Positions 1 to 55,187 of a stretch of 55,187 bases of DNA are shown here, one piece after another. The notes beneath the pieces were generated by a model that saw only the letters and a program-made list of their open reading frames with translations, was not told where the DNA came from and did not search any database. Position numbers and translations under genes: made by a program. How positions within the stretch are numbered: the first letter of the stretch is position 1; every line of letters begins with the position of its first letter. The DNA comes from Anaerolineae bacterium (GTDB taxonomy: Bacteria > Chloroflexota > Anaerolineae > Anaerolineales > UBA4823), in contig JBFYSP010000139.1 of the NCBI GenBank assembly GCA_041301395.1, positions 1-55,187 on the forward strand, given 5' to 3'.

Positions 1-827
1 AGCTGCTGGAGACGGCCGAAAAGCTGCTGGGCAAACCCATCGCGCCGGAACGCGCCCAGCTGCATACCCTGGGGCTCAACCATCTGACCTGGCACAGCGG
101 TTTCACGGTAGATGGCGAAGACCTGTGGCCGCATATCTTCACGTCTTACCTGGACGAACTGCGCAGCGACCCCGACCCTGAGTGGAAAGTCGAAACCCTG
201 GAAGCGCTGGGTATGATCCCCAACTATTATCTGCAGTATTTTTACTACACTAAGAAAAAAATTGATGCACAAAAGCGCTGGCCACCATCCCGGGCGGAAG
301 AAGTGATGGCGATCGAGGCGGACCTGCTGCAGCTGTACGCCGACCCATCCTTGAGCGAACCGCCAGCCGAGCTAATGAAACGCGGCGGGGCTTACTACTC
401 CACCCTGGCGACCGAGCTGCTCAATTCGCATTACAACGACCTGGGACAGGTTCATGTGGTCAATGTGCCCAACCGGGGAGCGGCGCCGGGCTGGCCGGAT
501 GACTGGGTCATCGAGCTTCCCTGCCGGGTGGACCGCCAGGGAATCCACCCCCTGCCGGCCAAAGGGCTGCCGGCGACCTGCAACGAGCTGGTGCAGCAGG
601 TGAAGACCTACGAGCTTTACACAGTGGAGGCGGCTGTAACCGGCAGCCGGGAAGCGGCTTACCAGGCGCTGATGGCGCATCCGCTGGGGCTCCCGCCAAG
701 AACGGGCGGGGCTTCGCTCCCCAGCCGGGAGGACCTGCCTGCCGGAATGGATAAATGGGAGTTTGGGCGGATCGTGCTGGATGACCTGCTGGAGACCAAC
801 CGCGCCTGGCTGCCCCAGTTTTTTTAA
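1..827 (+). CDS. Glycoside hydrolase family 4 (6-phospho-glucosidase / alpha-glycosidase-like), C-terminal part. The 5' end lies outside the window.
   Basis: Frame 3 is open from the window edge (LLETAEKLLGKPIAPERAQLHTLGLNHLTWHSGF...MIPNYYLQYFYY...KRGGAYYS...). This pattern is typical of the GH4 C-terminal half. Stop at 825-827. Confidence 0.7.
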   Translation, partial: LLETAEKLLGKPIAPERAQLHTLGLNHLTWHSGFTVDGEDLWPHIFTSYLDELRSDPDPEWKVETLEALGMIPNYYLQYFYYTKKKIDAQKRWPPSRAEEVMAIEADLLQLYADPSLSEPPAELMKRGGAYYSTLATELLNSHYNDLGQVHVVNVPNRGAAPGWPDDWVIELPCRVDRQGIHPLPAKGLPATCNELVQQVKTYELYTVEAAVTGSREAAYQALMAHPLGLPPRTGGASLPSREDLPAGMDKWEFGRIVLDDLLETNRAWLPQFF

Positions 828-2470
828 AGCATACTAACCGGAGACATCGACCAGGAATTTTCGACAACGGAATCAGCGGCAGCAACTGCCTGGCGAGAAA
901 CGACCAGGGCATGCACGGCCTGCAGATACGGGTACATCAAAGCGTCTCTTTCCAGGAAGGGGACGCCCTGCCGCAGCAGGCGGTAAACCGGTGCGGTGCC
1001 GGCACCCAGGCTGGCCCCCGCGCCAATCGCCTGGCGGCGAAAGTCGATGCCCTGGGCAGCACACAGCAGCTCGATAGCCAGGATATGCTCGACGTTATCC
1101 AGGATGGCGGCGACGTGCTGGGCGGCGGTGAGCCCCATGCTGACGTGGTCTTCGACGTTGGCCGAGGAGGGGATGGTATCGACACTGGCAGGGTGGGCCA
1201 GCGACTTGTTCTCGCTGGCTAAGGCCGCGGCAGTGTACTGGGTAAGCATGAAGCCCGAGTTCAAGCCGCCGCCCTGGGTTAAGAAGGCAGGCAGGACATG
1301 GGCGTTGCTGGCTTCGTCGGTCAGGCGCATAATACGGCGCTCGGAAATGTTGCCGAGCTCGGCCAGGGCGATGGCCAGGTAGTCCATAGCGATGGCCAGC
1401 GGCTCGCCATGGAAATTACCACCGGAGAGCACAGTGATCTCGCCGCTCGACTCATCTACAAAGAGCAGGGGGTTGTCGGTAACGGCATTCAACTCCAGGT
1501 CGATGACCCAACGGGCGTAAGCAATCGCATCGCGCGCGGCGCCGTGCACCTGGGGGATGCAGCGCAGGGTGTAAGCATCCTGGACATTGGCAGCATCATG
1601 GTGGCGGGTGAAATCGCTGCCGGCCAGCAGGGCTCTCAGGTAAGCAGCACAGTTAGACTGCTGGGGATACGGGCGCAGGCGCTGGATGCGCTCATCGAAG
1701 GCCAGGACGGTGCCGTGCAGGGCCTCCAGGCTGAGGGCACCGGCGATGTCGGCCAGCTGCCCAATATGCAGGGCACGCTGCACATTTAGGGCGCCCAGGG
1801 CGCACATCACGGCAGTGCCGTTGGTGAGGGCCAGACCTTCCTTGGCAACCAGACGGGCAGGCTGCAGGCCAACCTGAGCCAGCGCCTCGTAGGCTGGCAT
1901 TAGCGCGTCACCCCGCGACGCTGCGCGGGACTCGTCCCGCGACGCTGCGCGGGACTCGTTCCCCAGGCGGGCTTCGCCCTCGCCGATCAGCACACAGGCC
2001 ATATGAGCCAGGGGGGCCAGGTCGCCGCTGGCGCCCAGCGAGCCTTTCTGCGGGATGAGGGGGTGCACGCCGCGGTTGATCATCTCCTGCAGGAGCTGCA
2101 GGGTGGACAGGCGGATGCCGGAGTGGCCGCGTGCCAGGGTGTTGAGGCGGATGAGCATGATGGCGCGCGTGGTGGGGACATCGAAAGGCTGGCCGACGCC
2201 CGCGGCATGGCTGAGCAAGATGTTACGCTGCAGGGCCTCGACCTCATCCGGCGGGATGATGCGATCCTTGAAGGCGCCGAAACCGGTGGTGATGCCGTAA
2301 GCAATCTCGCCGCGGCGGATGAGCTGCTGCACGGCCTGCGCGGCGCGTTCGACACGTTGGCCGGCAGCCGGAGAAAGCTCGATGCGTGGTCTGCCAGGAA
2401 TACCGCTGGCGACTGTGATAACCTGCTCAAGGGTCAGGGATTGTCCGTCCAGAAAGAGAGAATCAGTCAT
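824..2470 (-). CDS. hutH: Histidine ammonia-lyase
   Basis: The 617-aa ORF is trimmed to Met70 (ATG at 2470, MTDSLFLDGQSLTLEQV). It has the MIO-forming Ala-Ser-Gly in GSLGASGDLAPLAHM and HAL/PAL-like length and motifs throughout. The upstream 69 codons look non-coding (AT-rich, operator region). Confidence 0.9.
   Translation of the reverse strand: MTDSLFLDGQSLTLEQVITVASGIPGRPRIELSPAAGQRVERAAQAVQQLIRRGEIAYGITTGFGAFKDRIIPPDEVEALQRNILLSHAAGVGQPFDVPTTRAIMLIRLNTLARGHSGIRLSTLQLLQEMINRGVHPLIPQKGSLGASGDLAPLAHMACVLIGEGEARLGNESRAASRDESRAASRGDALMPAYEALAQVGLQPARLVAKEGLALTNGTAVMCALGALNVQRALHIGQLADIAGALSLEALHGTVLAFDERIQRLRPYPQQSNCAAYLRALLAGSDFTRHHDAANVQDAYTLRCIPQVHGAARDAIAYARWVIDLELNAVTDNPLLFVDESSGEITVLSGGNFHGEPLAIAMDYLAIALAELGNISERRIMRLTDEASNAHVLPAFLTQGGGLNSGFMLTQYTAAALASENKSLAHPASVDTIPSSANVEDHVSMGLTAAQHVAAILDNVEHILAIELLCAAQGIDFRRQAIGAGASLGAGTAPVYRLLRQGVPFLERDALMYPYLQAVHALVVSRQAVAAADSVVENSWSMSPVSML
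1912..1959. repeat. Perfect tandem duplication of a 24-bp unit (cccgcgacgctgcgcgggactcgt x2) inside hutH
   Basis: Read directly: 1912-1935 equals 1936-1959. Each unit contains the inverted repeat cccgcg/cgcggg. It is in frame and encodes ESRAASRD-ESRAASRG. Confidence 0.95.
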
Positions 2471-2533
2471 GGGAGTCAAATGATACCATTTCATACACAA
2501 TTTGCAAATTTCTAACAGGCAGATTGGTAATAC

Positions 2534-2584
2534 TTGACGCCCAAAACGTTTTGGGATAATATATTTATCTCCAAAACGTTTTGG
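2534..2584. promoter_or_regulatory. Two identical 14-bp perfect palindromes (CCAAAACGTTTTGG) at 2541-2554 and 2571-2584, overlapping a sigma70-like promoter. Probable LacI-family operators.
   Basis: Both palindromes were read directly, 30 bp apart centre to centre. They lie in the divergent hutH / lacI-family intergenic region. TTGACG at 2534-2539 with TAATAT/GATAAT around 2555-2562. The central CG half-site architecture is typical of LacI/GalR operators. Confidence 0.7.
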
Positions 2585-2670
2585 GCAGCTATCTATTCGT
2601 CGCCCATTGATGAATTTCGGTCTGTCGACCATTCTCAACAGTTCTGTGATTTTCGGTCGAAGGTGGTTTG

Positions 2671-3732
2671 ATGCCAATCACGATACGCGACGTGGCGAAA
2701 CGATTGAACCTTTCGATTACCACCGTATCGCGGGCACTGGATGGGTACGATGATGTGTCCGAAGAGACGCGCCAGCGCGTACGCCAGGCCGCGCAGGAAA
2801 TGGGCTATTTCCCCAACCAGGCCGCCCGCCACCTGCGTCGGCAGCGCTCGGATGCGATTGGATACATCCTGCCAGCAACACAACCGCGCTTCGCCGATCC
2901 TTTTTTTTCAGAATTCATCGCCGGGTTGGGCGATGAAGCTGCCCAACACCAGGTCGACCTGGTTATTTCTACAGCGCCACCGGATAGCGACCAGGAGAAA
3001 TGGCTGTACCAGACCTGGGTGCAGGGTCAAAAAGTGGATGGGGTCATCCTCCACCGCATCCGCCTGGTGGACTGGCGTATCGATTACCTGATCCAGGCCG
3101 GTTTTCCCTTCGTTTCACTGGAAAAACCGCTGCCAGAAGGTGATTTCACCTACATAGAAGTGGACAATCGCAACAGCGTGGCCGCAATGGTGCAGCACCT
3201 GAGGGAGCGCGGCTATCAGCGGATTGCTTACATTGGAGGGCCGGAAACGCTCAAAATCCAGGCTGAGCGTTTCGCTGGCTACCAGGCAGGCCTGGAAAAG
3301 GCGGGTTTCGCATACGACCCTAAACTGGTTGCAGCCGGCGATATGACCAGCCCGGAGGGGTACCGGCAGGCACTGCAAATCCTGCACCTGCCCCAACCGC
3401 CGGACGCTTTCATCTGTGTCAATGACGAAACCGCATTTGGTGTAATGCATGCCGTCGACGAGGCCGGTCTGGCCGTTGGGCCGGAGGTGGGGGTGGCCGG
3501 CTTCGACGGCGTACAAACAGCCGGGTACAGCCAGCCACCCTTAACGACGTTGGACCAGCCAGTCTATGATATTGCCCGGCATCTTGTGGGAATGCTGCTG
3601 GCCGAGCTCAATCCCGAATCCCAACCGGAACACCAGTTTGTGATCGTCCCGAAACTGCTGGAACGGCAATCAACCTGCGGAAGGGTAGGAGACCATTGCA
3701 GGCACGGGGCAGGTACAGAACCGCAACCATGA
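2671..3732 (+). CDS. LacI family transcriptional regulator
   Basis: N-terminal HTH MPITIRDVAKRLNLSITTVSRALDG...QAARHLR, followed by a periplasmic-binding-protein-like sugar-binding core. ATG at 2671 is preferred over TTG at 2668. Confidence 0.9.
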   Translation: MPITIRDVAKRLNLSITTVSRALDGYDDVSEETRQRVRQAAQEMGYFPNQAARHLRRQRSDAIGYILPATQPRFADPFFSEFIAGLGDEAAQHQVDLVISTAPPDSDQEKWLYQTWVQGQKVDGVILHRIRLVDWRIDYLIQAGFPFVSLEKPLPEGDFTYIEVDNRNSVAAMVQHLRERGYQRIAYIGGPETLKIQAERFAGYQAGLEKAGFAYDPKLVAAGDMTSPEGYRQALQILHLPQPPDAFICVNDETAFGVMHAVDEAGLAVGPEVGVAGFDGVQTAGYSQPPLTTLDQPVYDIARHLVGMLLAELNPESQPEHQFVIVPKLLERQSTCGRVGDHCRHGAGTEPQP

Positions 3733-3770
3733 CTGGCGGAGTCATAATAAAAGGGGAGATGGAGGCTGGT

Positions 3771-5426
3771 ATGCAAAAGATAGTCGTTGCAGGGGCGCTG
3801 GGCGAATGCGTGCATGTTGCTGGGGTGATGAATTTCCTGCGCCTGGCTGAAGTGGCTGGGTGGCGAACGGTATTCCTGGGACCGGCTGTTTCAATTGAAG
3901 AGATACTGGCGGCTGCCCGGCGTGAACAGGCGACCCTGGTGGGCGTCTCCTACCGGCTGACTCCCGAGACTGGCGAGCGCCTGTTGGGTGCATTCGCCGA
4001 AGCAGCAGACGAGCTGCACGCTGCCGGGGTACGCTTCGCCTTTGGCGGTACTCCACCGGTCGCCGAGCGGGCCCGGATGCTTGGTTTTTTTGAGCGCACC
4101 TTCGACGGCAGCGAGCCGACCGAAGCGGTGCTGGCCTACCTGAAAGGCCAGGTACACGAGAAAACCGGCCAGGCAGACATCCCACAATCTACGGTGGAGC
4201 GTATTCACTGGAAAGCACCCTACCCGCTGATCCGGCATCACTTCGGTCTGCCGAGCGTGGAGGCTACTCAGGAAGGGATTGCCCAGATTGCCGAAGCAGC
4301 TGCCCTGGATGTGATCTCGCTGGGTATCGACCAGGATGCCCAGGCAAACTTCTTTCACCCAGAACGGCAGGAGCTGCGGCGCAAGGGAGCGGGCGGGGTG
4401 CCGGTGCGCAGCGCCGAAGACTACCGCCGGCTGTATGAAGCCAGCCGATCCGGCAATTACCCTCTGCTGCGCACATATTCCGGCACGGACGATTTCCTGC
4501 GCCTGGCCGAGCTGTACGTCGAGACGATCAACATCGCCTGGTGCGCCATACCGCTGTTCTGGTTCAACCAGATGGACGGACGGGGGCCGTGGGAACTGGA
4601 AGGGTCGATCCGGGAGCACCAGCAGGTGATGACCTGGTACGGGGAGCGGGGCATCCCGGTGGAACTGAACGAGCCGCACCACTGGGGGATGCGCGACGCG
4701 CCGGATGTGGTCTTCGTCGTATCGGCTTTCCTGGCGGCGTACAATGCACGCGCCTGTGGGGTGAGGGATTATATTGCGCAGTTCATGTTCAACAGCCCCC
4801 CTGGACATTCGGACGCCATGGACCTGGCCAAGATGCTGGCGATTCTGGACCTGATCCAGCCCCTGGCAGGAGAGGACCCCCAGAAAGGGTCTTATTTCCG
4901 CATCTGGCGGCAGACACGCACGGGACTGCTGAGCTACCCGCTGGACCCCAATGCAGCCCGGGCGCACCTGGCTACCAGTATCTATGTCCAGATGGCGCTG
5001 CTGCCGCATATTGTGCATGTGGTGGGGCACAGCGAGGCGCACCACGCGGCGACTGCGGCAGATGTGATCGAGGCTTGCGGCCTGGCTCGCAGAGCAATCC
5101 AAAACGCCCTGCAAGGGGCGCCGGTGATGAGTTGCGACCCGGCGATACAAGAAAGGCGCTCGGAGCTGGTGGGTGAAGCCAGGATCACGCTCAAAGCGAT
5201 CCAAGCGCTGGCGCCAGCCAGTGTACATGATCCCTGGAGCGACCCCGGCACCCTGAGGCGGGCGGTGACTTCAGGCATCCTGGATGCCCCCCAGCTGCGC
5301 AACAACCTGTTCGGGCGGGGCAGCGTGCGGACACGTATGCTGCACGGCGCCTGCCTGGCGGTTGACCAGGGTGACAACCCGATATCCGAGGCCGAACGCC
5401 TGGCCAATATTCAAATGGAGACTTGA
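3771..5426 (+). CDS. Cobalamin (B12)-binding-domain protein fused to a ~420-aa uncharacterised C-terminal domain
   Basis: GGAGG lies 5 nt upstream of ATG 3771. The N-terminal Rossmann-like module carries VHVAG (HxxG), then SYRL about 41 aa later, then GG about 28 aa later, matching the DxHxxG-SxL-GG spacing of B12-binding domains. There is no CxxxCxxC motif, so it is not a radical SAM enzyme. I do not recognise the C-terminal domain. Confidence 0.6.
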   Translation: MQKIVVAGALGECVHVAGVMNFLRLAEVAGWRTVFLGPAVSIEEILAAARREQATLVGVSYRLTPETGERLLGAFAEAADELHAAGVRFAFGGTPPVAERARMLGFFERTFDGSEPTEAVLAYLKGQVHEKTGQADIPQSTVERIHWKAPYPLIRHHFGLPSVEATQEGIAQIAEAAALDVISLGIDQDAQANFFHPERQELRRKGAGGVPVRSAEDYRRLYEASRSGNYPLLRTYSGTDDFLRLAELYVETINIAWCAIPLFWFNQMDGRGPWELEGSIREHQQVMTWYGERGIPVELNEPHHWGMRDAPDVVFVVSAFLAAYNARACGVRDYIAQFMFNSPPGHSDAMDLAKMLAILDLIQPLAGEDPQKGSYFRIWRQTRTGLLSYPLDPNAARAHLATSIYVQMALLPHIVHVVGHSEAHHAATAADVIEACGLARRAIQNALQGAPVMSCDPAIQERRSELVGEARITLKAIQALAPASVHDPWSDPGTLRRAVTSGILDAPQLRNNLFGRGSVRTRMLHGACLAVDQGDNPISEAERLANIQMET

Positions 5427-5431
5427 AAAAG

Positions 5432-6538
5432 ATGGACCCAGCAACTCGCTTCACTGTAATCGGAGCCGGGCATGGCGGCAAAGCCATGGCAGCTCACCTG
5501 GCCCTGATGGGCTTTTCTACCACGCTGTATAACCGCACCTTTACCCACATAGAAGCCATCCAAAAACGAGGCGGGATCGAGCTGGAATGCGGTGAAGGAG
5601 CCCCTTGCGGCTTCGGCAAGCTGTCGCTGGTGACCAGCGACATGCAAGAAGCGCTGAACAAAGCAGAGGTAATCATGGTTGTGGTGCCTTCCTCGGCGCA
5701 TGCCGATATCGCCCGCTCAGCCGCGCCGCACCTCAAGGATGGGCAGATCGTGGTGCTGCACCCGGGACGCACCTGCGGAGCGTTAGAATTCCACAAAGCG
5801 CTGCAGGACTCGCGCTGCACGGCGGATGTAACGGTGGCCGAGGCGGAAACTTTTATTTATGCCAGCCGATCAGAGGGGCCTGCCCAGGCGCGCATTTTCC
5901 GCATCAAGGAGGCGGTGCCGTTGGCCGCGCTACCCGCCACGCGCACCCAGCGGGTGCTGGACGCTATAAACCCGGCATACCCGCAGTTCATCGATGGGGT
6001 GAACGTGCTGCACACCGGGCTGAATAACATGGGCGCGATTTTCCACCCAGCCCTGACGCTGCTTAACTGCGGGTGGATCGAAGCCACGCATGGTGACTAC
6101 CAGTTTTACATCGATGGAGTCACTCCTTCGGTGGCACGCGTGCTGGAAGTGCTGGACCGCGAGCGGGTAACGGTGGCCTCCTCACTGGGCATCCGGGCGC
6201 GCACGGCGATGGAGTGGCTGGAGTTGGCCTATAATGCCACCGGCCAGGATTTGAACGAGGCCATCCACAACCAACCGGGCTATTACGGCATCAAGGCGCC
6301 CAGCGCTCTCAACCACCGCTATATCTTCGAGGATGTACCCATGTCACTGGTGCCGATTGCTTCGCTGGGAGCACGTTTTGGGGTATCGGTGCGCGGTATG
6401 GACAGCATCATTCGCCTGGCATGCATCATCCACCGCACCGATTACTGGCGCCGCGGCCGCACGGTAGACAAGCTGGGGCTCAGTGATTTAGGCGTGAGCG
6501 AGCTAACCCGATTTGTGAATGAGGGAATCAGGTATTAG
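5432..6538 (+). CDS. NAD/NADP octopine/nopaline (opine) dehydrogenase family protein
   Basis: N-terminal dinucleotide fold FTVIGAGHGGKAMAAHLALMGF. Also VLHPGRTCGALEF, NNMGAIFHPALTLLN and RYIFEDVP motifs characteristic of the family. ATG 5432 is preferred over TTG 5423 on SD spacing. Confidence 0.8.
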   Translation: MDPATRFTVIGAGHGGKAMAAHLALMGFSTTLYNRTFTHIEAIQKRGGIELECGEGAPCGFGKLSLVTSDMQEALNKAEVIMVVVPSSAHADIARSAAPHLKDGQIVVLHPGRTCGALEFHKALQDSRCTADVTVAEAETFIYASRSEGPAQARIFRIKEAVPLAALPATRTQRVLDAINPAYPQFIDGVNVLHTGLNNMGAIFHPALTLLNCGWIEATHGDYQFYIDGVTPSVARVLEVLDRERVTVASSLGIRARTAMEWLELAYNATGQDLNEAIHNQPGYYGIKAPSALNHRYIFEDVPMSLVPIASLGARFGVSVRGMDSIIRLACIIHRTDYWRRGRTVDKLGLSDLGVSELTRFVNEGIRY

Positions 6539-6540
6539 CC

Positions 6541-6999
6541 ATGATTAAAAACTGCATGAAACGCAATGTGATCTCTATTCCGGCAACGGCAACCATCCGG
6601 GAAGCCGCCGGGTTGGTCGTCGCGCATCACATTGGCCAGCTGCCTGTAACCGACGAGGCTGGCAGGCTGGTAGGCATCGTGGATTTGCAGGATATCCTGT
6701 CACTTGAATTACCCGATATTTTCAAACTTCTGCCGGATGTCGATTTCGTGCATGATTTCGGTGCCGTTGAAACAACCCGGCCCACCGAGCAGGAGCTCTC
6801 GCAACCGATTGCGACTCTGGCCCGGCAGGCCACCTCAGTTCCTGAGACGTGCGGCTTGCTGCGAGCCTATGCGCTGATGTTGAAACATGATCTCCACGAC
6901 CTGCCAGTTGTCACGGATAGCGGTCACCTGGTTGGAATCGCCTCGCGAGTCGATCTGGGGACGGCTATCTTATCGCTCTGGAAGGACCCGGCGACCTAG
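6541..6999 (+). CDS. CBS domain pair protein
   Basis: Two CBS-like repeats (HHIGQLPVTDEAGRLVGIVDLQDIL and HDLHDLPVVTDSGHLVGIASRVDL). Confidence 0.8.
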   Translation: MIKNCMKRNVISIPATATIREAAGLVVAHHIGQLPVTDEAGRLVGIVDLQDILSLELPDIFKLLPDVDFVHDFGAVETTRPTEQELSQPIATLARQATSVPETCGLLRAYALMLKHDLHDLPVVTDSGHLVGIASRVDLGTAILSLWKDPAT

Positions 7000-7004
7000 A
7001 CACC

Positions 7005-8294
7005 ATGATTGAGGTACTGGTTGCGGTTGCCATTTTTCTGGCCTGCCTGGGGTTGATTTTTTCAGAAAAGCTCAACCGCACGATTGCCGCGTTTGTGGGG
7101 GCGGTGCTGATGGTGGGAGCAGGCAAAATATTTAACTTTTACGATGAGACAGAAGCTATCGCCGCCATCGACTTTAATACACTGGGCCTGTTGCTGGGAA
7201 TGATGGTGCTTGTAGCGCTGCTGGAACCGACCGGCTTCTTCCAATACCTGGCGGTGTGGGCGGCGCGGTTGTCGCGCGGCAAACCGGTGCGGCTGCTGAT
7301 CCTGCTGGGCAGCGTGACGACGGTGTTATCGATGTTCCTGGATAATGTAACCACGGTGGTATTGATCGCCCCGGTCACAATCCTGATCTGCGAGATTTTG
7401 GGCGTCAGTGCGCTGCCTTATTTGATGGCGGAGGCGCTGCTCTCGGATACCGGAGGGGTGGCTACATTGGTAGGTGATCCACCCAATGTATTGATCTCGT
7501 CAGTGGCGGGTTTTACCTTCAACGATTTCTTGACCCACTCGCTTCCTATGGTGTTGATTGCCTGGCTGGCTGCCCTGCTGCTAATCCGCTACTTGTTCCG
7601 CAAAGAATTATCCATACCACCTTCCAACCCCGATGCGATCCAGCTGCTGGACCTGGAACAGACGCTACATGACCGGACAACAACCCGGCGAGTGCTAATT
7701 GTCCTGGGAATAGCCCTGCTGGCCCTTTTTATTCATGGCTGGCTACAGGTCAGCCCGGCCTATATCGCCCTAGCGGCGGCGGCAGCGGCCTTGATATGGC
7801 TGAGGCCGGAGCCGGGCTCGATCTTGCAGAGAGTAGAATGGAATGTACTGGTGTTTTTCGCCACCCTGTTCATCATCGTGGGAGGCCTGGAAGCTGCAGG
7901 GGCCCTGGATGGCCTGGTCACACTGTTTGGACGCGCCGGGAGTATGTCTCCGGTCTTATTTGGGGTAATCTTGATCTGGCTGGTGGCAGGCATATCGGCT
8001 ATTGTCGATAATGTGCCGGTCACTATTGCGCTGATCCCCGTCATTCAAGGGCTGGGAGCGGCCGGAATGAACACGAATCCCCTGTGGTGGGCGCTGGTTT
8101 TTGGGGCTGGGTTTGGCGGCAACGGCACGATCATTGGCTCAACTGCCAATATTGTCGTCACGAATCTATCCGAGAAAACCCACACCCCAATCACAAGTCG
8201 GCTCTGGAACCGGCGCGGCCTGCCGGTGATGCTGGTAACCTGCCTGATTGCAAGTATTTTTTATGTCGTTGCCTATCCACTGCTTCTAAAATGA
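7005..8294 (+). CDS. ArsB/NhaD superfamily (CitMHS-like) permease
   Basis: Polytopic membrane protein. The N-terminus MIEVLVAVAIFLACLGLIFSEKLNRTIAAFVGA and the LDNVTTV / VDNVPVT repeats are typical of the ArsB/NhaD fold. Confidence 0.75.
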   Translation: MIEVLVAVAIFLACLGLIFSEKLNRTIAAFVGAVLMVGAGKIFNFYDETEAIAAIDFNTLGLLLGMMVLVALLEPTGFFQYLAVWAARLSRGKPVRLLILLGSVTTVLSMFLDNVTTVVLIAPVTILICEILGVSALPYLMAEALLSDTGGVATLVGDPPNVLISSVAGFTFNDFLTHSLPMVLIAWLAALLLIRYLFRKELSIPPSNPDAIQLLDLEQTLHDRTTTRRVLIVLGIALLALFIHGWLQVSPAYIALAAAAAALIWLRPEPGSILQRVEWNVLVFFATLFIIVGGLEAAGALDGLVTLFGRAGSMSPVLFGVILIWLVAGISAIVDNVPVTIALIPVIQGLGAAGMNTNPLWWALVFGAGFGGNGTIIGSTANIVVTNLSEKTHTPITSRLWNRRGLPVMLVTCLIASIFYVVAYPLLLK

Positions 8295-8335
8295 AAGCAT
8301 GAGTAAAGCGTTCTATAGAACAGGAGGTGCGATCT

Positions 8336-8683
8336 ATGTATATGATTTTGTTTGTCCTGGATAACCCAGACCAATTGGATGAGGTCCTGGATGTGTGGTC
8401 CGGGATTGGCATCCGCGGGGTGACGATTATTGAAAGCACCGGCATCCAACGCCAGCGCAAGCAGTTGATACCAATGCGCTATCTTTACCAGACCGCAGGT
8501 GATATTGAAGAAGGGCACATAACCTTGCTGGCAGTGGTGGATGGCGAGGCAGTGGTGCTGGAGTGCCTGGAAGCGACCGAGGCGCTGATAGGCGATCTGT
8601 CTAATCCCCAGACTGGGGTGTTTGCCGCCTGGCCCCTGGCCGTGGTAAAAGGCGTCCCAAAGAATTACCCCCCGGTGGCATGA
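8336..8683 (+). CDS. Small PII-like (ferredoxin-like fold) protein, function unknown
   Basis: GGAGG lies 8 nt upstream of ATG 8336. The beta-alpha-beta pattern MYMILFVLDNPDQLDEVLDVW..GVTIIESTG resembles PII-like or transporter-associated small regulators. This is a weak call. Confidence 0.45.
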   Translation: MYMILFVLDNPDQLDEVLDVWSGIGIRGVTIIESTGIQRQRKQLIPMRYLYQTAGDIEEGHITLLAVVDGEAVVLECLEATEALIGDLSNPQTGVFAAWPLAVVKGVPKNYPPVA

Positions 8684-8684
8684 T

Positions 8685-9674
8685 ATGGTCTGGCTTCAAT
8701 TTATCTTCAGCGCAGTGGTGATAGTGTTGGCGGCCATCCAGCTGGCCAAGTATGGGGATGTGATTGCCATCCGCACGCGGCTGGGCGGGATGTTCGTGGG
8801 GGTGATCCTGCTGGCGGGCGCCACCTCACTGCCGGAATTGCTGACTACGATCAGCGCGGTGCAGCAGGGCGTGCCCAACCTGGCGGCCGGCAACCTGCTG
8901 GGCAGCAACATGATCAACATGTTCTTGCTGGCGATCCTGGACCTGATGCACCGCAAGGAAAGGTTACTGCGCAAGGCAGCCCTTAAGCATGCTTTATCCG
9001 GCAGCCTGGCAGTGCTGATGATTGGCATGGTGGTCTTTTTCATCATCGCCAATATCCAGGGATCGGTGGGCTGGGTAGGCCTGGACAGCCTGGCGATCAT
9101 TGTGGTTTATGTGATCTCCATCCGGCTTATCCAGACCAATGCTTCGCACAGCGGTCCGCCGGCAAGTACCGGAGAAATCCCCGAAGGGACGCCCAGCCTG
9201 AAGCGCGGGCTGCTGGGCTTCCTGATTGCTGCCGGCGTGCTGGTCATGATCACCCCGGTAATGGTGAGCGCCAGTGTGGGGATCGCCGAAATTACCGGTT
9301 TGGGGACAACCTTTATAGGCACCACGCTGGTGGCGCTGGTCACGTCCCTGCCCGAGCTGGTGACTACCATCGCAGCGGCGCGCATGGGAGCGGACGATAT
9401 GGCGATTGGCAACCTGTTCGGCAGCAACCTATTCAATATGTTTGCCCTGGGTTTGACGGATTTCTTCTACCTGCAAGGCAGATTCCTGGGAGTGGTGGAT
9501 CCGGCATTCCTGCTGGTTGGAATGCTGGGACTATTGATGACCTCGATGGCATTAATCGGGAATCTGGCACGGCTGGAGCGGCGGATCTTTTTTATCGAGC
9601 TCGATTCCCTGGCGCTAATCCTGGTGTACCTGGGCGGGCTGTGGCTGTTATACAGCCGCGGGATGTCGCCGTAA
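8685..9674 (+). CDS. Ca2+/cation antiporter (CaCA, YrbG-like sodium:calcium exchanger) family protein
   Basis: Two alpha-repeat motifs, GATSLPELLTTI and LVTSLPELVTTI, plus GNLLGSN / GNLFGSN. Confidence 0.85.
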   Translation: MVWLQFIFSAVVIVLAAIQLAKYGDVIAIRTRLGGMFVGVILLAGATSLPELLTTISAVQQGVPNLAAGNLLGSNMINMFLLAILDLMHRKERLLRKAALKHALSGSLAVLMIGMVVFFIIANIQGSVGWVGLDSLAIIVVYVISIRLIQTNASHSGPPASTGEIPEGTPSLKRGLLGFLIAAGVLVMITPVMVSASVGIAEITGLGTTFIGTTLVALVTSLPELVTTIAAARMGADDMAIGNLFGSNLFNMFALGLTDFFYLQGRFLGVVDPAFLLVGMLGLLMTSMALIGNLARLERRIFFIELDSLALILVYLGGLWLLYSRGMSP

Positions 9675-9678
9675 AGCG

Positions 9679-10413
9679 ATGAGCAGCACAACACGCCCAA
9701 CCTGCCTGGTACACAGCCTGGGCCTGGTTGACTACGAGCAGGCCTGGCGGTTGCAAGAAGCGCTGGCGGTGCAGATCGGCGCCGGGGGGCGCCCACCCAC
9801 CTTGCTGCTGCTGGAACACCCGCATACTTATACTTTCGGCAGGCGGGGGCAGGCTGTAAACCTGCTGTGGAATGACAGAGAGCTGGCAAGCCGCGGGGTG
9901 CGGGTGTACTGGGTGGACCGCGGCGGGGATGTTACCTACCACGGACCGGGACAGCTAGTGGGCTACCCGCTGCTGCCGCTGGGGCATGCCCAGGCGAGCA
10001 AAGCGGCTGCAGAACAATTGCCGCAAGCCGATTACCTGGGCTACCTGCGCAAGCTGGAGCGGATGTTGATCACTGCGCTGCAGGAGCTGGGAGTGGGTGC
10101 AGTGCAGCTGCCTGGATTGACCGGCGTGTGGTCGCCGGCGGGGGCCAAGCTGGCTGCCATCGGCGTCAAAGTGGACGCGGGCGGCATCTCGCGACACGGG
10201 TTTGCCCTGAACGTGAGCCCAGACATAAGCTACTGGGAAGGAATCATCGGCTGCGGCCTGCACGACACGCCATCGACCAGCCTGGCGGAGCTGCTCGGCA
10301 ATGCTCCGCCTATGGAGCGGGTAATACAGGCTGTCGTACGGTCCTTTGGAGAGATTTTCGAATACGAGATGACCCTGCAAGCCATAGATCGGGAACTTTT
10401 CCCCCCGGTTTGA
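9679..10413 (+). CDS. lipB: Lipoyl(octanoyl) transferase
   Basis: LLLLEHPHTYTFGRRG, RGGDVTYHGPGQLVGYPLL, AIGVKV and SRHGFALNV motifs. Confidence 0.9.
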   Translation: MSSTTRPTCLVHSLGLVDYEQAWRLQEALAVQIGAGGRPPTLLLLEHPHTYTFGRRGQAVNLLWNDRELASRGVRVYWVDRGGDVTYHGPGQLVGYPLLPLGHAQASKAAAEQLPQADYLGYLRKLERMLITALQELGVGAVQLPGLTGVWSPAGAKLAAIGVKVDAGGISRHGFALNVSPDISYWEGIIGCGLHDTPSTSLAELLGNAPPMERVIQAVVRSFGEIFEYEMTLQAIDRELFPPV

Positions 10414-10548
10414 CATCTCTAGTAAAAGTTAGTACACTATCCTTATGCTCTGCCGCCGGCCCGGAATTTGCGGGTTTCGTGCCATAAACCGGCACGGAAC
10501 TGCGCAAAGAATGCCTGGCGGCTCTATGCCCGATCTTTGGAGGATTGA

Positions 10549-11259
10549 ATGGCCTCACAGACTTACCAGCTTTTGATGCGCACCGGCCCGACGCCGGGGA
10601 AAATTTTTGACCTGAACCAGCCAGAGCTGACCGTCGGCCGGGATATGGTGAACGCAATTGTGATTAACGATTCGGAAATCTCCCGCCGGCACGCCCGCCT
10701 GATAGCCCAACCGGGAGGTTATGTCGTCGAAGACCTGGGATCGACGAATGGAACTTTTGTCAACGGGCAGCGGCTGATGGGCCCGCACTTGCTGCGACCG
10801 GGTGAGCTGGTGCTGTTCGGCGAACATGTCAGCCTGGTGTACGAAGCGCTGGAGTTTGACCCGAACGCCACGCTGGTATCTGCGACTACAATCCAACCGC
10901 CGGCATACCCCATGCCGAATTACCAGCCGCCCGTGCCGGGAAGCATGCAGCCGATCCCGCAGGCGCGCAGCCAGCAGACCGCTTACGCCCAGCAAATCCC
11001 CCAGCAGCCTACTTACATCCCGCCGCAACCCCCACCCACGATGGGGGGAGGACAGTACCCTCCACAACAAGCCGACCCATACATCTACGAAGAAGAGCAG
11101 CCGCGTATCTCCCGCACCTGGCTGTGGGCCGGGCTGGGCTGCCTGGTGGTGATGCTGTGCGTGTGCGTGGGAGCGGCTTTCGTATTTGACAGCCTGAACC
11201 TGTACTGCACCCCTCCATTCAATATCCCGACAGAGTTTTTCGGGTTTACTTGCCCGTAG
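10549..11259 (+). CDS. FHA domain protein with a Pro/Gln-rich linker and a C-terminal transmembrane segment
   Basis: FHA core LTVGRD...NDSEISRRHARL...VEDLGSTNGTFVNGQRL. The PQ-rich region is followed by the hydrophobic stretch WLWAGLGCLVVMLCVCVGAAFVF. Confidence 0.85.
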   Translation: MASQTYQLLMRTGPTPGKIFDLNQPELTVGRDMVNAIVINDSEISRRHARLIAQPGGYVVEDLGSTNGTFVNGQRLMGPHLLRPGELVLFGEHVSLVYEALEFDPNATLVSATTIQPPAYPMPNYQPPVPGSMQPIPQARSQQTAYAQQIPQQPTYIPPQPPPTMGGGQYPPQQADPYIYEEEQPRISRTWLWAGLGCLVVMLCVCVGAAFVFDSLNLYCTPPFNIPTEFFGFTCP

Positions 11260-11260
11260 G

Positions 11261-11281
11261 GGGAATTGGGAATTGGGAATT
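11261..11281. repeat. GGGAATT heptamer x3 (plus a degenerate fourth copy) in a 21-bp convergent intergenic gap
   Basis: Read directly: gggaatt gggaatt gggaatt tagggatt. Confidence 0.9.
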
Positions 11282-12972
11282 TAGGGATTAAGGAAAGCCG
11301 CCCTCCCGGCAGATAGGTCATCCAGCGCAGTGTTGATCGCCCAGAGCAAGCGCTCTGCCTGAGCATAGTCAGGGGTTTCGCTACGCAGGGCGGCATCCGC
11401 CTCCACCAGCATGGCTTCCAGGGCAATATTTTCCAGCGCGGCGGGATGGCGCAGAAAGTCGGCCACCACCCCGTCCTTGCGCATTTGAGCTATGTCAGGC
11501 AGCCAGGCGGCCAGGAAGTGAGCGGATGGATCGAGAGCCAGCTGGTAGCGGCGCATGGTATCGTAAAAGGCCACGCTATAGCGCACATCCTGCACCTGCT
11601 CGCTGGTGAGCGGCACCTGATCCAGCGCCTGCAGGAAGCCGGCTTCTAGCTCGGGCAGGGTGATCCCCAGGTGTTCTTGCAAGGCAGCATCGATGACCTG
11701 TGACTGAGTCCCTGGTTGGCCCTGGGAAGCCTCCCCTGACGGCTGGGGGGGTTTAATCTGCGTATAGAAGCGGTTAAAGTCTTCCCAGCCCCAGGTCTGC
11801 ACCATATACGCCACCAGCGCTCCAGCCTGCAGGTAGCCAATTTCGTGCTGTGATTGGTAGAAATCATCCGCCAGAGGTACCAGAGGCAGGTACCAATCCA
11901 ATCCACAGGCGGGCAACTCAACGGCTGCGGCAGCAGAGGGCTCGCCGGTGGCAGGGACGGGAGCGCAGCCGGGGCGTGGGGGAAGCAGGGCGGCGGCGCG
12001 CTCCAAGAGCGGCTCGGGCTTGAAATGTCCACCCGACAGGTAAACCGCCAGCCCTTCAACCAGGATGGACGGCCTGAAATCGGCCTGCCGGCGGCTATCC
12101 AGGATATGCACCAGCTCATGGTGCACAACGATATCCGTAGCGCCGCCAGCATAGTTGCGGTCCAGGTAGGAGATCCCAATTTCCTGGCCGGCAAAACCGC
12201 CGTGACCCAACACACGGGGGAAAAAGGTCAATTGAGCGGGTTCATCTTCCAGTGAGCCACCCATCTTTTCAGCGGCCGAGCGAGCTTGCTCATCCACCAT
12301 CTCGGCCAGGAGGTCCAGGTCGCGTTCGGCGGCGGTGCCGGTGATGTAATGAATGGTGCAGCATTGTGTATCGAGCGTACCCCAGGCGGCCTGCAGCTCT
12401 GGAGGTGGGACTCCCAGCCCTGGTTGGGCTGGACCAGGGTCGCCGGCAGGCAGCAGAGTGACATCCTGAGTCCAGGAGCTGCCATCGGGCTGAACCGAAA
12501 AGTCCAGCTGGTAAGTTCCCGGCGCCAACCCGGTGGTATCCCAGGCCCAGAAGAAGGTGGCCTGCAGGCGGCCGCCAATGCCGTAGGGTGCAAAGACCGC
12601 TTCGCCAATTTTTGTTGCAGGGTCGGACAGCAAGGCAATCTTTACCGTAGCGTCAGGCAGGGAGGCGCCAGGTGGGGCAATCACCTCGAAGCTCACCTGG
12701 TCGCCGGCATATAATGGGCCGTCGGGGTGCAGGCGCACTTCGAAAGGCGACCAGGCATCCGGAGTGGCCGGAACCGGGGTAGAGGAGGGCAGCGCAGTTG
12801 GCGTGGCAGATGGTGGGAGTGAAGCAGCGGGCAGGGCGGCAAGGGGAGTGACAGATGCAGCCGGCCGGGTGGCAGGGGAGGCGGGTAATTCCAAGGTGGC
12901 CGGGATAAATAACCGGCAGGCCAACAAGGAAAAAAGCAGGCAGGCGATTAGCAGCAGGCGGCGAGGGCGCAT
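11281..12972 (-). CDS. Secreted or lipoprotein-like putative zinc metallopeptidase (HExxH)
   Basis: Signal peptide MRPRRLLLIACLLFSLLAC, a Pro/Ala/Thr-rich linker, and HELVH within IVVHHELVHILD. Confidence 0.55.
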   Translation of the reverse strand: MRPRRLLLIACLLFSLLACRLFIPATLELPASPATRPAASVTPLAALPAASLPPSATPTALPSSTPVPATPDAWSPFEVRLHPDGPLYAGDQVSFEVIAPPGASLPDATVKIALLSDPATKIGEAVFAPYGIGGRLQATFFWAWDTTGLAPGTYQLDFSVQPDGSSWTQDVTLLPAGDPGPAQPGLGVPPPELQAAWGTLDTQCCTIHYITGTAAERDLDLLAEMVDEQARSAAEKMGGSLEDEPAQLTFFPRVLGHGGFAGQEIGISYLDRNYAGGATDIVVHHELVHILDSRRQADFRPSILVEGLAVYLSGGHFKPEPLLERAAALLPPRPGCAPVPATGEPSAAAAVELPACGLDWYLPLVPLADDFYQSQHEIGYLQAGALVAYMVQTWGWEDFNRFYTQIKPPQPSGEASQGQPGTQSQVIDAALQEHLGITLPELEAGFLQALDQVPLTSEQVQDVRYSVAFYDTMRRYQLALDPSAHFLAAWLPDIAQMRKDGVVADFLRHPAALENIALEAMLVEADAALRSETPDYAQAERLLWAINTALDDLSAGRAAFLNP

Positions 12973-13077
12973 GGGGGGTATTATAGCAGGCCTGAATTTC
13001 CGCGTGCTGGTAAAATACGAGCAGGTAAAGCCAATAATTTCTCCGCCCGGAAGATGCGGGCGGGTAAAGGAGCGCTT

Positions 13078-14142
13078 ATGTCACCCATGTTTGTCCCCGG
13101 CCCGGTAGATGTCGATCCGCAGGTACTGGCCGCTCAGGCCCAGCCGATGCTGCCCCATCGCGGCAAGGAATTCGAAGCGATCTTCCAGCACGCTTCAGAG
13201 CAGGCGCGCCAGCTGTTCTTCACCCAATACCGGGTCTTCCTGACGACTTCTTCGGGCACCGGTTTGCAGGAGGCCTTCGTACGCAACTTCGCCCGGGAGC
13301 ACGTGCTTGCCTGTGTCAACGGGGCTTTTGCCAACCGCTGGTACGAGGTGGCGGTCGCCAACGGCAAGACGGTCGATAAGCTGGAAACGCCCTGGGATCA
13401 GCCCATCACGCCCGAGCTGGTGGCGGAGGCGCTGCAGCAGAAAGCCTATGAGATCATCACCGTGGTGCATAACGAGACCTCCACCGGCTTGCAGAACCCG
13501 GTGAAGGAAATCGCAGCGACGGTGCGCGAGCTCAGCCCGGAGACGCTGATCTGTGTGGATGCAGTCTCTTCGCTGGGAGGCGCCAGGATCGAGATGGATG
13601 CCTGGGGGCTGGACTGCGTGCTGACTTCATCGCAGAAATGCCTGGCGCTGCCGCCGGGGCTGGGGCTGGGGGCAGTCTCCGACCGGGCGCTGGCGTACGC
13701 CGAGAGCGTGCCCAACCGCGGCTGGTATTTCGACCTGGTGCGGATGGAGAAGCACCGCCTTAAGGATTCCACGCCGGCTACCCCGGCCATGTCGCTGATC
13801 TACGCGCTGGACGTGCAGCTGGAGCGCATCCTGAAAGAAGGGTTGGAAGCACGCTTTGCCCGCCACAGCGCTATGGCGCAGCAGGTACAGGATTGGGCGG
13901 CAGAACGCGGCCTGCCGGTGTATGCGCCGGCGGGGTATCGCTCGCAGACGGTCACCACCCTGCACAACACGCTCAATCGGGAAGTAACGGAGATTAACAA
14001 GTTCCTGATAGCGCGCGGCATGCGCCTGGCGAACGGCTACGGCGCACTGAAAAACATCACCTTCCGCATCGCGCACATGGGCGAGACAGGTCCTGCACAG
14101 ATTGAAGGACTGCTGGCGGCGCTGAATGAATTCATGGCTTGA
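13078..14142 (+). CDS. Class V aminotransferase (serine/alanine-glyoxylate aminotransferase family)
   Basis: AAGGAG lies 5 nt upstream of ATG 13078. MSPMFVPGPVDV start, and a PLP-lysine context SSQKCLALPPGLG. Confidence 0.8.
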   Translation: MSPMFVPGPVDVDPQVLAAQAQPMLPHRGKEFEAIFQHASEQARQLFFTQYRVFLTTSSGTGLQEAFVRNFAREHVLACVNGAFANRWYEVAVANGKTVDKLETPWDQPITPELVAEALQQKAYEIITVVHNETSTGLQNPVKEIAATVRELSPETLICVDAVSSLGGARIEMDAWGLDCVLTSSQKCLALPPGLGLGAVSDRALAYAESVPNRGWYFDLVRMEKHRLKDSTPATPAMSLIYALDVQLERILKEGLEARFARHSAMAQQVQDWAAERGLPVYAPAGYRSQTVTTLHNTLNREVTEINKFLIARGMRLANGYGALKNITFRIAHMGETGPAQIEGLLAALNEFMA

Positions 14143-15391
14143 GACGACGATCACCACGCTGACATACGGCGGGGAGGGGCTGGGGCGCCTGCCGGATGGG
14201 CGGGCGGTATTCGTGCCGTACACTTTACCGGGCGAGCGGGTGCGCATCCGCCTGGTGGAGGAAAAGAAACGGCATGCCCGGGCGGCGCTGGAGGAAGTGC
14301 TGGCGCCGTCTTCGCAGCGCATAACGCCGCGCTGTGCGCATTTTGGTGTGTGCGGCGGCTGCAGCTACCAGCACATGAGCTACCCCGATCAGCTGGAGGC
14401 CAAAGCCAACATCTTGCGAGAGCAGCTGGAGCGCATTGGCGGGATTGAGAATCCTCCGATGCAGCCCGCCGTGGCCGCGCCGCAAGCGTTCAACTACCGC
14501 AACCACGTGCAGTTCCACCTGGCTGCGGATGGCAGGCTGGGCTACTTCGACTCGTCCGGCAGGTCGGTATTGGCGGTGAGCGAGTGCCACCTACCGGAGC
14601 CGCCGCTGGATGAGCTGTGGAAGCAGCTCGATTTCACCGATTACCTCCCCTCCGAGGAGGCAAGCGAGGCCGCCCCGATCGAACGCGTCGGGCTGCGGCA
14701 GGGAGTGGAGGGCGATATCCAGCTGATCCTGGAGAGCAGCCTGCCGGAAGCGCCGGAATTCAGCGTGGAAGAGCTGTCCATCTCGGCGACTCAGGTCAGC
14801 CCGGCAGGAACGCTGGTGCTGGCCGGCAGCTCGGCGGTGATCTTCGAAGTCCTGGGGCGCCCTTTCCGGGTCTCGGCGGGGTCGTTCTTCCAGGTGAACA
14901 CGAGCATGGCGGCGGCTATGGTAGAACACGTGCTGGAGCACCTGCCCAACCTGCCGGGCATGACTGTGCTGGATGTGTACTGCGGGGTGGGACTGTTCAG
15001 CGCCTTCCTGGCGCCGCATGCCGGACAATTGATCGGCATCGAGGCCTCGCCCAGCGCCTGCGAGGATTTCGCCGCTAACCTGGATGAGTTTGACCACGTG
15101 GCGCTTTACGAGGCCCCGGCGGAGGAGGCACTGCCGGCGCTGGATGTTGAGCCGCAGTTTGTGCTGGTGGATCCACCGCGCGCCGGGCTGGAGCGCGAGG
15201 CGCTGGATGCCCTGCTGGGGCTGCATGCCCCGCAGCTGTGTTATATTTCCTGCGACCCGGCGACCCTGGCAAGGGACGCGCGCCGCTTGGTTAATGGGGG
15301 ATATTCGCTGGAAAAGGTCACACCCTTCGACCTGTTCCCGCAGACCTACCATATCGAGAGCATCAGCTTCTGGAAGCGAGATTCCCTTTAG
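14126..15391 (+). CDS. 23S rRNA (uracil-C5)-methyltransferase RlmD/RumA-like (TRAM, Fe-S and SAM methyltransferase domains)
   Basis: TRAM-like N-terminus (GGEGLGRL..VFVPYTLPGERVRIR), Cys cluster CAHFGVCGGC, SAM motif VLDVYCGVGLFS, and C-terminal DPPRAG ... YISCDPATLARD. Confidence 0.85.
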   Translation: MNSWLETTITTLTYGGEGLGRLPDGRAVFVPYTLPGERVRIRLVEEKKRHARAALEEVLAPSSQRITPRCAHFGVCGGCSYQHMSYPDQLEAKANILREQLERIGGIENPPMQPAVAAPQAFNYRNHVQFHLAADGRLGYFDSSGRSVLAVSECHLPEPPLDELWKQLDFTDYLPSEEASEAAPIERVGLRQGVEGDIQLILESSLPEAPEFSVEELSISATQVSPAGTLVLAGSSAVIFEVLGRPFRVSAGSFFQVNTSMAAAMVEHVLEHLPNLPGMTVLDVYCGVGLFSAFLAPHAGQLIGIEASPSACEDFAANLDEFDHVALYEAPAEEALPALDVEPQFVLVDPPRAGLEREALDALLGLHAPQLCYISCDPATLARDARRLVNGGYSLEKVTPFDLFPQTYHIESISFWKRDSL

Positions 15392-16376
15392 GTCTGAGAC
15401 GCGGCATCAGGTAGGTGATATATTCATCCAAACAGTCTGAATCTCCGTTCAGAGGTTGGAATACGATAGAATTCGCACCGGCCGCTATCAACTGCTGCAG
15501 AGCATTAGTCACCTGTTCCGGCGTTCCAGCAGCAGAGAAAGCGTCCAGCCAGGCATCCGGCATGCGCTCGATTATCTCTGCAAAAGTATGCGCCTGGACA
15601 AACGTGGAGACTTCTTCCGCAATTCCCAGCGCATTCAGCTGTGAATCGGCCCAGGGCAACCATTCCGCGAGTGTCCGGCGCATAGCAGCCCGGGCCAGTT
15701 CTCCATCCGGGGTCACTTTCACATCCACATAAACAACCAATCGATGATCGGTCCGGCCGGATTCAGCCATACCCGTATGGATATGATCCAGCGCCCAGCG
15801 GATATAGGCAGGCGAAGACAAGGCGGTTAAGATGGTGCCATCCCCTACACGCCCGGCCAGCTGCAGCGTTTTTTCTCGCATGGCGCCAATAAAGAGCGGC
15901 GGTAGGTCATCCGGCGTCATCTGCATCTGAACGTTTTCCAGATGTACCTGCTCCCCGTGCAGGATGACCGATTCTCCAGCCAAAAGCCGGCGCACAGCAG
16001 TGACCGTCTCATGCAAAGATTTCAGGGATGATTTCGGGGCGGCACCGATTTGAGCCATCCAGGAATTCACGCCATGCCCAAAACCCGGCAAAAATCGATG
16101 CGGGAAGGCGCGCGCCAGGGTGGTGATTTCCATGGCCGCGAAAAGTGGGTTATAGGCTGTTGCCGGCAGAAGCCCTATCCCGACTTTTAATCTCTGGGTG
16201 GCAGAGAGTGCAATGGCAGCAGAAGTAAAGGCGCCTGGTAAGAAGCAGTCGTCCCACAGCCACAATTCATCAAAGCCGGCCGCTTCTGCCTTGCGGGCGT
16301 AAGCAGCCAGTGTTTCAGGCGGAAAGGTTGGGTGGAAGATTACTCCAAAGGAAGGGGACGAGTCATCATTATGCAT
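15363..16376 (-). CDS. LLM-class (luciferase-like) F420/flavin-dependent oxidoreductase
   Basis: FGVIFHP...AAGFDELWLWDDCF...LKVGIGLLPA..YNPLFAAMEITTLA pattern. Start trimmed to ATG 16376. Confidence 0.75.
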   Translation of the reverse strand: MHNDDSSPSFGVIFHPTFPPETLAAYARKAEAAGFDELWLWDDCFLPGAFTSAAIALSATQRLKVGIGLLPATAYNPLFAAMEITTLARAFPHRFLPGFGHGVNSWMAQIGAAPKSSLKSLHETVTAVRRLLAGESVILHGEQVHLENVQMQMTPDDLPPLFIGAMREKTLQLAGRVGDGTILTALSSPAYIRWALDHIHTGMAESGRTDHRLVVYVDVKVTPDGELARAAMRRTLAEWLPWADSQLNALGIAEEVSTFVQAHTFAEIIERMPDAWLDAFSAAGTPEQVTNALQQLIAAGANSIVFQPLNGDSDCLDEYITYLMPRLRPKGNLASRS

Positions 16377-17307
16377 CTTCACTCCTGATTGCATCTGCCA
16401 TACTTCTCTTATGTACTGCGAGTCCATTGCTAAAAAATAGATCCTTCAAGGCCAAGGCAGTACAATTTTCTACGGTAAGCCGATGGTCTGCAGTAACAGA
16501 TTCCTTTCTGAGGTGTATGCAGACATCTTGCAATGTTTCGGCAGGTTCGAAATCGACGTCCACCACATAAGCCCTTGGACAATAGGTGAAGTAATAACCA
16601 TAAGAAGTAGCGTTTGTCATGCCCTCTTCGATAATGATTAATTGTTTGTCGGTGATTGCAAGCAGGCTGGGCGGAGCGATCTGCCGGCGAATAATGCGAA
16701 AATAACGCATAAACACACAAGGTTGAAAGACGTATCCCAATAATTTTTCATCCGGTTGTAAAGCATGCAGCGCCAAACCGTTTCGGAACTTGTAGGATTG
16801 GTCTTCTAGCTTTTCCAGGAGATAGTTTTTGTCGTCGTTTGCATTCTGATCCAGAGCTTGGGCCCATGCCAGGCGGATTAATTTGTGCAATGCCGGCTCC
16901 AGCATGTCGTGGCTCACAGCGTTGTACTCCACAACGATCCGAGACATCTCACCGTTGACTGCGCCACATATTTCCATCCTGCCGTAGAGTAAGATCAGGC
17001 TCATTTGGGCATACAACAGGCTGCTGCCTGCCAGATAACTTGCCTGTCCCATTTCATCTCCAGATTTGCCCGCTTGAGCATGGACTACTCCTCGCTGTGT
17101 GAACAACAGACATTGTTCAGGGACCCAGTGCAGTCCCCCAATTCCGTCTTTACTCTTGGACAGCATTTGTTCTGGAATCACAAAGATATCTTCAGCCGGA
17201 TCATCGGGTAGAAGTGTCTGGGCGGCTAAGGACCGTAACCTGACCGGTAACTCCTCCAGGGTTTTAGCCCGGTAAGGATGCTCAGGACGTCTGTGCGCGG
17301 GCGGCAT
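16369..17307 (-). CDS. Hypothetical protein (312 aa), no recognisable family
   Basis: Long ORF with no competing frame. By eye it is more AT-rich than its neighbours. Confidence 0.6.
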   Translation of the reverse strand: MPPAHRRPEHPYRAKTLEELPVRLRSLAAQTLLPDDPAEDIFVIPEQMLSKSKDGIGGLHWVPEQCLLFTQRGVVHAQAGKSGDEMGQASYLAGSSLLYAQMSLILLYGRMEICGAVNGEMSRIVVEYNAVSHDMLEPALHKLIRLAWAQALDQNANDDKNYLLEKLEDQSYKFRNGLALHALQPDEKLLGYVFQPCVFMRYFRIIRRQIAPPSLLAITDKQLIIIEEGMTNATSYGYYFTYCPRAYVVDVDFEPAETLQDVCIHLRKESVTADHRLTVENCTALALKDLFFSNGLAVHKRSMADAIRSEDA

Positions 17308-17456
17308 TATTCTCCCTCCCAGTAAATTCCAGGTTGAAAAAGCAGAATAATAACCATGTTGGGCAGCATCTCTATTTTTTAACCTACAGGCACCGTTGAA
17401 CGAAACGAGGGTGAGCTCGCTTGATTCTACTGCAAAAATTTAGATGTAGAGATGCC

Positions 17457-17485
17457 TTGACAGGTGAGCGGAGTCGTTTTATAAT
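17457..17485 (+). promoter_or_regulatory. Consensus sigma70-type promoter (TTGACA - 17 nt - TATAAT)
   Basis: TTGACA at 17457-17462 and TATAAT at 17480-17485, with exact 17-nt spacing, about 100 nt upstream of the ATG at 17588. Confidence 0.7.
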
Positions 17486-17587
17486 TAGAACAAATATTCT
17501 ATTCTGAGAAAACCAGGCTTTTTCTTGATTTGAGATTCTATGTTCGCAGGGCTCTCTCAGAATGGCAAACCAGACAAGGAGGCGGCG

Positions 17588-18415
17588 ATGATCACCACCA
17601 GCGGAGTGAAATCTGTGGATCACTGGAAAACCAACCGACTGCAACAGCGCAGATGGCCCCCGATCGCGCCGCCTGTACCCCTACCGGCGGCCCCCGGCAA
17701 AACCGGTTTGGAGGCAGCCCTCAGTCGGTACGGCCCGCTTCCGCCGCACACAGCGATCCTGGGAATAGGCAGCAACGGGGCTCCTGTGCTGCTCGACCTG
17801 GCTGACTCTTCACCTGGCGCGCTGCTCATCTCGGGCAGCACGGGAAATGCCAAGACCCGCTTGCTGCAGGCTATCCTGGCCTCGGCGATCCGGATCAACC
17901 GGCCGGGCCAGGTGGAAGTGCGCATCATCGCCGGGCAGGCAGCCCAGTTCGACCATTTCTTTCCGACCGAACATTGCCGGCAAATCCTATCGGCAGACGA
18001 CCCGGCGGTAAACGAGGCCATCATCGACCTGCTGCCGGCTGTCGGTCTGCCCAGGCCGGGCGCAAGACGCGCCCAGGCCGTGATCCTGGCAGTGGACGAC
18101 CTGGAAGCCCTGACCGCCAACCTGGACAAGCAGGCTTATGCCAGCCTGTGCTGGCTGGCCCGCCACGGACCGCGGCTGCGGGTGTGGCTGATCGCTACTC
18201 TGACAACGCACAACCTGCCGGCGCATGGATTGCGCACCCCGTTGGCGAGCGGATGGGAGAGCGAGCCAAAGGTAGATGAGCTGCTGCTGTCTGCTTTCGG
18301 CACCTGCTTGATCGAAGAACCAGAGGTGCATGCAGGCGGCAACCGGTTCTGGCTGCCGATGGATGAGCAAGCCGTACCGTTTTGGATTTGTGAGCCTGAA
18401 TACCAGGAGGGATGA
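17588..18415 (+). CDS. Stand-alone FtsK/SpoIIIE-like P-loop domain protein with degenerate Walker A/B motifs
   Basis: AAGGAGG lies 5 nt upstream of ATG 17588. Family pattern LGIGSNGAPVLLDLADSSPGALLISGSTGNAKT...VILAVDDLEAL...WLARHGPRLRVWLIATLTT. Walker A is GSTGNAKT (Ala replaces the Gly before Lys). The usual DE is DD, and ATQRP is ATLTT. Confidence 0.6.
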   Translation: MITTSGVKSVDHWKTNRLQQRRWPPIAPPVPLPAAPGKTGLEAALSRYGPLPPHTAILGIGSNGAPVLLDLADSSPGALLISGSTGNAKTRLLQAILASAIRINRPGQVEVRIIAGQAAQFDHFFPTEHCRQILSADDPAVNEAIIDLLPAVGLPRPGARRAQAVILAVDDLEALTANLDKQAYASLCWLARHGPRLRVWLIATLTTHNLPAHGLRTPLASGWESEPKVDELLLSAFGTCLIEEPEVHAGGNRFWLPMDEQAVPFWICEPEYQEG

Positions 18416-18417
18416 CA

Positions 18418-18690
18418 ATGAACGTTGGAATGCTTTGGTTCGATAATGACCCCAAAACGGAGCTGGCGCTCAAGATTGAGCGAGCAGTAGGGTACTACCG
18501 GCAAAAATACGGGCGCTCCCCGACACTGTGCTTCGTACACCCCAGCATGATTGCAAAAACTGCAGCCCCTGCGCCGGAAGCGGAGGCAGAAGTACCACTA
18601 AAGGCCGCGGGGGTAGAGGTGCGCTCCAGCCGCTCGGTGCTGCCCAACCATTTCTGGCTGGGCGTGAACGGTCCGATTAACGCGGCATAA
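18418..18690 (+). CDS. Hypothetical small protein (about 90 aa), coupled to the FtsK-like gene
   Basis: ATG 18412 overlaps the upstream stop (ATGA). ATG 18418 has GGAGG 7 nt upstream. MNVGMLWFDNDPKTELALKIERAVGYYRQKYG... matches no family I recognise. Confidence 0.5.
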   Translation: MNVGMLWFDNDPKTELALKIERAVGYYRQKYGRSPTLCFVHPSMIAKTAAPAPEAEAEVPLKAAGVEVRSSRSVLPNHFWLGVNGPINAA

Positions 18691-19687
18691 TCGTCAGCCC
18701 CGCCACCAGTGTTTCCAGGGCCAGCTCATCGCTCATTTGGCTGGTTTTCACGGCCAAGTCCATCTCCAGCAGGCGGTGGTAAATATCCTCCAGGGCAGGT
18801 AGCGTGATCTGGCGCGCCTGTTGGCTGATCTTGCCGGCTACAAAAGGATGGATTCCCACCAGGCGGGCTACATCGGCTTCGGAGGCCCCGCCATCCAGCA
18901 GCTCGCGCGCCTGCAGCAGTAAGCGGAACTGGCGCACTACCATACTGAAAATCCGCTGGGCATCCTCCTGCTCCAACAGCTTTTGAAGCAGATTGATTGC
19001 CTGCTGCCCATTGCGCATCCCGATGGCGTCTACTAAATCAAAGATATTCTTTTCGGCGGTATCGGCAGTAAGTAAAAGGACATCATCGACTTCGACCGCG
19101 CGCCGGTAGTTGACGTAAGCCAGCAGTTTTTCGATCTCCTGCTCGGCGCGGCGAGAATCGCCCCCGACCAGATCGCCGAGCCTGGCAGCGGCGGGAACCT
19201 CGAATTGGCCGCCCAGCTCCCGGGCACGTGACTGAATCCACTGGCCAAGAGAAACGCCTTTCGGTTGAACAAATTGGCGCAGGAATACCCGATCGCCGGC
19301 GGAAGCCGCCCACTGCTCCAGCCAGTGGAGCTTGCCTTTCTTGCGGTCGCGGTCTTCGGTCAGCGGGCGCTTTTCAGCCAGCACCAGGGCGGTGGTAGGA
19401 GGCAGGTTGTCCAGTTGGCTCAAAAATTTTTGGCGTGTATCCGCGGCCTCAAGGCGGGCCAGCGGGTGTTCCAGTATGACGATACGTCGTTTGGCCAGAA
19501 AAGGCATCACCCCGGCAATTGAGAGCAACTCATCGGGGTTGAAGCTGCGCCCGTCCAGGCGAGTAACATTCATAGCCGCCAGGGAAGCATCGCCAAGCTT
19601 CGATTCTAGCTCATCGATGAAGCGGGCGATGGCGAACTCGTCGTCGCCGTGCAGCAGGTAAACGACTGGAGCGCCGGCCACAATCAA
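18677..19687 (-). CDS. holA: DNA polymerase III subunit delta
   Basis: PVVYLLHGDDEFAI...VTRLDG....PFLAKRRIVIL pattern, with HolA-like length. Confidence 0.8.
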   Translation of the reverse strand: MIVAGAPVVYLLHGDDEFAIARFIDELESKLGDASLAAMNVTRLDGRSFNPDELLSIAGVMPFLAKRRIVILEHPLARLEAADTRQKFLSQLDNLPPTTALVLAEKRPLTEDRDRKKGKLHWLEQWAASAGDRVFLRQFVQPKGVSLGQWIQSRARELGGQFEVPAAARLGDLVGGDSRRAEQEIEKLLAYVNYRRAVEVDDVLLLTADTAEKNIFDLVDAIGMRNGQQAINLLQKLLEQEDAQRIFSMVVRQFRLLLQARELLDGGASEADVARLVGIHPFVAGKISQQARQITLPALEDIYHRLLEMDLAVKTSQMSDELALETLVAGLTIMPR

Positions 19688-20232
19688 CCTGCCGTGATCA
19701 CCCGGTGACTGATAATCCCCTTCAGGGGCGTTGCTCCACCACGCTGTACGATGCGAATTTCCACCACGCGCAGGTCACCCGGCTCGCCGGAAGTCGTGAC
19801 GCGCTCCTGGAGCATCAGGCCCAACGGCTGGGCCACGATCAGGGCAACGGTGGCCAGCATCATGGCCAGGGGCAAGCGGTCGAAGGTATCGCGCAAGCGG
19901 CGCCCGGCGCCCAACATTGCCAATCCGGCAGCTGCGCCGGCCAGAACCCCGCTGGTGACAAAGTTCGTACCACAGTTGGGGTGCACGGCCAGCTTCACCT
20001 CTCCGTTGCGCATACGCTGCAGCGCTTCGGCAATGGCCGACTGCAGGTCTTCGGTCGAGACGTTCCCGACGATCCAGAAACCATTAATATCGGAGTGTCC
20101 AGCCAGGGGCTGGTTGGGGTAGCGCCGCCCTAAAATGTGCAGGGTGGCGTGCTCCAAACCGTGATTGCGTCGGACTCGCGAGACCAAGTCGCTATCCAGG
20201 ATCGAGCGGCTGCTCAGTTGTTGTGCGGACAT
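19684..20232 (-). CDS. Conserved-looking hypothetical membrane protein with His/Cys motifs
   Basis: RNHGLEHATLHIL and HPNCGTNF motifs, followed by two hydrophobic helices. The 4-nt overlap with the holA start suggests co-translation. Confidence 0.55.
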   Translation of the reverse strand: MSAQQLSSRSILDSDLVSRVRRNHGLEHATLHILGRRYPNQPLAGHSDINGFWIVGNVSTEDLQSAIAEALQRMRNGEVKLAVHPNCGTNFVTSGVLAGAAAGLAMLGAGRRLRDTFDRLPLAMMLATVALIVAQPLGLMLQERVTTSGEPGDLRVVEIRIVQRGGATPLKGIISHRVITAG

Positions 20233-20274
20233 CAGACCTCCATTCCAGGTTAACCCAGGTTGGGAGGGATTGTA

Positions 20275-21057
20275 TCACGGCATATTCTGGTCAGACGGTG
20301 CAGCCTCGGAAGGATTAGCGGTCATAACAGGTAGCAGGTCAGCCGCGGGAACCGCCGCGGCAGCCTTCTTTTCGGCGGGGCGGTGGGCGGTGGCCTGCAG
20401 GAAGCCGATATACATCAGGATCACGCCCAGCAGCTCGCTGATATACAGCCAGTCTACCAGGCCGGCGCGGACGAAGGAGCCGGCGGTGGCCGGCATCAAG
20501 GCGCCGGCAGCGATCAGGATGTTGCCCACCACGCGGTTGATCAAGACGCGCTTACGCCAGAACAGGTAGGCTGAGTATATCGCCCCGCCCACAAGGGTGA
20601 TCGTGCCATAGATATTGAGCAGGATGGTCAGGGCAATCGTGAAACCGCCGCGTGTCAGGATGTCGTGGTACTGCTCGGAGGCAGGTTTCGTGATGTCATA
20701 AGCAGGCGCATCGGGATTAAGCGGGGCTGAGAATACCAGCCAGGCAGCCAGCAGCGAGACAACGATCAGCCCGATAGCCATCGCCCGGGCTACACCAGGC
20801 TTGCGCACCAGTAAAAACACGGTGCCCTGACCTAGCCAGGCGGCAGTGAGCATGGCGCCGCACAAATACCATAATTTCAACACAAAAGGACTGAAGGTGA
20901 AGGCAAGGATGACTTCCCCAAGGGTTCCCAATCCATAGAACACCAGGCCAATGCCCCAATAGAGAAGATGCGTGCCTTTCCGCTGGCGGTAGCGGTTGAA
21001 GACCGAGGCGGCAAAGGCAAAAGAAACGATCGTAGAAATTATAGGAATGTAGTGCAT
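20275..21057 (-). CDS. Hypothetical polytopic membrane protein (260 aa)
   Basis: About 7 hydrophobic segments and no recognised family. Confidence 0.6.
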   Translation of the reverse strand: MHYIPIISTIVSFAFAASVFNRYRQRKGTHLLYWGIGLVFYGLGTLGEVILAFTFSPFVLKLWYLCGAMLTAAWLGQGTVFLLVRKPGVARAMAIGLIVVSLLAAWLVFSAPLNPDAPAYDITKPASEQYHDILTRGGFTIALTILLNIYGTITLVGGAIYSAYLFWRKRVLINRVVGNILIAAGALMPATAGSFVRAGLVDWLYISELLGVILMYIGFLQATAHRPAEKKAAAAVPAADLLPVMTANPSEAAPSDQNMP

Positions 21058-21097
21058 CGATTACCTCTATAAACCATAGGATGGATTATCCCTGCTG

Positions 21098-21241
21098 TCA
21101 GGCGAAGGACAGGATTCCCAGTGAGTACAGAATGACAAATAATATAGTGCCGACCAGAATCAGGAGCAGGATGATCAAGGTGACAGGGATGAGAAGCTCC
21201 GACCACCGCGAGGATGTGAATCGGGTGCTCGGTCGTTTCAC
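21098..21241 (-). CDS. Unlisted 47-codon ORF encoding a single-pass membrane peptide
   Basis: My own translation is MKRPSTRFTSSRWSELLIPVTLIILLLILVGTILFVILYSLGILSFA. The GTG start at 21241 overlaps the TGA stop of the upstream gene (GTGA). It is below the 60-aa cutoff of the ORF track. Confidence 0.4.
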   Translation of the reverse strand: MKRPSTRFTSSRWSELLIPVTLIILLLILVGTILFVILYSLGILSFA

Positions 21242-21864
21242 CGGTTGACCTTGTGGTAAGCATCGTAGGTTTCCAGCAGGGCAATCATGATCTCATCGGT
21301 ATAGCTGTTGACGCGGCGGAACAGGTTGCTCCAGGCATACGGAGAGTGCACAGAAGCCGCTTCATAGACCGCTAGCATCGAATCAACCAGCAGGTTGCGG
21401 AAGAACATGAAGGCATGCACCGCTTCGACCTCGTTCAAACCGCTGCGGCGAGCCCGGTTGGCGTACTCATAGCCCATGGCCTCGGCTTCGACGCTGGCAG
21501 CTCCAGGGTCGGAGTACAGGTATGAGATCAACCCCTGCAGGAGGGTGCGCCCGCTGCGCCGGTACTGGTCGCGGGCTTCAGTATCCAGCTTAAGGTACCA
21601 GCCTTCCACTTCCAGGCGCCCTTCGCTGACCTGGAAGCGGGTGTTACGCAGAGCATTCTGCACAACCAGGCCAATATCGGCCGGCTCTTCGGCGCGCTGG
21701 GATTGCAGCCACAGCTCGATCTCGCTGCGCAGATAGCGGCGATGCCCGCCCTGGGTGCGGTGATACGGCAGCAGGCCGCGATCCGACCAGCCCCGCACCG
21801 TACTGGGGTGGATGCCCAACACGGCCGCCACCTCACTCAAACTCATCCATTGCCCATCCTTCAT
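21238..21864 (-). CDS. MerR/excisionase-type HTH DNA-binding protein with a ~140-aa helical C-terminal domain
   Basis: MSLSEVAAVLGIHPSTVRGWSDRGLLPYHRTQGGHRRY matches the MerR-like HTH_17 pattern. I do not recognise the C-terminal domain. Confidence 0.7.
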   Translation of the reverse strand: MKDGQWMSLSEVAAVLGIHPSTVRGWSDRGLLPYHRTQGGHRRYLRSEIELWLQSQRAEEPADIGLVVQNALRNTRFQVSEGRLEVEGWYLKLDTEARDQYRRSGRTLLQGLISYLYSDPGAASVEAEAMGYEYANRARRSGLNEVEAVHAFMFFRNLLVDSMLAVYEAASVHSPYAWSNLFRRVNSYTDEIMIALLETYDAYHKVNR

Positions 21865-21894
21865 AGGAATATCAGGTCTCCAATCATCCAGGGA

Positions 21895-23232
21895 TCAGAC
21901 TTCTTGTGCGGCAGCCGCGCGTTCAACCAGTGAGGGGCTTTCAGCCTGCCGGCGGAAGGCATTCACATCGATGGTATGCAGCAGCGCCAGGGAGGCCAGC
22001 AGCAGGCCGGCCAGCATGAGGAATACAACCACATAACCGGTAACAGGGCTGCCGGCGAACTGGTTAATGGCATCCCGCACCAGCCCACTCAACACAGACC
22101 CCATCAGGCGGGCGACGGCGTTGGCCATGCCCCAGACGCCGATGAAGAGGCCCACTTTGCCGGGGATGGTCATGTCCAGCATCAAAGACAGGTTGGAGAC
22201 GGTCGCCAGGCCGGTGGCAATACCCAGCACGACGACTCCACTGTAAAACACGCTCGTGCTCGCCATCAGGCCGCTGGCTGCAATCAGGATGAAGGCCAGG
22301 ATGGCGCCCCAGCCGCCCAGCCGGACCATGCTGCGCTTGGCGATGCGCGTCTCCAGGGCGCCGGCGATGAGCAGCGAAACCAGGAAACACACTCCCCACA
22401 AAGCGGTAATACGGGTGGTGACGTTGACCGGCATGCCAAAGGCCTCGGCGGCGAACGGCTCCAGCAGCACATCCTGCCCCAGGATGGCGGCCAGCATGAG
22501 GATCAGGTACCAGAAAAAACGGGTAACCTGGCGGTTCTCACGCACCACGCCAAAGAGCCGGCGCCAGGACTGGCGCTCGGCATGATCCGGGCCAATCGGG
22601 CTGGCGATTTCACCGACTGCGTCGCGGCGAGAGGTGAGGCGGGGTTCTAGGCCAATCAATCCGATCAGGCCCAACACCAACGCCAAAAGCGCCACGCTGC
22701 GGAAAGCACTCTCCAGCGCGGCGGGCGAGTAGGGCTCCAGCAGGCGGCCAAGGCCGATCGAGGTGGCAATGATGCCCACGATCATGATGAAGAACATGAT
22801 TGAAATGGTGCGAGAGCGGCCGCGCTCGCCGGAAAGCTCGGAGGCCAGGGAAAAGTAGGAAACGGTGGCAAAATTAAAGCCCATCCCCCAGGCGCCAAAT
22901 ACCAGCACGCCCAAAGCCAGCCCGGCCCAGAAATTCTCCGCCATCAGGTAAGCCGTCGCCGGGGAGGCAATCACACCTACGACGCACAGCAGCAGGCCAA
23001 TCACGATGTATGGAGAACGACGGTAGCCCAGCAGCGGGTTGCGATCGGAGAAAGAACCGATGGCTACCTGGATAGGCGAAAACAGGTACGGCAGCGAAGC
23101 CAGCAAGGCGACCAGAGCGGCCGAGAAAGCCAGCTCCTTGATCATCACTCGATTCAGGGTGCCGTTGATGGGCACCAGGGTCATGGCGACTGCTACGTGG
23201 ATCAAGCCAATTTGCACACGCTTCCAAAACAT
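21895..23232 (-). CDS. BCD (PucC/LhaA-like) family MFS transporter
   Basis: IGLIHVAVAMTLVPINGTLNRVMIKEL...LPYLFSPIQVAIGSFSDR is the characteristic PucC-family N-terminus. About 12 TM segments. Confidence 0.7.
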   Translation of the reverse strand: MFWKRVQIGLIHVAVAMTLVPINGTLNRVMIKELAFSAALVALLASLPYLFSPIQVAIGSFSDRNPLLGYRRSPYIVIGLLLCVVGVIASPATAYLMAENFWAGLALGVLVFGAWGMGFNFATVSYFSLASELSGERGRSRTISIMFFIMIVGIIATSIGLGRLLEPYSPAALESAFRSVALLALVLGLIGLIGLEPRLTSRRDAVGEIASPIGPDHAERQSWRRLFGVVRENRQVTRFFWYLILMLAAILGQDVLLEPFAAEAFGMPVNVTTRITALWGVCFLVSLLIAGALETRIAKRSMVRLGGWGAILAFILIAASGLMASTSVFYSGVVVLGIATGLATVSNLSLMLDMTIPGKVGLFIGVWGMANAVARLMGSVLSGLVRDAINQFAGSPVTGYVVVFLMLAGLLLASLALLHTIDVNAFRRQAESPSLVERAAAAQEV

Positions 23233-23252
23233 ACACGGACTCCCGACTACAG

Positions 23253-23323
23253 GTAGATGACGACTTGCACAATACCCAAATCTACCAGAAATTATAGCCG
23301 GGTCAATGTAGATTTACGTAGAT
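23253..23323. promoter_or_regulatory. Cluster of GTAGAT/ATCTAC hexamers upstream of the PucC-like gene
   Basis: GTAGAT at 23253, 23308 and 23318 (the last two as GTAGATTT direct repeats 10 bp apart). An inverted ATCTAC sits at 23280. Confidence 0.4.
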
Positions 23324-23392
23324 TTTATATAAGGGATAATGAGCAGAGGTGGCGCGGCGATCAGTCGCTGCGGCTTTCGGAGGCCAGGGCAG

Positions 23393-24844
23393 TTAATCCG
23401 AGCGAGATTCAGGAACCAGAGCGGCCTCGAGGGCCTGGCGCAGGGAGTGTGCTTCCACGATCTGAAGCGTATCGGGCCAGGGCTCACCGCGGCGCAGGCG
23501 GCGGGGGACGATGGCGGTGCGAAAGCCCAGGTTGGCGGCTTCGCGCAGGCGGGCGGGCATCTGGCCGACCATGCGCAGCTCGCCGGAGAGGCCAATCTCG
23601 CCAATCAGGACAGCATCGGCTTTGACCGGCAGGTTGCGCATGGAGGAGGCAATTGCCACCGCCACAGCCAGGTCGGCGGCGGGTTCGTCGACAGTAAAGC
23701 CGCCCACCACGTTAACATACACATCCTGCTCGCCCATGTGCAGCCCGATGCGGCGGCTGAGAACGGCAGCGATCAGCAGCAGGCGGTTGAAATCCACCCC
23801 GTTGGGGGTGCGGCGGGGGTTGCCAAACGAGGTGGGGCTGGTGAGCCCCTGGATTTCGACCAGCAGGGGGCGGGTGCCCTCCATGGTAACAGCGATGGCC
23901 GAGCCGGGGGCGTTGATCATGCGCTCAGCCAGGAAGGCCTCGGATGGGTTGGTCACTTCCACCAGGCCGCGCTCGCGCATCTCGAAAACACCGACTTCCG
24001 AGGTGGCGCCAAAGCGGTTCTTCACCGAACGCAGCAGGCGGAAGGACTGGAAGCGGTCGCCCTCCAGGTAGAGGACGGTATCGACAATGTGCTCGAGGAC
24101 GCGCGGCCCGGCAATGGTGCCTTCCTTGGTGACATGGCCGATCAGGAAAACGGTCAGGCCGGAGGATTTCGCTAGCTCGCGCAGGCGCCCGGCCGACTCC
24201 CGCACCTGGGTCACGGAGCCGGCCAGCGATTCCAGCTCGGGCAGATAGGTGGTCTGCACCGAGTCGAGGATCAACAGGCGGGGCTTTACCTCGATAATGT
24301 GCTCGAGGATGACGCTCAGGTTGGTTTCGGTGACCAGGAAAAGATCGTCGGGGATATCAGTTTCCGGAGGCGCATCCGGTGCAGCGTGAGTCGCGGGTTC
24401 TGCATCGCCATCCGGGGTGCGCAGCAGGCGCACGGCGCGCATCTTGATCTGGCGCTCGGATTCTTCGCCGGAAACATACAGCACGCGGGAATCGCGGGCC
24501 ATTACCAACGCAACCTGCAGCAGCAAGGTGGATTTACCAATTCCAGGGTCGCCGCCAATGAGGACGACAGAGCCGGGCACAACGCCGCCGCCCAGGACAC
24601 GGGCAAATTCGCCAATCGCTACCGGCTGGCGCTCTTCGCCATCATTGCTGATCTCGGACAGGCGTCGCGGGCTTGAGCGCCCGCCGAGCCCACGGTTGGC
24701 ATGCGCCGAGGCTGCCGGGGGTGTATCGGCAACCACTTCCTCGACCATACTGTTCCAGGCGTTGCACTGCGGGCAGCGCCCCATCTGGCGGGGCGCAATC
24801 CGTCCACATTCCTGGCAAACATACTGGGTGCGAACCTTGGGCAT
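23393..24844 (-). CDS. radA: DNA repair protein RadA/Sms
   Basis: N-terminal zinc ribbon YVCQECG...CPQCNAWNS, Walker A GGDPGIGKST, the KNRFG motif, and a Lon-like C-terminal domain. Confidence 0.95.
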   Translation of the reverse strand: MPKVRTQYVCQECGRIAPRQMGRCPQCNAWNSMVEEVVADTPPAASAHANRGLGGRSSPRRLSEISNDGEERQPVAIGEFARVLGGGVVPGSVVLIGGDPGIGKSTLLLQVALVMARDSRVLYVSGEESERQIKMRAVRLLRTPDGDAEPATHAAPDAPPETDIPDDLFLVTETNLSVILEHIIEVKPRLLILDSVQTTYLPELESLAGSVTQVRESAGRLRELAKSSGLTVFLIGHVTKEGTIAGPRVLEHIVDTVLYLEGDRFQSFRLLRSVKNRFGATSEVGVFEMRERGLVEVTNPSEAFLAERMINAPGSAIAVTMEGTRPLLVEIQGLTSPTSFGNPRRTPNGVDFNRLLLIAAVLSRRIGLHMGEQDVYVNVVGGFTVDEPAADLAVAVAIASSMRNLPVKADAVLIGEIGLSGELRMVGQMPARLREAANLGFRTAIVPRRLRRGEPWPDTLQIVEAHSLRQALEAALVPESRSD

Positions 24845-24852
24845 GGCTTATT

Positions 24853-25890
24853 TTACTGGGTTTCGGTCACTTTCTGGATGCTGCGCGGTGCTTCGGTACT
24901 GTAGCCTTTCGCCAAAGTGAGGTGATAGGCAAATAGCTGCGCCGGGACAATACTCACCAGGGGGGTGAGCCACTCGGGGACGCCCGCTGGCAACGGAATG
25001 GGCGATTGGGCCAGGGACAAGGCTTCGTCCGAATCGGAGATCACGACCAGCTCGGCCTTGTGCTGCTTACTCAGATAACGGAGCAGGTCCAGCAGAGCGT
25101 CAAGCACATGGCCGCGGACGGCCACGACCATGACAGGGAAACCCTGGGCGATCATGGCGATCGGGCCGTGCAGGAAATCGGCTGAGGAGTATGGCTCGGC
25201 AACCACGTAAGTTAATTCTTTTAGTTTGAGTGACCATTCAAAAGCCGTGGCGTAATTGTAGCCCCGGCCGATGACCACACAGTGCTGCATAAAGCGGTAG
25301 CGGGGGGTCATGCGCACCAGGTCGTCATCCAGAGCCAGCGCCTGGGCTACCCAACCAGGGAGACGGGTCAATTCATCCCAGCGCTGCGGTGAGCCGTCAA
25401 GTGCGGTGGAGAGCATGGCGATAGCCATCAGCTCGGCCGTATAGGTCTTGGTGGCAGCCACGGCGTTCTCTGTACCGGCCTGAATATCCAGCACCATGTC
25501 AGCCGCCCGGGCCAGCGGCGAGCCGGGCAGGTTGGTGATTGCCAGGGTCAGGCAGCCCTGACGCCGGCCTTCTTCAATCACGCTGACGATATCCGGCGAC
25601 TGGCCGGATTGGGAAACCCCGATGACCAGGGCATCCTTCAGGCGGGGCGGCTGATGGTAATATGTGAACAGGGAGGGAGTGGCCAGGGCCAGAGGCAGGC
25701 CGTTGGCAGCGCCCCACAGGTAATTGGCATAGCGCCCGGCATTGTCCGAGGTGCCGCGGGCTGCCAGGAATGCATAGGAGATTTGCCGCCGGTGGATTTC
25801 TTCTGCAATGGCCTCAACTGCCGGTCGCTGCGTGCGCAGCAGGCGCTCCAGGCTAGCAGGCTGCTCAAAAATCTCGGCGTGCAGGGTCAT
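24853..25890 (-). CDS. SIS-domain sugar isomerase/deaminase (GlmS C-terminal-like; probable NagB-II glucosamine-6-P deaminase)
   Basis: Two SIS repeats (ARGTSDNAG..., GVSQSGQSPD). No glutaminase domain. Located directly downstream of nagA. Confidence 0.7.
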   Translation of the reverse strand: MTLHAEIFEQPASLERLLRTQRPAVEAIAEEIHRRQISYAFLAARGTSDNAGRYANYLWGAANGLPLALATPSLFTYYHQPPRLKDALVIGVSQSGQSPDIVSVIEEGRRQGCLTLAITNLPGSPLARAADMVLDIQAGTENAVAATKTYTAELMAIAMLSTALDGSPQRWDELTRLPGWVAQALALDDDLVRMTPRYRFMQHCVVIGRGYNYATAFEWSLKLKELTYVVAEPYSSADFLHGPIAMIAQGFPVMVVAVRGHVLDALLDLLRYLSKQHKAELVVISDSDEALSLAQSPIPLPAGVPEWLTPLVSIVPAQLFAYHLTLAKGYSTEAPRSIQKVTETQ

Positions 25891-25892
25891 GA

Positions 25893-27095
25893 TTATAAAT
25901 CCAGGTGGCGAATCTGCTCCAGGCGAATCCGATCCGGCTCGTTGTTATAGACGATCCGGCCGCGGGCAATAGTCATGACCACCTGCCCCTGGGGGGTTAA
26001 AAGTGTCAGGTCGGCGTCGGCGCCAGGGCGGATGACACCCTTATTCTGCAGATTAAGCACCCCAGCCGGGGTGGCGCTGAGAGTGGGAACCAGGTCGACG
26101 ATGCCCACACCGCTGACCTCCATCAGGTTGCGCAAGGCGGCATCCTGGGTCAGAATGCTGCCGGCCAGGGTACCGTCACTCAGGCGAGCGGTGGCCCCAT
26201 CGACCGTCACCTCCTGGTCACCCAGATTGTAAACGCCGGGCGGCATACCCAGGGCAGCCATAGCATCCGTCACCAGAGACAAGCCCTTACTGCCCTTGCT
26301 CTGCCAGGCCAGCTTCAGCATGGCAGGATGAACATGGATGCCGTCGGCAATCAGGCCAACAACCATTTGCGGGTTGGCCAACAAGGCGCCGGTCAGGCCG
26401 GGAGCGCGGTGCTCCAGGGCGGGCATGGCATTATAAAGGTGTGTGCCGCAGGTGATGCCGGCTTCGAACCCGGCAACAGCTTCCTCGTAAGAAGCCAGGG
26501 TGTGCCCGGCGCTGACGACAATGCCGCGCCGTCGCAGCTCCTTGATCATCTCCAGCGCACCGGGCAGCTCCGGGGCAAGGGTGACGAGGCGCACACCGTT
26601 CTCGACCGTCCAATGATCTATCTGCTTTAGATCGGGCTGCCGCAGGTAAGCCGGGTTGTGAGCGCCCTTCTTCCCCAGATTCAGGAAAGGCCCTTCAAAA
26701 TGCAGGCCCAAAGGCTCAGCACCCTGCCATCCGGCGGGCGGGCCCTTGACCCAAACTTCGATAGCGCGCTCAAAGACGGATAGCGGCGATGTGACAATAG
26801 TAGGCAAGAAGCTGGTCGTACCGAAGCGAGGCAGCTCGGCAGCCACCTCCCAAATGGTGCCCGGGTCCTGGGTGAAATCACGGCCAAAACCGCCGTTCAC
26901 CTGCAGGTCAATCCAGCCGGGCGATACCAGCAAACCCTTTGCGTCGATGACGCGTGCGCCAAGAGGCTGTGTCACCTGTCCAAAGGGATAGATACCGATA
27001 ATTTTGTCCCCCTGAATCCAGACCTCCGCCTGCCGGAGTGTCTGGTGACGAGTCAGCACATCGCAGCGGCGTATCGCGATGAGTTCGATGGCCAT
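25893..27095 (-). CDS. nagA: N-acetylglucosamine-6-phosphate deacetylase
   Basis: PGWIDLQVNGGFG, HFEGPFL, VSAGHT and HLYNAM motifs. Confidence 0.9.
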   Translation of the reverse strand: MAIELIAIRRCDVLTRHQTLRQAEVWIQGDKIIGIYPFGQVTQPLGARVIDAKGLLVSPGWIDLQVNGGFGRDFTQDPGTIWEVAAELPRFGTTSFLPTIVTSPLSVFERAIEVWVKGPPAGWQGAEPLGLHFEGPFLNLGKKGAHNPAYLRQPDLKQIDHWTVENGVRLVTLAPELPGALEMIKELRRRGIVVSAGHTLASYEEAVAGFEAGITCGTHLYNAMPALEHRAPGLTGALLANPQMVVGLIADGIHVHPAMLKLAWQSKGSKGLSLVTDAMAALGMPPGVYNLGDQEVTVDGATARLSDGTLAGSILTQDAALRNLMEVSGVGIVDLVPTLSATPAGVLNLQNKGVIRPGADADLTLLTPQGQVVMTIARGRIVYNNEPDRIRLEQIRHLDL

Positions 27096-27220
27096 AACTT
27101 CACCTCAACTATTAGGATAATAAACCCTGCAATGAGGGGATTATAAACGATAAAATGCCATTAGTTTAATTTCTCAAACAATTTGCGATTATCAAGAAGT
27201 CCATGCTAAAATACGTATAG

Positions 27221-27667
27221 ATGCAGAATCATCGACCCTTCCAGCCGCCGGCGCGCAACCCAATCACCCAGCAGAAACATCGCCATGAGGTTTTCTGGCA
27301 GATCACCGTGCCGCTTATCGCTGGCGTCTTGATCATCGTCACCATCGGACTGACCATCGCCGTGGCCGGCAACATGGCGCAGATCAACAAGCTGGCGAAT
27401 GTGTCGATGATCTTCCTGATCGTCCCGGCGATGTTTTTCACCCTGATCGGGATCGCCATCACGGTCGCCTCGGTCTACGGACTGGTGCGCCTGATCCTGG
27501 TGATGCCCTACTACATGCGGCTGGCGCAGAATTTCATGCTGGTCGTGCGCATCCGTGTCTCTCGAGTCAGCGATGCGGCCACCGAGCCTTTCCTGCGCAT
27601 CCATGCCTGGCGGGCCTCTGCCGGACAGCTGAGGCGCAGCCTGCGCCGCAAGCCGCCGGCTCGCTGA
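27221..27667 (+). CDS. Hypothetical membrane protein (148 aa)
   Basis: Three hydrophobic segments and a basic C-terminus. No recognised family. Confidence 0.5.
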   Translation: MQNHRPFQPPARNPITQQKHRHEVFWQITVPLIAGVLIIVTIGLTIAVAGNMAQINKLANVSMIFLIVPAMFFTLIGIAITVASVYGLVRLILVMPYYMRLAQNFMLVVRIRVSRVSDAATEPFLRIHAWRASAGQLRRSLRRKPPAR

Positions 27668-27743
27668 GCCCTATCCTTGCCGACAGTGATCCACCCGAGA
27701 GCAATCCTTCGGCCTCTTATCCCCCCTCTGACAAAGGTGCCCC

Positions 27744-27965
27744 ATGACCAATAAAGAAATCGTGGCTATTGACCCAAAACGAAAAAACATCACCCTGGCG
27801 ATTGGCGGCGTGGCCGGCGCGCTGATTGGGCTGGCAGGCGCGTACATGCTGGTTCAAAACGCCGAACGCCAAAACGAGCCGATCGAGATCAGCACCGGTG
27901 AGGGCGTCAAGCTGGCGGTGCTGATAGTCAGCCTGCTGCGCAGCATCGCCACCCTGCACGACTGA
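27744..27965 (+). CDS. Hypothetical small membrane protein (73 aa)
   Basis: One or two hydrophobic helices. Positioned just upstream of, and co-directional with, the PCD gene. Confidence 0.45.
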
Positions 27966-27970
27966 GCAAC

Positions 27971-28312
27971 ATGAGCTCGTTGAGTGACTTTCGCTGCGTG
28001 CCCTGCCGGGGCGGAGAGCCGGTGCTGACCGACGAAGAAATCGCGGCACTCCGACCGCAGGTGCCCGAATGGGCGGTAAGCGAGGTAGATGGCATCCGCC
28101 ACCTGGAGCGCGTTTTTAAGTTCAAGAACTTCGTCCAGGCGCTGGAATTCACCAACCAGGTCGGGGCACTGGCAGAGGCAGAAGGTCACCACCCGGCGCT
28201 GCTGACCGAATGGGGACGGGTGACTGTCACCTGGTGGACACATAAGATCAAGGGCCTGCACCGCAACGATTTCATCATGGCGGCCAAGACCGACCAGCTC
28301 TTCAGAATTTGA
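27971..28312 (+). CDS. 4a-hydroxytetrahydrobiopterin (pterin-4-alpha-carbinolamine) dehydratase
   Basis: [43 protein letters not shown] matches the PCD signature [DE]-x3-HHP. Confidence 0.85.
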
Positions 28313-28331
28313 GCCTGTCTGGAATCCAGTA

Positions 28332-28364
28332 AAAAAATGCGGGAGGTTCCCGCATTTTTTATTT
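28332..28364 (+). terminator. Rho-independent terminator
   Basis: aaaaaaATGCGGGA-ggt-TCCCGCATttttttattt. An 8-bp stem flanked by an A-tract and a T-tract, 20 nt after the PCD stop. Confidence 0.8.
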
Positions 28365-28390
28365 CGCTTTCTTGACGTATAATTTTAATA

Positions 28391-29410
28391 ATGGAATTCA
28401 CCACGCCACGTTTCCTGCTCGCCGGACAACTAACCCGTGACTATTCGATCTTGCCAAACGGCCAAGCTTTGCTCGACCGGCCAGGCGGCAACGTGCTGTA
28501 TGCAGCCATCGGATTAAAGGTGTGGGAGCCTGATCCGCCGCCGGGTATCATCGCCCGGGTCGGGACAGATTACCCGGTTGAGTGGCTGGAACTGATTGCC
28601 GAGAAGGGATTGGACACACGCGGGGTGCGCGTGCTGCCGGATCCGGTAGACCTGCGATCTTTCGCGGCATACGTCGACAGGGATACTCGCTCCAGCAGCG
28701 ATATCGTGGCGCACTTTGCCCGCTGGGGACTGCCGTTCCCAAAAGAGCTGCTGGGGTTCAAGCCATATGTCTCGCATCTGGACAGCCGCACCCAGCTACA
28801 GCCGGTATCGCTGCGCCAGGGAGATATCCCGCAGGATTTCCTGGATGCCAGTGCGGCGCACCTTTGCCCGATCGACTACCTGTCGCACAGCCTGCTGCCG
28901 GCTATGCTGCGCCAGGCCGATTTCACCACGGTCACCCTGGACCCTGCGCAGGGATATATGAACCCGACCTATTGGATTCATGTGCCGGCACTGCTGACTG
29001 GTGTGACCGCCTTCATGCCATCTGAAGAGGATCTGCGCTCGCTGTTTCAGGGCAAGAGCACCGATCTGTGGGAGATGGCGGCCGGGATAGCAGCTTACGG
29101 CTGCGAGATGGTGGTGATCAAACGCGGCGGGCGCGGACAGCTGCTGTATGAAGCGGCTACACATAACCGCTGGGAAGTGCCCCCTTACCCGGCCCGGATA
29201 GCCAACCTGTTTGGCGCAGGAGATGCCTTTTGCGGCGGCTTCCTGGCAGGCTACCGCCGTTCGTTCGATCCACTGGAAGCCGTGCTGTACGGCAACATCT
29301 CGGCATCGCTGGTGATTGAAGGCCACGAATTCTATTACGCCCTGGATGCCATGCCGGGGCTGGCCGATGCCCGCCTGGAAGCCTTACGCCAGAACGTCAG
29401 AAAGGTATGA
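28391..29410 (+). CDS. PfkB-family carbohydrate kinase
   Basis: GGNVLYAA near the N-terminus and the C-terminal motif GAGDAFCGGFLAG. Confidence 0.8.
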   Translation: MEFTTPRFLLAGQLTRDYSILPNGQALLDRPGGNVLYAAIGLKVWEPDPPPGIIARVGTDYPVEWLELIAEKGLDTRGVRVLPDPVDLRSFAAYVDRDTRSSSDIVAHFARWGLPFPKELLGFKPYVSHLDSRTQLQPVSLRQGDIPQDFLDASAAHLCPIDYLSHSLLPAMLRQADFTTVTLDPAQGYMNPTYWIHVPALLTGVTAFMPSEEDLRSLFQGKSTDLWEMAAGIAAYGCEMVVIKRGGRGQLLYEAATHNRWEVPPYPARIANLFGAGDAFCGGFLAGYRRSFDPLEAVLYGNISASLVIEGHEFYYALDAMPGLADARLEALRQNVRKV

Positions 29411-30519
29411 TCATGGATCCCAACCGGATTGCTCGTATCCTGGATATGGCGGTCGCCATCCAACAGATTCCTGCCCCCACTTTCGCAGAGAGCCAACGAG
29501 CGGCATTCATCTGCCAGCAATTTAGCCAGGCCGGACTATCAGATGTCTCTGTCGATGAGGTCGGCAATGTGTACGGGCGTATCCCCGGGCAGGGGAGGGC
29601 GCGGCCGGTGGTAGTCTCCGCCCACACGGACACCGTCTTCCCGGCAGGGACAGACCTGAGTGTACGGCTTGAGGCGAACATGATCCACGGGCCGGGGATT
29701 GGCGACAACTCGCTGGGGGTAGCCGGTCTGTTTGGGCTGCTGTGGGAGCTGGAGGCTAACCGGCAGTCCGGGCGCCTGCCCGGCGATACCTGGCTGGTAG
29801 CCAATGTGTGCGAAGAAGGGCTGGGAGACCTGCGCGGCATGCGCAGTGTGGTCGAGCGCTTTGGCGACGAGCCGCGGGCCTATATCATCCTGGAAGGGAT
29901 GGCGTTGGGCCAGGTCTACCACCAGGGGCTGGGCGTGCAGCGTTACCGGATCAACATCCGCACCCAGGGAGGTCATTCCTGGGTCGATTACGGACGGCCT
30001 TCAGCCATCCACGAGCTGGCCGCGCTGGTGACGCGCCTGACCGCCCTGACGCTGCCCGGGCGACCGCGCACCTCGCTTAATGTGGGAGTGATCCAGGGTG
30101 GGACGAGCATCAACACGATCGCCGCCGAAGCCTGGCTGGAGCTGGATTTACGCTCGGAGGGCAGCCGCGCCCTGAGCGACCTGACCACTCGGGTTGAAGG
30201 GCTGGTGCAGGCGGCCAACCGTCCCAACGTGGAGGCGACCTGTGAAGTGATTGGCCTACGGCCGGCCGGTAAGCTGGCGATCAACCACCCATTGGTACTA
30301 CTGGCCTGCCAGTGCCTGGAGGCACAGGGCCTGCGCCCCAACCTGGGAATCGGGTCGACCGACGCCAACATCCCGCTCAACCGCGGCCTGCCGGCGGTGT
30401 GCATCGGGCTGACCAATGGCTCGGGCGCTCACACGGTCAAGGAATTTATCTTTACGGAGCCGCTGGGGAAGGGGCTGGCACAGGTGGTGGCGTTGGTAGA
30501 GGGGACGTTTGGGTTATAG
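29407..30519 (+). CDS. M20-family metallopeptidase/deacylase (ArgE/DapE/PepT-like)
   Basis: VVVSAHTDTVFP, GIGDNSLGVAGL and CEEGLGDLRG motifs. 4-nt overlap with the PfkB gene. Confidence 0.8.
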   Translation: MIMDPNRIARILDMAVAIQQIPAPTFAESQRAAFICQQFSQAGLSDVSVDEVGNVYGRIPGQGRARPVVVSAHTDTVFPAGTDLSVRLEANMIHGPGIGDNSLGVAGLFGLLWELEANRQSGRLPGDTWLVANVCEEGLGDLRGMRSVVERFGDEPRAYIILEGMALGQVYHQGLGVQRYRINIRTQGGHSWVDYGRPSAIHELAALVTRLTALTLPGRPRTSLNVGVIQGGTSINTIAAEAWLELDLRSEGSRALSDLTTRVEGLVQAANRPNVEATCEVIGLRPAGKLAINHPLVLLACQCLEAQGLRPNLGIGSTDANIPLNRGLPAVCIGLTNGSGAHTVKEFIFTEPLGKGLAQVVALVEGTFGL

Positions 30520-32605
30520 CGCGAGCATCCAGGGCGATGACTCCCTGGCCGGCAGGCAGCACCCGCAGGGGATTGATCTCGATTTCGGCGAGCTGGGGGA
30601 AATCGGCGGCCAGCTGCCCCAGGCGCAGGAGCACATCGCGCACGGCGGTCCGGTCGGCGGCGGGCAGGCTGCGGTAGCCGGCTAAGCGTCGGCCGGCCCA
30701 GGTGCTGTCTAACAGGTAGTCGGCTTCTTGCGAGTCGAGCGGGGCCAGGGCAAAGGCCACATCCTTCAAGCCTTCCACTTCGATGCCTCCCAGGCCAAAC
30801 ATCAGCAACGCGCCAAACTGCGGGTCCTGCACGGCGCCCACAATGACCTCCTGTCCGCCAAAGGACATGGGCTGGACGTGCACGCCATCCAGGCGGGCAC
30901 CCGGCTGCGCTCGGTGGGCATTTTCGATCACCTGGATGAACCCGTCGGCGACAGCCTGTTCATCGTGCAGATCCAGCAGCACGCCGCCTACATCCGACTT
31001 ATGCGAGATCTCCGGGGAGGCCACCTTCAAGGCCACCGGGAAGCCCAGCTGCCTGGCCAGGCGAACGGCTTCTTCGGGCGAGTGCGCCAAATCGAGGGGC
31101 AGGGTTGGGATGCCATAGGCCTGCAGCAGGTGCAGGACCTGTGGGGGGTCCAGATCCCCGGGCTGCGCCAGGATAGCGGCGGCCTGTTGATGGTCGACTG
31201 CCAGTTCGGGCTGTGCAGGCTGGGGCCGGCAGCGCTGCAGGTATTCGGCACGCGCCGCCAGGGTGGCCAGGGCGGAAGCAGCACGCTCCGGGAAGCGATA
31301 CTCGGGGACATGCGCCGCCCGGAAGTGCTCCACCGCTTCCTGGATCAAGCGCTCGCCCATCAAAGCGACCACTACGGGTTTCTCGGCGCTGTGGATCACC
31401 GGGATGAGCGCTTTGGCGACTGCCCCGGCGGTGTACATGGGCGGCGGCGGCAGGATCACCAGCGCGCCATCCACAGCAGGATCAGCCAGCAGCAGGCGCA
31501 GGCAGCCGGCATACTGTTCCGGCGAGGCAGAAGCCAGCATATCTATCGGGTTGTGCAGGCTGGCCTCGCGCGGCAGAATCTGCCCCAGGGCGCTGCGCGT
31601 TTCCTGCCCAAGCTCGGCCAGGCGCATGCCGCGCAGCTCCAGTGCATCCGAGGCGGTGGCGCCCGGACCGCCAGCATTGGTCAGGATGGCGATCGAGCGG
31701 CCGCGCGGTGGGGGGCACCAGGCTAAGGCGCGAGCCCAGTCGAACATCTCCTCGCTGGTCTCAGCGCGGATCACGCCCGCCCGGCGGAAAGCAGCATTAT
31801 AGGCCGACTCCCGCCCGGCCAGGGCACCAGTATGGGAAGCCACCGCCCGCCGGCCGCCGGCCATGCGACCGACCTTGAGGGCGATGACCGGTTTATCGAT
31901 TGTCACCTGGGCGGCGGCGGCGGTGAAGCGCCGCCCATCGCTGACGCCCTCCAGGTAGAGGGTCAGAACGCGAGTGAAAGGATCGGCGGCCACAGCCGAG
32001 AGGACATCGGTCTCGTTGACATCAGCCTGATTGCCCAGGCTGACCAGGCGCGACATACCAAAGCCCTGGCCGCGCGCCCAATCGATCACCGCGGCGCAGA
32101 TCGCCCCGGAATGGGAGATGAAGGCCACGTCGCCCGGTGGGGGGCCGGGCGGTGGAAGAAAGGTGGCGTCGATTGGCAGGTGGGTATCCAGCAGGCCGAT
32201 GCAGTTGGGGCCAATCAGGCGAATGCCATAGGAGCGGGCAATCTGCAAGATTTCCGCCTCCAGGGCGGCGCCCTGCGGACCGGTCTCGCGAAAGCCACCC
32301 GAGCCGACCACCACCGCTTTCAAGCCACGCCGGCCAGCCCGGTGCAGAATCTCTGCGATAGCGCCGGCAGGGACGAGCAAGAAAGCCAGGTCGAGCGGGT
32401 CGGGCACGGCTTCCAGGTTGGGATGCAAGGGGCGGCCAAACAGACTGCCGCCACGCGGATTGACCAGGTGCACAGCGCCCTGGTAGTTACTCTGCACCAG
32501 GTTGCGCGCCAGGCCGTAGCCCAGCTTGGTCGGGTCGTTGGATGCGCCCACCACGGCAATGCCGCGCGGCGAGAAAAATGGCGCCAGGGAAGGGTCAAAG
32601 CTCAT
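30452..32605 (-). CDS. ADP-forming acetyl-CoA synthetase family protein (fused CoA-binding and ATP-grasp domains)
   Basis: FFSPRGIAVVGASNDPTKLGYG... (CoA-binding), succinyl-CoA-synthetase-like flavodoxin domains, and a C-terminal ATP-grasp (GFPVALKVASPEISHKSDVGGV). The 3' end overlaps the M20 gene by 68 nt on the opposite strand. Confidence 0.85.
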   Translation of the reverse strand: MSFDPSLAPFFSPRGIAVVGASNDPTKLGYGLARNLVQSNYQGAVHLVNPRGGSLFGRPLHPNLEAVPDPLDLAFLLVPAGAIAEILHRAGRRGLKAVVVGSGGFRETGPQGAALEAEILQIARSYGIRLIGPNCIGLLDTHLPIDATFLPPPGPPPGDVAFISHSGAICAAVIDWARGQGFGMSRLVSLGNQADVNETDVLSAVAADPFTRVLTLYLEGVSDGRRFTAAAAQVTIDKPVIALKVGRMAGGRRAVASHTGALAGRESAYNAAFRRAGVIRAETSEEMFDWARALAWCPPPRGRSIAILTNAGGPGATASDALELRGMRLAELGQETRSALGQILPREASLHNPIDMLASASPEQYAGCLRLLLADPAVDGALVILPPPPMYTAGAVAKALIPVIHSAEKPVVVALMGERLIQEAVEHFRAAHVPEYRFPERAASALATLAARAEYLQRCRPQPAQPELAVDHQQAAAILAQPGDLDPPQVLHLLQAYGIPTLPLDLAHSPEEAVRLARQLGFPVALKVASPEISHKSDVGGVLLDLHDEQAVADGFIQVIENAHRAQPGARLDGVHVQPMSFGGQEVIVGAVQDPQFGALLMFGLGGIEVEGLKDVAFALAPLDSQEADYLLDSTWAGRRLAGYRSLPAADRTAVRDVLLRLGQLAADFPQLAEIEINPLRVLPAGQGVIALDARAITQTSPLPTPPPVPAPSPAAP

Positions 32606-32652
32606 GGGGCAGGCCTCCGAAATGATGGCGGCGGTTCATGGGGGGATACAGG

Positions 32653-33444
32653 TCAGGTATTGACCTGCACCTGAACGGGATCGCCGACCCGGGCGCCCAG
32701 GCGGGCAGCAGCGCTACCGTTAACCTCGCAGACGATCAGGTTGCCGGTGCTGCCGAAGAGCGCTACCAGCTCGCCGGGGGGTCGCTCGCCAAAGGTGCGC
32801 ACCAATCCCTGCACGGTGACCCCTGCCAGGCGCACCGTGATGTTCTCGATGCCGGGTAGGTGCTCCAGGCGCAGGTTGGTGGCCAGGTTGCCGAAATGGT
32901 CAATGTGGATGATCTCGGCCTGCCAGCCGAGGGGGGTGCGCTGCGGCTGGGGCAATGCCAGGCGGTGCGGATCGGACAGCGGCGAGCCAAGATCGGCCAG
33001 CTGCATACCGGCAGCCAGGCGGCCGGCGACCGGCGAGAAGATATCCCGGCCGTGAAAGACCTGGCTGACTTCCGGCAGCCAGAATTGCGGGCGATCCAGA
33101 TGGACGAAGTCCACCGTCAGGCGGCGGGCTTGCACCCATTCCAGATACTGCGTAACCACGCCGTTATCCGGCCCGACAAAATACTGCTCGCCCAGGCGGG
33201 CGGCCAACGGGCGGCGATTCGTGCCCACCCCGGGGTCGACCACCACGAGGTGCACAGTGCCCGACGGGAAGTAAGGCGCCGAGCGAGCCAGGATCAGGGC
33301 GGCCTCGCGGATGTTCTGCGGCCCGATCAGATGACTGAGGTCTGCGATTTGCGCCTGGGGGGCAAAGCTCCAGATGACGCCCTTCATAACGCCTACATTG
33401 CCATCCTTCAGGCCAAAATCGGTCATTAAGGTTACAATGCTCAT
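32653..33444 (-). CDS. SAM hydrolase / SAM-dependent halogenase family protein (DUF62)
   Basis: MSIVTLMTDFGLKDGNVGVMKGVI...HLVVVDPGVGT. Start trimmed to ATG 33444. Confidence 0.85.
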   Translation of the reverse strand: MSIVTLMTDFGLKDGNVGVMKGVIWSFAPQAQIADLSHLIGPQNIREAALILARSAPYFPSGTVHLVVVDPGVGTNRRPLAARLGEQYFVGPDNGVVTQYLEWVQARRLTVDFVHLDRPQFWLPEVSQVFHGRDIFSPVAGRLAAGMQLADLGSPLSDPHRLALPQPQRTPLGWQAEIIHIDHFGNLATNLRLEHLPGIENITVRLAGVTVQGLVRTFGERPPGELVALFGSTGNLIVCEVNGSAAARLGARVGDPVQVQVNT

Positions 33445-33571
33445 CTGCTGCTCCTGGGGCGGCGGGGTTGTCTGGTAAAGTATATATAGCATGCTGGATG
33501 GTGGATGTCAATGATCGGTATCGGTATGATACAATTTTGACGCCTGACAACCGGTAACCATTCCGGCCCGG

Positions 33572-34204
33572 ATGCATCTAATGAATAACAGGAACACTCT
33601 CGCTGAAGATTTTTCACTCCCCGCCCTGCGCACCGGCGACCGGGCAGAGTTTGCCCGGCTGGTAGAGGCTTATTCCGGCTTTATCTACCGGCTGGGGCTG
33701 AAGCTGCTGGAAGACCCGCAGGATGCCGAGGATGTGCTGCAGGAGACCTTCCTGAAGGCCCACCGCGGGCTGGCGAATTTCGACGGGCGGTCGAGCCTGT
33801 CCACCTGGCTTTACCGCATCGCCACCAACGAAGCGCTGATGGTGATCCGCCGCCGCAAGGCTCCGGCTATCTCGCTCGAAGAGCCGCTGGAAGGCGACCT
33901 GGCAGAGCAGGAGCCGCTGGAAATCCTGGATTGGTGCTGCGCCCCGGAGGCGGAATTGATGTCCGGCGAGGCGCGCCGCATGCTGGACCAGGCGGTGGAT
34001 GCGCTGCCCGCCACATTGCGGGTGGTGTTCATCCTGCGAGATATTGAAGGGCTGTCGACCCTGGAAACCAGCCAGGTGCTCAACCTGAGCGAAGCCGCTG
34101 TCAAGACCCGGCTGTCACGCGCCCGCCTGCGCCTGCGGGAACAACTTACCGGTTATTTTGGCGAACGCCTGCGCCAACAAGAATTGGAAGAAGGATCCGA
34201 ATGA
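33572..34204 (+). CDS. ECF-type RNA polymerase sigma-70 factor
   Basis: Region 2 (DAEDVLQETFLKAHR...STWLYRIATNEA) and region 4 (LRDIEGLSTLETSQVLNLSEAAVKTRLSRAR). Confidence 0.9.
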   Translation: MHLMNNRNTLAEDFSLPALRTGDRAEFARLVEAYSGFIYRLGLKLLEDPQDAEDVLQETFLKAHRGLANFDGRSSLSTWLYRIATNEALMVIRRRKAPAISLEEPLEGDLAEQEPLEILDWCCAPEAELMSGEARRMLDQAVDALPATLRVVFILRDIEGLSTLETSQVLNLSEAAVKTRLSRARLRLREQLTGYFGERLRQQELEEGSE

Positions 34205-34461
34205 ACCACGCCGGCTGCCATGATTTACTAAGCTCCCTGTCCGAATACGTGGACGGGACGCTGGACGACAGTTTGTGCGCCGAGATCGAACGGCACATGT
34301 CCGGCTGCGACAACTGCCGGATCGTGATCGACACACTGCGCAAGACCATCGAGCTGTACCAGGTCACGGCCCTACCGCCCAACCTGCCGCAAGACGTCCA
34401 CAGCCGGCTTTTTCACCGACTGGCGCTGGACGAATTCATCGACCACTCTTCAGACGTGTAA
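34201..34461 (+). CDS. Zinc-binding anti-sigma factor (ZAS, HxxxCxxC)
   Basis: 4-nt overlap with the sigma gene. N-terminal Cys plus HMSGCDNC. Confidence 0.8.
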   Translation: MNHAGCHDLLSSLSEYVDGTLDDSLCAEIERHMSGCDNCRIVIDTLRKTIELYQVTALPPNLPQDVHSRLFHRLALDEFIDHSSDV

Positions 34462-34492
34462 CCTTTCCCCACAACCCGCATCTAAACCGATA

Positions 34493-34687
34493 ATGGCAGC
34501 CAAATCAGGCCCCCAGGCGCCTCCCCAAGCACCGTTCCCGGTGGGGCCGCTGCGCAATAAAGCATCCTCAGAGCCGCGCGTCGGAGACACCTGCCCGGTG
34601 TGTCGGGAAGGCCGGCTGGATTATGACGGCCTGTTGAACCTGGCGTGCACCCAGTGCGGCTACAGCCTGGCCGGCTGCTTTACCTGA
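34493..34687 (+). CDS. Hypothetical small zinc-ribbon protein (64 aa)
   Basis: CPVC...(15)...CTQC, with an additional C-terminal Cys (GCFT). No clear SD, and the N-terminal half is low-complexity. Confidence 0.4.
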   Translation: MAAKSGPQAPPQAPFPVGPLRNKASSEPRVGDTCPVCREGRLDYDGLLNLACTQCGYSLAGCFT

Positions 34688-34726
34688 TAACCAACCAATT
34701 TACCCCGGCGGGGTAAAGGAGATTCT

Positions 34727-35395
34727 ATGACCGAAAAAATGTTAAATGACGATATTACTCGCCAGGTGACCGAGTTCTTCCAACAGCTGCAGGAGCCGGT
34801 CGAAGTGCTGTATTTCGGCCGCAAGGACGACTGCGACTATTGCGACGATACTCGCCTTCTCCTGGAAGAGCTGGTGGAGACCTCCGATAAGCTGGCGCTC
34901 AATACCTACGACCTGGATGACGACGCCGGCCTGGCAGAGCAATACCGGGTTGACAAGGCACCCGGCATCGTGATTGCCGGGCGAGATGGCGACCAGATCC
35001 TGGATTACGGCATCCGCTATTCCGGCATCCCGGCCGGGTCCGAGTTCAGCTCGCTGATCAACACGATGGTGCTGGTCTCCAGCCGCGATTCAGGGTTGGA
35101 TCCACAGACGCGCCAGGTGCTGGCGGGGCTTAAGAAACCAGTCCACCTGCAGGTGTTCGTCACACCTACCTGACCATACTGCCCGCGAGCCGTGGTGCTC
35201 GCTCACCAGATGGCGCTGGAAAGCCCCATGATCGAAGCCGAGATGGTCGAGGCGATGGAGTTCCCCGAGCTGTCCAACCGCTTCCACGTCAGCGGGGTGC
35301 CGCAGACGACGATCAACGCTGGAGCCGGCACAGTGGTTGGTGCGGTGCCTGAAGACCAGCTGCTCAAGGAAATCCAGCGTGCGATTGCCAAGTAA
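34727..35395 (+). CDS. Two-domain protein disulfide oxidoreductase (PDO / glutaredoxin-like). Predicted selenoprotein with TGA at 35171-35173 read as Sec.
   Basis: ORFs 34727-35173 and 35192-35395 share one frame, and the only interruption is a single TGA. The joined protein (222 aa) has CDYC in domain 1 and VFVTPT-[TGA]-PYCPRAVVLAHQMALES in domain 2. This is the position of the first Cys of the CPYC motif in archaeal and thermophile PDOs. A SECIS-like hairpin follows. Confidence 0.8.
35174..35213 (+). promoter_or_regulatory. Bacterial SECIS-like stem-loop immediately 3' of the in-frame UGA
   Basis: Lower stem CCAU(A)CUG 35174-35181 pairs with CAGAUGG 35207-35213. After an internal loop, the upper stem GCGAGC 35185-35190 pairs with GCUCGC 35197-35202, with apical loop CGUGGU. 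The upper stem starts 11 nt after UGA, as in the E. coli fdhF minimal SECIS. Confidence 0.65.
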
Positions 35396-35957
35396 AAAAA
35401 AGCCGGGCCGCCAGGTCCTACCCTTAATCCTGATCGGGATAGGCCTGGTCGCCCTGGGCATCGCATCCTTCTTGCTTCTGCCTAAGCCGGGACAGGGCAG
35501 CCAGGCCAGCGAGGAGGCGGTTTACGCCATCCCGGTGGTGGTGGATTTCCCGGCGCCGCAGATTGAGCTGCGCGACCTGGAAAACCAGCCGGTAGCCTTA
35601 TCCGACTATGCGGGCAAGGTCGTCCTGGTCAACAACTGGGCAACCTGGTGCCCGCCGTGCAAGGCCGAGATGCCCACCCTGGAAGCCTATTTCAACGACT
35701 ACCAGGCGCAGGATTTTGTGATCGTGGCGATTGAAGCCGGCGAGCCGGCAGAAGAAGTGGCCACCTTCGCCCGCGAGTATCGCCTGTCTTTCCCGGTGTG
35801 GCCCGATCCCGACTTTGTCTCTCAGACCAGCTTCAAGAATGATGCGCTACCCAGCTCGTATGTCATCGACCGCCAGGGGCAGGTCCGGCTGGCATGGGTA
35901 GGCCCGATCAACCGGGAGCTCTTAGAGCAATACGTTACCCCTTTATTGGAGGAATAA
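35379..35957 (+). CDS. TlpA/ResA-family membrane-anchored thiol:disulfide oxidoreductase
   Basis: WATWCPPCKAEMP active site and an N-terminal basic-plus-TM anchor. GTG 35379 has AAGGA 7 nt upstream. The ORF-track ATG 35337 would overlap the PDO gene by 59 nt. Confidence 0.8.
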   Translation: MRLPSKKKPGRQVLPLILIGIGLVALGIASFLLLPKPGQGSQASEEAVYAIPVVVDFPAPQIELRDLENQPVALSDYAGKVVLVNNWATWCPPCKAEMPTLEAYFNDYQAQDFVIVAIEAGEPAEEVATFAREYRLSFPVWPDPDFVSQTSFKNDALPSSYVIDRQGQVRLAWVGPINRELLEQYVTPLLEE

Positions 35958-35959
35958 TT

Positions 35960-36442
35960 ATGGAAGCAATGGTCAATTGGCAAGGCGGGTTAGCCTTCGA
36001 CGGCAAAGCCGACACCGGATTCCAGATCCGCCTGGATGCGGCTGCAAGCGCAGGCGGGGAGAACAGCGGGTTCCGCCCGATGGAACTGCTGGCGATAGGC
36101 CTGGCCGGCTGCACAGCCATGGACGTGATCTCGATTTTGCAGAAAAAACGCCAGGAGGTGACCGGATTTCAGGTGCTGGCGCATATGGAACGGCGTGAAG
36201 CTCACCCCAAGATGTTCAACCATGCTGTACTGGAATACCTGATCAGCGGGCACAGCATCGATGAAGCCGCGGTGGTGCGCTCGATCGAGCTCTCCGCCAC
36301 AACCTACTGTTCGGCACAGGCAATGTTTGCTCAGATCATGCCGATCGAGCTGCGCTTCAGCATCTTTGAAGACCTGGGAGATGGGCGTCAGGAGCTGGTC
36401 ACCAGCGGCAGCTACACCCTGCCCGAAAAGACAGCCGCATGA
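35960..36442 (+). CDS. OsmC/Ohr-family peroxiredoxin-like protein
   Basis: GGAGG lies 7 nt upstream of ATG 35960. GFRPMELLAIGLAGCTAMDV and TYCSAQAMF supply the two conserved Cys residues. Confidence 0.85.
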   Translation: MEAMVNWQGGLAFDGKADTGFQIRLDAAASAGGENSGFRPMELLAIGLAGCTAMDVISILQKKRQEVTGFQVLAHMERREAHPKMFNHAVLEYLISGHSIDEAAVVRSIELSATTYCSAQAMFAQIMPIELRFSIFEDLGDGRQELVTSGSYTLPEKTAA

Positions 36443-36792
36443 GCTTGAAACGTTTCTGGTGGCTGCCTACCGGCAAAGCACAGGAGATTGAGCCGCAGGA
36501 ATTTTTTGACTGGCTGCAGTATGGGAAAGCAGTACAAGTGGTTGACGCCCGCACGGCGTTAGAATACCAGCAGGGTACCATCCACCACGCGCAGCACGCC
36601 CCGCTGACCGAGATGCCGGGATCCATGGAAAAGCTGGCGCTCGATTCTGAGAAAGCGATTGTGGTATTGTGCCTGACCGGTCATCGCAGCCTGCCGGGAA
36701 CGCGCTGGCTACGGGCCAGAGGCTACCAGGCATACAGCCTGAGAGGCGGCATCACCGCCTGGAGACGGGCCGGCTTCCAACTCAATAAATAA
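36439..36792 (+). CDS. Rhodanese-domain sulfurtransferase
   Basis: Active-site loop VVLCLTGHRS. 4-nt overlap with the OsmC gene. Confidence 0.8.
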   Translation: MSLKRFWWLPTGKAQEIEPQEFFDWLQYGKAVQVVDARTALEYQQGTIHHAQHAPLTEMPGSMEKLALDSEKAIVVLCLTGHRSLPGTRWLRARGYQAYSLRGGITAWRRAGFQLNK

Positions 36793-36802
36793 ATCGTCCT
36801 GT

Positions 36803-36820
36803 GCCTGGCGCTTGCCGGGC
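36803..36820. terminator. Possible bidirectional hairpin between convergent genes
   Basis: GCCUGGC-gcuu-GCCGGGC, 7 bp including one G-U pair. No U-tract. Confidence 0.3.
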
Positions 36821-36827
36821 AAAGGTG

Positions 36828-37202
36828 CTATTCGATAAAGATCTCGACATGCTCGCCATCTTCTTCGTCGAGCACATCGATAATCTTGCCTTCGGCGCCT
36901 TCATTGATCGCCTTGACCAGCTCTTCGAAGTTCACACCGGGGGCGTATTGTGAGGCGATGTTCAGTCCGGCGTCCACCAGGCCGATGGGCAGATTGACGG
37001 TGGCTTTGGCTTTCCCGGTGACCATATCGGTCACGCGCACGCGCAGCCAGCGCGCGCCCCCTGCCCGCAGCGAACCGGTTGGTTTACGCGCCGTCTTGCG
37101 GCTATCACCCAAGGCGGCCAGTAATTTAGCACCTTCCTCGGCGCTGATTTTGCCTTCATCGATCATCTTTAAAATCTTCAGGCGCTCTTCACTCGTGACC
37201 AT
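36828..37202 (-). CDS. Small protein with an N-terminal SHOCT-like helix (YvlB/LiaX-N-like)
   Basis: MVTSEERLKILKMIDEGKISAEEGAKLLAAL. GGAG lies 7 nt upstream of ATG 37202. Confidence 0.7.
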   Translation of the reverse strand: MVTSEERLKILKMIDEGKISAEEGAKLLAALGDSRKTARKPTGSLRAGGARWLRVRVTDMVTGKAKATVNLPIGLVDAGLNIASQYAPGVNFEELVKAINEGAEGKIIDVLDEEDGEHVEIFIE

Positions 37203-37220
37203 CACGCTTCTCCTCGTGAG

Positions 37221-37886
37221 TTATCCAATATAAATCTGTACCTTCTCGCCATTGCCCTCATCCACTTCGACGTAAAGCGGGTTCTCGGGGCTGGTGTTGC
37301 TGCCTACGGCAGCCAGCATGCCTTCCACGTCAATTTCCTCCATACCCTTAATGTGGCCTCGGAAGATGCGTAAAATCCAGCCGGCAAACTGCAGGGGCAG
37401 GGGAAAGCTGATCGAGATGCGCTGCGGAGTCTCGCCCGGCCGCTGCTGTATTCGCAGGTGCAGCCAGCGGGCGGTGCGCGAGCCCCAGCCAATCACAATC
37501 AGCAAGACTCCCAGGGCGAACGGCAGACTGACGCACAGCATCCAGAAAACCGAACCCGCCGCGGCGGCCTGGGACATCAGGTAGGCAAACAAGATGGTAA
37601 ACCCAATCCCCACCCACATGGGGATGGCCCACAGGCTGCGCCAGCGGGAAAAATCCGGCGGGGGAGGCTGCATGGCGCCGGATTCCGGCATATCGGCCGG
37701 CGGGAGGGCGGCAGCCCCCGGGAAGCGCTCCGCTAAGAACTCTTCATCCTGCTCCAGGATACCTTCTTTTACATCCTGATCGGCGCTGTTCAGATCTTGC
37801 AGGCGCTGCCAGCCTTCCTCGGCGCTGATCTCGCCACGCTCAATCATTTCCAGGATGTATAAGCGTTCGTTCGGCTGTTCGGTCAT
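37221..37886 (-). CDS. Membrane protein with an N-terminal SHOCT-like helix
   Basis: MTEQPNERLYILEMIERGEISAEEGWQRLQDL, followed by 2-3 TM segments. ATG 37886 lies 1 nt after the upstream stop. Confidence 0.7.
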   Translation of the reverse strand: MTEQPNERLYILEMIERGEISAEEGWQRLQDLNSADQDVKEGILEQDEEFLAERFPGAAALPPADMPESGAMQPPPPDFSRWRSLWAIPMWVGIGFTILFAYLMSQAAAAGSVFWMLCVSLPFALGVLLIVIGWGSRTARWLHLRIQQRPGETPQRISISFPLPLQFAGWILRIFRGHIKGMEEIDVEGMLAAVGSNTSPENPLYVEVDEGNGEKVQIYIG

Positions 37887-37887
37887 C

Positions 37888-39219
37888 TCAGGCTGATCCT
37901 TCACGAGATTCCAAGGCCGCCAGGAGCTGCTCGGCCTCGGCAATGCTGATCTTTTTCTGCTCCAGCATGCGCAGGATCATCAGGCGCTCTTCCTCGGAGA
38001 CCGGGTCGGGAGCCGGGGCCGTAGCCGATTGAGCCTGCGAGCTGCCAAAGCCTTCGAACCCCCAGCCCCGACGAGGACCGGTCACGCCAGGAGGCGAGGG
38101 TGGCCTCGGCGGCATAGGTGGCATGGGCGGGCGGCCGCGCAGGGACTCGCGCTGCTGGCGGTACTCCACTTTGCGCTGCATCTTTTCCTGGGTGCGCTCG
38201 ATCTTTTCTTGCGCCTTGCGCATTTTTTCCTGGGCGCGCTCCTGGGCGCGCTCGTTGGAGCGGCGCGCCTGCTCTACGATGCGCTCGACCTGGGCATCGG
38301 GCATGCCCGCCCGCCCCAGGTCAGCCGTCAGGCGCTCCATCTGCTCGTTCAGCTGGCGAGTCATAGCTTCCATCTGGGCAGCCACCTGCACTTCCACCTG
38401 GCGGGAAATATCTTCTGAGAGGCGGGTAAAATCTGCTTCTGTGTCGGCATCCCACTCGGCCTGTGCCGTCCATTCCGGCTGCTGGCTGGAAAGATAAATA
38501 TGCCCGCCGGCATGTGCGCTCAGCGATGACTGGCCTTCCCCCAGGAGCAACTCAGTGCTTTCATTGTAGACGGATTTCTCCTGGCCGGGGAACTTGACCT
38601 TGATCTGCCCCTCACTGGTCAGCGACAGGCGGGCGCTGGCATCCACGGGAAGCTCCAGGTAGAGGTTGCCGGCTGCCCGAATTTCATAAGTTTCGCCGGT
38701 CATCTGCTCCAGGCTAAGGCGCAGGTTGCCTTCAGCTTTCGAACGGAATTCTCCGGAGATCCCCCGCGCCTCCACGTTGCCGTCCACCCGCTCCAGGGTT
38801 GCGTCGCCCTGCACACTGCGCAGGTAGGCGTTGCCGCGAACATGCCCGGCAGTGAGCGCCCCATTGATTTCGCGGGCAGACATCTCGCCATAGACGCTCT
38901 CGATAACAGCACTGGCCACCTCGCGCAACGCCAGCGATCCGTAGACCTGCCCAATCTGCAGCGGTTCCTCCAGCCGGCGCAAGCGCGCCTGCCCATGCAC
39001 TAACTGGATGTGCATATCAGCACCAAATGGGACGCGCATTTCCAGGCTGCCGGTGCAGCGTAGGCTCAGCCGGCCATCGGCTTCCTGATAATTCAGTGAA
39101 TCCGGGCTGGCGCGCAGCTCAACCTCGGCCTGATCCCAGCCTTTGACATCCAGGTTGCCATCTACCTGCTCCACAATAATTTCCGGCGTGCTGCCGGTCT
39201 CGATACGCTTCTCTGTCAT
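37888..39219 (-). CDS. DUF4097/YvlB-like beta-rich protein with a coiled coil, a Pro-rich linker and a C-terminal SHOCT-like helix
   Basis: Repetitive beta-strand N-terminal half (GNLDVKGW..., GNAYLRSVQGDATLERVDGNVEARGISG...). Charged coiled coil (AQERAQEKMRKAQEKIERTQEKMQRK). C-terminal EEERLMILRMLEQKKISIAEAEQLLAAL. Strong SD (GGAGGTGGAGG). Confidence 0.7.
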   Translation of the reverse strand: MTEKRIETGSTPEIIVEQVDGNLDVKGWDQAEVELRASPDSLNYQEADGRLSLRCTGSLEMRVPFGADMHIQLVHGQARLRRLEEPLQIGQVYGSLALREVASAVIESVYGEMSAREINGALTAGHVRGNAYLRSVQGDATLERVDGNVEARGISGEFRSKAEGNLRLSLEQMTGETYEIRAAGNLYLELPVDASARLSLTSEGQIKVKFPGQEKSVYNESTELLLGEGQSSLSAHAGGHIYLSSQQPEWTAQAEWDADTEADFTRLSEDISRQVEVQVAAQMEAMTRQLNEQMERLTADLGRAGMPDAQVERIVEQARRSNERAQERAQEKMRKAQEKIERTQEKMQRKVEYRQQRESLRGRPPMPPMPPRPPSPPGVTGPRRGWGFEGFGSSQAQSATAPAPDPVSEEERLMILRMLEQKKISIAEAEQLLAALESREGSA

Positions 39220-39253
39220 CCTCCACCTCCATCCGTCCGGTCAAAACCCCGGA

Positions 39254-39634
39254 TCAATTCTCCTGCAGGAGCTGCATGGCTTCTTCGGCGCTGATCAGGC
39301 CTTTATCCAGGTCTTCCAAAATGCGCTGCCGCTCTTCAAGCCCCATCCCCACCGGCTCTTCGGCTCCACCGGGCTCGTATCCCAGGGCGCGGATGACCTG
39401 GTGCAGGCGGTTGCGGATGGTCGGGTAGGAAAGGCCGACCTCGTCTTCCATGCGGCTGATCTTGCCTTCACAGCGGATAAATACTTCAACAAATTCCAAC
39501 TGCTCGGGGGTAAGCTGGCTGAAAGGACCCCCAGTGAAACGACCCTCGATGGTCGTATCACATTCGCGGCAGTAAATTCGGGTTACAGCAATCTCGCCCC
39601 CACACAGCGGGCACTTGGTAGGCAGCTTATTCAT
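39254..39634 (-). CDS. DUF2089-type protein (zinc ribbon, HTH and C-terminal SHOCT-like helix)
   Basis: MNKLPTKCPLCGGEIAVTRIYCRECDTTIEGRF..LTPEQLEFVEVFIRCEGKISRMEDEVGLSYPTIRNRL...EERQRILEDLDKGLISAEEAMQLL. Start trimmed to ATG 39634, which has GAGGAG upstream. Confidence 0.75.
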   Translation of the reverse strand: MNKLPTKCPLCGGEIAVTRIYCRECDTTIEGRFTGGPFSQLTPEQLEFVEVFIRCEGKISRMEDEVGLSYPTIRNRLHQVIRALGYEPGGAEEPVGMGLEERQRILEDLDKGLISAEEAMQLLQEN

Positions 39635-39718
39635 CCTTGCACTCCTCGACAGGTATGAACTTAAACACAAAAGCAATTTCATTATATCGAATTATTCAAA
39701 AATGTCAAGATATATATT

Positions 39719-39734
39719 GAATATTTCAATATTC
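39719..39734. promoter_or_regulatory. Inverted repeat GAATAT-ttca-ATATTC in the AT-rich region upstream of the DUF2089 operon
   Basis: Read directly. It lies about 85-100 nt upstream of the DUF2089 start, within the 120-bp AT-rich gap 39683-39803. Confidence 0.35.
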
Positions 39735-39803
39735 TGAAATGATTTATTGATATTTACAAAATTAGCTTTTATAATTTGAAAAGTTTGCGCCCTGACAACC
39801 CTG

Positions 39804-41366
39804 TTAGCGCCGGTCGGTCTGGATAAAACTGGCCCGGTTCGAGCAGGTGCACGCAGTGACGATCTGGGCGCCGCGCACCAGGGTGCCCTGGTAGATCTCG
39901 GGGCCGTCATGCGCTACCCAGCCCTCCAGGGTAAAGCCCAACACCCCACCGTAGCCATCGGCAGGCACCCATTCGCCGTTATATTTTCGGGCAATGTGGA
40001 CGTGGGTGCCGGTGCTGCTGCCGCCTTCGCAGGAAGGGTGCCCAATCCGGTCGCCGGGCTGCAGCGACTGCCCTACCGGCGGGCGGCCCGCCTGGCTGAC
40101 ATGCAGGTAAAACACCACCCAGCCGGTGCGCTCGTCCCCATCGCCATCCAGGTCCAGCAATACTTCGCCTTCATCAACCCTGGCAACCACCCCGGGAGCC
40201 ACAGCGGTTACCCAGCGGTCGGACTCCACACAGCCCTGGGTCTGTGAAGGCGGGGCGAAATCGATGGCGGCCAGCGGCTCGCCCTGACCCCAGCCGGTAT
40301 GCGGGCCGCCGGTGAGCGCCCAGACATCTCCCGGTTCAAACGGCAGGGTAAACTCCGGTTGGGCCAGGCTGCCGGGCATATGCGGCTGCTCGTACTGCCA
40401 GGGATCGCCAAACAAACTCTGATAGGTGGCCAGGAAGCCATCACCGGAGATGGATTTGCGGTAACCGTCCTGGTCGTAAACGCTGTTGAAATAACTCATC
40501 AGGCTGGTAGTGGCGGCATTCTGCCAGGGGTCGATGCGCTCGATGCGCCCATCTGGGAGGTCGAGGGAGGTTAGATGGCCTTTTTTATAGCGGTAATAGC
40601 CGCCGTTGAGTTGATTGGTGACCCAAACCAGCTGCAAGAACAGGCCTTCATGCTCCCAGGTGCGATTGCCAAATGGAAAGCGCTGCACATCTTCCGGGAC
40701 TTCGGCCCGACTGAGAGCGCCGGCCTGGAATTCCAGCAAGGCCAGCAGCAGGCGCGGGCTGATGCTGTATTTCTGGGCAATCAAGTCAATGATCTGGGCA
40801 CCGCTGCGGTTGGCTCCAGAGACATAGCCCTGGTAACCTTTCAGCCAACCCGGGTGGCTATCCACGAAGGCGGTGGTATCAAATCCAACCTGCGCCGGGC
40901 CATTGATAAACTGGCTATCCGGCAGGATCTTATCCGGCGGGCCCCAGAAAGGCAGGTAGAAAATTGGGATTTGCATGGGCATGCCCGGAGGCATGGTGGT
41001 GGCCGTAGCGGGGATGAAAGCGTTGGCTTCCAGGATTTGTGCCACCGTGGTATTAAAACGGACGGCCAGCACCGGCAGCGTATCGCCCGCCTGGGCAACA
41101 TAATCCACCAGCTCGCCGGGCTGGTAGATCGGGCGGGTAGGGAAAGGCTCCGGCACACTGACCGCATCCTGGGGCAGAGGAGTTTCGCCTATGGCGGGGG
41201 CAACCGCCGGCCCCACAGCCAGAGAACCCGCCTGCGGTACACAGCCGCTCAGCGCGACCAATGCCGCCAGCGCCAGCAGCAGCAGGCCAGTGGGGTTCAT
41301 CCAGGAAGGTGCAAATTTTACCCGTTTCAAAACGCTAATCCCGTATCCGTGCTTCAAACTCATCAT
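39804..41366 (-). CDS. LysM plus M23 (LasA-like) peptidase paralog 1, lipoprotein
   Basis: Lipobox LVALSGC. LysM VDYVAQAGDTLPVLAVRFNTTVAQILEANAF. Central SISPRLLLALLEFQ domain. GPHTGWGQGEPLAAIDFAP (H-x12-D). GTHVHIARKYNGEW (HxH). ATG 41300 is an alternative start. Confidence 0.8.
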   Translation of the reverse strand: MMSLKHGYGISVLKRVKFAPSWMNPTGLLLLALAALVALSGCVPQAGSLAVGPAVAPAIGETPLPQDAVSVPEPFPTRPIYQPGELVDYVAQAGDTLPVLAVRFNTTVAQILEANAFIPATATTMPPGMPMQIPIFYLPFWGPPDKILPDSQFINGPAQVGFDTTAFVDSHPGWLKGYQGYVSGANRSGAQIIDLIAQKYSISPRLLLALLEFQAGALSRAEVPEDVQRFPFGNRTWEHEGLFLQLVWVTNQLNGGYYRYKKGHLTSLDLPDGRIERIDPWQNAATTSLMSYFNSVYDQDGYRKSISGDGFLATYQSLFGDPWQYEQPHMPGSLAQPEFTLPFEPGDVWALTGGPHTGWGQGEPLAAIDFAPPSQTQGCVESDRWVTAVAPGVVARVDEGEVLLDLDGDGDERTGWVVFYLHVSQAGRPPVGQSLQPGDRIGHPSCEGGSSTGTHVHIARKYNGEWVPADGYGGVLGFTLEGWVAHDGPEIYQGTLVRGAQIVTACTCSNRASFIQTDRR

Positions 41367-42721
41367 TCTTGAACCGGCCGGCGAGGGCGGTTATTCTCCG
41401 GCGTGCGGCTGATGCGGCTGGAGCGGTTGCCGTTGAGGTTAGCGAGAACCGTATCTTCGCCCCGCGACAGCCAGCCCTTGTAAGGCTGTGCACCGGCATG
41501 CGCCGTCCAACCACTCATGACAAACGGAAGCCGGCCTCCGGCCGCAATCCACTCCCCATTATACTTGCGTGCGACATGCAAATTAACCCCGGTAGCGGGG
41601 CCTCCTTCGCAAGAAGGGTGCCCAAGGCGCTCGCCACGGCGCAGGTAAATGCCAGGAGCCACCCGATCTTTGGCGGCCACATGGACATAAAGGATAGCCC
41701 AGCCGGTCTGCTCCAATCCATCCGCACAACCGTAGACGAACCTGCCGTTCTGCACCGTATCATCCAGATCCTGCACCACAACGCCATTCTCTGAGCGCAC
41801 CACGATTCCATCCGCCATAGCCAGCACCCAGGCCTGCGATTCAATGCAGCCTGATTTACCGGCCGCCGGGGCAAAATCCAACGCAGCCAGCGAACCGATA
41901 ACTTCCCAGGCGCGGTGCGGGCCGCTGGTCAGGCTCCATATGGCATTCATCTCAAACGGCAAGATCAGCTCCGGCTGGCCCAACCCGGCGGGCAGGTTTG
42001 GCTCGAAGTTGCGGGCCAGCTCAGAGGGATCGCCAAACAGGCGGCGGAACACGGCCTGGAAGCCAGAATCGGGGTCGAAGAGCCGCTCCCATTCATCCTC
42101 TGGTTGGACCGACTGGTGGGCTTGCGCGAGCTGCACAAAGTAATACTGCAGCGCTACGCTGCCCGGATTGGAAGCCGAGTCCGGGCGGTAGATCGACCCA
42201 TCCGGCAGAGTCAGCTGGGTGAGCCAGCCTTCACGCCAGCCGTAAAACCCAGCCGAAAGCTGGTTGGAAGCCCACCACAGCTGCCCATACAACCCATTCC
42301 GGCGGTAATCTTTGACCCCCAGGGAATAGCCGCTTTGCAATTCCTGATCGGACTGGCCAGAGACACACTGGCAGGAATACTCGAGCAGCGCCAGCAGCAG
42401 GCGAGGATTGATCGAGTTTTCCAGCGCCACCCGCCCGATGATCTGTGCGGCCGGCACCCAACCCGGGTCTTCCAGATATTGGCGGTGTCGCCCCAGGGCG
42501 CCGCCGGAGCGCGCCAGGGTATCGTCCAGGTCAAAACCGAGTGCTGCCGGGGAGTACACCACCTGGCTATCCGGAATTTGCAGGCTTGCCCATAATGTGG
42601 CAAGGTTGGATTGCTGAGCAGATCGCACCCCGGAGATTGGGATGAGCCAGAGAATCAAGATCAACCCCAAATTGATCCGCCTGAGATGGCCGGAAAAGGC
42701 CGGTGCCGGTTCAGGGATCAT
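41363..42721 (-). CDS. M23 (LasA-like) peptidase paralog 2, without LysM and with a degenerate HxH (NLH)
   Basis: Start trimmed to ATG 42721 (MIPEPAPAFSGHLRRINLGLILILWLIPISG anchor). SINPRLLLALLEY domain. GPHRAWEVIGSLAALDFAP. VNLHVARKYNGEW replaces HVH. Confidence 0.75.
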   Translation of the reverse strand: MIPEPAPAFSGHLRRINLGLILILWLIPISGVRSAQQSNLATLWASLQIPDSQVVYSPAALGFDLDDTLARSGGALGRHRQYLEDPGWVPAAQIIGRVALENSINPRLLLALLEYSCQCVSGQSDQELQSGYSLGVKDYRRNGLYGQLWWASNQLSAGFYGWREGWLTQLTLPDGSIYRPDSASNPGSVALQYYFVQLAQAHQSVQPEDEWERLFDPDSGFQAVFRRLFGDPSELARNFEPNLPAGLGQPELILPFEMNAIWSLTSGPHRAWEVIGSLAALDFAPAAGKSGCIESQAWVLAMADGIVVRSENGVVVQDLDDTVQNGRFVYGCADGLEQTGWAILYVHVAAKDRVAPGIYLRRGERLGHPSCEGGPATGVNLHVARKYNGEWIAAGGRLPFVMSGWTAHAGAQPYKGWLSRGEDTVLANLNGNRSSRISRTPENNRPRRPVQE

Positions 42722-44282
42722 CCGCCGTGCGATTGATAATGGATGTGGCATCACTGAGAACGGAGGCAGTGATGGTTTGGTCACCGCGGGTGAGGGTGCC
42801 TTTGTAAGCTTCAGACCCGGCATGCGCAACCCAACCGCCCAGGTTGAAAGGCAGCGGGCCATCGGCTGGGATCCATTCGCCATTAAAGCGGCGCACCAGG
42901 TGGACGTGAGTGCCTGTGGCAGTGCCCCCTTCGCAAGAAGGGTGACCAAGCGGGTCACCGGCATCGACCCAGTCCCCGGCTTTCACGCGCCCCTTCTCGG
43001 CGAGATGCAAGTAAACCAGCACCCAGCCGGTTTGCTCGCGGCCATCCCCGTCCAGGTCGATAACCACCAGGCCTTCGCCAGTACGGGTCACCAGGCCAGA
43101 GGCGGCCGCCAGCGCCCAGGTTGGGGTTTCCACGCAGCCGGAGGTGATGGCGCCGGGGGCAAAATCCAGCGCGGCATAGGCGCCTTCCTGCTCCCAGGCG
43201 CCGTGTGGTCCGCCGGTAAAACTCCACTCCCAGTTCCGCACAAAGGGCAAGGTGAGGGGCGGCTGTGCCAGGCCGGTTGGAAACAAAGGCTCGACATGAC
43301 TGGCGCGCTCCCAGGGATCGGGAAACATGCTTGCGTAGAAGGCCGGAAAGCCAGTCTGCGGATCCAGCGCCTGCTTCCAGGCATCGCCCTGGTACAGCTG
43401 GGCAAAATAATACTGCAAGGCCACCGTACCCGCATTCAAATCCGGCGCCAGGCGCTGCGTGCTGCCATCCGGGAATGCAATCTCCGTCATGCGGCCTTCG
43501 CGGTAGGCATAATAGCCGGTCGACAGCTGGTTTACCGCCCAGACAAGCTGCTTGTAAAGATCCTTATAGCGGTCGTTGCGGTATCCCAGGGGATAAACGA
43601 GTGCATCGGGCTCGGTGGGCGTGCCGAAAACCCAGCCGTTCTGGTATTCGAGCAGCGCCAGCAGCAGGCGAGGGTTGATCGAGTTATCCAGGGCGATGCG
43701 CTCTACGACGGCGGCGCCGCTCAGGGTGCCAAAATTCTTGCGCCATTCCCTGGCGACGCTCAGGTATCCGCCTGCTTGTGCGGTAAAAGTCAGGGTATCA
43801 AAATCGGCCGCCGAAGGGGAATAGACCACTTCGCTATCCGGCAGCAGGCGCTCGGCAGAGGTGGTCTCGCCCAGGCGCGCCGGGATAAACAACAGCTGGC
43901 CGGGCGTGAGGTAGGCGGTTTTGGGAATGGGGTCGGCGGAGGTGATCTCGGCAGGATCAACCCCAAAGCGCCCGGCCACCACCGGCAGGGTATCGGCGGC
44001 CTGGGCATAATACAAGATCGGTACATCACCGGTCTGCGGCCCGCCGGAGGGGACCGCTGTGCGCCCGGTTTGCGGATGGCGGTCGACCCACTGCGCCGTG
44101 GCGTCTGGGGTGGCGGCCTCCTGGGTCAGGGTCTGCGGTGCAGGGGCAGCCGTCTCAGCGACGGGCAGTGAATTTGTTTCCAGGCGGCCCGAATTCGGCC
44201 CACTGGGCGGCAGCCAGGCAGCGGGGGCCGCCGTGCAACCGGCAAGCCAAAGGACCAGAATCAACCAGATCGATCGCTTCAT
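42711..44282 (-). CDS. LysM plus M23 (LasA-like) peptidase paralog 3, lipoprotein
   Basis: MKRSIWLILVLWLAGC lipobox. LysM YYAQAADTLPVVAGRFGVDPAEI. SINPRLLLALLEYQ. GPHGAWEQEGAYAALDFAP. GTHVHLVRRFNGEW. Confidence 0.8.
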   Translation of the reverse strand: MKRSIWLILVLWLAGCTAAPAAWLPPSGPNSGRLETNSLPVAETAAPAPQTLTQEAATPDATAQWVDRHPQTGRTAVPSGGPQTGDVPILYYAQAADTLPVVAGRFGVDPAEITSADPIPKTAYLTPGQLLFIPARLGETTSAERLLPDSEVVYSPSAADFDTLTFTAQAGGYLSVAREWRKNFGTLSGAAVVERIALDNSINPRLLLALLEYQNGWVFGTPTEPDALVYPLGYRNDRYKDLYKQLVWAVNQLSTGYYAYREGRMTEIAFPDGSTQRLAPDLNAGTVALQYYFAQLYQGDAWKQALDPQTGFPAFYASMFPDPWERASHVEPLFPTGLAQPPLTLPFVRNWEWSFTGGPHGAWEQEGAYAALDFAPGAITSGCVETPTWALAAASGLVTRTGEGLVVIDLDGDGREQTGWVLVYLHLAEKGRVKAGDWVDAGDPLGHPSCEGGTATGTHVHLVRRFNGEWIPADGPLPFNLGGWVAHAGSEAYKGTLTRGDQTITASVLSDATSIINRTADDP

Positions 44283-45832
44283 CGCGAAATCGCATTCTCC
44301 GGAGAGCGGCCATCATAGGCCTCGATGCGGCGCCCAGCCCGCTGCAGGTAGCCATCGTATTCTCTACCCAGCCCGCTGGAGGTCCAGCCATCCAGGTTAA
44401 AGGTCAGGTCCTCGTCGGCGGGAATCCATTCGCCGTTATATTTGCGCGCCAGGTGGACGTGGGCGCCGGCCGATACACCACCCTCACAGGAAGGGTGCCC
44501 GATGCGCTCCCCTGCATTCAGGTAGGTGCCCACCGGCACGCGGTCCTGCCGGTCGATATGCAGGTAAAGCAGGGCCCAGCCGGTCTGCTCGAGGCCGTCG
44601 CCGTCTAAATCCTGGATAACGACTCCATCCTGGGAGCGCACAACCAGCCCATCGGCAGCCGCCGTCACCCAATCAGGGCTGATCACGCAGCCCAGGCCTT
44701 CGCCGGGAGGCGCAAAATCCAATGCCGCCCAGGCCGAGCCATCCCCCCAACCGCCATGCGGGCCGCCGGTAAAAGACCATTCTTTGCCGGGCTCGAAGGG
44801 CAGCTGCAGCGCCGGCTGGGACAGGTCGGAGGGAACTAAGGGCTCGTAAGTAAACTGGAAGGGGTTGCCAAACAGGTTGTAATAGACGGCTGCCACGCCC
44901 CCATCACCGACCGCCTGCTCCCAGCTGGGGCGATCGTAAAGCACCGAGAACATATGCTGTACGCCGGCGGTACCGGCGTTGATCGTCGGGTTGACCGGCA
45001 CCACATCGCCATCTCCCAGCAGCCAGGCATTGATCCCATTGGCGCGCCATAAGTAATAGCCGCGGTTGAGATTGTTGGCCGCCCAGGATAGCTCATAATA
45101 CAACCCTTTGCGGGCCGGGTTACGCACGCCGATCGGGTAATCCTGCTTGCCTTCTTTTGGGTTAGGGTTGGAGAGCCAGCCGCCCTGGTATTCCAGCACC
45201 GCCAGGAGCAGGCGCGGGTTTACCGAGTACTCCAGCGCCACGCGCTCCACAATCTGCGCGCCGCTGGCCGGCTGCCCGTCGACTTCCTCGCTGTAGCGCT
45301 TGAGGTAGCCGCCCTGATTCTGGACAAAGGCGGCGACATCGAAGCCGGCGCCTGGCGGGCCATACACCAGCTCCGAGTCGGGGATGACTTTATCCGCCGG
45401 ACCGATCTTGGATGGATCCGGCAGCGGGATGGTCAGCACCTGGCCGACTTCCAGCAGATCCGGGTTGGCGAGCTGATTTTCATCGACCAGCTGCCGCAAG
45501 CCGACCGAATACCTCTGGGCGATGCGCCCCAGGCTTTCGCCAGCCTGGACCGTGTGCTGCTCAACCTGGGTGCGCAGGTTGGGCAGTGGGTGAGGGGTAT
45601 CGGGGGTGGGGGTAATAAACGGGCTGGCAGCAGTGGGCGCAAGGCGCGCAATTCCTCCCGATCCGCCGGTGTTGGCGGATTGGGAGGTGCTGCCAGGCAA
45701 CTGACGGGAGACACTCCAGGTATCCTGGCTACGCGTTTGTAAGCTGCGGACCCCGGCGATTGCCATGCCCGTGACAATCGTGATGGCAATCAACAGCAAG
45801 GCCATACTAGGTCGGATTTCTTGGCGGTCCAT
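44279..45832 (-). CDS. LysM plus M23 (LasA-like) peptidase paralog 4, membrane-anchored
   Basis: TM anchor MALLLIAITIVTGMAIAGV. LysM HTVQAGESLGRIAQRYSVGLRQLVDENQL. SVNPRLLLAVLEYQ. GPHGGWGDGSAWAALDFAP. GAHVHLARKYNGEW. The start is uncertain: ATG 45832, ATG 45859 or TTG 45934. Confidence 0.75.
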   Translation of the reverse strand: MDRQEIRPSMALLLIAITIVTGMAIAGVRSLQTRSQDTWSVSRQLPGSTSQSANTGGSGGIARLAPTAASPFITPTPDTPHPLPNLRTQVEQHTVQAGESLGRIAQRYSVGLRQLVDENQLANPDLLEVGQVLTIPLPDPSKIGPADKVIPDSELVYGPPGAGFDVAAFVQNQGGYLKRYSEEVDGQPASGAQIVERVALEYSVNPRLLLAVLEYQGGWLSNPNPKEGKQDYPIGVRNPARKGLYYELSWAANNLNRGYYLWRANGINAWLLGDGDVVPVNPTINAGTAGVQHMFSVLYDRPSWEQAVGDGGVAAVYYNLFGNPFQFTYEPLVPSDLSQPALQLPFEPGKEWSFTGGPHGGWGDGSAWAALDFAPPGEGLGCVISPDWVTAAADGLVVRSQDGVVIQDLDGDGLEQTGWALLYLHIDRQDRVPVGTYLNAGERIGHPSCEGGVSAGAHVHLARKYNGEWIPADEDLTFNLDGWTSSGLGREYDGYLQRAGRRIEAYDGRSPENAISR

Positions 45833-45902
45833 GACTTGCTCAGAGAAGGATTCTACCATAGCGGAGAATGCAAGAATCAGGCCATTTATCCCTGTCAGGG
45901 CC

Positions 45903-45930
45903 TTGACAGGCGGCAGATTGGTGATACAAT
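45903..45930 (+). promoter_or_regulatory. Sigma70-type promoter with an extended -10 (TTGACA - 16 nt - TGaTACAAT) for the GntR gene
   Basis: TTGACA at 45903-45908, TG at 45922-45923 and TACAAT at 45925-45930. Confidence 0.6.
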
Positions 45931-45973
45931 ACAATCAATTGTACAATCATACAATACGACAATAATACAATTA
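45926..45973. repeat. Array of six ACAAT pentamers plus one inverted ATTGT. The last four form an 8-bp-period tandem repeat.
   Basis: ACAAT at 45926, 45931, 45943, 45951, 45959 and 45967, and ATTGT at 45938. TACAATCA TACAATAC GACAATAA TACAATTA spans 45942-45973. Confidence 0.9.
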
Positions 45974-46003
45974 AAGGAATCCTGATGACAGCAGAACCAC
46001 CCC

Positions 46004-46411
46004 ATGCAGTTTGAGCTAGATTTTCGCTCCGGGCAGCCGATCTATCTGCAGATCGCCGACCAGATCCGCCAGAAAGTGGCCAGCGGCGAGCTAAAGCCCG
46101 GCGACCAGCTACCGACTGTGCGCCAGATGGCCACCGACCTGCGCATCAATTTCAACACGGTAGCCCGGGCATATCGCTTGCTGGACGAGGCCGGCCTGAT
46201 CTCGACACAGCACGGGCGCGGTACATACATCTGGGAGCAAGACTCCTCGCAGGTCGCCCGGCTGCTGCGACAGGAAGGCATTGAAGTGCAAACCAGACGT
46301 TTCCTGCACAACGCCCAACAGCAGGGTTACACACCCGAGGAAGTACAGGCAGTCTTTAACGAGCTGATGGCAGCCTGGCAGCTGGGAGACGATATCCCTG
46401 ACGAAGAATAG
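46004..46411 (+). CDS. GntR-family (short, YtrA-like) transcriptional regulator
   Basis: QPIYLQIADQIRQKVASGELKPGDQLPTVRQMATDLRINFNTVARAYRLLDEAGLISTQHGRGTYI. The effector domain is short. Confidence 0.85.
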   Translation: MQFELDFRSGQPIYLQIADQIRQKVASGELKPGDQLPTVRQMATDLRINFNTVARAYRLLDEAGLISTQHGRGTYIWEQDSSQVARLLRQEGIEVQTRRFLHNAQQQGYTPEEVQAVFNELMAAWQLGDDIPDEE

Positions 46412-46482
46412 AGCTCGCAACCAACTCGCTCTTTGAAGGAAGAGATTAGATCAAAGGTAATGAAGGATACCAAAGTGTAAAT

Positions 46483-47424
46483 ATGGACACAAGTTACCCC
46501 GCAACAGACCAAAAAAGCAACAAGCCGCCTGAGACGACGCGCGTCAGCAACATTGCCGTCATACTGTTCATGCTGTTTTTATTGATCGGCATCGGCGGCG
46601 CCATTCTGTTGGATATCAAAGAACAACCCACCAACCTGGTAGTCGCCTGGGGCGTGATCTTTACCCTGATCGGTGTTTACTTCCTAACTTCGGTAAAAAT
46701 TGCTCAGCAATGGGAGAAAGCAGTGGTGCTACGGCTGGGCAAGTTTCGAGGTCTGCGCGGCCCTGGCCTTTTCTTTATCGTGCCGGTGGTTGATAGCACC
46801 GTCAACTGGATCGATCACCGGGTGATGGTGACGCCTTTCAACGCCGAGAAGACGCTGACCAAGGACACGGTGCCGGTAGATGTGGACGCGGTGCTGTTCT
46901 GGATGGTGTGGGATGCCGAGAAAGCCGCTTTGGAGGTGCAGAACTACCGCTCTTCAATCACCTGGGCATCCCAGACGGCGCTGCGCGAGATCATCGGCCA
47001 GATGGACCTGGCGGAAATCCTGGTCGGGCGCTCAAAAATGGACGCCGACCTGCAGCGCATTATCGATGAGCGCACCACGCCCTGGGGTGTCTCGGTGCAG
47101 TCCGTCGAGATCCGGGATGTGATCATCCCGCAGGACCTGGAGGACGCGATGAGCCGCCAGGCGCAGGCTGAGCGCGAGCGCCAGGCACGTGTCATCCTGG
47201 GCGAGTCCGAAAAGCAGATTGCATCCAGCTTCGCCGAAGCTGCTGAGGCTTATATCAACAACCCGACCGCGCTGCACCTGCGCGCCATGAACATGCTGTT
47301 TGAGGGCCTGAAAGAGAAAGGCGCCATGATCATTGTGCCTAGCAGCGCCGTAGAAACGATGAACCTGGGCGGATTGAGCGGCCTGGTAGCCCTGGCCAAC
47401 AGCATGGCGCCTAAGAGCGAGTAG
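46483..47424 (+). CDS. SPFH/Band 7 (stomatin-like) membrane protein
   Basis: N-terminal TM segments, then EKAVVLRLGKF...GLFFIVP...TKDTVPVDVDAVLFW...ALREIIG...ERE-rich coiled coil. Confidence 0.85.
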   Translation: MDTSYPATDQKSNKPPETTRVSNIAVILFMLFLLIGIGGAILLDIKEQPTNLVVAWGVIFTLIGVYFLTSVKIAQQWEKAVVLRLGKFRGLRGPGLFFIVPVVDSTVNWIDHRVMVTPFNAEKTLTKDTVPVDVDAVLFWMVWDAEKAALEVQNYRSSITWASQTALREIIGQMDLAEILVGRSKMDADLQRIIDERTTPWGVSVQSVEIRDVIIPQDLEDAMSRQAQAERERQARVILGESEKQIASSFAEAAEAYINNPTALHLRAMNMLFEGLKEKGAMIIVPSSAVETMNLGGLSGLVALANSMAPKSE

Positions 47425-47430
47425 ATAGCC

Positions 47431-47643
47431 ATGACCGAGCCAATCCAATGTGAGTACCGCGTACAGACCCTGGGCAGCACCTGGCACGAACCGAAGGACA
47501 GCGAAATTGCCACCCTGCTGTCTGGCTGGGGAGCTGAGGGCTGGGAGATGGTCAGTGCGACGCATACCACCGGCAATAAACTGATGCTGGTTGCCCGGCG
47601 CCCACTCAGTGATATTGATCGCCGCCGCAGATCCTATCCCTAA
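47431..47643 (+). CDS. DUF4177-like small protein
   Basis: YRVQTLGS....LLSGWGAEGWEMVSAT....KLMLVARRP pattern. Confidence 0.55.
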   Translation: MTEPIQCEYRVQTLGSTWHEPKDSEIATLLSGWGAEGWEMVSATHTTGNKLMLVARRPLSDIDRRRRSYP

Positions 47644-47653
47644 TAACAAAAAA

Positions 47654-47667
47654 GTTTCACGTGAAAC
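47654..47667. promoter_or_regulatory. Perfect 14-bp palindrome GTTTCACGTGAAAC
   Basis: Read directly. It lies between the DUF4177 stop and the PLDc_N/ABC operon. A near-identical copy sits at 49706-49725. Confidence 0.5.
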
Positions 47668-47672
47668 AATAG

Positions 47673-47704
47673 CCGGGATGGTCGGGATCTCCCGACCATC
47701 CCGG
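47673..47704 (+). terminator. Long GC-rich perfect hairpin (CCGGGATGGTCGGGA / TCCCGACCATCCCGG)
   Basis: Arms of 15 nt separated by 2 nt, about 30 nt after the DUF4177 stop. No U-tract, so it may be an attenuator or an RNA-stability element rather than a classical terminator. Confidence 0.5.
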
Positions 47705-47723
47705 CAGTAATCAAGGAGACAAC

Positions 47724-47954
47724 ATGCTATCACAAGAACTGCAAACCCTGCTCCTGCTGGCCAGCCCGATCTTCCTGATCCAGATTGGCCTGGCAGTCTA
47801 TTCCCTGGTGGACCTGGCCAAACGCAAGCTGACCCGCGGGCCGCGCTGGCTGTGGGCCGTACTGCTGGTTCTGGGCGCTGTTAGTGTACCCATGGGGTTG
47901 ATCACCAGCGCTCTTTATTTGCTGTGGGGGCGGCAAGTCGAGGCGGCCTTATGA
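47724..47954 (+). CDS. PLDc_N-domain small membrane protein
   Basis: Two TM helices with LVDLAKRK...PRWLWAVLLVL, typical of the PLD nuclease N-terminal (PLDc_N) family commonly found with YtrA-type ABC operons. Confidence 0.6.
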   Translation: MLSQELQTLLLLASPIFLIQIGLAVYSLVDLAKRKLTRGPRWLWAVLLVLGAVSVPMGLITSALYLLWGRQVEAAL

Positions 47955-48877
47955 TCCGCGTCGAGAACCTGGTCAAGACCTACGGGCAGGTGCGTGCCCT
48001 GGATGGGCTGAACCTGCGCGTCGAGGCCGGCAAAGTTTACGGTTTCCTGGGGCCGAACGGCGCCGGCAAGACCACTACGCTGCGCATCCTCTCCGGGCTG
48101 GCGCGGCCGGATGCCGGCCAGGCCTGGATCATGGAGCAGCCGGTGGCATTTGGCTCGGCGCCGCTGCGCAAGATGATCGGCGTGCTGCCGGAGGAGCCGG
48201 CCTTTTACCCGTGGATGACGCCGCGGGAGCTGCTGCGCGATTTGACAGCCCCGCTGTATGGCATGTCGCCGGCAGATTCAGCTCGCAAGACAGCCGCGCT
48301 GCTCGAGCGGGTGGGCTTGAGCAGCGCCGCCGACCGGCGCATCGGCGGCTTTTCCCGCGGGATGCGCCAGCGATTGGGCCTGGCGCAGGCGCTGGTGCAC
48401 CAGCCCAGCATCCTGCTGCTGGACGAGCCGGTCAGCGCCCTGGACCCGGCCGGGCGCAAAGAAGTACTTGAGCTGATTGACAGCCTGCGCCAGCAGGCCA
48501 CGATCCTGCTATCCACGCATATCCTGGCGGATGTCGAGCGAGTGTGCGACGTGGTCGGGATCATCCACCACGGTCGGCTGGTGATTGAAGCGGAACGAGA
48601 AAGCCTGCTGGAGCGCTACGGCGTGCCGGTGATCGAGGTCGAGTCTGAAGGCGCTTTACAGGCCTGGAGCGAGCAAGCCGGGAGTCTGCCGGGCGTGGAA
48701 CAGGTCTCGCTGGCCAATCATACCGCCCGCCTGCGGGTCAAGGACGCTGCCACCAGCCTGCCAGCGGTGCTGCAGTCGATCATCGGACAAGGATTGCCTG
48801 TGGCGCGTGTCGAAATTGTGCGCCCATCCCTGGAAGATGTATTCTTGCGCCTGACCGAAGAAGCACCCCAACAATGA
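47951..48877 (+). CDS. ABC transporter ATP-binding protein
   Basis: ATGA overlap with the upstream gene. Walker A GPNGAGKTT, signature FSRGMRQRL, Walker B ILLLDEP. Confidence 0.9.
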   Translation: MIRVENLVKTYGQVRALDGLNLRVEAGKVYGFLGPNGAGKTTTLRILSGLARPDAGQAWIMEQPVAFGSAPLRKMIGVLPEEPAFYPWMTPRELLRDLTAPLYGMSPADSARKTAALLERVGLSSAADRRIGGFSRGMRQRLGLAQALVHQPSILLLDEPVSALDPAGRKEVLELIDSLRQQATILLSTHILADVERVCDVVGIIHHGRLVIEAERESLLERYGVPVIEVESEGALQAWSEQAGSLPGVEQVSLANHTARLRVKDAATSLPAVLQSIIGQGLPVARVEIVRPSLEDVFLRLTEEAPQQ

Positions 48878-48929
48878 ACGGCCGCGGGAAACAAACAAAA
48901 CGGCTGTAAACCCCAACTGGAGCCGAGCC

Positions 48930-49688
48930 ATGTTCATGACTTTATTGAAAAAAGAGCTGCGCGAACAGCGCCGTACGCACCGCCTGCTGATTTTCCTGGC
49001 AGCATTCACCCTGATCGGCCTGCTCTCCCCGCTGATTGCCCGCTATACCCCTGTGCTCCTGCGCAGCATCCCCGATCTACCGGCCGGGCTGGCCGAATTG
49101 ATCCCCGACCCTTCAATAAAAGATGTCGTTGACCAGTACCTGAAGAATTTCAGCCAGATCGGCCTGCTGCTGGTGGTTGTGCTGACCATGGGCCTGGTCG
49201 CGCAGGAAAAAGAGCGCGGTACGGCTGCCATGCTGTTCAGCAAACCGGTGCGCAGAGCCACGTTTGTACTAGGAAAGTGGCTGGCCAGCCTGTCCAGCCT
49301 GCTGGCGGGGCTGGCGCTGGCGGCGGTCGGCTGCCTGCTGTACACATATATCCTGTTCGAGCCGCTGCCGGTGGCCGATTTCCTGGCGCTCAACGCCCTG
49401 CTGGCGGTTTTTCTGGGGGTCTACCTGACCCTGGCCCTGGCAGGCAGCGCCCTGGCACGCAGCCAGTCCATGGGCGCACTGGCGGCGTTCGTGCTGGTGG
49501 TTCTGGTGCTGGTATTGGGTTCGGTGCCGCGCCTGGGAGACTACATGCCCGGGCAGCTGCTGGCCGGAGGGCATGCGCTTTTGATGGGAGGATCATTCGA
49601 TGCCTGGCCGGCGCTGGCCGGCTCGCTGGTGTTAGCCGGGCTGGCGCTGCTGGGCGCCTGCCTGTTCATAGAACGCGAAGAGCTGTAA
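48930..49688 (+). CDS. ABC-2-type transporter permease
   Basis: Six hydrophobic segments and the N-terminal LLKKELREQRRT motif typical of ABC-2 permeases. Confidence 0.75.
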   Translation: MFMTLLKKELREQRRTHRLLIFLAAFTLIGLLSPLIARYTPVLLRSIPDLPAGLAELIPDPSIKDVVDQYLKNFSQIGLLLVVVLTMGLVAQEKERGTAAMLFSKPVRRATFVLGKWLASLSSLLAGLALAAVGCLLYTYILFEPLPVADFLALNALLAVFLGVYLTLALAGSALARSQSMGALAAFVLVVLVLVLGSVPRLGDYMPGQLLAGGHALLMGGSFDAWPALAGSLVLAGLALLGACLFIEREEL

Positions 49689-49705
49689 TCAGGACAAGGG
49701 GTGGA

Positions 49706-49725
49706 ATTGTTTCACGTGGAACAAT
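49706..49725. promoter_or_regulatory. 20-bp near-palindrome ATTGTTTCACGTGGAACAAT (second copy of the CACGTG-centred motif)
   Basis: Read directly, with one mismatched pair (a G-U wobble if transcribed). It sits between convergent genes and touches the stop of the 49725-50726 gene. Confidence 0.5.
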
Positions 49726-50726
49726 CAGACGCCGGCTTTGCGCCCCCAGATCTCTAGCGTCTCTTCCACCATATCCAGGTATGCGTCCAGGGCGGCCAGG
49801 CGTTCATCAAAAGCTGTGCCCAACAGGCCCAAGTACTCAAAGGCCTGGCGCCAGGCTGCCAGATTCTCTGGTGCAGGCGGTTGAGCGCTGACCGCTATCG
49901 TCCAGGTATGCAGCAGCGGCCACAGGATGGCCTGCGGCTGGCTACCCTTCAGCAGCTCCAGGAAGGCCTGCCGGTAGTACACCAGCCGGTGGGGATGCAG
50001 GCGCACCGGCCTGCCTTCTTCGGGCAATGCCTGGAATGCCGCCTGCCAGACGGCAATCCAGGTTGACAGAATGTCGTCTTCCAGGTTAGGAGCTCCCAAC
50101 AAGCCAAGCAAACCGGCATGCAGGCCGGGTTTCCCCACTGCGGCTGCCCGAGCCGGGTAAGAGAGTAAGAACCTGCGCTCGGTTAGCGGCCCGCCGCTCA
50201 GGCTGGCAATGGCATTGGCGGCGCTGCTCACGGCGCGCAGGTATTCCGTTACCTGCACTGTGCCCTGCTCGAAGGGTTGGTTGTGAAACGAGAGCCAGAT
50301 ACGACGGGCAGTATCGGCCTGAGTCTGTGCCCGCTCCAGGACGTGGTCGGCGCGATCGAACTGGCCGCGCACACTGGCGATGGTGAAATCCAGGAAATGC
50401 TGCGGGTCGTACAGCGAACGGCAGCCTTTCAAGATAGGGCCCAACCAGGCATCCACCCGCAAGGTGCGAGTATTGCGGTAGTCCGTGAAACGATGATGGG
50501 CGATATCCAGGTGGACTTCGTCAGTCAGGCGCACGATCTCGCGTCCGACCGGCGCGTCGTCGGTATGGATGAAAAACAGGTCGATGTCGGCAGTGCCACC
50601 CAACAGGAACGAGTCTTCCAGCAACGCGCCGGACAGGTAGACGGCAATCAGGTTGCGGTCCAGGCGCGTGCGCTGGGCTACCGTGTCGCGGGCGATATTG
50701 AGCAGGGTGTCTCGAGTGATGCGCAT
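49725..50726 (-). CDS. Hypothetical protein with an N-terminal Pol-beta-type nucleotidyltransferase-like motif
   Basis: VYLSGALLED...GGTADIDLFFIH resembles the G[SG]-x(n)-DxD NTase signature. The remainder is helical and I do not recognise it. Confidence 0.45.
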   Translation of the reverse strand: MRITRDTLLNIARDTVAQRTRLDRNLIAVYLSGALLEDSFLLGGTADIDLFFIHTDDAPVGREIVRLTDEVHLDIAHHRFTDYRNTRTLRVDAWLGPILKGCRSLYDPQHFLDFTIASVRGQFDRADHVLERAQTQADTARRIWLSFHNQPFEQGTVQVTEYLRAVSSAANAIASLSGGPLTERRFLLSYPARAAAVGKPGLHAGLLGLLGAPNLEDDILSTWIAVWQAAFQALPEEGRPVRLHPHRLVYYRQAFLELLKGSQPQAILWPLLHTWTIAVSAQPPAPENLAAWRQAFEYLGLLGTAFDERLAALDAYLDMVEETLEIWGRKAGV

Positions 50727-50765
50727 CGATTAATCGAAGAGAAGCATACGCCCTGGGGCTTATGC

Positions 50766-51413
50766 CTAATCAGGGAGCTCCAGCGGCAGCTCCGGTTGGA
50801 AGGGCGTAATTTTCATTGCCTGGCGGATGCGCTCTTCGACCGTCTGAAGGTCGGCGGAGTTGTGAACGAAATCCAGGTGGTTGGTGTCCAGCGTCAGGAC
50901 CGGGGAGCGCCGGGAGCGGTGGTCGGCAAAAAAAGCCTCGTAAGCCTGGTTCAGCTCGGCAATATAGTTACGTTCCATGTTACGCTCGTAAGGCCGGTCA
51001 CGCAGGGTAATGCGCTCCATCAAGGTGTCGACATTTGCCCGCAGGTAAACCACCAGATCGGGGGGCGGGATTTTTTCGGCCAGAGCTTCGTGCACCTGGT
51101 GGTAGGTCTCCAACTCATCGCCAAACAGGTTAATGCCGGCAAAGAGGGCGTCTTTTTCGAAGGTGTAATCGGCAATCAGATTTTTGCCGCCGGATAGGAT
51201 GGTGGGCACAGCCCGGCGCTGCTGGTGGTAGCGGCTGAGCAGGAAGAAAATCTGAGTCTGGAAGGCATAGCGCTGGCGGTCGCTGTAGAAATCTGAGAGG
51301 AAGGGGTTTTCTTCGAAAACCTCTAACAGCAAATCGGCCTGAAATGCGGTCTGGAGCAGCCGCGCCAGGGTGGTTTTGCCAACGCCGATCACGCCTTCAA
51401 TTGCCATGTACAT
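50766..51413 (-). CDS. Deoxynucleoside kinase
   Basis: P-loop IEGVIGVGKTT, the ERS-like motif ADYTFEKD, and the DRPYE / LRANVDTLMERI lid region. Confidence 0.8.
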   Translation of the reverse strand: MYMAIEGVIGVGKTTLARLLQTAFQADLLLEVFEENPFLSDFYSDRQRYAFQTQIFFLLSRYHQQRRAVPTILSGGKNLIADYTFEKDALFAGINLFGDELETYHQVHEALAEKIPPPDLVVYLRANVDTLMERITLRDRPYERNMERNYIAELNQAYEAFFADHRSRRSPVLTLDTNHLDFVHNSADLQTVEERIRQAMKITPFQPELPLELPD

Positions 51414-51646
51414 AAGCAGTCAAATCCTGTTATAAATCCATTTTTTGTTGCGTTATATTACAGTCATGCAATATATAATACATAATTGCTTTATCTACCG
51501 GTTTCCCGGCTGCCCTTCTCCCGCTAAGGATACCAGCCTTTGCGCCAGAATGCAACGGATTTTCGCCGCGTCTATTGACATTTACCCGTCTCGCGCTAAA
51601 GTTAATGTATTGATTTAGTCCTCATACCCACCTTAGGAGGTCTTGC

Positions 51647-52021
51647 ATGGCAACATTGAACCGCGTACAGCTCATCGGGCGATTGGGGCGAGATCCCGAA
51701 ACCCGCTACACGCCCACCGGAAAAAAGGTGACCAATTTTAGCATTGCGGTTAACCGGCGCTGGAAAGGTGAAGATGGCGAATTCAAAGAATCCACCGATT
51801 GGTTCAACATCGAAGCCTGGGGGTATGTGGGCGAAAAATGCCAGGAAAACCTGAGTAAAGGCCGTCAGGTTTACCTGGAGGGTCGATTGCACACCGACCG
51901 AGTGGGCGAAGGGGAGGAAGCGCGCTACTATACCAAAGTCGTGGCCCTGAATGTGCAAATCCTGGACCGCAAACCCGAGGAAAAAGCGGTCGAGGAAGAG
52001 GAGGAGTTCCCGTTCGGCTAA
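51647..52021 (+). CDS. ssb: Single-stranded DNA-binding protein
   Basis: MATLNRVQLIGRLGRDPETRYTPTGKKVTNFSIAVNRRW...WFNIEAWG. OB fold with an acidic tail EEEEEFPFG. Confidence 0.95.
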   Translation: MATLNRVQLIGRLGRDPETRYTPTGKKVTNFSIAVNRRWKGEDGEFKESTDWFNIEAWGYVGEKCQENLSKGRQVYLEGRLHTDRVGEGEEARYYTKVVALNVQILDRKPEEKAVEEEEEFPFG

Positions 52022-52029
52022 ACGCCGGA

Positions 52030-52680
52030 CTATGTCTGGCGCATCGCTTCCAGCAGGGCTTCAATAGCCAGCTTGCCCGACTGGAGGCGATGCGGTACGG
52101 ATGAAAGCGGGCTAACCGAAGCGGCGGCATCCGCCAGCACCCAGGAGCGGTCCGTGCCGCCGCGCTGCTTGGCCTGCATGTAAGCCACTCCCAGATCGAA
52201 CAAGAATCCCATATCCAGGGGGGTGTCGGCGGGCGGTTTTCCCGCCTCAACGTCTTTCCAGCCGGCCAGGGCAGCCAGCAGCGCCTTCAGCACGTCTTTG
52301 GAGCGGGTTTCCCCGGTCTGTTCGACTTCTTCTTTATTTTCTCTCAATGCCTGCCGGACATAGCCTACAAAATCATCCAGACCCAGGTCGTATTTGCGAA
52401 ACTGAAACGCCATCTGCGCCAGTCCGCTGCTGTAGACGCGGGCTGAGCCGTTATCGGACTGCTCTCCCAGCAGGCCGGCGGCGTACTGCATGGCTTCGGC
52501 CAGGGGGGCAGCCTGCTTTTCCTCGGCGGCGCGGGCTGCCAGGTGAAAAACGGCGATCATATGATCGCCGTGATTCCCATTCATCAGGTCGGCCTGGTTC
52601 AGCGACTCCCGGTTTCCGGTGAGAGCCTGCTCCACGGCCGTAAAGAGGGGCGCCAGCTCGAGCGGCGGCTTTTCGCTCAT
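52030..52680 (-). CDS. Hypothetical protein, possibly a DAK2 (DhaL-like) domain
   Basis: LNQADLMNGNHGDHM loosely resembles the DhaL D-x3-GDxDHG region. All-helical, about 215 aa. This is a weak call. Confidence 0.35.
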   Translation of the reverse strand: MSEKPPLELAPLFTAVEQALTGNRESLNQADLMNGNHGDHMIAVFHLAARAAEEKQAAPLAEAMQYAAGLLGEQSDNGSARVYSSGLAQMAFQFRKYDLGLDDFVGYVRQALRENKEEVEQTGETRSKDVLKALLAALAGWKDVEAGKPPADTPLDMGFLFDLGVAYMQAKQRGGTDRSWVLADAAASVSPLSSVPHRLQSGKLAIEALLEAMRQT

Positions 52681-52686
52681 CCCGGC

Positions 52687-54462
52687 TCAAGCCACCGGCA
52701 GCGCTTCGAGCTGCCCTACCAGACGGTCGAGCACGTCGAAACCGCCCTGCCAGAATGCCGGGTCGTGCATATCAATCCCGGCCTCGGTCAGGATTTGCTC
52801 CGGCGAGGCGGAGCCGCCTGCCGCCAGGATGTCCAGGTAGCGCGGCTTGAAGTCTTCCCCTTCCTGCTTGTATTGCTGGTAGAGCGCAAGCACCAGCAGC
52901 TGCCCAAAAGTGTAAGCGTAGACATAAAACGGCACGTTATAGATGTGGGGAATAGAAACCCACTCCCAGCGGAACTCGTCGCCAAGCTCGAGGGCGTCGC
53001 CAAACTGCTCGCGCAGGTTTTGCATGTAAGCCGCCGACAGCTCGTCGGTCGTAGCGCCCTGATTGATCATCTCATGGGCCTGGCGCTCGAACAGGGCAAA
53101 GAATGCCTGGCGCATAATGGTGGCATAGGCGTCATCCATCTGGCGGAAGAGCAGGTCGCGCCGCACCGCCTCGTCGCTCTCCTCAGCCAGCAGCCGGTCG
53201 ACCAGCAGCATCTCCGCGAAGGTAGAGGCCGTCTCGGCTAGCGGCAGGCTGGGGTGCTGGGTAAAGTGGCTGTGGTGCTCGGCCAGCATGGAGTGCATGG
53301 CGTGCCCCAGCTCGTGGGCCAGGGTGGCAACATCATCCGCCCGGCCCTGGTAATTGACCAGCACGTAAGGCGTTAGATCGGGGGTGATGGTGGCGCAAAA
53401 CGCGCCGCTGCGCTTGCCCTTGCGCACCTCGCTATCCAGGTGCTGCTCGTCGAAGACACGCCGGGCCAGGCGGGCGGTCACCGGCAAAAAGGCATCAAAT
53501 GATTCCATCACGGTATGCGCCGCCTGATCGAAAGAATAGCGGATATCGGATTTCACCAGCGGGGCATAGATATCGTAACGACGCAGTTTTTCCACCCCCA
53601 GCCAGCGCGCTTTCAAGCGGAAATAACGCTGGAATACTCCAGTGTTGCGCCGGCAGACTTCCAGCAGGGTATCCACCACATCATCGGGGATATCGTTGTA
53701 CAGGTTGCGGGCTGCCACCGGGTTGGCAAAACCGCGCAGGCCTATCTTTTCGCTGCGCCAATCGCGCACCAGGGCCTGATATAACTGGCTGAGAATTGAG
53801 CCGTCCTGCCCAAATACCCGGTATAACTCCTGATAGGCGCGGGCGCGCAAGTCGGGGTCGGCATCACGAACGCAGGTCATCAGCTCGCCGCGGGTCAGCT
53901 CCTTTTCCTCCCCGTCGATGTTGACCTTGAACAGGTAGCGGTTGGTCAGACTGGCATCCAGATCTTTCAGCGCCCGGGAGCCGGTGACATCCTTTATATT
54001 TATTACCTTCTCTTCGGCCTCGCTGAGCGTGTAGGGTTTTTCGTGGCGGATTTCTTCCAGCCAGTAGCGGTAGTCGCCGGCGATATCCAGCAACCGGTTG
54101 GCAGCAGGCTCGTCCAGCGACTTCCACCACAGCTCAAAAAACAGCAGGCGATTCTGGATGCCTGCTAAATACTGGTCAATGCGCCCCATGAAGGCCTGGA
54201 CGACCTGGTCTTGCGTATCGGCGGAGAAGCGCAGGTGGGCGAAAGCGCCAATTCGGTGGTTCAAATCGATAATATCCTCGTAGTGCCGGATGATGCCCAG
54301 GAAATCTGCCGCCCAAAGGTGCGGGGAAAGGCGCGCACGGTAGCCCTCGAAAGCGGTCACCAGGGATTCCAGGTCGCGCATGGCTTGCTTCATCTCGGGG
54401 CTATCCTGCTCGGAGAAGAGCTCATCCAGGTTCCAGGGGGAGAGTTGGTAGGTTTGGCTCAT
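52687..54462 (-). CDS. pepF: M3-family oligoendopeptidase F
   Basis: HELGHAMH zinc motif, about 590 aa, with PepF-like N-terminal and central regions. Confidence 0.85.
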   Translation of the reverse strand: MSQTYQLSPWNLDELFSEQDSPEMKQAMRDLESLVTAFEGYRARLSPHLWAADFLGIIRHYEDIIDLNHRIGAFAHLRFSADTQDQVVQAFMGRIDQYLAGIQNRLLFFELWWKSLDEPAANRLLDIAGDYRYWLEEIRHEKPYTLSEAEEKVINIKDVTGSRALKDLDASLTNRYLFKVNIDGEEKELTRGELMTCVRDADPDLRARAYQELYRVFGQDGSILSQLYQALVRDWRSEKIGLRGFANPVAARNLYNDIPDDVVDTLLEVCRRNTGVFQRYFRLKARWLGVEKLRRYDIYAPLVKSDIRYSFDQAAHTVMESFDAFLPVTARLARRVFDEQHLDSEVRKGKRSGAFCATITPDLTPYVLVNYQGRADDVATLAHELGHAMHSMLAEHHSHFTQHPSLPLAETASTFAEMLLVDRLLAEESDEAVRRDLLFRQMDDAYATIMRQAFFALFERQAHEMINQGATTDELSAAYMQNLREQFGDALELGDEFRWEWVSIPHIYNVPFYVYAYTFGQLLVLALYQQYKQEGEDFKPRYLDILAAGGSASPEQILTEAGIDMHDPAFWQGGFDVLDRLVGQLEALPVA

Positions 54463-54495
54463 GGCAATATCACCTCTTGGCTTTTTATCTTGACT

Positions 54496-55187
54496 TCATC
54501 CAGCAAACTTGTCATTTTCTACTAAGCGGTATGCCTGCCGCAGGCGGTCAATGGGGTAGAGGGCGCCGGCCGCTTCGTCCAGATAATACCAGACCTCCCA
54601 GCCGTTGCAGGGAGCCTGGCAGATATGGCGGGCGATCTGGTGGATGGAACCGCGCCGCCCATTATACTCCAGGGCGCCATCCGCCATAACCTGGGCAGCA
54701 ATCGAGAGATCGCCGCGGTAGTACAGCCGGTCGCCCGGGCGCAGCAGGTCATTGGCCAGCAGGCGGCCGAACGGCAGGCGCGGCTGTTTACGCCGGTCGG
54801 GGGTATCGAAGTAGTGGGGGTCATACGGCACCGGGTCGGTCTGTGCGATGCGCTGGACAGCCAGGGAAATATAGCGCGGCTCGCGCTCGATGCCAATCCA
54901 GCGACGGTGCAGCCGTTTGGCAACCACACCGGTGGTACCGGTGCCAAAAAAGGGGTCGAGCACCACGTCTCCCGGATTGGTGCCGGCCTGCAAGATGTAA
55001 TACAACAGGGCTTCCGGTTTCTGGGTGGGGTGCGCTTTTTCGCCATCCTGGCGCAGGCGCTCGGGGCCGTTGCAAATCGGCAGGCGCCAATCACTGCGCA
55101 TCTGCAGCCCGTCGTTCAAGGCCTTCATGGCCTGATAATTGAAGATATAGGGAGCGCCGCGCTTCTTCTGAGCCCAGATGAGATTTT
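54496..55187 (-). CDS. Beta-class N6-adenine/N4-cytosine DNA methyltransferase (CcrM-like, with a C-terminal extension). The 5' end lies outside the window.
   Basis: The frame is open to the window edge (..IWAQKKRGAPYIFNYQAMKALNDG..). HPTQKPEALL and DPFFGTGTTGVVA motifs, plus a ~90-aa C-terminal domain. Confidence 0.8.
   Translation of the reverse strand, partial: NLIWAQKKRGAPYIFNYQAMKALNDGLQMRSDWRLPICNGPERLRQDGEKAHPTQKPEALLYYILQAGTNPGDVVLDPFFGTGTTGVVAKRLHRRWIGIEREPRYISLAVQRIAQTDPVPYDPHYFDTPDRRKQPRLPFGRLLANDLLRPGDRLYYRGDLSIAAQVMADGALEYNGRRGSIHQIARHICQAPCNGWEVWYYLDEAAGALYPIDRLRQAYRLVENDKFAG

Follow-up and report, generated by a model that had tools for sequence, protein, structure and literature searches.

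A probable selenocysteine codon within a split protein disulfide oxidoreductase gene of an Anaerolineae bacterium

Known relatives and the gene in the window

The closest described counterparts of the gene considered here are the UxxC-containing proteins of family TIGR02187, a predicted selenoprotein family since 2006 (PMC1794560; PMC13188914). Zhang et al. (2006) predicted members in Carboxydothermus hydrogenoformans (ABB15282.1) and Symbiobacterium thermophilum (PMC1794560), and TIGR02187 selenoproteins were later reported in Asgard archaea (2026 review, PMC13188914). Their selenoprotein status is a predicted one, the family being listed as “predicted with high confidence” (PMC13188914). The name of the NCBIfam model, “PDO_seleno_TRX,” itself contains “seleno”.

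The window analysed here is the whole of a 55,187-nt stretch of DNA from an Anaerolineae bacterium (Chloroflexota). Contig JBFYST010000173.1 (GCA_041301155.1) is 99.98% identical to it. The predicted complete selenoprotein gene, encoding a two-thioredoxin-fold protein disulfide oxidoreductase (PDO), occupies 34727–35398 on the forward strand, as delimited from the reading frame, the TIGR02187 HMM, and alignment to known PDOs. With selenocysteine (Sec) at its single in-frame TGA (35171–35173), it would have 222 sense codons (148 + Sec + 73) followed by a TAA at 35396–35398. A Shine-Dalgarno sequence, AAGGAG, is found at 34716–34721, 5 nt from the ATG at 34727. The TGA is the sole stop between an ORF at 34727–35173 (148 aa) and another at 35192–35395, which share one frame, and the read-through product is ...KKPVHLQVFVTPT-[UGA]-PYCPRAVVLAHQMALE..., with ...VFVTPT-[TGA]-PYCPRAVVLAH... 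as the joined translation immediately around the codon. An N-terminal redox motif, CDYC (Cys36-Asp-Tyr-Cys39), is encoded at 34832–34843 (+). From the alignment to the Pyrococcus furiosus PDO 1A8L and the corresponding codons of orthologs, the UGA would specify Sec at residue 149, the first position of U-P-Y-C (35171–35182, +). In the public annotation the locus is split into a 148-aa orphan and a fragment of ~66 aa labeled “Thioredoxin_3”.

The protein was scored with Cys placed at the UGA position. It matches TIGR02187, an equivalog model, at 276.2 bits against a cutoff of 185, over model positions 2–208 of 209, and Pfam Thioredoxin_3 over residues 140–216. Residues 15–219 align with 1A8L (E = 5e-45), and opposite the UGA that structure has the leading Cys of its C-terminal CPYC (VFVTPT-C-PYCP). 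Five solved PDOs, 1A8L, 1J08, 2YWM, 2AYT, and 2HLS, align near full length (E = 5e-45 to 1e-33), while weaker alignments are to the N-terminal domain of AhpF. Judged by sequence, the protein consists of two tandem thioredoxin-fold units with a C-terminal redox centre of CPYC type. It is like the PDOs of P. furiosus, P. horikoshii, Aquifex aeolicus, and Aeropyrum pernix (1A8L, 1J08, 2AYT/2YWM, and 2HLS, respectively) in having the two units, with an N-terminal CxxC and a C-terminal xPYC in the same VFVTPT-CPYCP context. It differs from them at the attacking position, where they have Cys and the window gene has a UGA, putatively Sec, and the overall identity is moderate.

The original prediction had been made from the letters of the window and their ORFs, and its description of the gene agrees with these results. 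The two ORFs do lie in one frame, parted by one TGA; domain 1 has the normal CDYC that was claimed for it; and the public annotation of the metagenome-assembled genome (MAG) gives the two fragments expected of standard gene callers. Its assignment to the two-thioredoxin-fold PDOs is upheld by the TIGR02187 score of 276 bits and the end-to-end alignment with 1A8L, and the same alignment places the UGA at the nucleophilic Cys of CPYC, as proposed. A search of the window for further in-frame TGAs flanked on either side by open frames gave no second selenoprotein candidate; those that came up are adjacent genes in the same frame or antisense shadows.

The UGA position in Anaerolineae orthologs

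One genome per species was scanned for orthologs, giving 80 loci, all from Anaerolineae (Chloroflexota). The codon aligned with the UGA is TGA in 34 of these and TGC or TGT in 46, and is never TAA or TAG. In what follows, counts of 35 TGA genes are the 34 orthologs plus the window gene, and the Cys genes number 46. An N-terminal CxxC, in most cases CDYC or CEYC, is found in all 81 genes (window and orthologs). TGA forms are intermixed with Cys forms on a neighbour-joining tree, indicating repeated interconversion.

All of the TGA genes have an open frame of 72–83 codons past the TGA, equal in length to that of the Cys-type genes. Nei-Gojobori dN/dS values for this downstream part, calculated without the hairpin region described below, are 0.116 in TGA genes and 0.107 in Cys genes, with 0.17 for the upstream halves of both. 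The equally low downstream values argue that the segment past the UGA is translated and selected as it is in ordinary genes. This bears directly on the possibility that the locus is a pseudogene, in which a nonsense mutation has struck the active-site Cys codon and left the rest of the frame to decay. Such a history would fit the two fragments given by gene callers and the absence of Sec machinery from the window (see below), but not the occurrence of the same TGA in 34 other species with the downstream frame always intact, nor a dN/dS there like that of Cys-type genes, nor a codon that is never TAA or TAG. Relatives truncated at this point with decayed downstream sequence, named in the original prediction as the mark of a pseudogene, were not seen; all of the TGA frames are intact, at the dN/dS of 0.116 already given. 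A pseudogene is thus effectively refuted by the selection analysis, and we consider it extremely unlikely.

The public annotation implies a different arrangement, two separate polypeptides, with a 148-aa N-terminal domain followed by a thioredoxin-like protein of 66–67 aa initiated at a GTG at 35192 or 35195. Some termination at the UGA probably does compete with Sec insertion in vivo. The C-terminal piece, however, would start past the PYC and so be without the redox centre, and 35192 has no Shine-Dalgarno sequence ahead of it. Between the UGA and the earliest start available to a C-terminal protein, P-Y-C-P is kept in 35 of 35 TGA genes; this speaks against independent initiation there and would be unexplained if these codons were untranslated. 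Cys-type orthologs, moreover, are single proteins of 220–227 aa. Two independent polypeptides therefore seem a very unlikely reading of the locus.

A sequencing or assembly error, with TGC or TGT as the true codon, is another conceivable source of the UGA. The closest Cys-type relative, P0001 on locus L087, might be taken to point that way, since this 92%-identical homolog has TGT at this position with identical sequence downstream. The exact 148-aa N-terminal product is recorded in 11 contigs, however, and in all four of those examined (two NCBI MAGs and two JGI metagenomes) the identical gene has the TGA. The presence of the same TGA in independent assemblies from different samples excludes a sequencing error, and the 34 diverged orthologs with TGA likewise oppose one; the chance that the codon is an artifact appears negligible.

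Overall, the relative on L087 has 92% protein identity and 89.6% nucleotide identity to the window gene, and in the 60 nt starting from this codon one base differs, that changing TGA to TGT, with the downstream hairpin intact. The simplest interpretation is that Sec gave way to Cys here very recently. The site as sampled thus comprises 34 Sec and 46 Cys forms, with at least one “fossil” SECIS element behind a TGT. Remnant SECIS elements have been described before (Zhang et al., PMC1794560, Figure 4), and dynamic exchange of Sec and Cys was already described in 2006 (PMC1794560).

The hairpin downstream of the UGA

An 18-nt hairpin at 35185–35202 (+) is identified from comparative pairing and geometry as the predicted core of a bacterial SECIS (bSECIS) element. 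Its upper stem, GCGAGC/GCUCGC, pairs 35185–35190 with 35197–35202 in 6 perfect bp and is closed by the loop CGUGGU (35191–35196). An 11-nt spacer separates the hairpin from the UGA, the distance from UGA to loop is 17 nt, and the element is embedded in codons for Arg-Ala-Val-Val-Leu-Ala. Calculated folding energies are -16.8 kcal/mol for a 50-nt segment, -15.7 for the 40-nt stem-loop alone, and -9.1 for the upper hairpin. In this GC-rich sequence the fold is not more stable than chance when compared with dinucleotide shuffles (z = -0.44; 57 of 200 shuffles fold as well). The significance of the hairpin comes from comparative data only, not from fold energy.

The comparative data separate the two kinds of gene sharply. 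The upper stem is fully paired (6/6) in 32 of 35 TGA genes vs. one of 46 Cys genes (Fisher p = 6e-18), and among 35 disjoint pairs of nearest TGA and Cys neighbours the TGA member is better paired in 33 and worse in one (sign test p = 4e-9). Counted by cells of the upper stem, 97.5% are paired in TGA genes and 57.2% in Cys genes. Pair 17–30 covaries (GC in 23, AU in seven, CG in one); in the change from G-C to A-U, one arm goes from CGA to CAA, replacing Arg by Gln, and the opposite arm goes from CUC to CUU, which is synonymous. Loop residues C21, G22, U23, and G24 are invariant across the TGA genes. Entropy at third codon positions from +15 to +27 is 0–0.56 bits in TGA genes and 1.7–1.9 in Cys genes, while synonymous sites outside the hairpin (+6, +36, +39, and +57) vary equally in both groups. 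With the drop confined to the hairpin and the flanks equal, the constraint is local, at the RNA level, and linked to the UGA, rather than a result of closer kinship among TGA genes. Conservation of a hairpin specifically beside TGA is also a further point against the pseudogene explanation.

The original prediction drew a larger, 40-nt stem-loop as the SECIS, at 35174–35213 (+), with a lower stem pairing 35174–35181 with 35207–35213. This does fold as drawn, and its upper stem proved specific to TGA genes. The lower stem did not, its cells being paired about equally in TGA genes (82.7%) and Cys genes (85.4%), and it is ruled out as part of the SECIS on that account; its pairing results from codon conservation at P-Y-C and Q-M-A.

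The published bSECIS consensus has a loop of 3–9 nt, an upper stem of 4–16 bp, 16–37 nt between UGA and loop, and a minimum free energy of -7.5 kcal/mol or lower, with a G at loop position 1 or 2 and, as a rule, G or U next after it (PMC13188914). The window element agrees with it throughout (loop of 6 nt, stem of 6 bp, C-G-U-G-G-U, 17 nt, and -9.1 kcal/mol). A hairpin in bSECIS geometry is present in 35 of 35 TGA genes, of which 26 pass the energy cutoff; in the other nine the upper hairpin in isolation is weaker than -7.5 kcal/mol. Just four of 46 Cys genes pass on all counts. Rfam returned no SECIS family, either for the whole window at the gathering threshold or for 35100–35300 at E ≤ 10; matches to a Fluoride riboswitch (10.6 bits) and a lncRNA are chance ones.

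The element had also been likened to that of E. coli fdhF (NC_000913). They share an 11-nt spacer, an upper stem-loop of 17–18 nt, and an apical-loop G-U placed nearly equally far along (G23U24 in fdhF, G22U23 here), and to that extent the likeness holds. The fdhF upper stem, however, is bulged by an unpaired U (U17), which the window stem does not have; the loops differ (CGUGGU vs. AGGUCU/GGUC in fdhF); and, as a further difference from the fdhF SECIS, the lower stem here is not under SECIS-specific constraint. The window element is better described as fitting the general bSECIS consensus than as belonging to the fdhF subtype.

Selenocysteine machinery and the reading of the UGA

Genes for Sec insertion were sought in the window and around the orthologs. 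The 55-kb window has no tRNA genes, and ARAGORN found no tRNA-Sec in it, in the 34 TGA loci, or in the 21 loci linked to selA described below. No selA, selB, or selD was found in the window by tblastn with E. coli SelA, SelB, and SelD or by NCBIfam scans of 27 ORFs, and no selB or selD across the window and the 80 ortholog loci by tblastn with the E. coli proteins. Of the 80 Anaerolineae loci, 21 have a full-length selA, 40–47% identical to E. coli SelA, at ~4 kb on the upstream side of the PDO gene; those of Anaerolinea thermolimosa, Ornatilinea apprima, and Longilinea arvoryzae are among them. Two of these 21 are TGA-type loci (L058 and L074), and the selA of L058 scores 549 bits on TIGR00474 (cutoff 268). 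In L058, the sole linked locus that was annotated, a peptidase gene and tsaD intervene between selA and the PDO cluster, so the linkage looks syntenic rather than operonic. From the selA genes in these 21 loci, the Anaerolineae lineage does have Sec machinery.

Read-through by some other means, with a near-cognate Trp or Cys inserted at the UGA or the code reassigned, could be entertained because Sec machinery was not seen within the window, but is scarcely credible. Of 40 long ORFs in the window 21 end in TGA, making it the most frequent ordinary stop, and so do 13 of the 35 TGA-type PDO genes themselves; the genetic code is thus a standard one. The codon occupies an invariant catalytic Cys position, and an enzyme with Trp there would be inactive; the geometry of the conserved hairpin is that of a bSECIS; and selA is present in two TGA-type relatives.

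The UGA at 35171–35173 is best read as selenocysteine, the first residue of U-P-Y-C in a PDO encoded by one mis-split gene, with a probability of roughly 93% on the sequence evidence. The selenoprotein reading advanced in the original prediction is now backed by the TIGR02187 match, the pairing of Sec and Cys forms in 80 orthologs, selection downstream of the codon, a hairpin specific to TGA genes, and independent assemblies. During translation, the UGA at 35171 would be decoded by Sec-tRNA(Sec), presumably delivered by SelB tethered to the mRNA hairpin at 35185–35202. In catalysis, Sec149 would be expected to form a selenenylsulfide with Cys152, and the mature enzyme may cycle between the selenolate/thiol and selenenylsulfide states, reducing or reshuffling disulfides.

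Gene neighbourhood and comparison with known systems

The PDO gene belongs to a cluster of seven genes on the same strand, from a sigma factor to a rhodanese, which are tightly spaced or overlapping; no terminator-like site was found across 33400–37300. The first gene (33572–34204, +) encodes an ECF sigma-70 family sigma factor (TIGR02937, 110 bits), also found upstream in 74 of the 80 loci. Next is an 86-aa zinc-binding (zf-HC2/ZAS) anti-sigma factor with an H-x3-C-x2-C motif (34201–34461, +; PF13490, with TIGR03988 at E = 4e-7, below its cutoff), present in 74 of 80 loci as well, and then, just upstream of the PDO gene, a 64-aa Cys-rich protein resembling a zinc ribbon (34493–34687, +; 65 of 80 loci). 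On the other side, a ResA/TlpA-like thiol-disulfide oxidoreductase with a WCPPC motif (35379–35957, +; 41 of 80 loci) has its start, taken from the public gene call, at 35379, inside the 3′-terminal part of the PDO gene. It is followed by an OsmC-family peroxiredoxin-like protein (35960–36442, +), downstream of the PDO in 77 of 80 loci, and by a single-domain rhodanese (36439–36792, +; 15 of 80 loci), the last same-strand gene of the cluster.

This arrangement suggests expression within a thiol/disulfide-stress response. SigR-RsrA is the thiol-oxidative-stress switch of actinomycetes, and the cluster is like it in that the gene for an ECF sigma factor precedes one for a small soluble anti-sigma factor of zf-HC2 type (H-x3-C-x2-C), with thiol-redox genes adjacent. 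The similarity to RsrA itself is weak, with the window anti-sigma factor scoring only 30 bits against the RsrA model (cutoff 62.5). Judging purely from conserved adjacency, the PDO gene may be regulated by the sigma/anti-sigma pair, and the selenoprotein would then be a predicted disulfide-stress effector under its control. The fuller proposal, that the Anaerolineae PDO is the selenium-dependent effector of an ECF-sigma/ZAS-anti-sigma disulfide-stress operon and also an unusually active site of interconversion between Sec and Cys, is offered tentatively and with rather more doubt than confidence. If it is true, these genes would provide a natural series of matched Sec and Cys enzymes and of SECIS decay states for studying why Sec is kept or lost.

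Overall, this is an annotation correction within a known selenoprotein family and not a discovery, and current understanding is not overturned. The window contributes an Anaerolineae member split in public annotation, the commonness of the Sec form in the class, and an unusually clean demonstration that a SECIS is specific to TGA genes. Dozens of Anaerolineae genomes probably contain the same mis-split; its correction would restore a complete redox enzyme and flag the organisms as selenium users. The family would also be extended into a phylum with few selenoproteins recorded in the sources cited here, with the gene assigned to a conserved thiol-stress cluster. The 35 Sec and 46 Cys genes show a SECIS embedded in coding sequence constraining synonymous sites, and lingering after a switch from Sec to Cys.

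Compared with the known TIGR02187 selenoproteins, the window protein matches the same HMM and has the same UxxC, with a single (predicted) Sec heading the C-terminal redox centre. Those proteins have homologs paired as Sec and Cys forms (PMC1794560; PMC13188914), as does the window gene. They differ in their hosts: the Anaerolineae (Chloroflexota), to which the window belongs, are not named for TIGR02187 selenoproteins in either source (PMC1794560; PMC13188914). Within this class the predicted Sec form is widespread (34 of the 80 species sampled) and has been swapped repeatedly with Cys forms.

SECIS hairpins behind Cys codons in related PDO genes

Among the orthologous loci, the PDO of L087 (ENA contig k141_2216622) is 92% identical to that of the window, with TGT where the window has TGA. 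Behind this TGT, in the region spanning the codon and hairpin (L087:515-574), the SECIS hairpin is the same as the window's at every base; it is apparently a fossil SECIS left by a very recent switch from Sec to Cys. The hairpin is likewise kept in L005, another locus with a TGT codon in the PDO gene, with 6/6 positions paired.

A 58.8 kb contig from MAG GCA_041301155.1 (L083; NCBI JBFYST010000173.1) is 99.98% identical to it across 20 kb, and a 500-kb contig of MAG MFD03899.bin.2.126 carries a PDO with 96% identity to that of the window.

selA linkage and neighbors with weak matches to selenoprotein-variant models

Full-length selA (Sec synthase) is found in 21 Anaerolineae loci, 3.5–5 kb upstream of the sigma/anti-sigma/PDO cluster and on the same strand. 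In L058 it lies at 878-2230, with a peptidase gene and tsaD between it and the cluster; the equivalent position is occupied in L037, L040, L048, L052, L053, L056, L061, L064, and L067–L078. The PDO is in the Cys form in 19 of these 21 loci.

Downstream of the window PDO gene (35379-36792), the ResA-like, OsmC, and rhodanese genes each weakly match the NCBIfam selenoprotein-variant model of their own family (WAxxUGC ResA-like, OsmC-related (seleno)protein, and rhodanese-related (seleno)protein, respectively). All three are Cys forms in the window.

Flanking genes and the anti-sigma factor

Directly upstream of the PDO gene, window 34493-34687 encodes a protein of 64 aa in which CxxC occurs twice, as CPVC and then CTQC; this protein is conserved at that place in 65 of the 80 loci. 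Its sole family match, a weak one, is with the zinc ribbon at the C-terminus of class II ribonucleotide reductase. On the minus strand (window 36828-39219) lie three to four consecutive genes in which public Pfam calls place a DUF2089 zinc ribbon and SHOCT-like domains of the DUF2089-C family; these genes are conserved beside the cluster in only about 16–25 of the 80 loci.

The 86-aa anti-sigma factor (window 34201-34461) scores only 30 bits against the RsrA model (cutoff 62.5). Its Cys and His residues are arranged as Cys6 ... His32-x3-Cys36-x2-Cys39, which matches the spacing of the residues that bind zinc in Streptomyces RsrA (C11, H37, C41, and C44).
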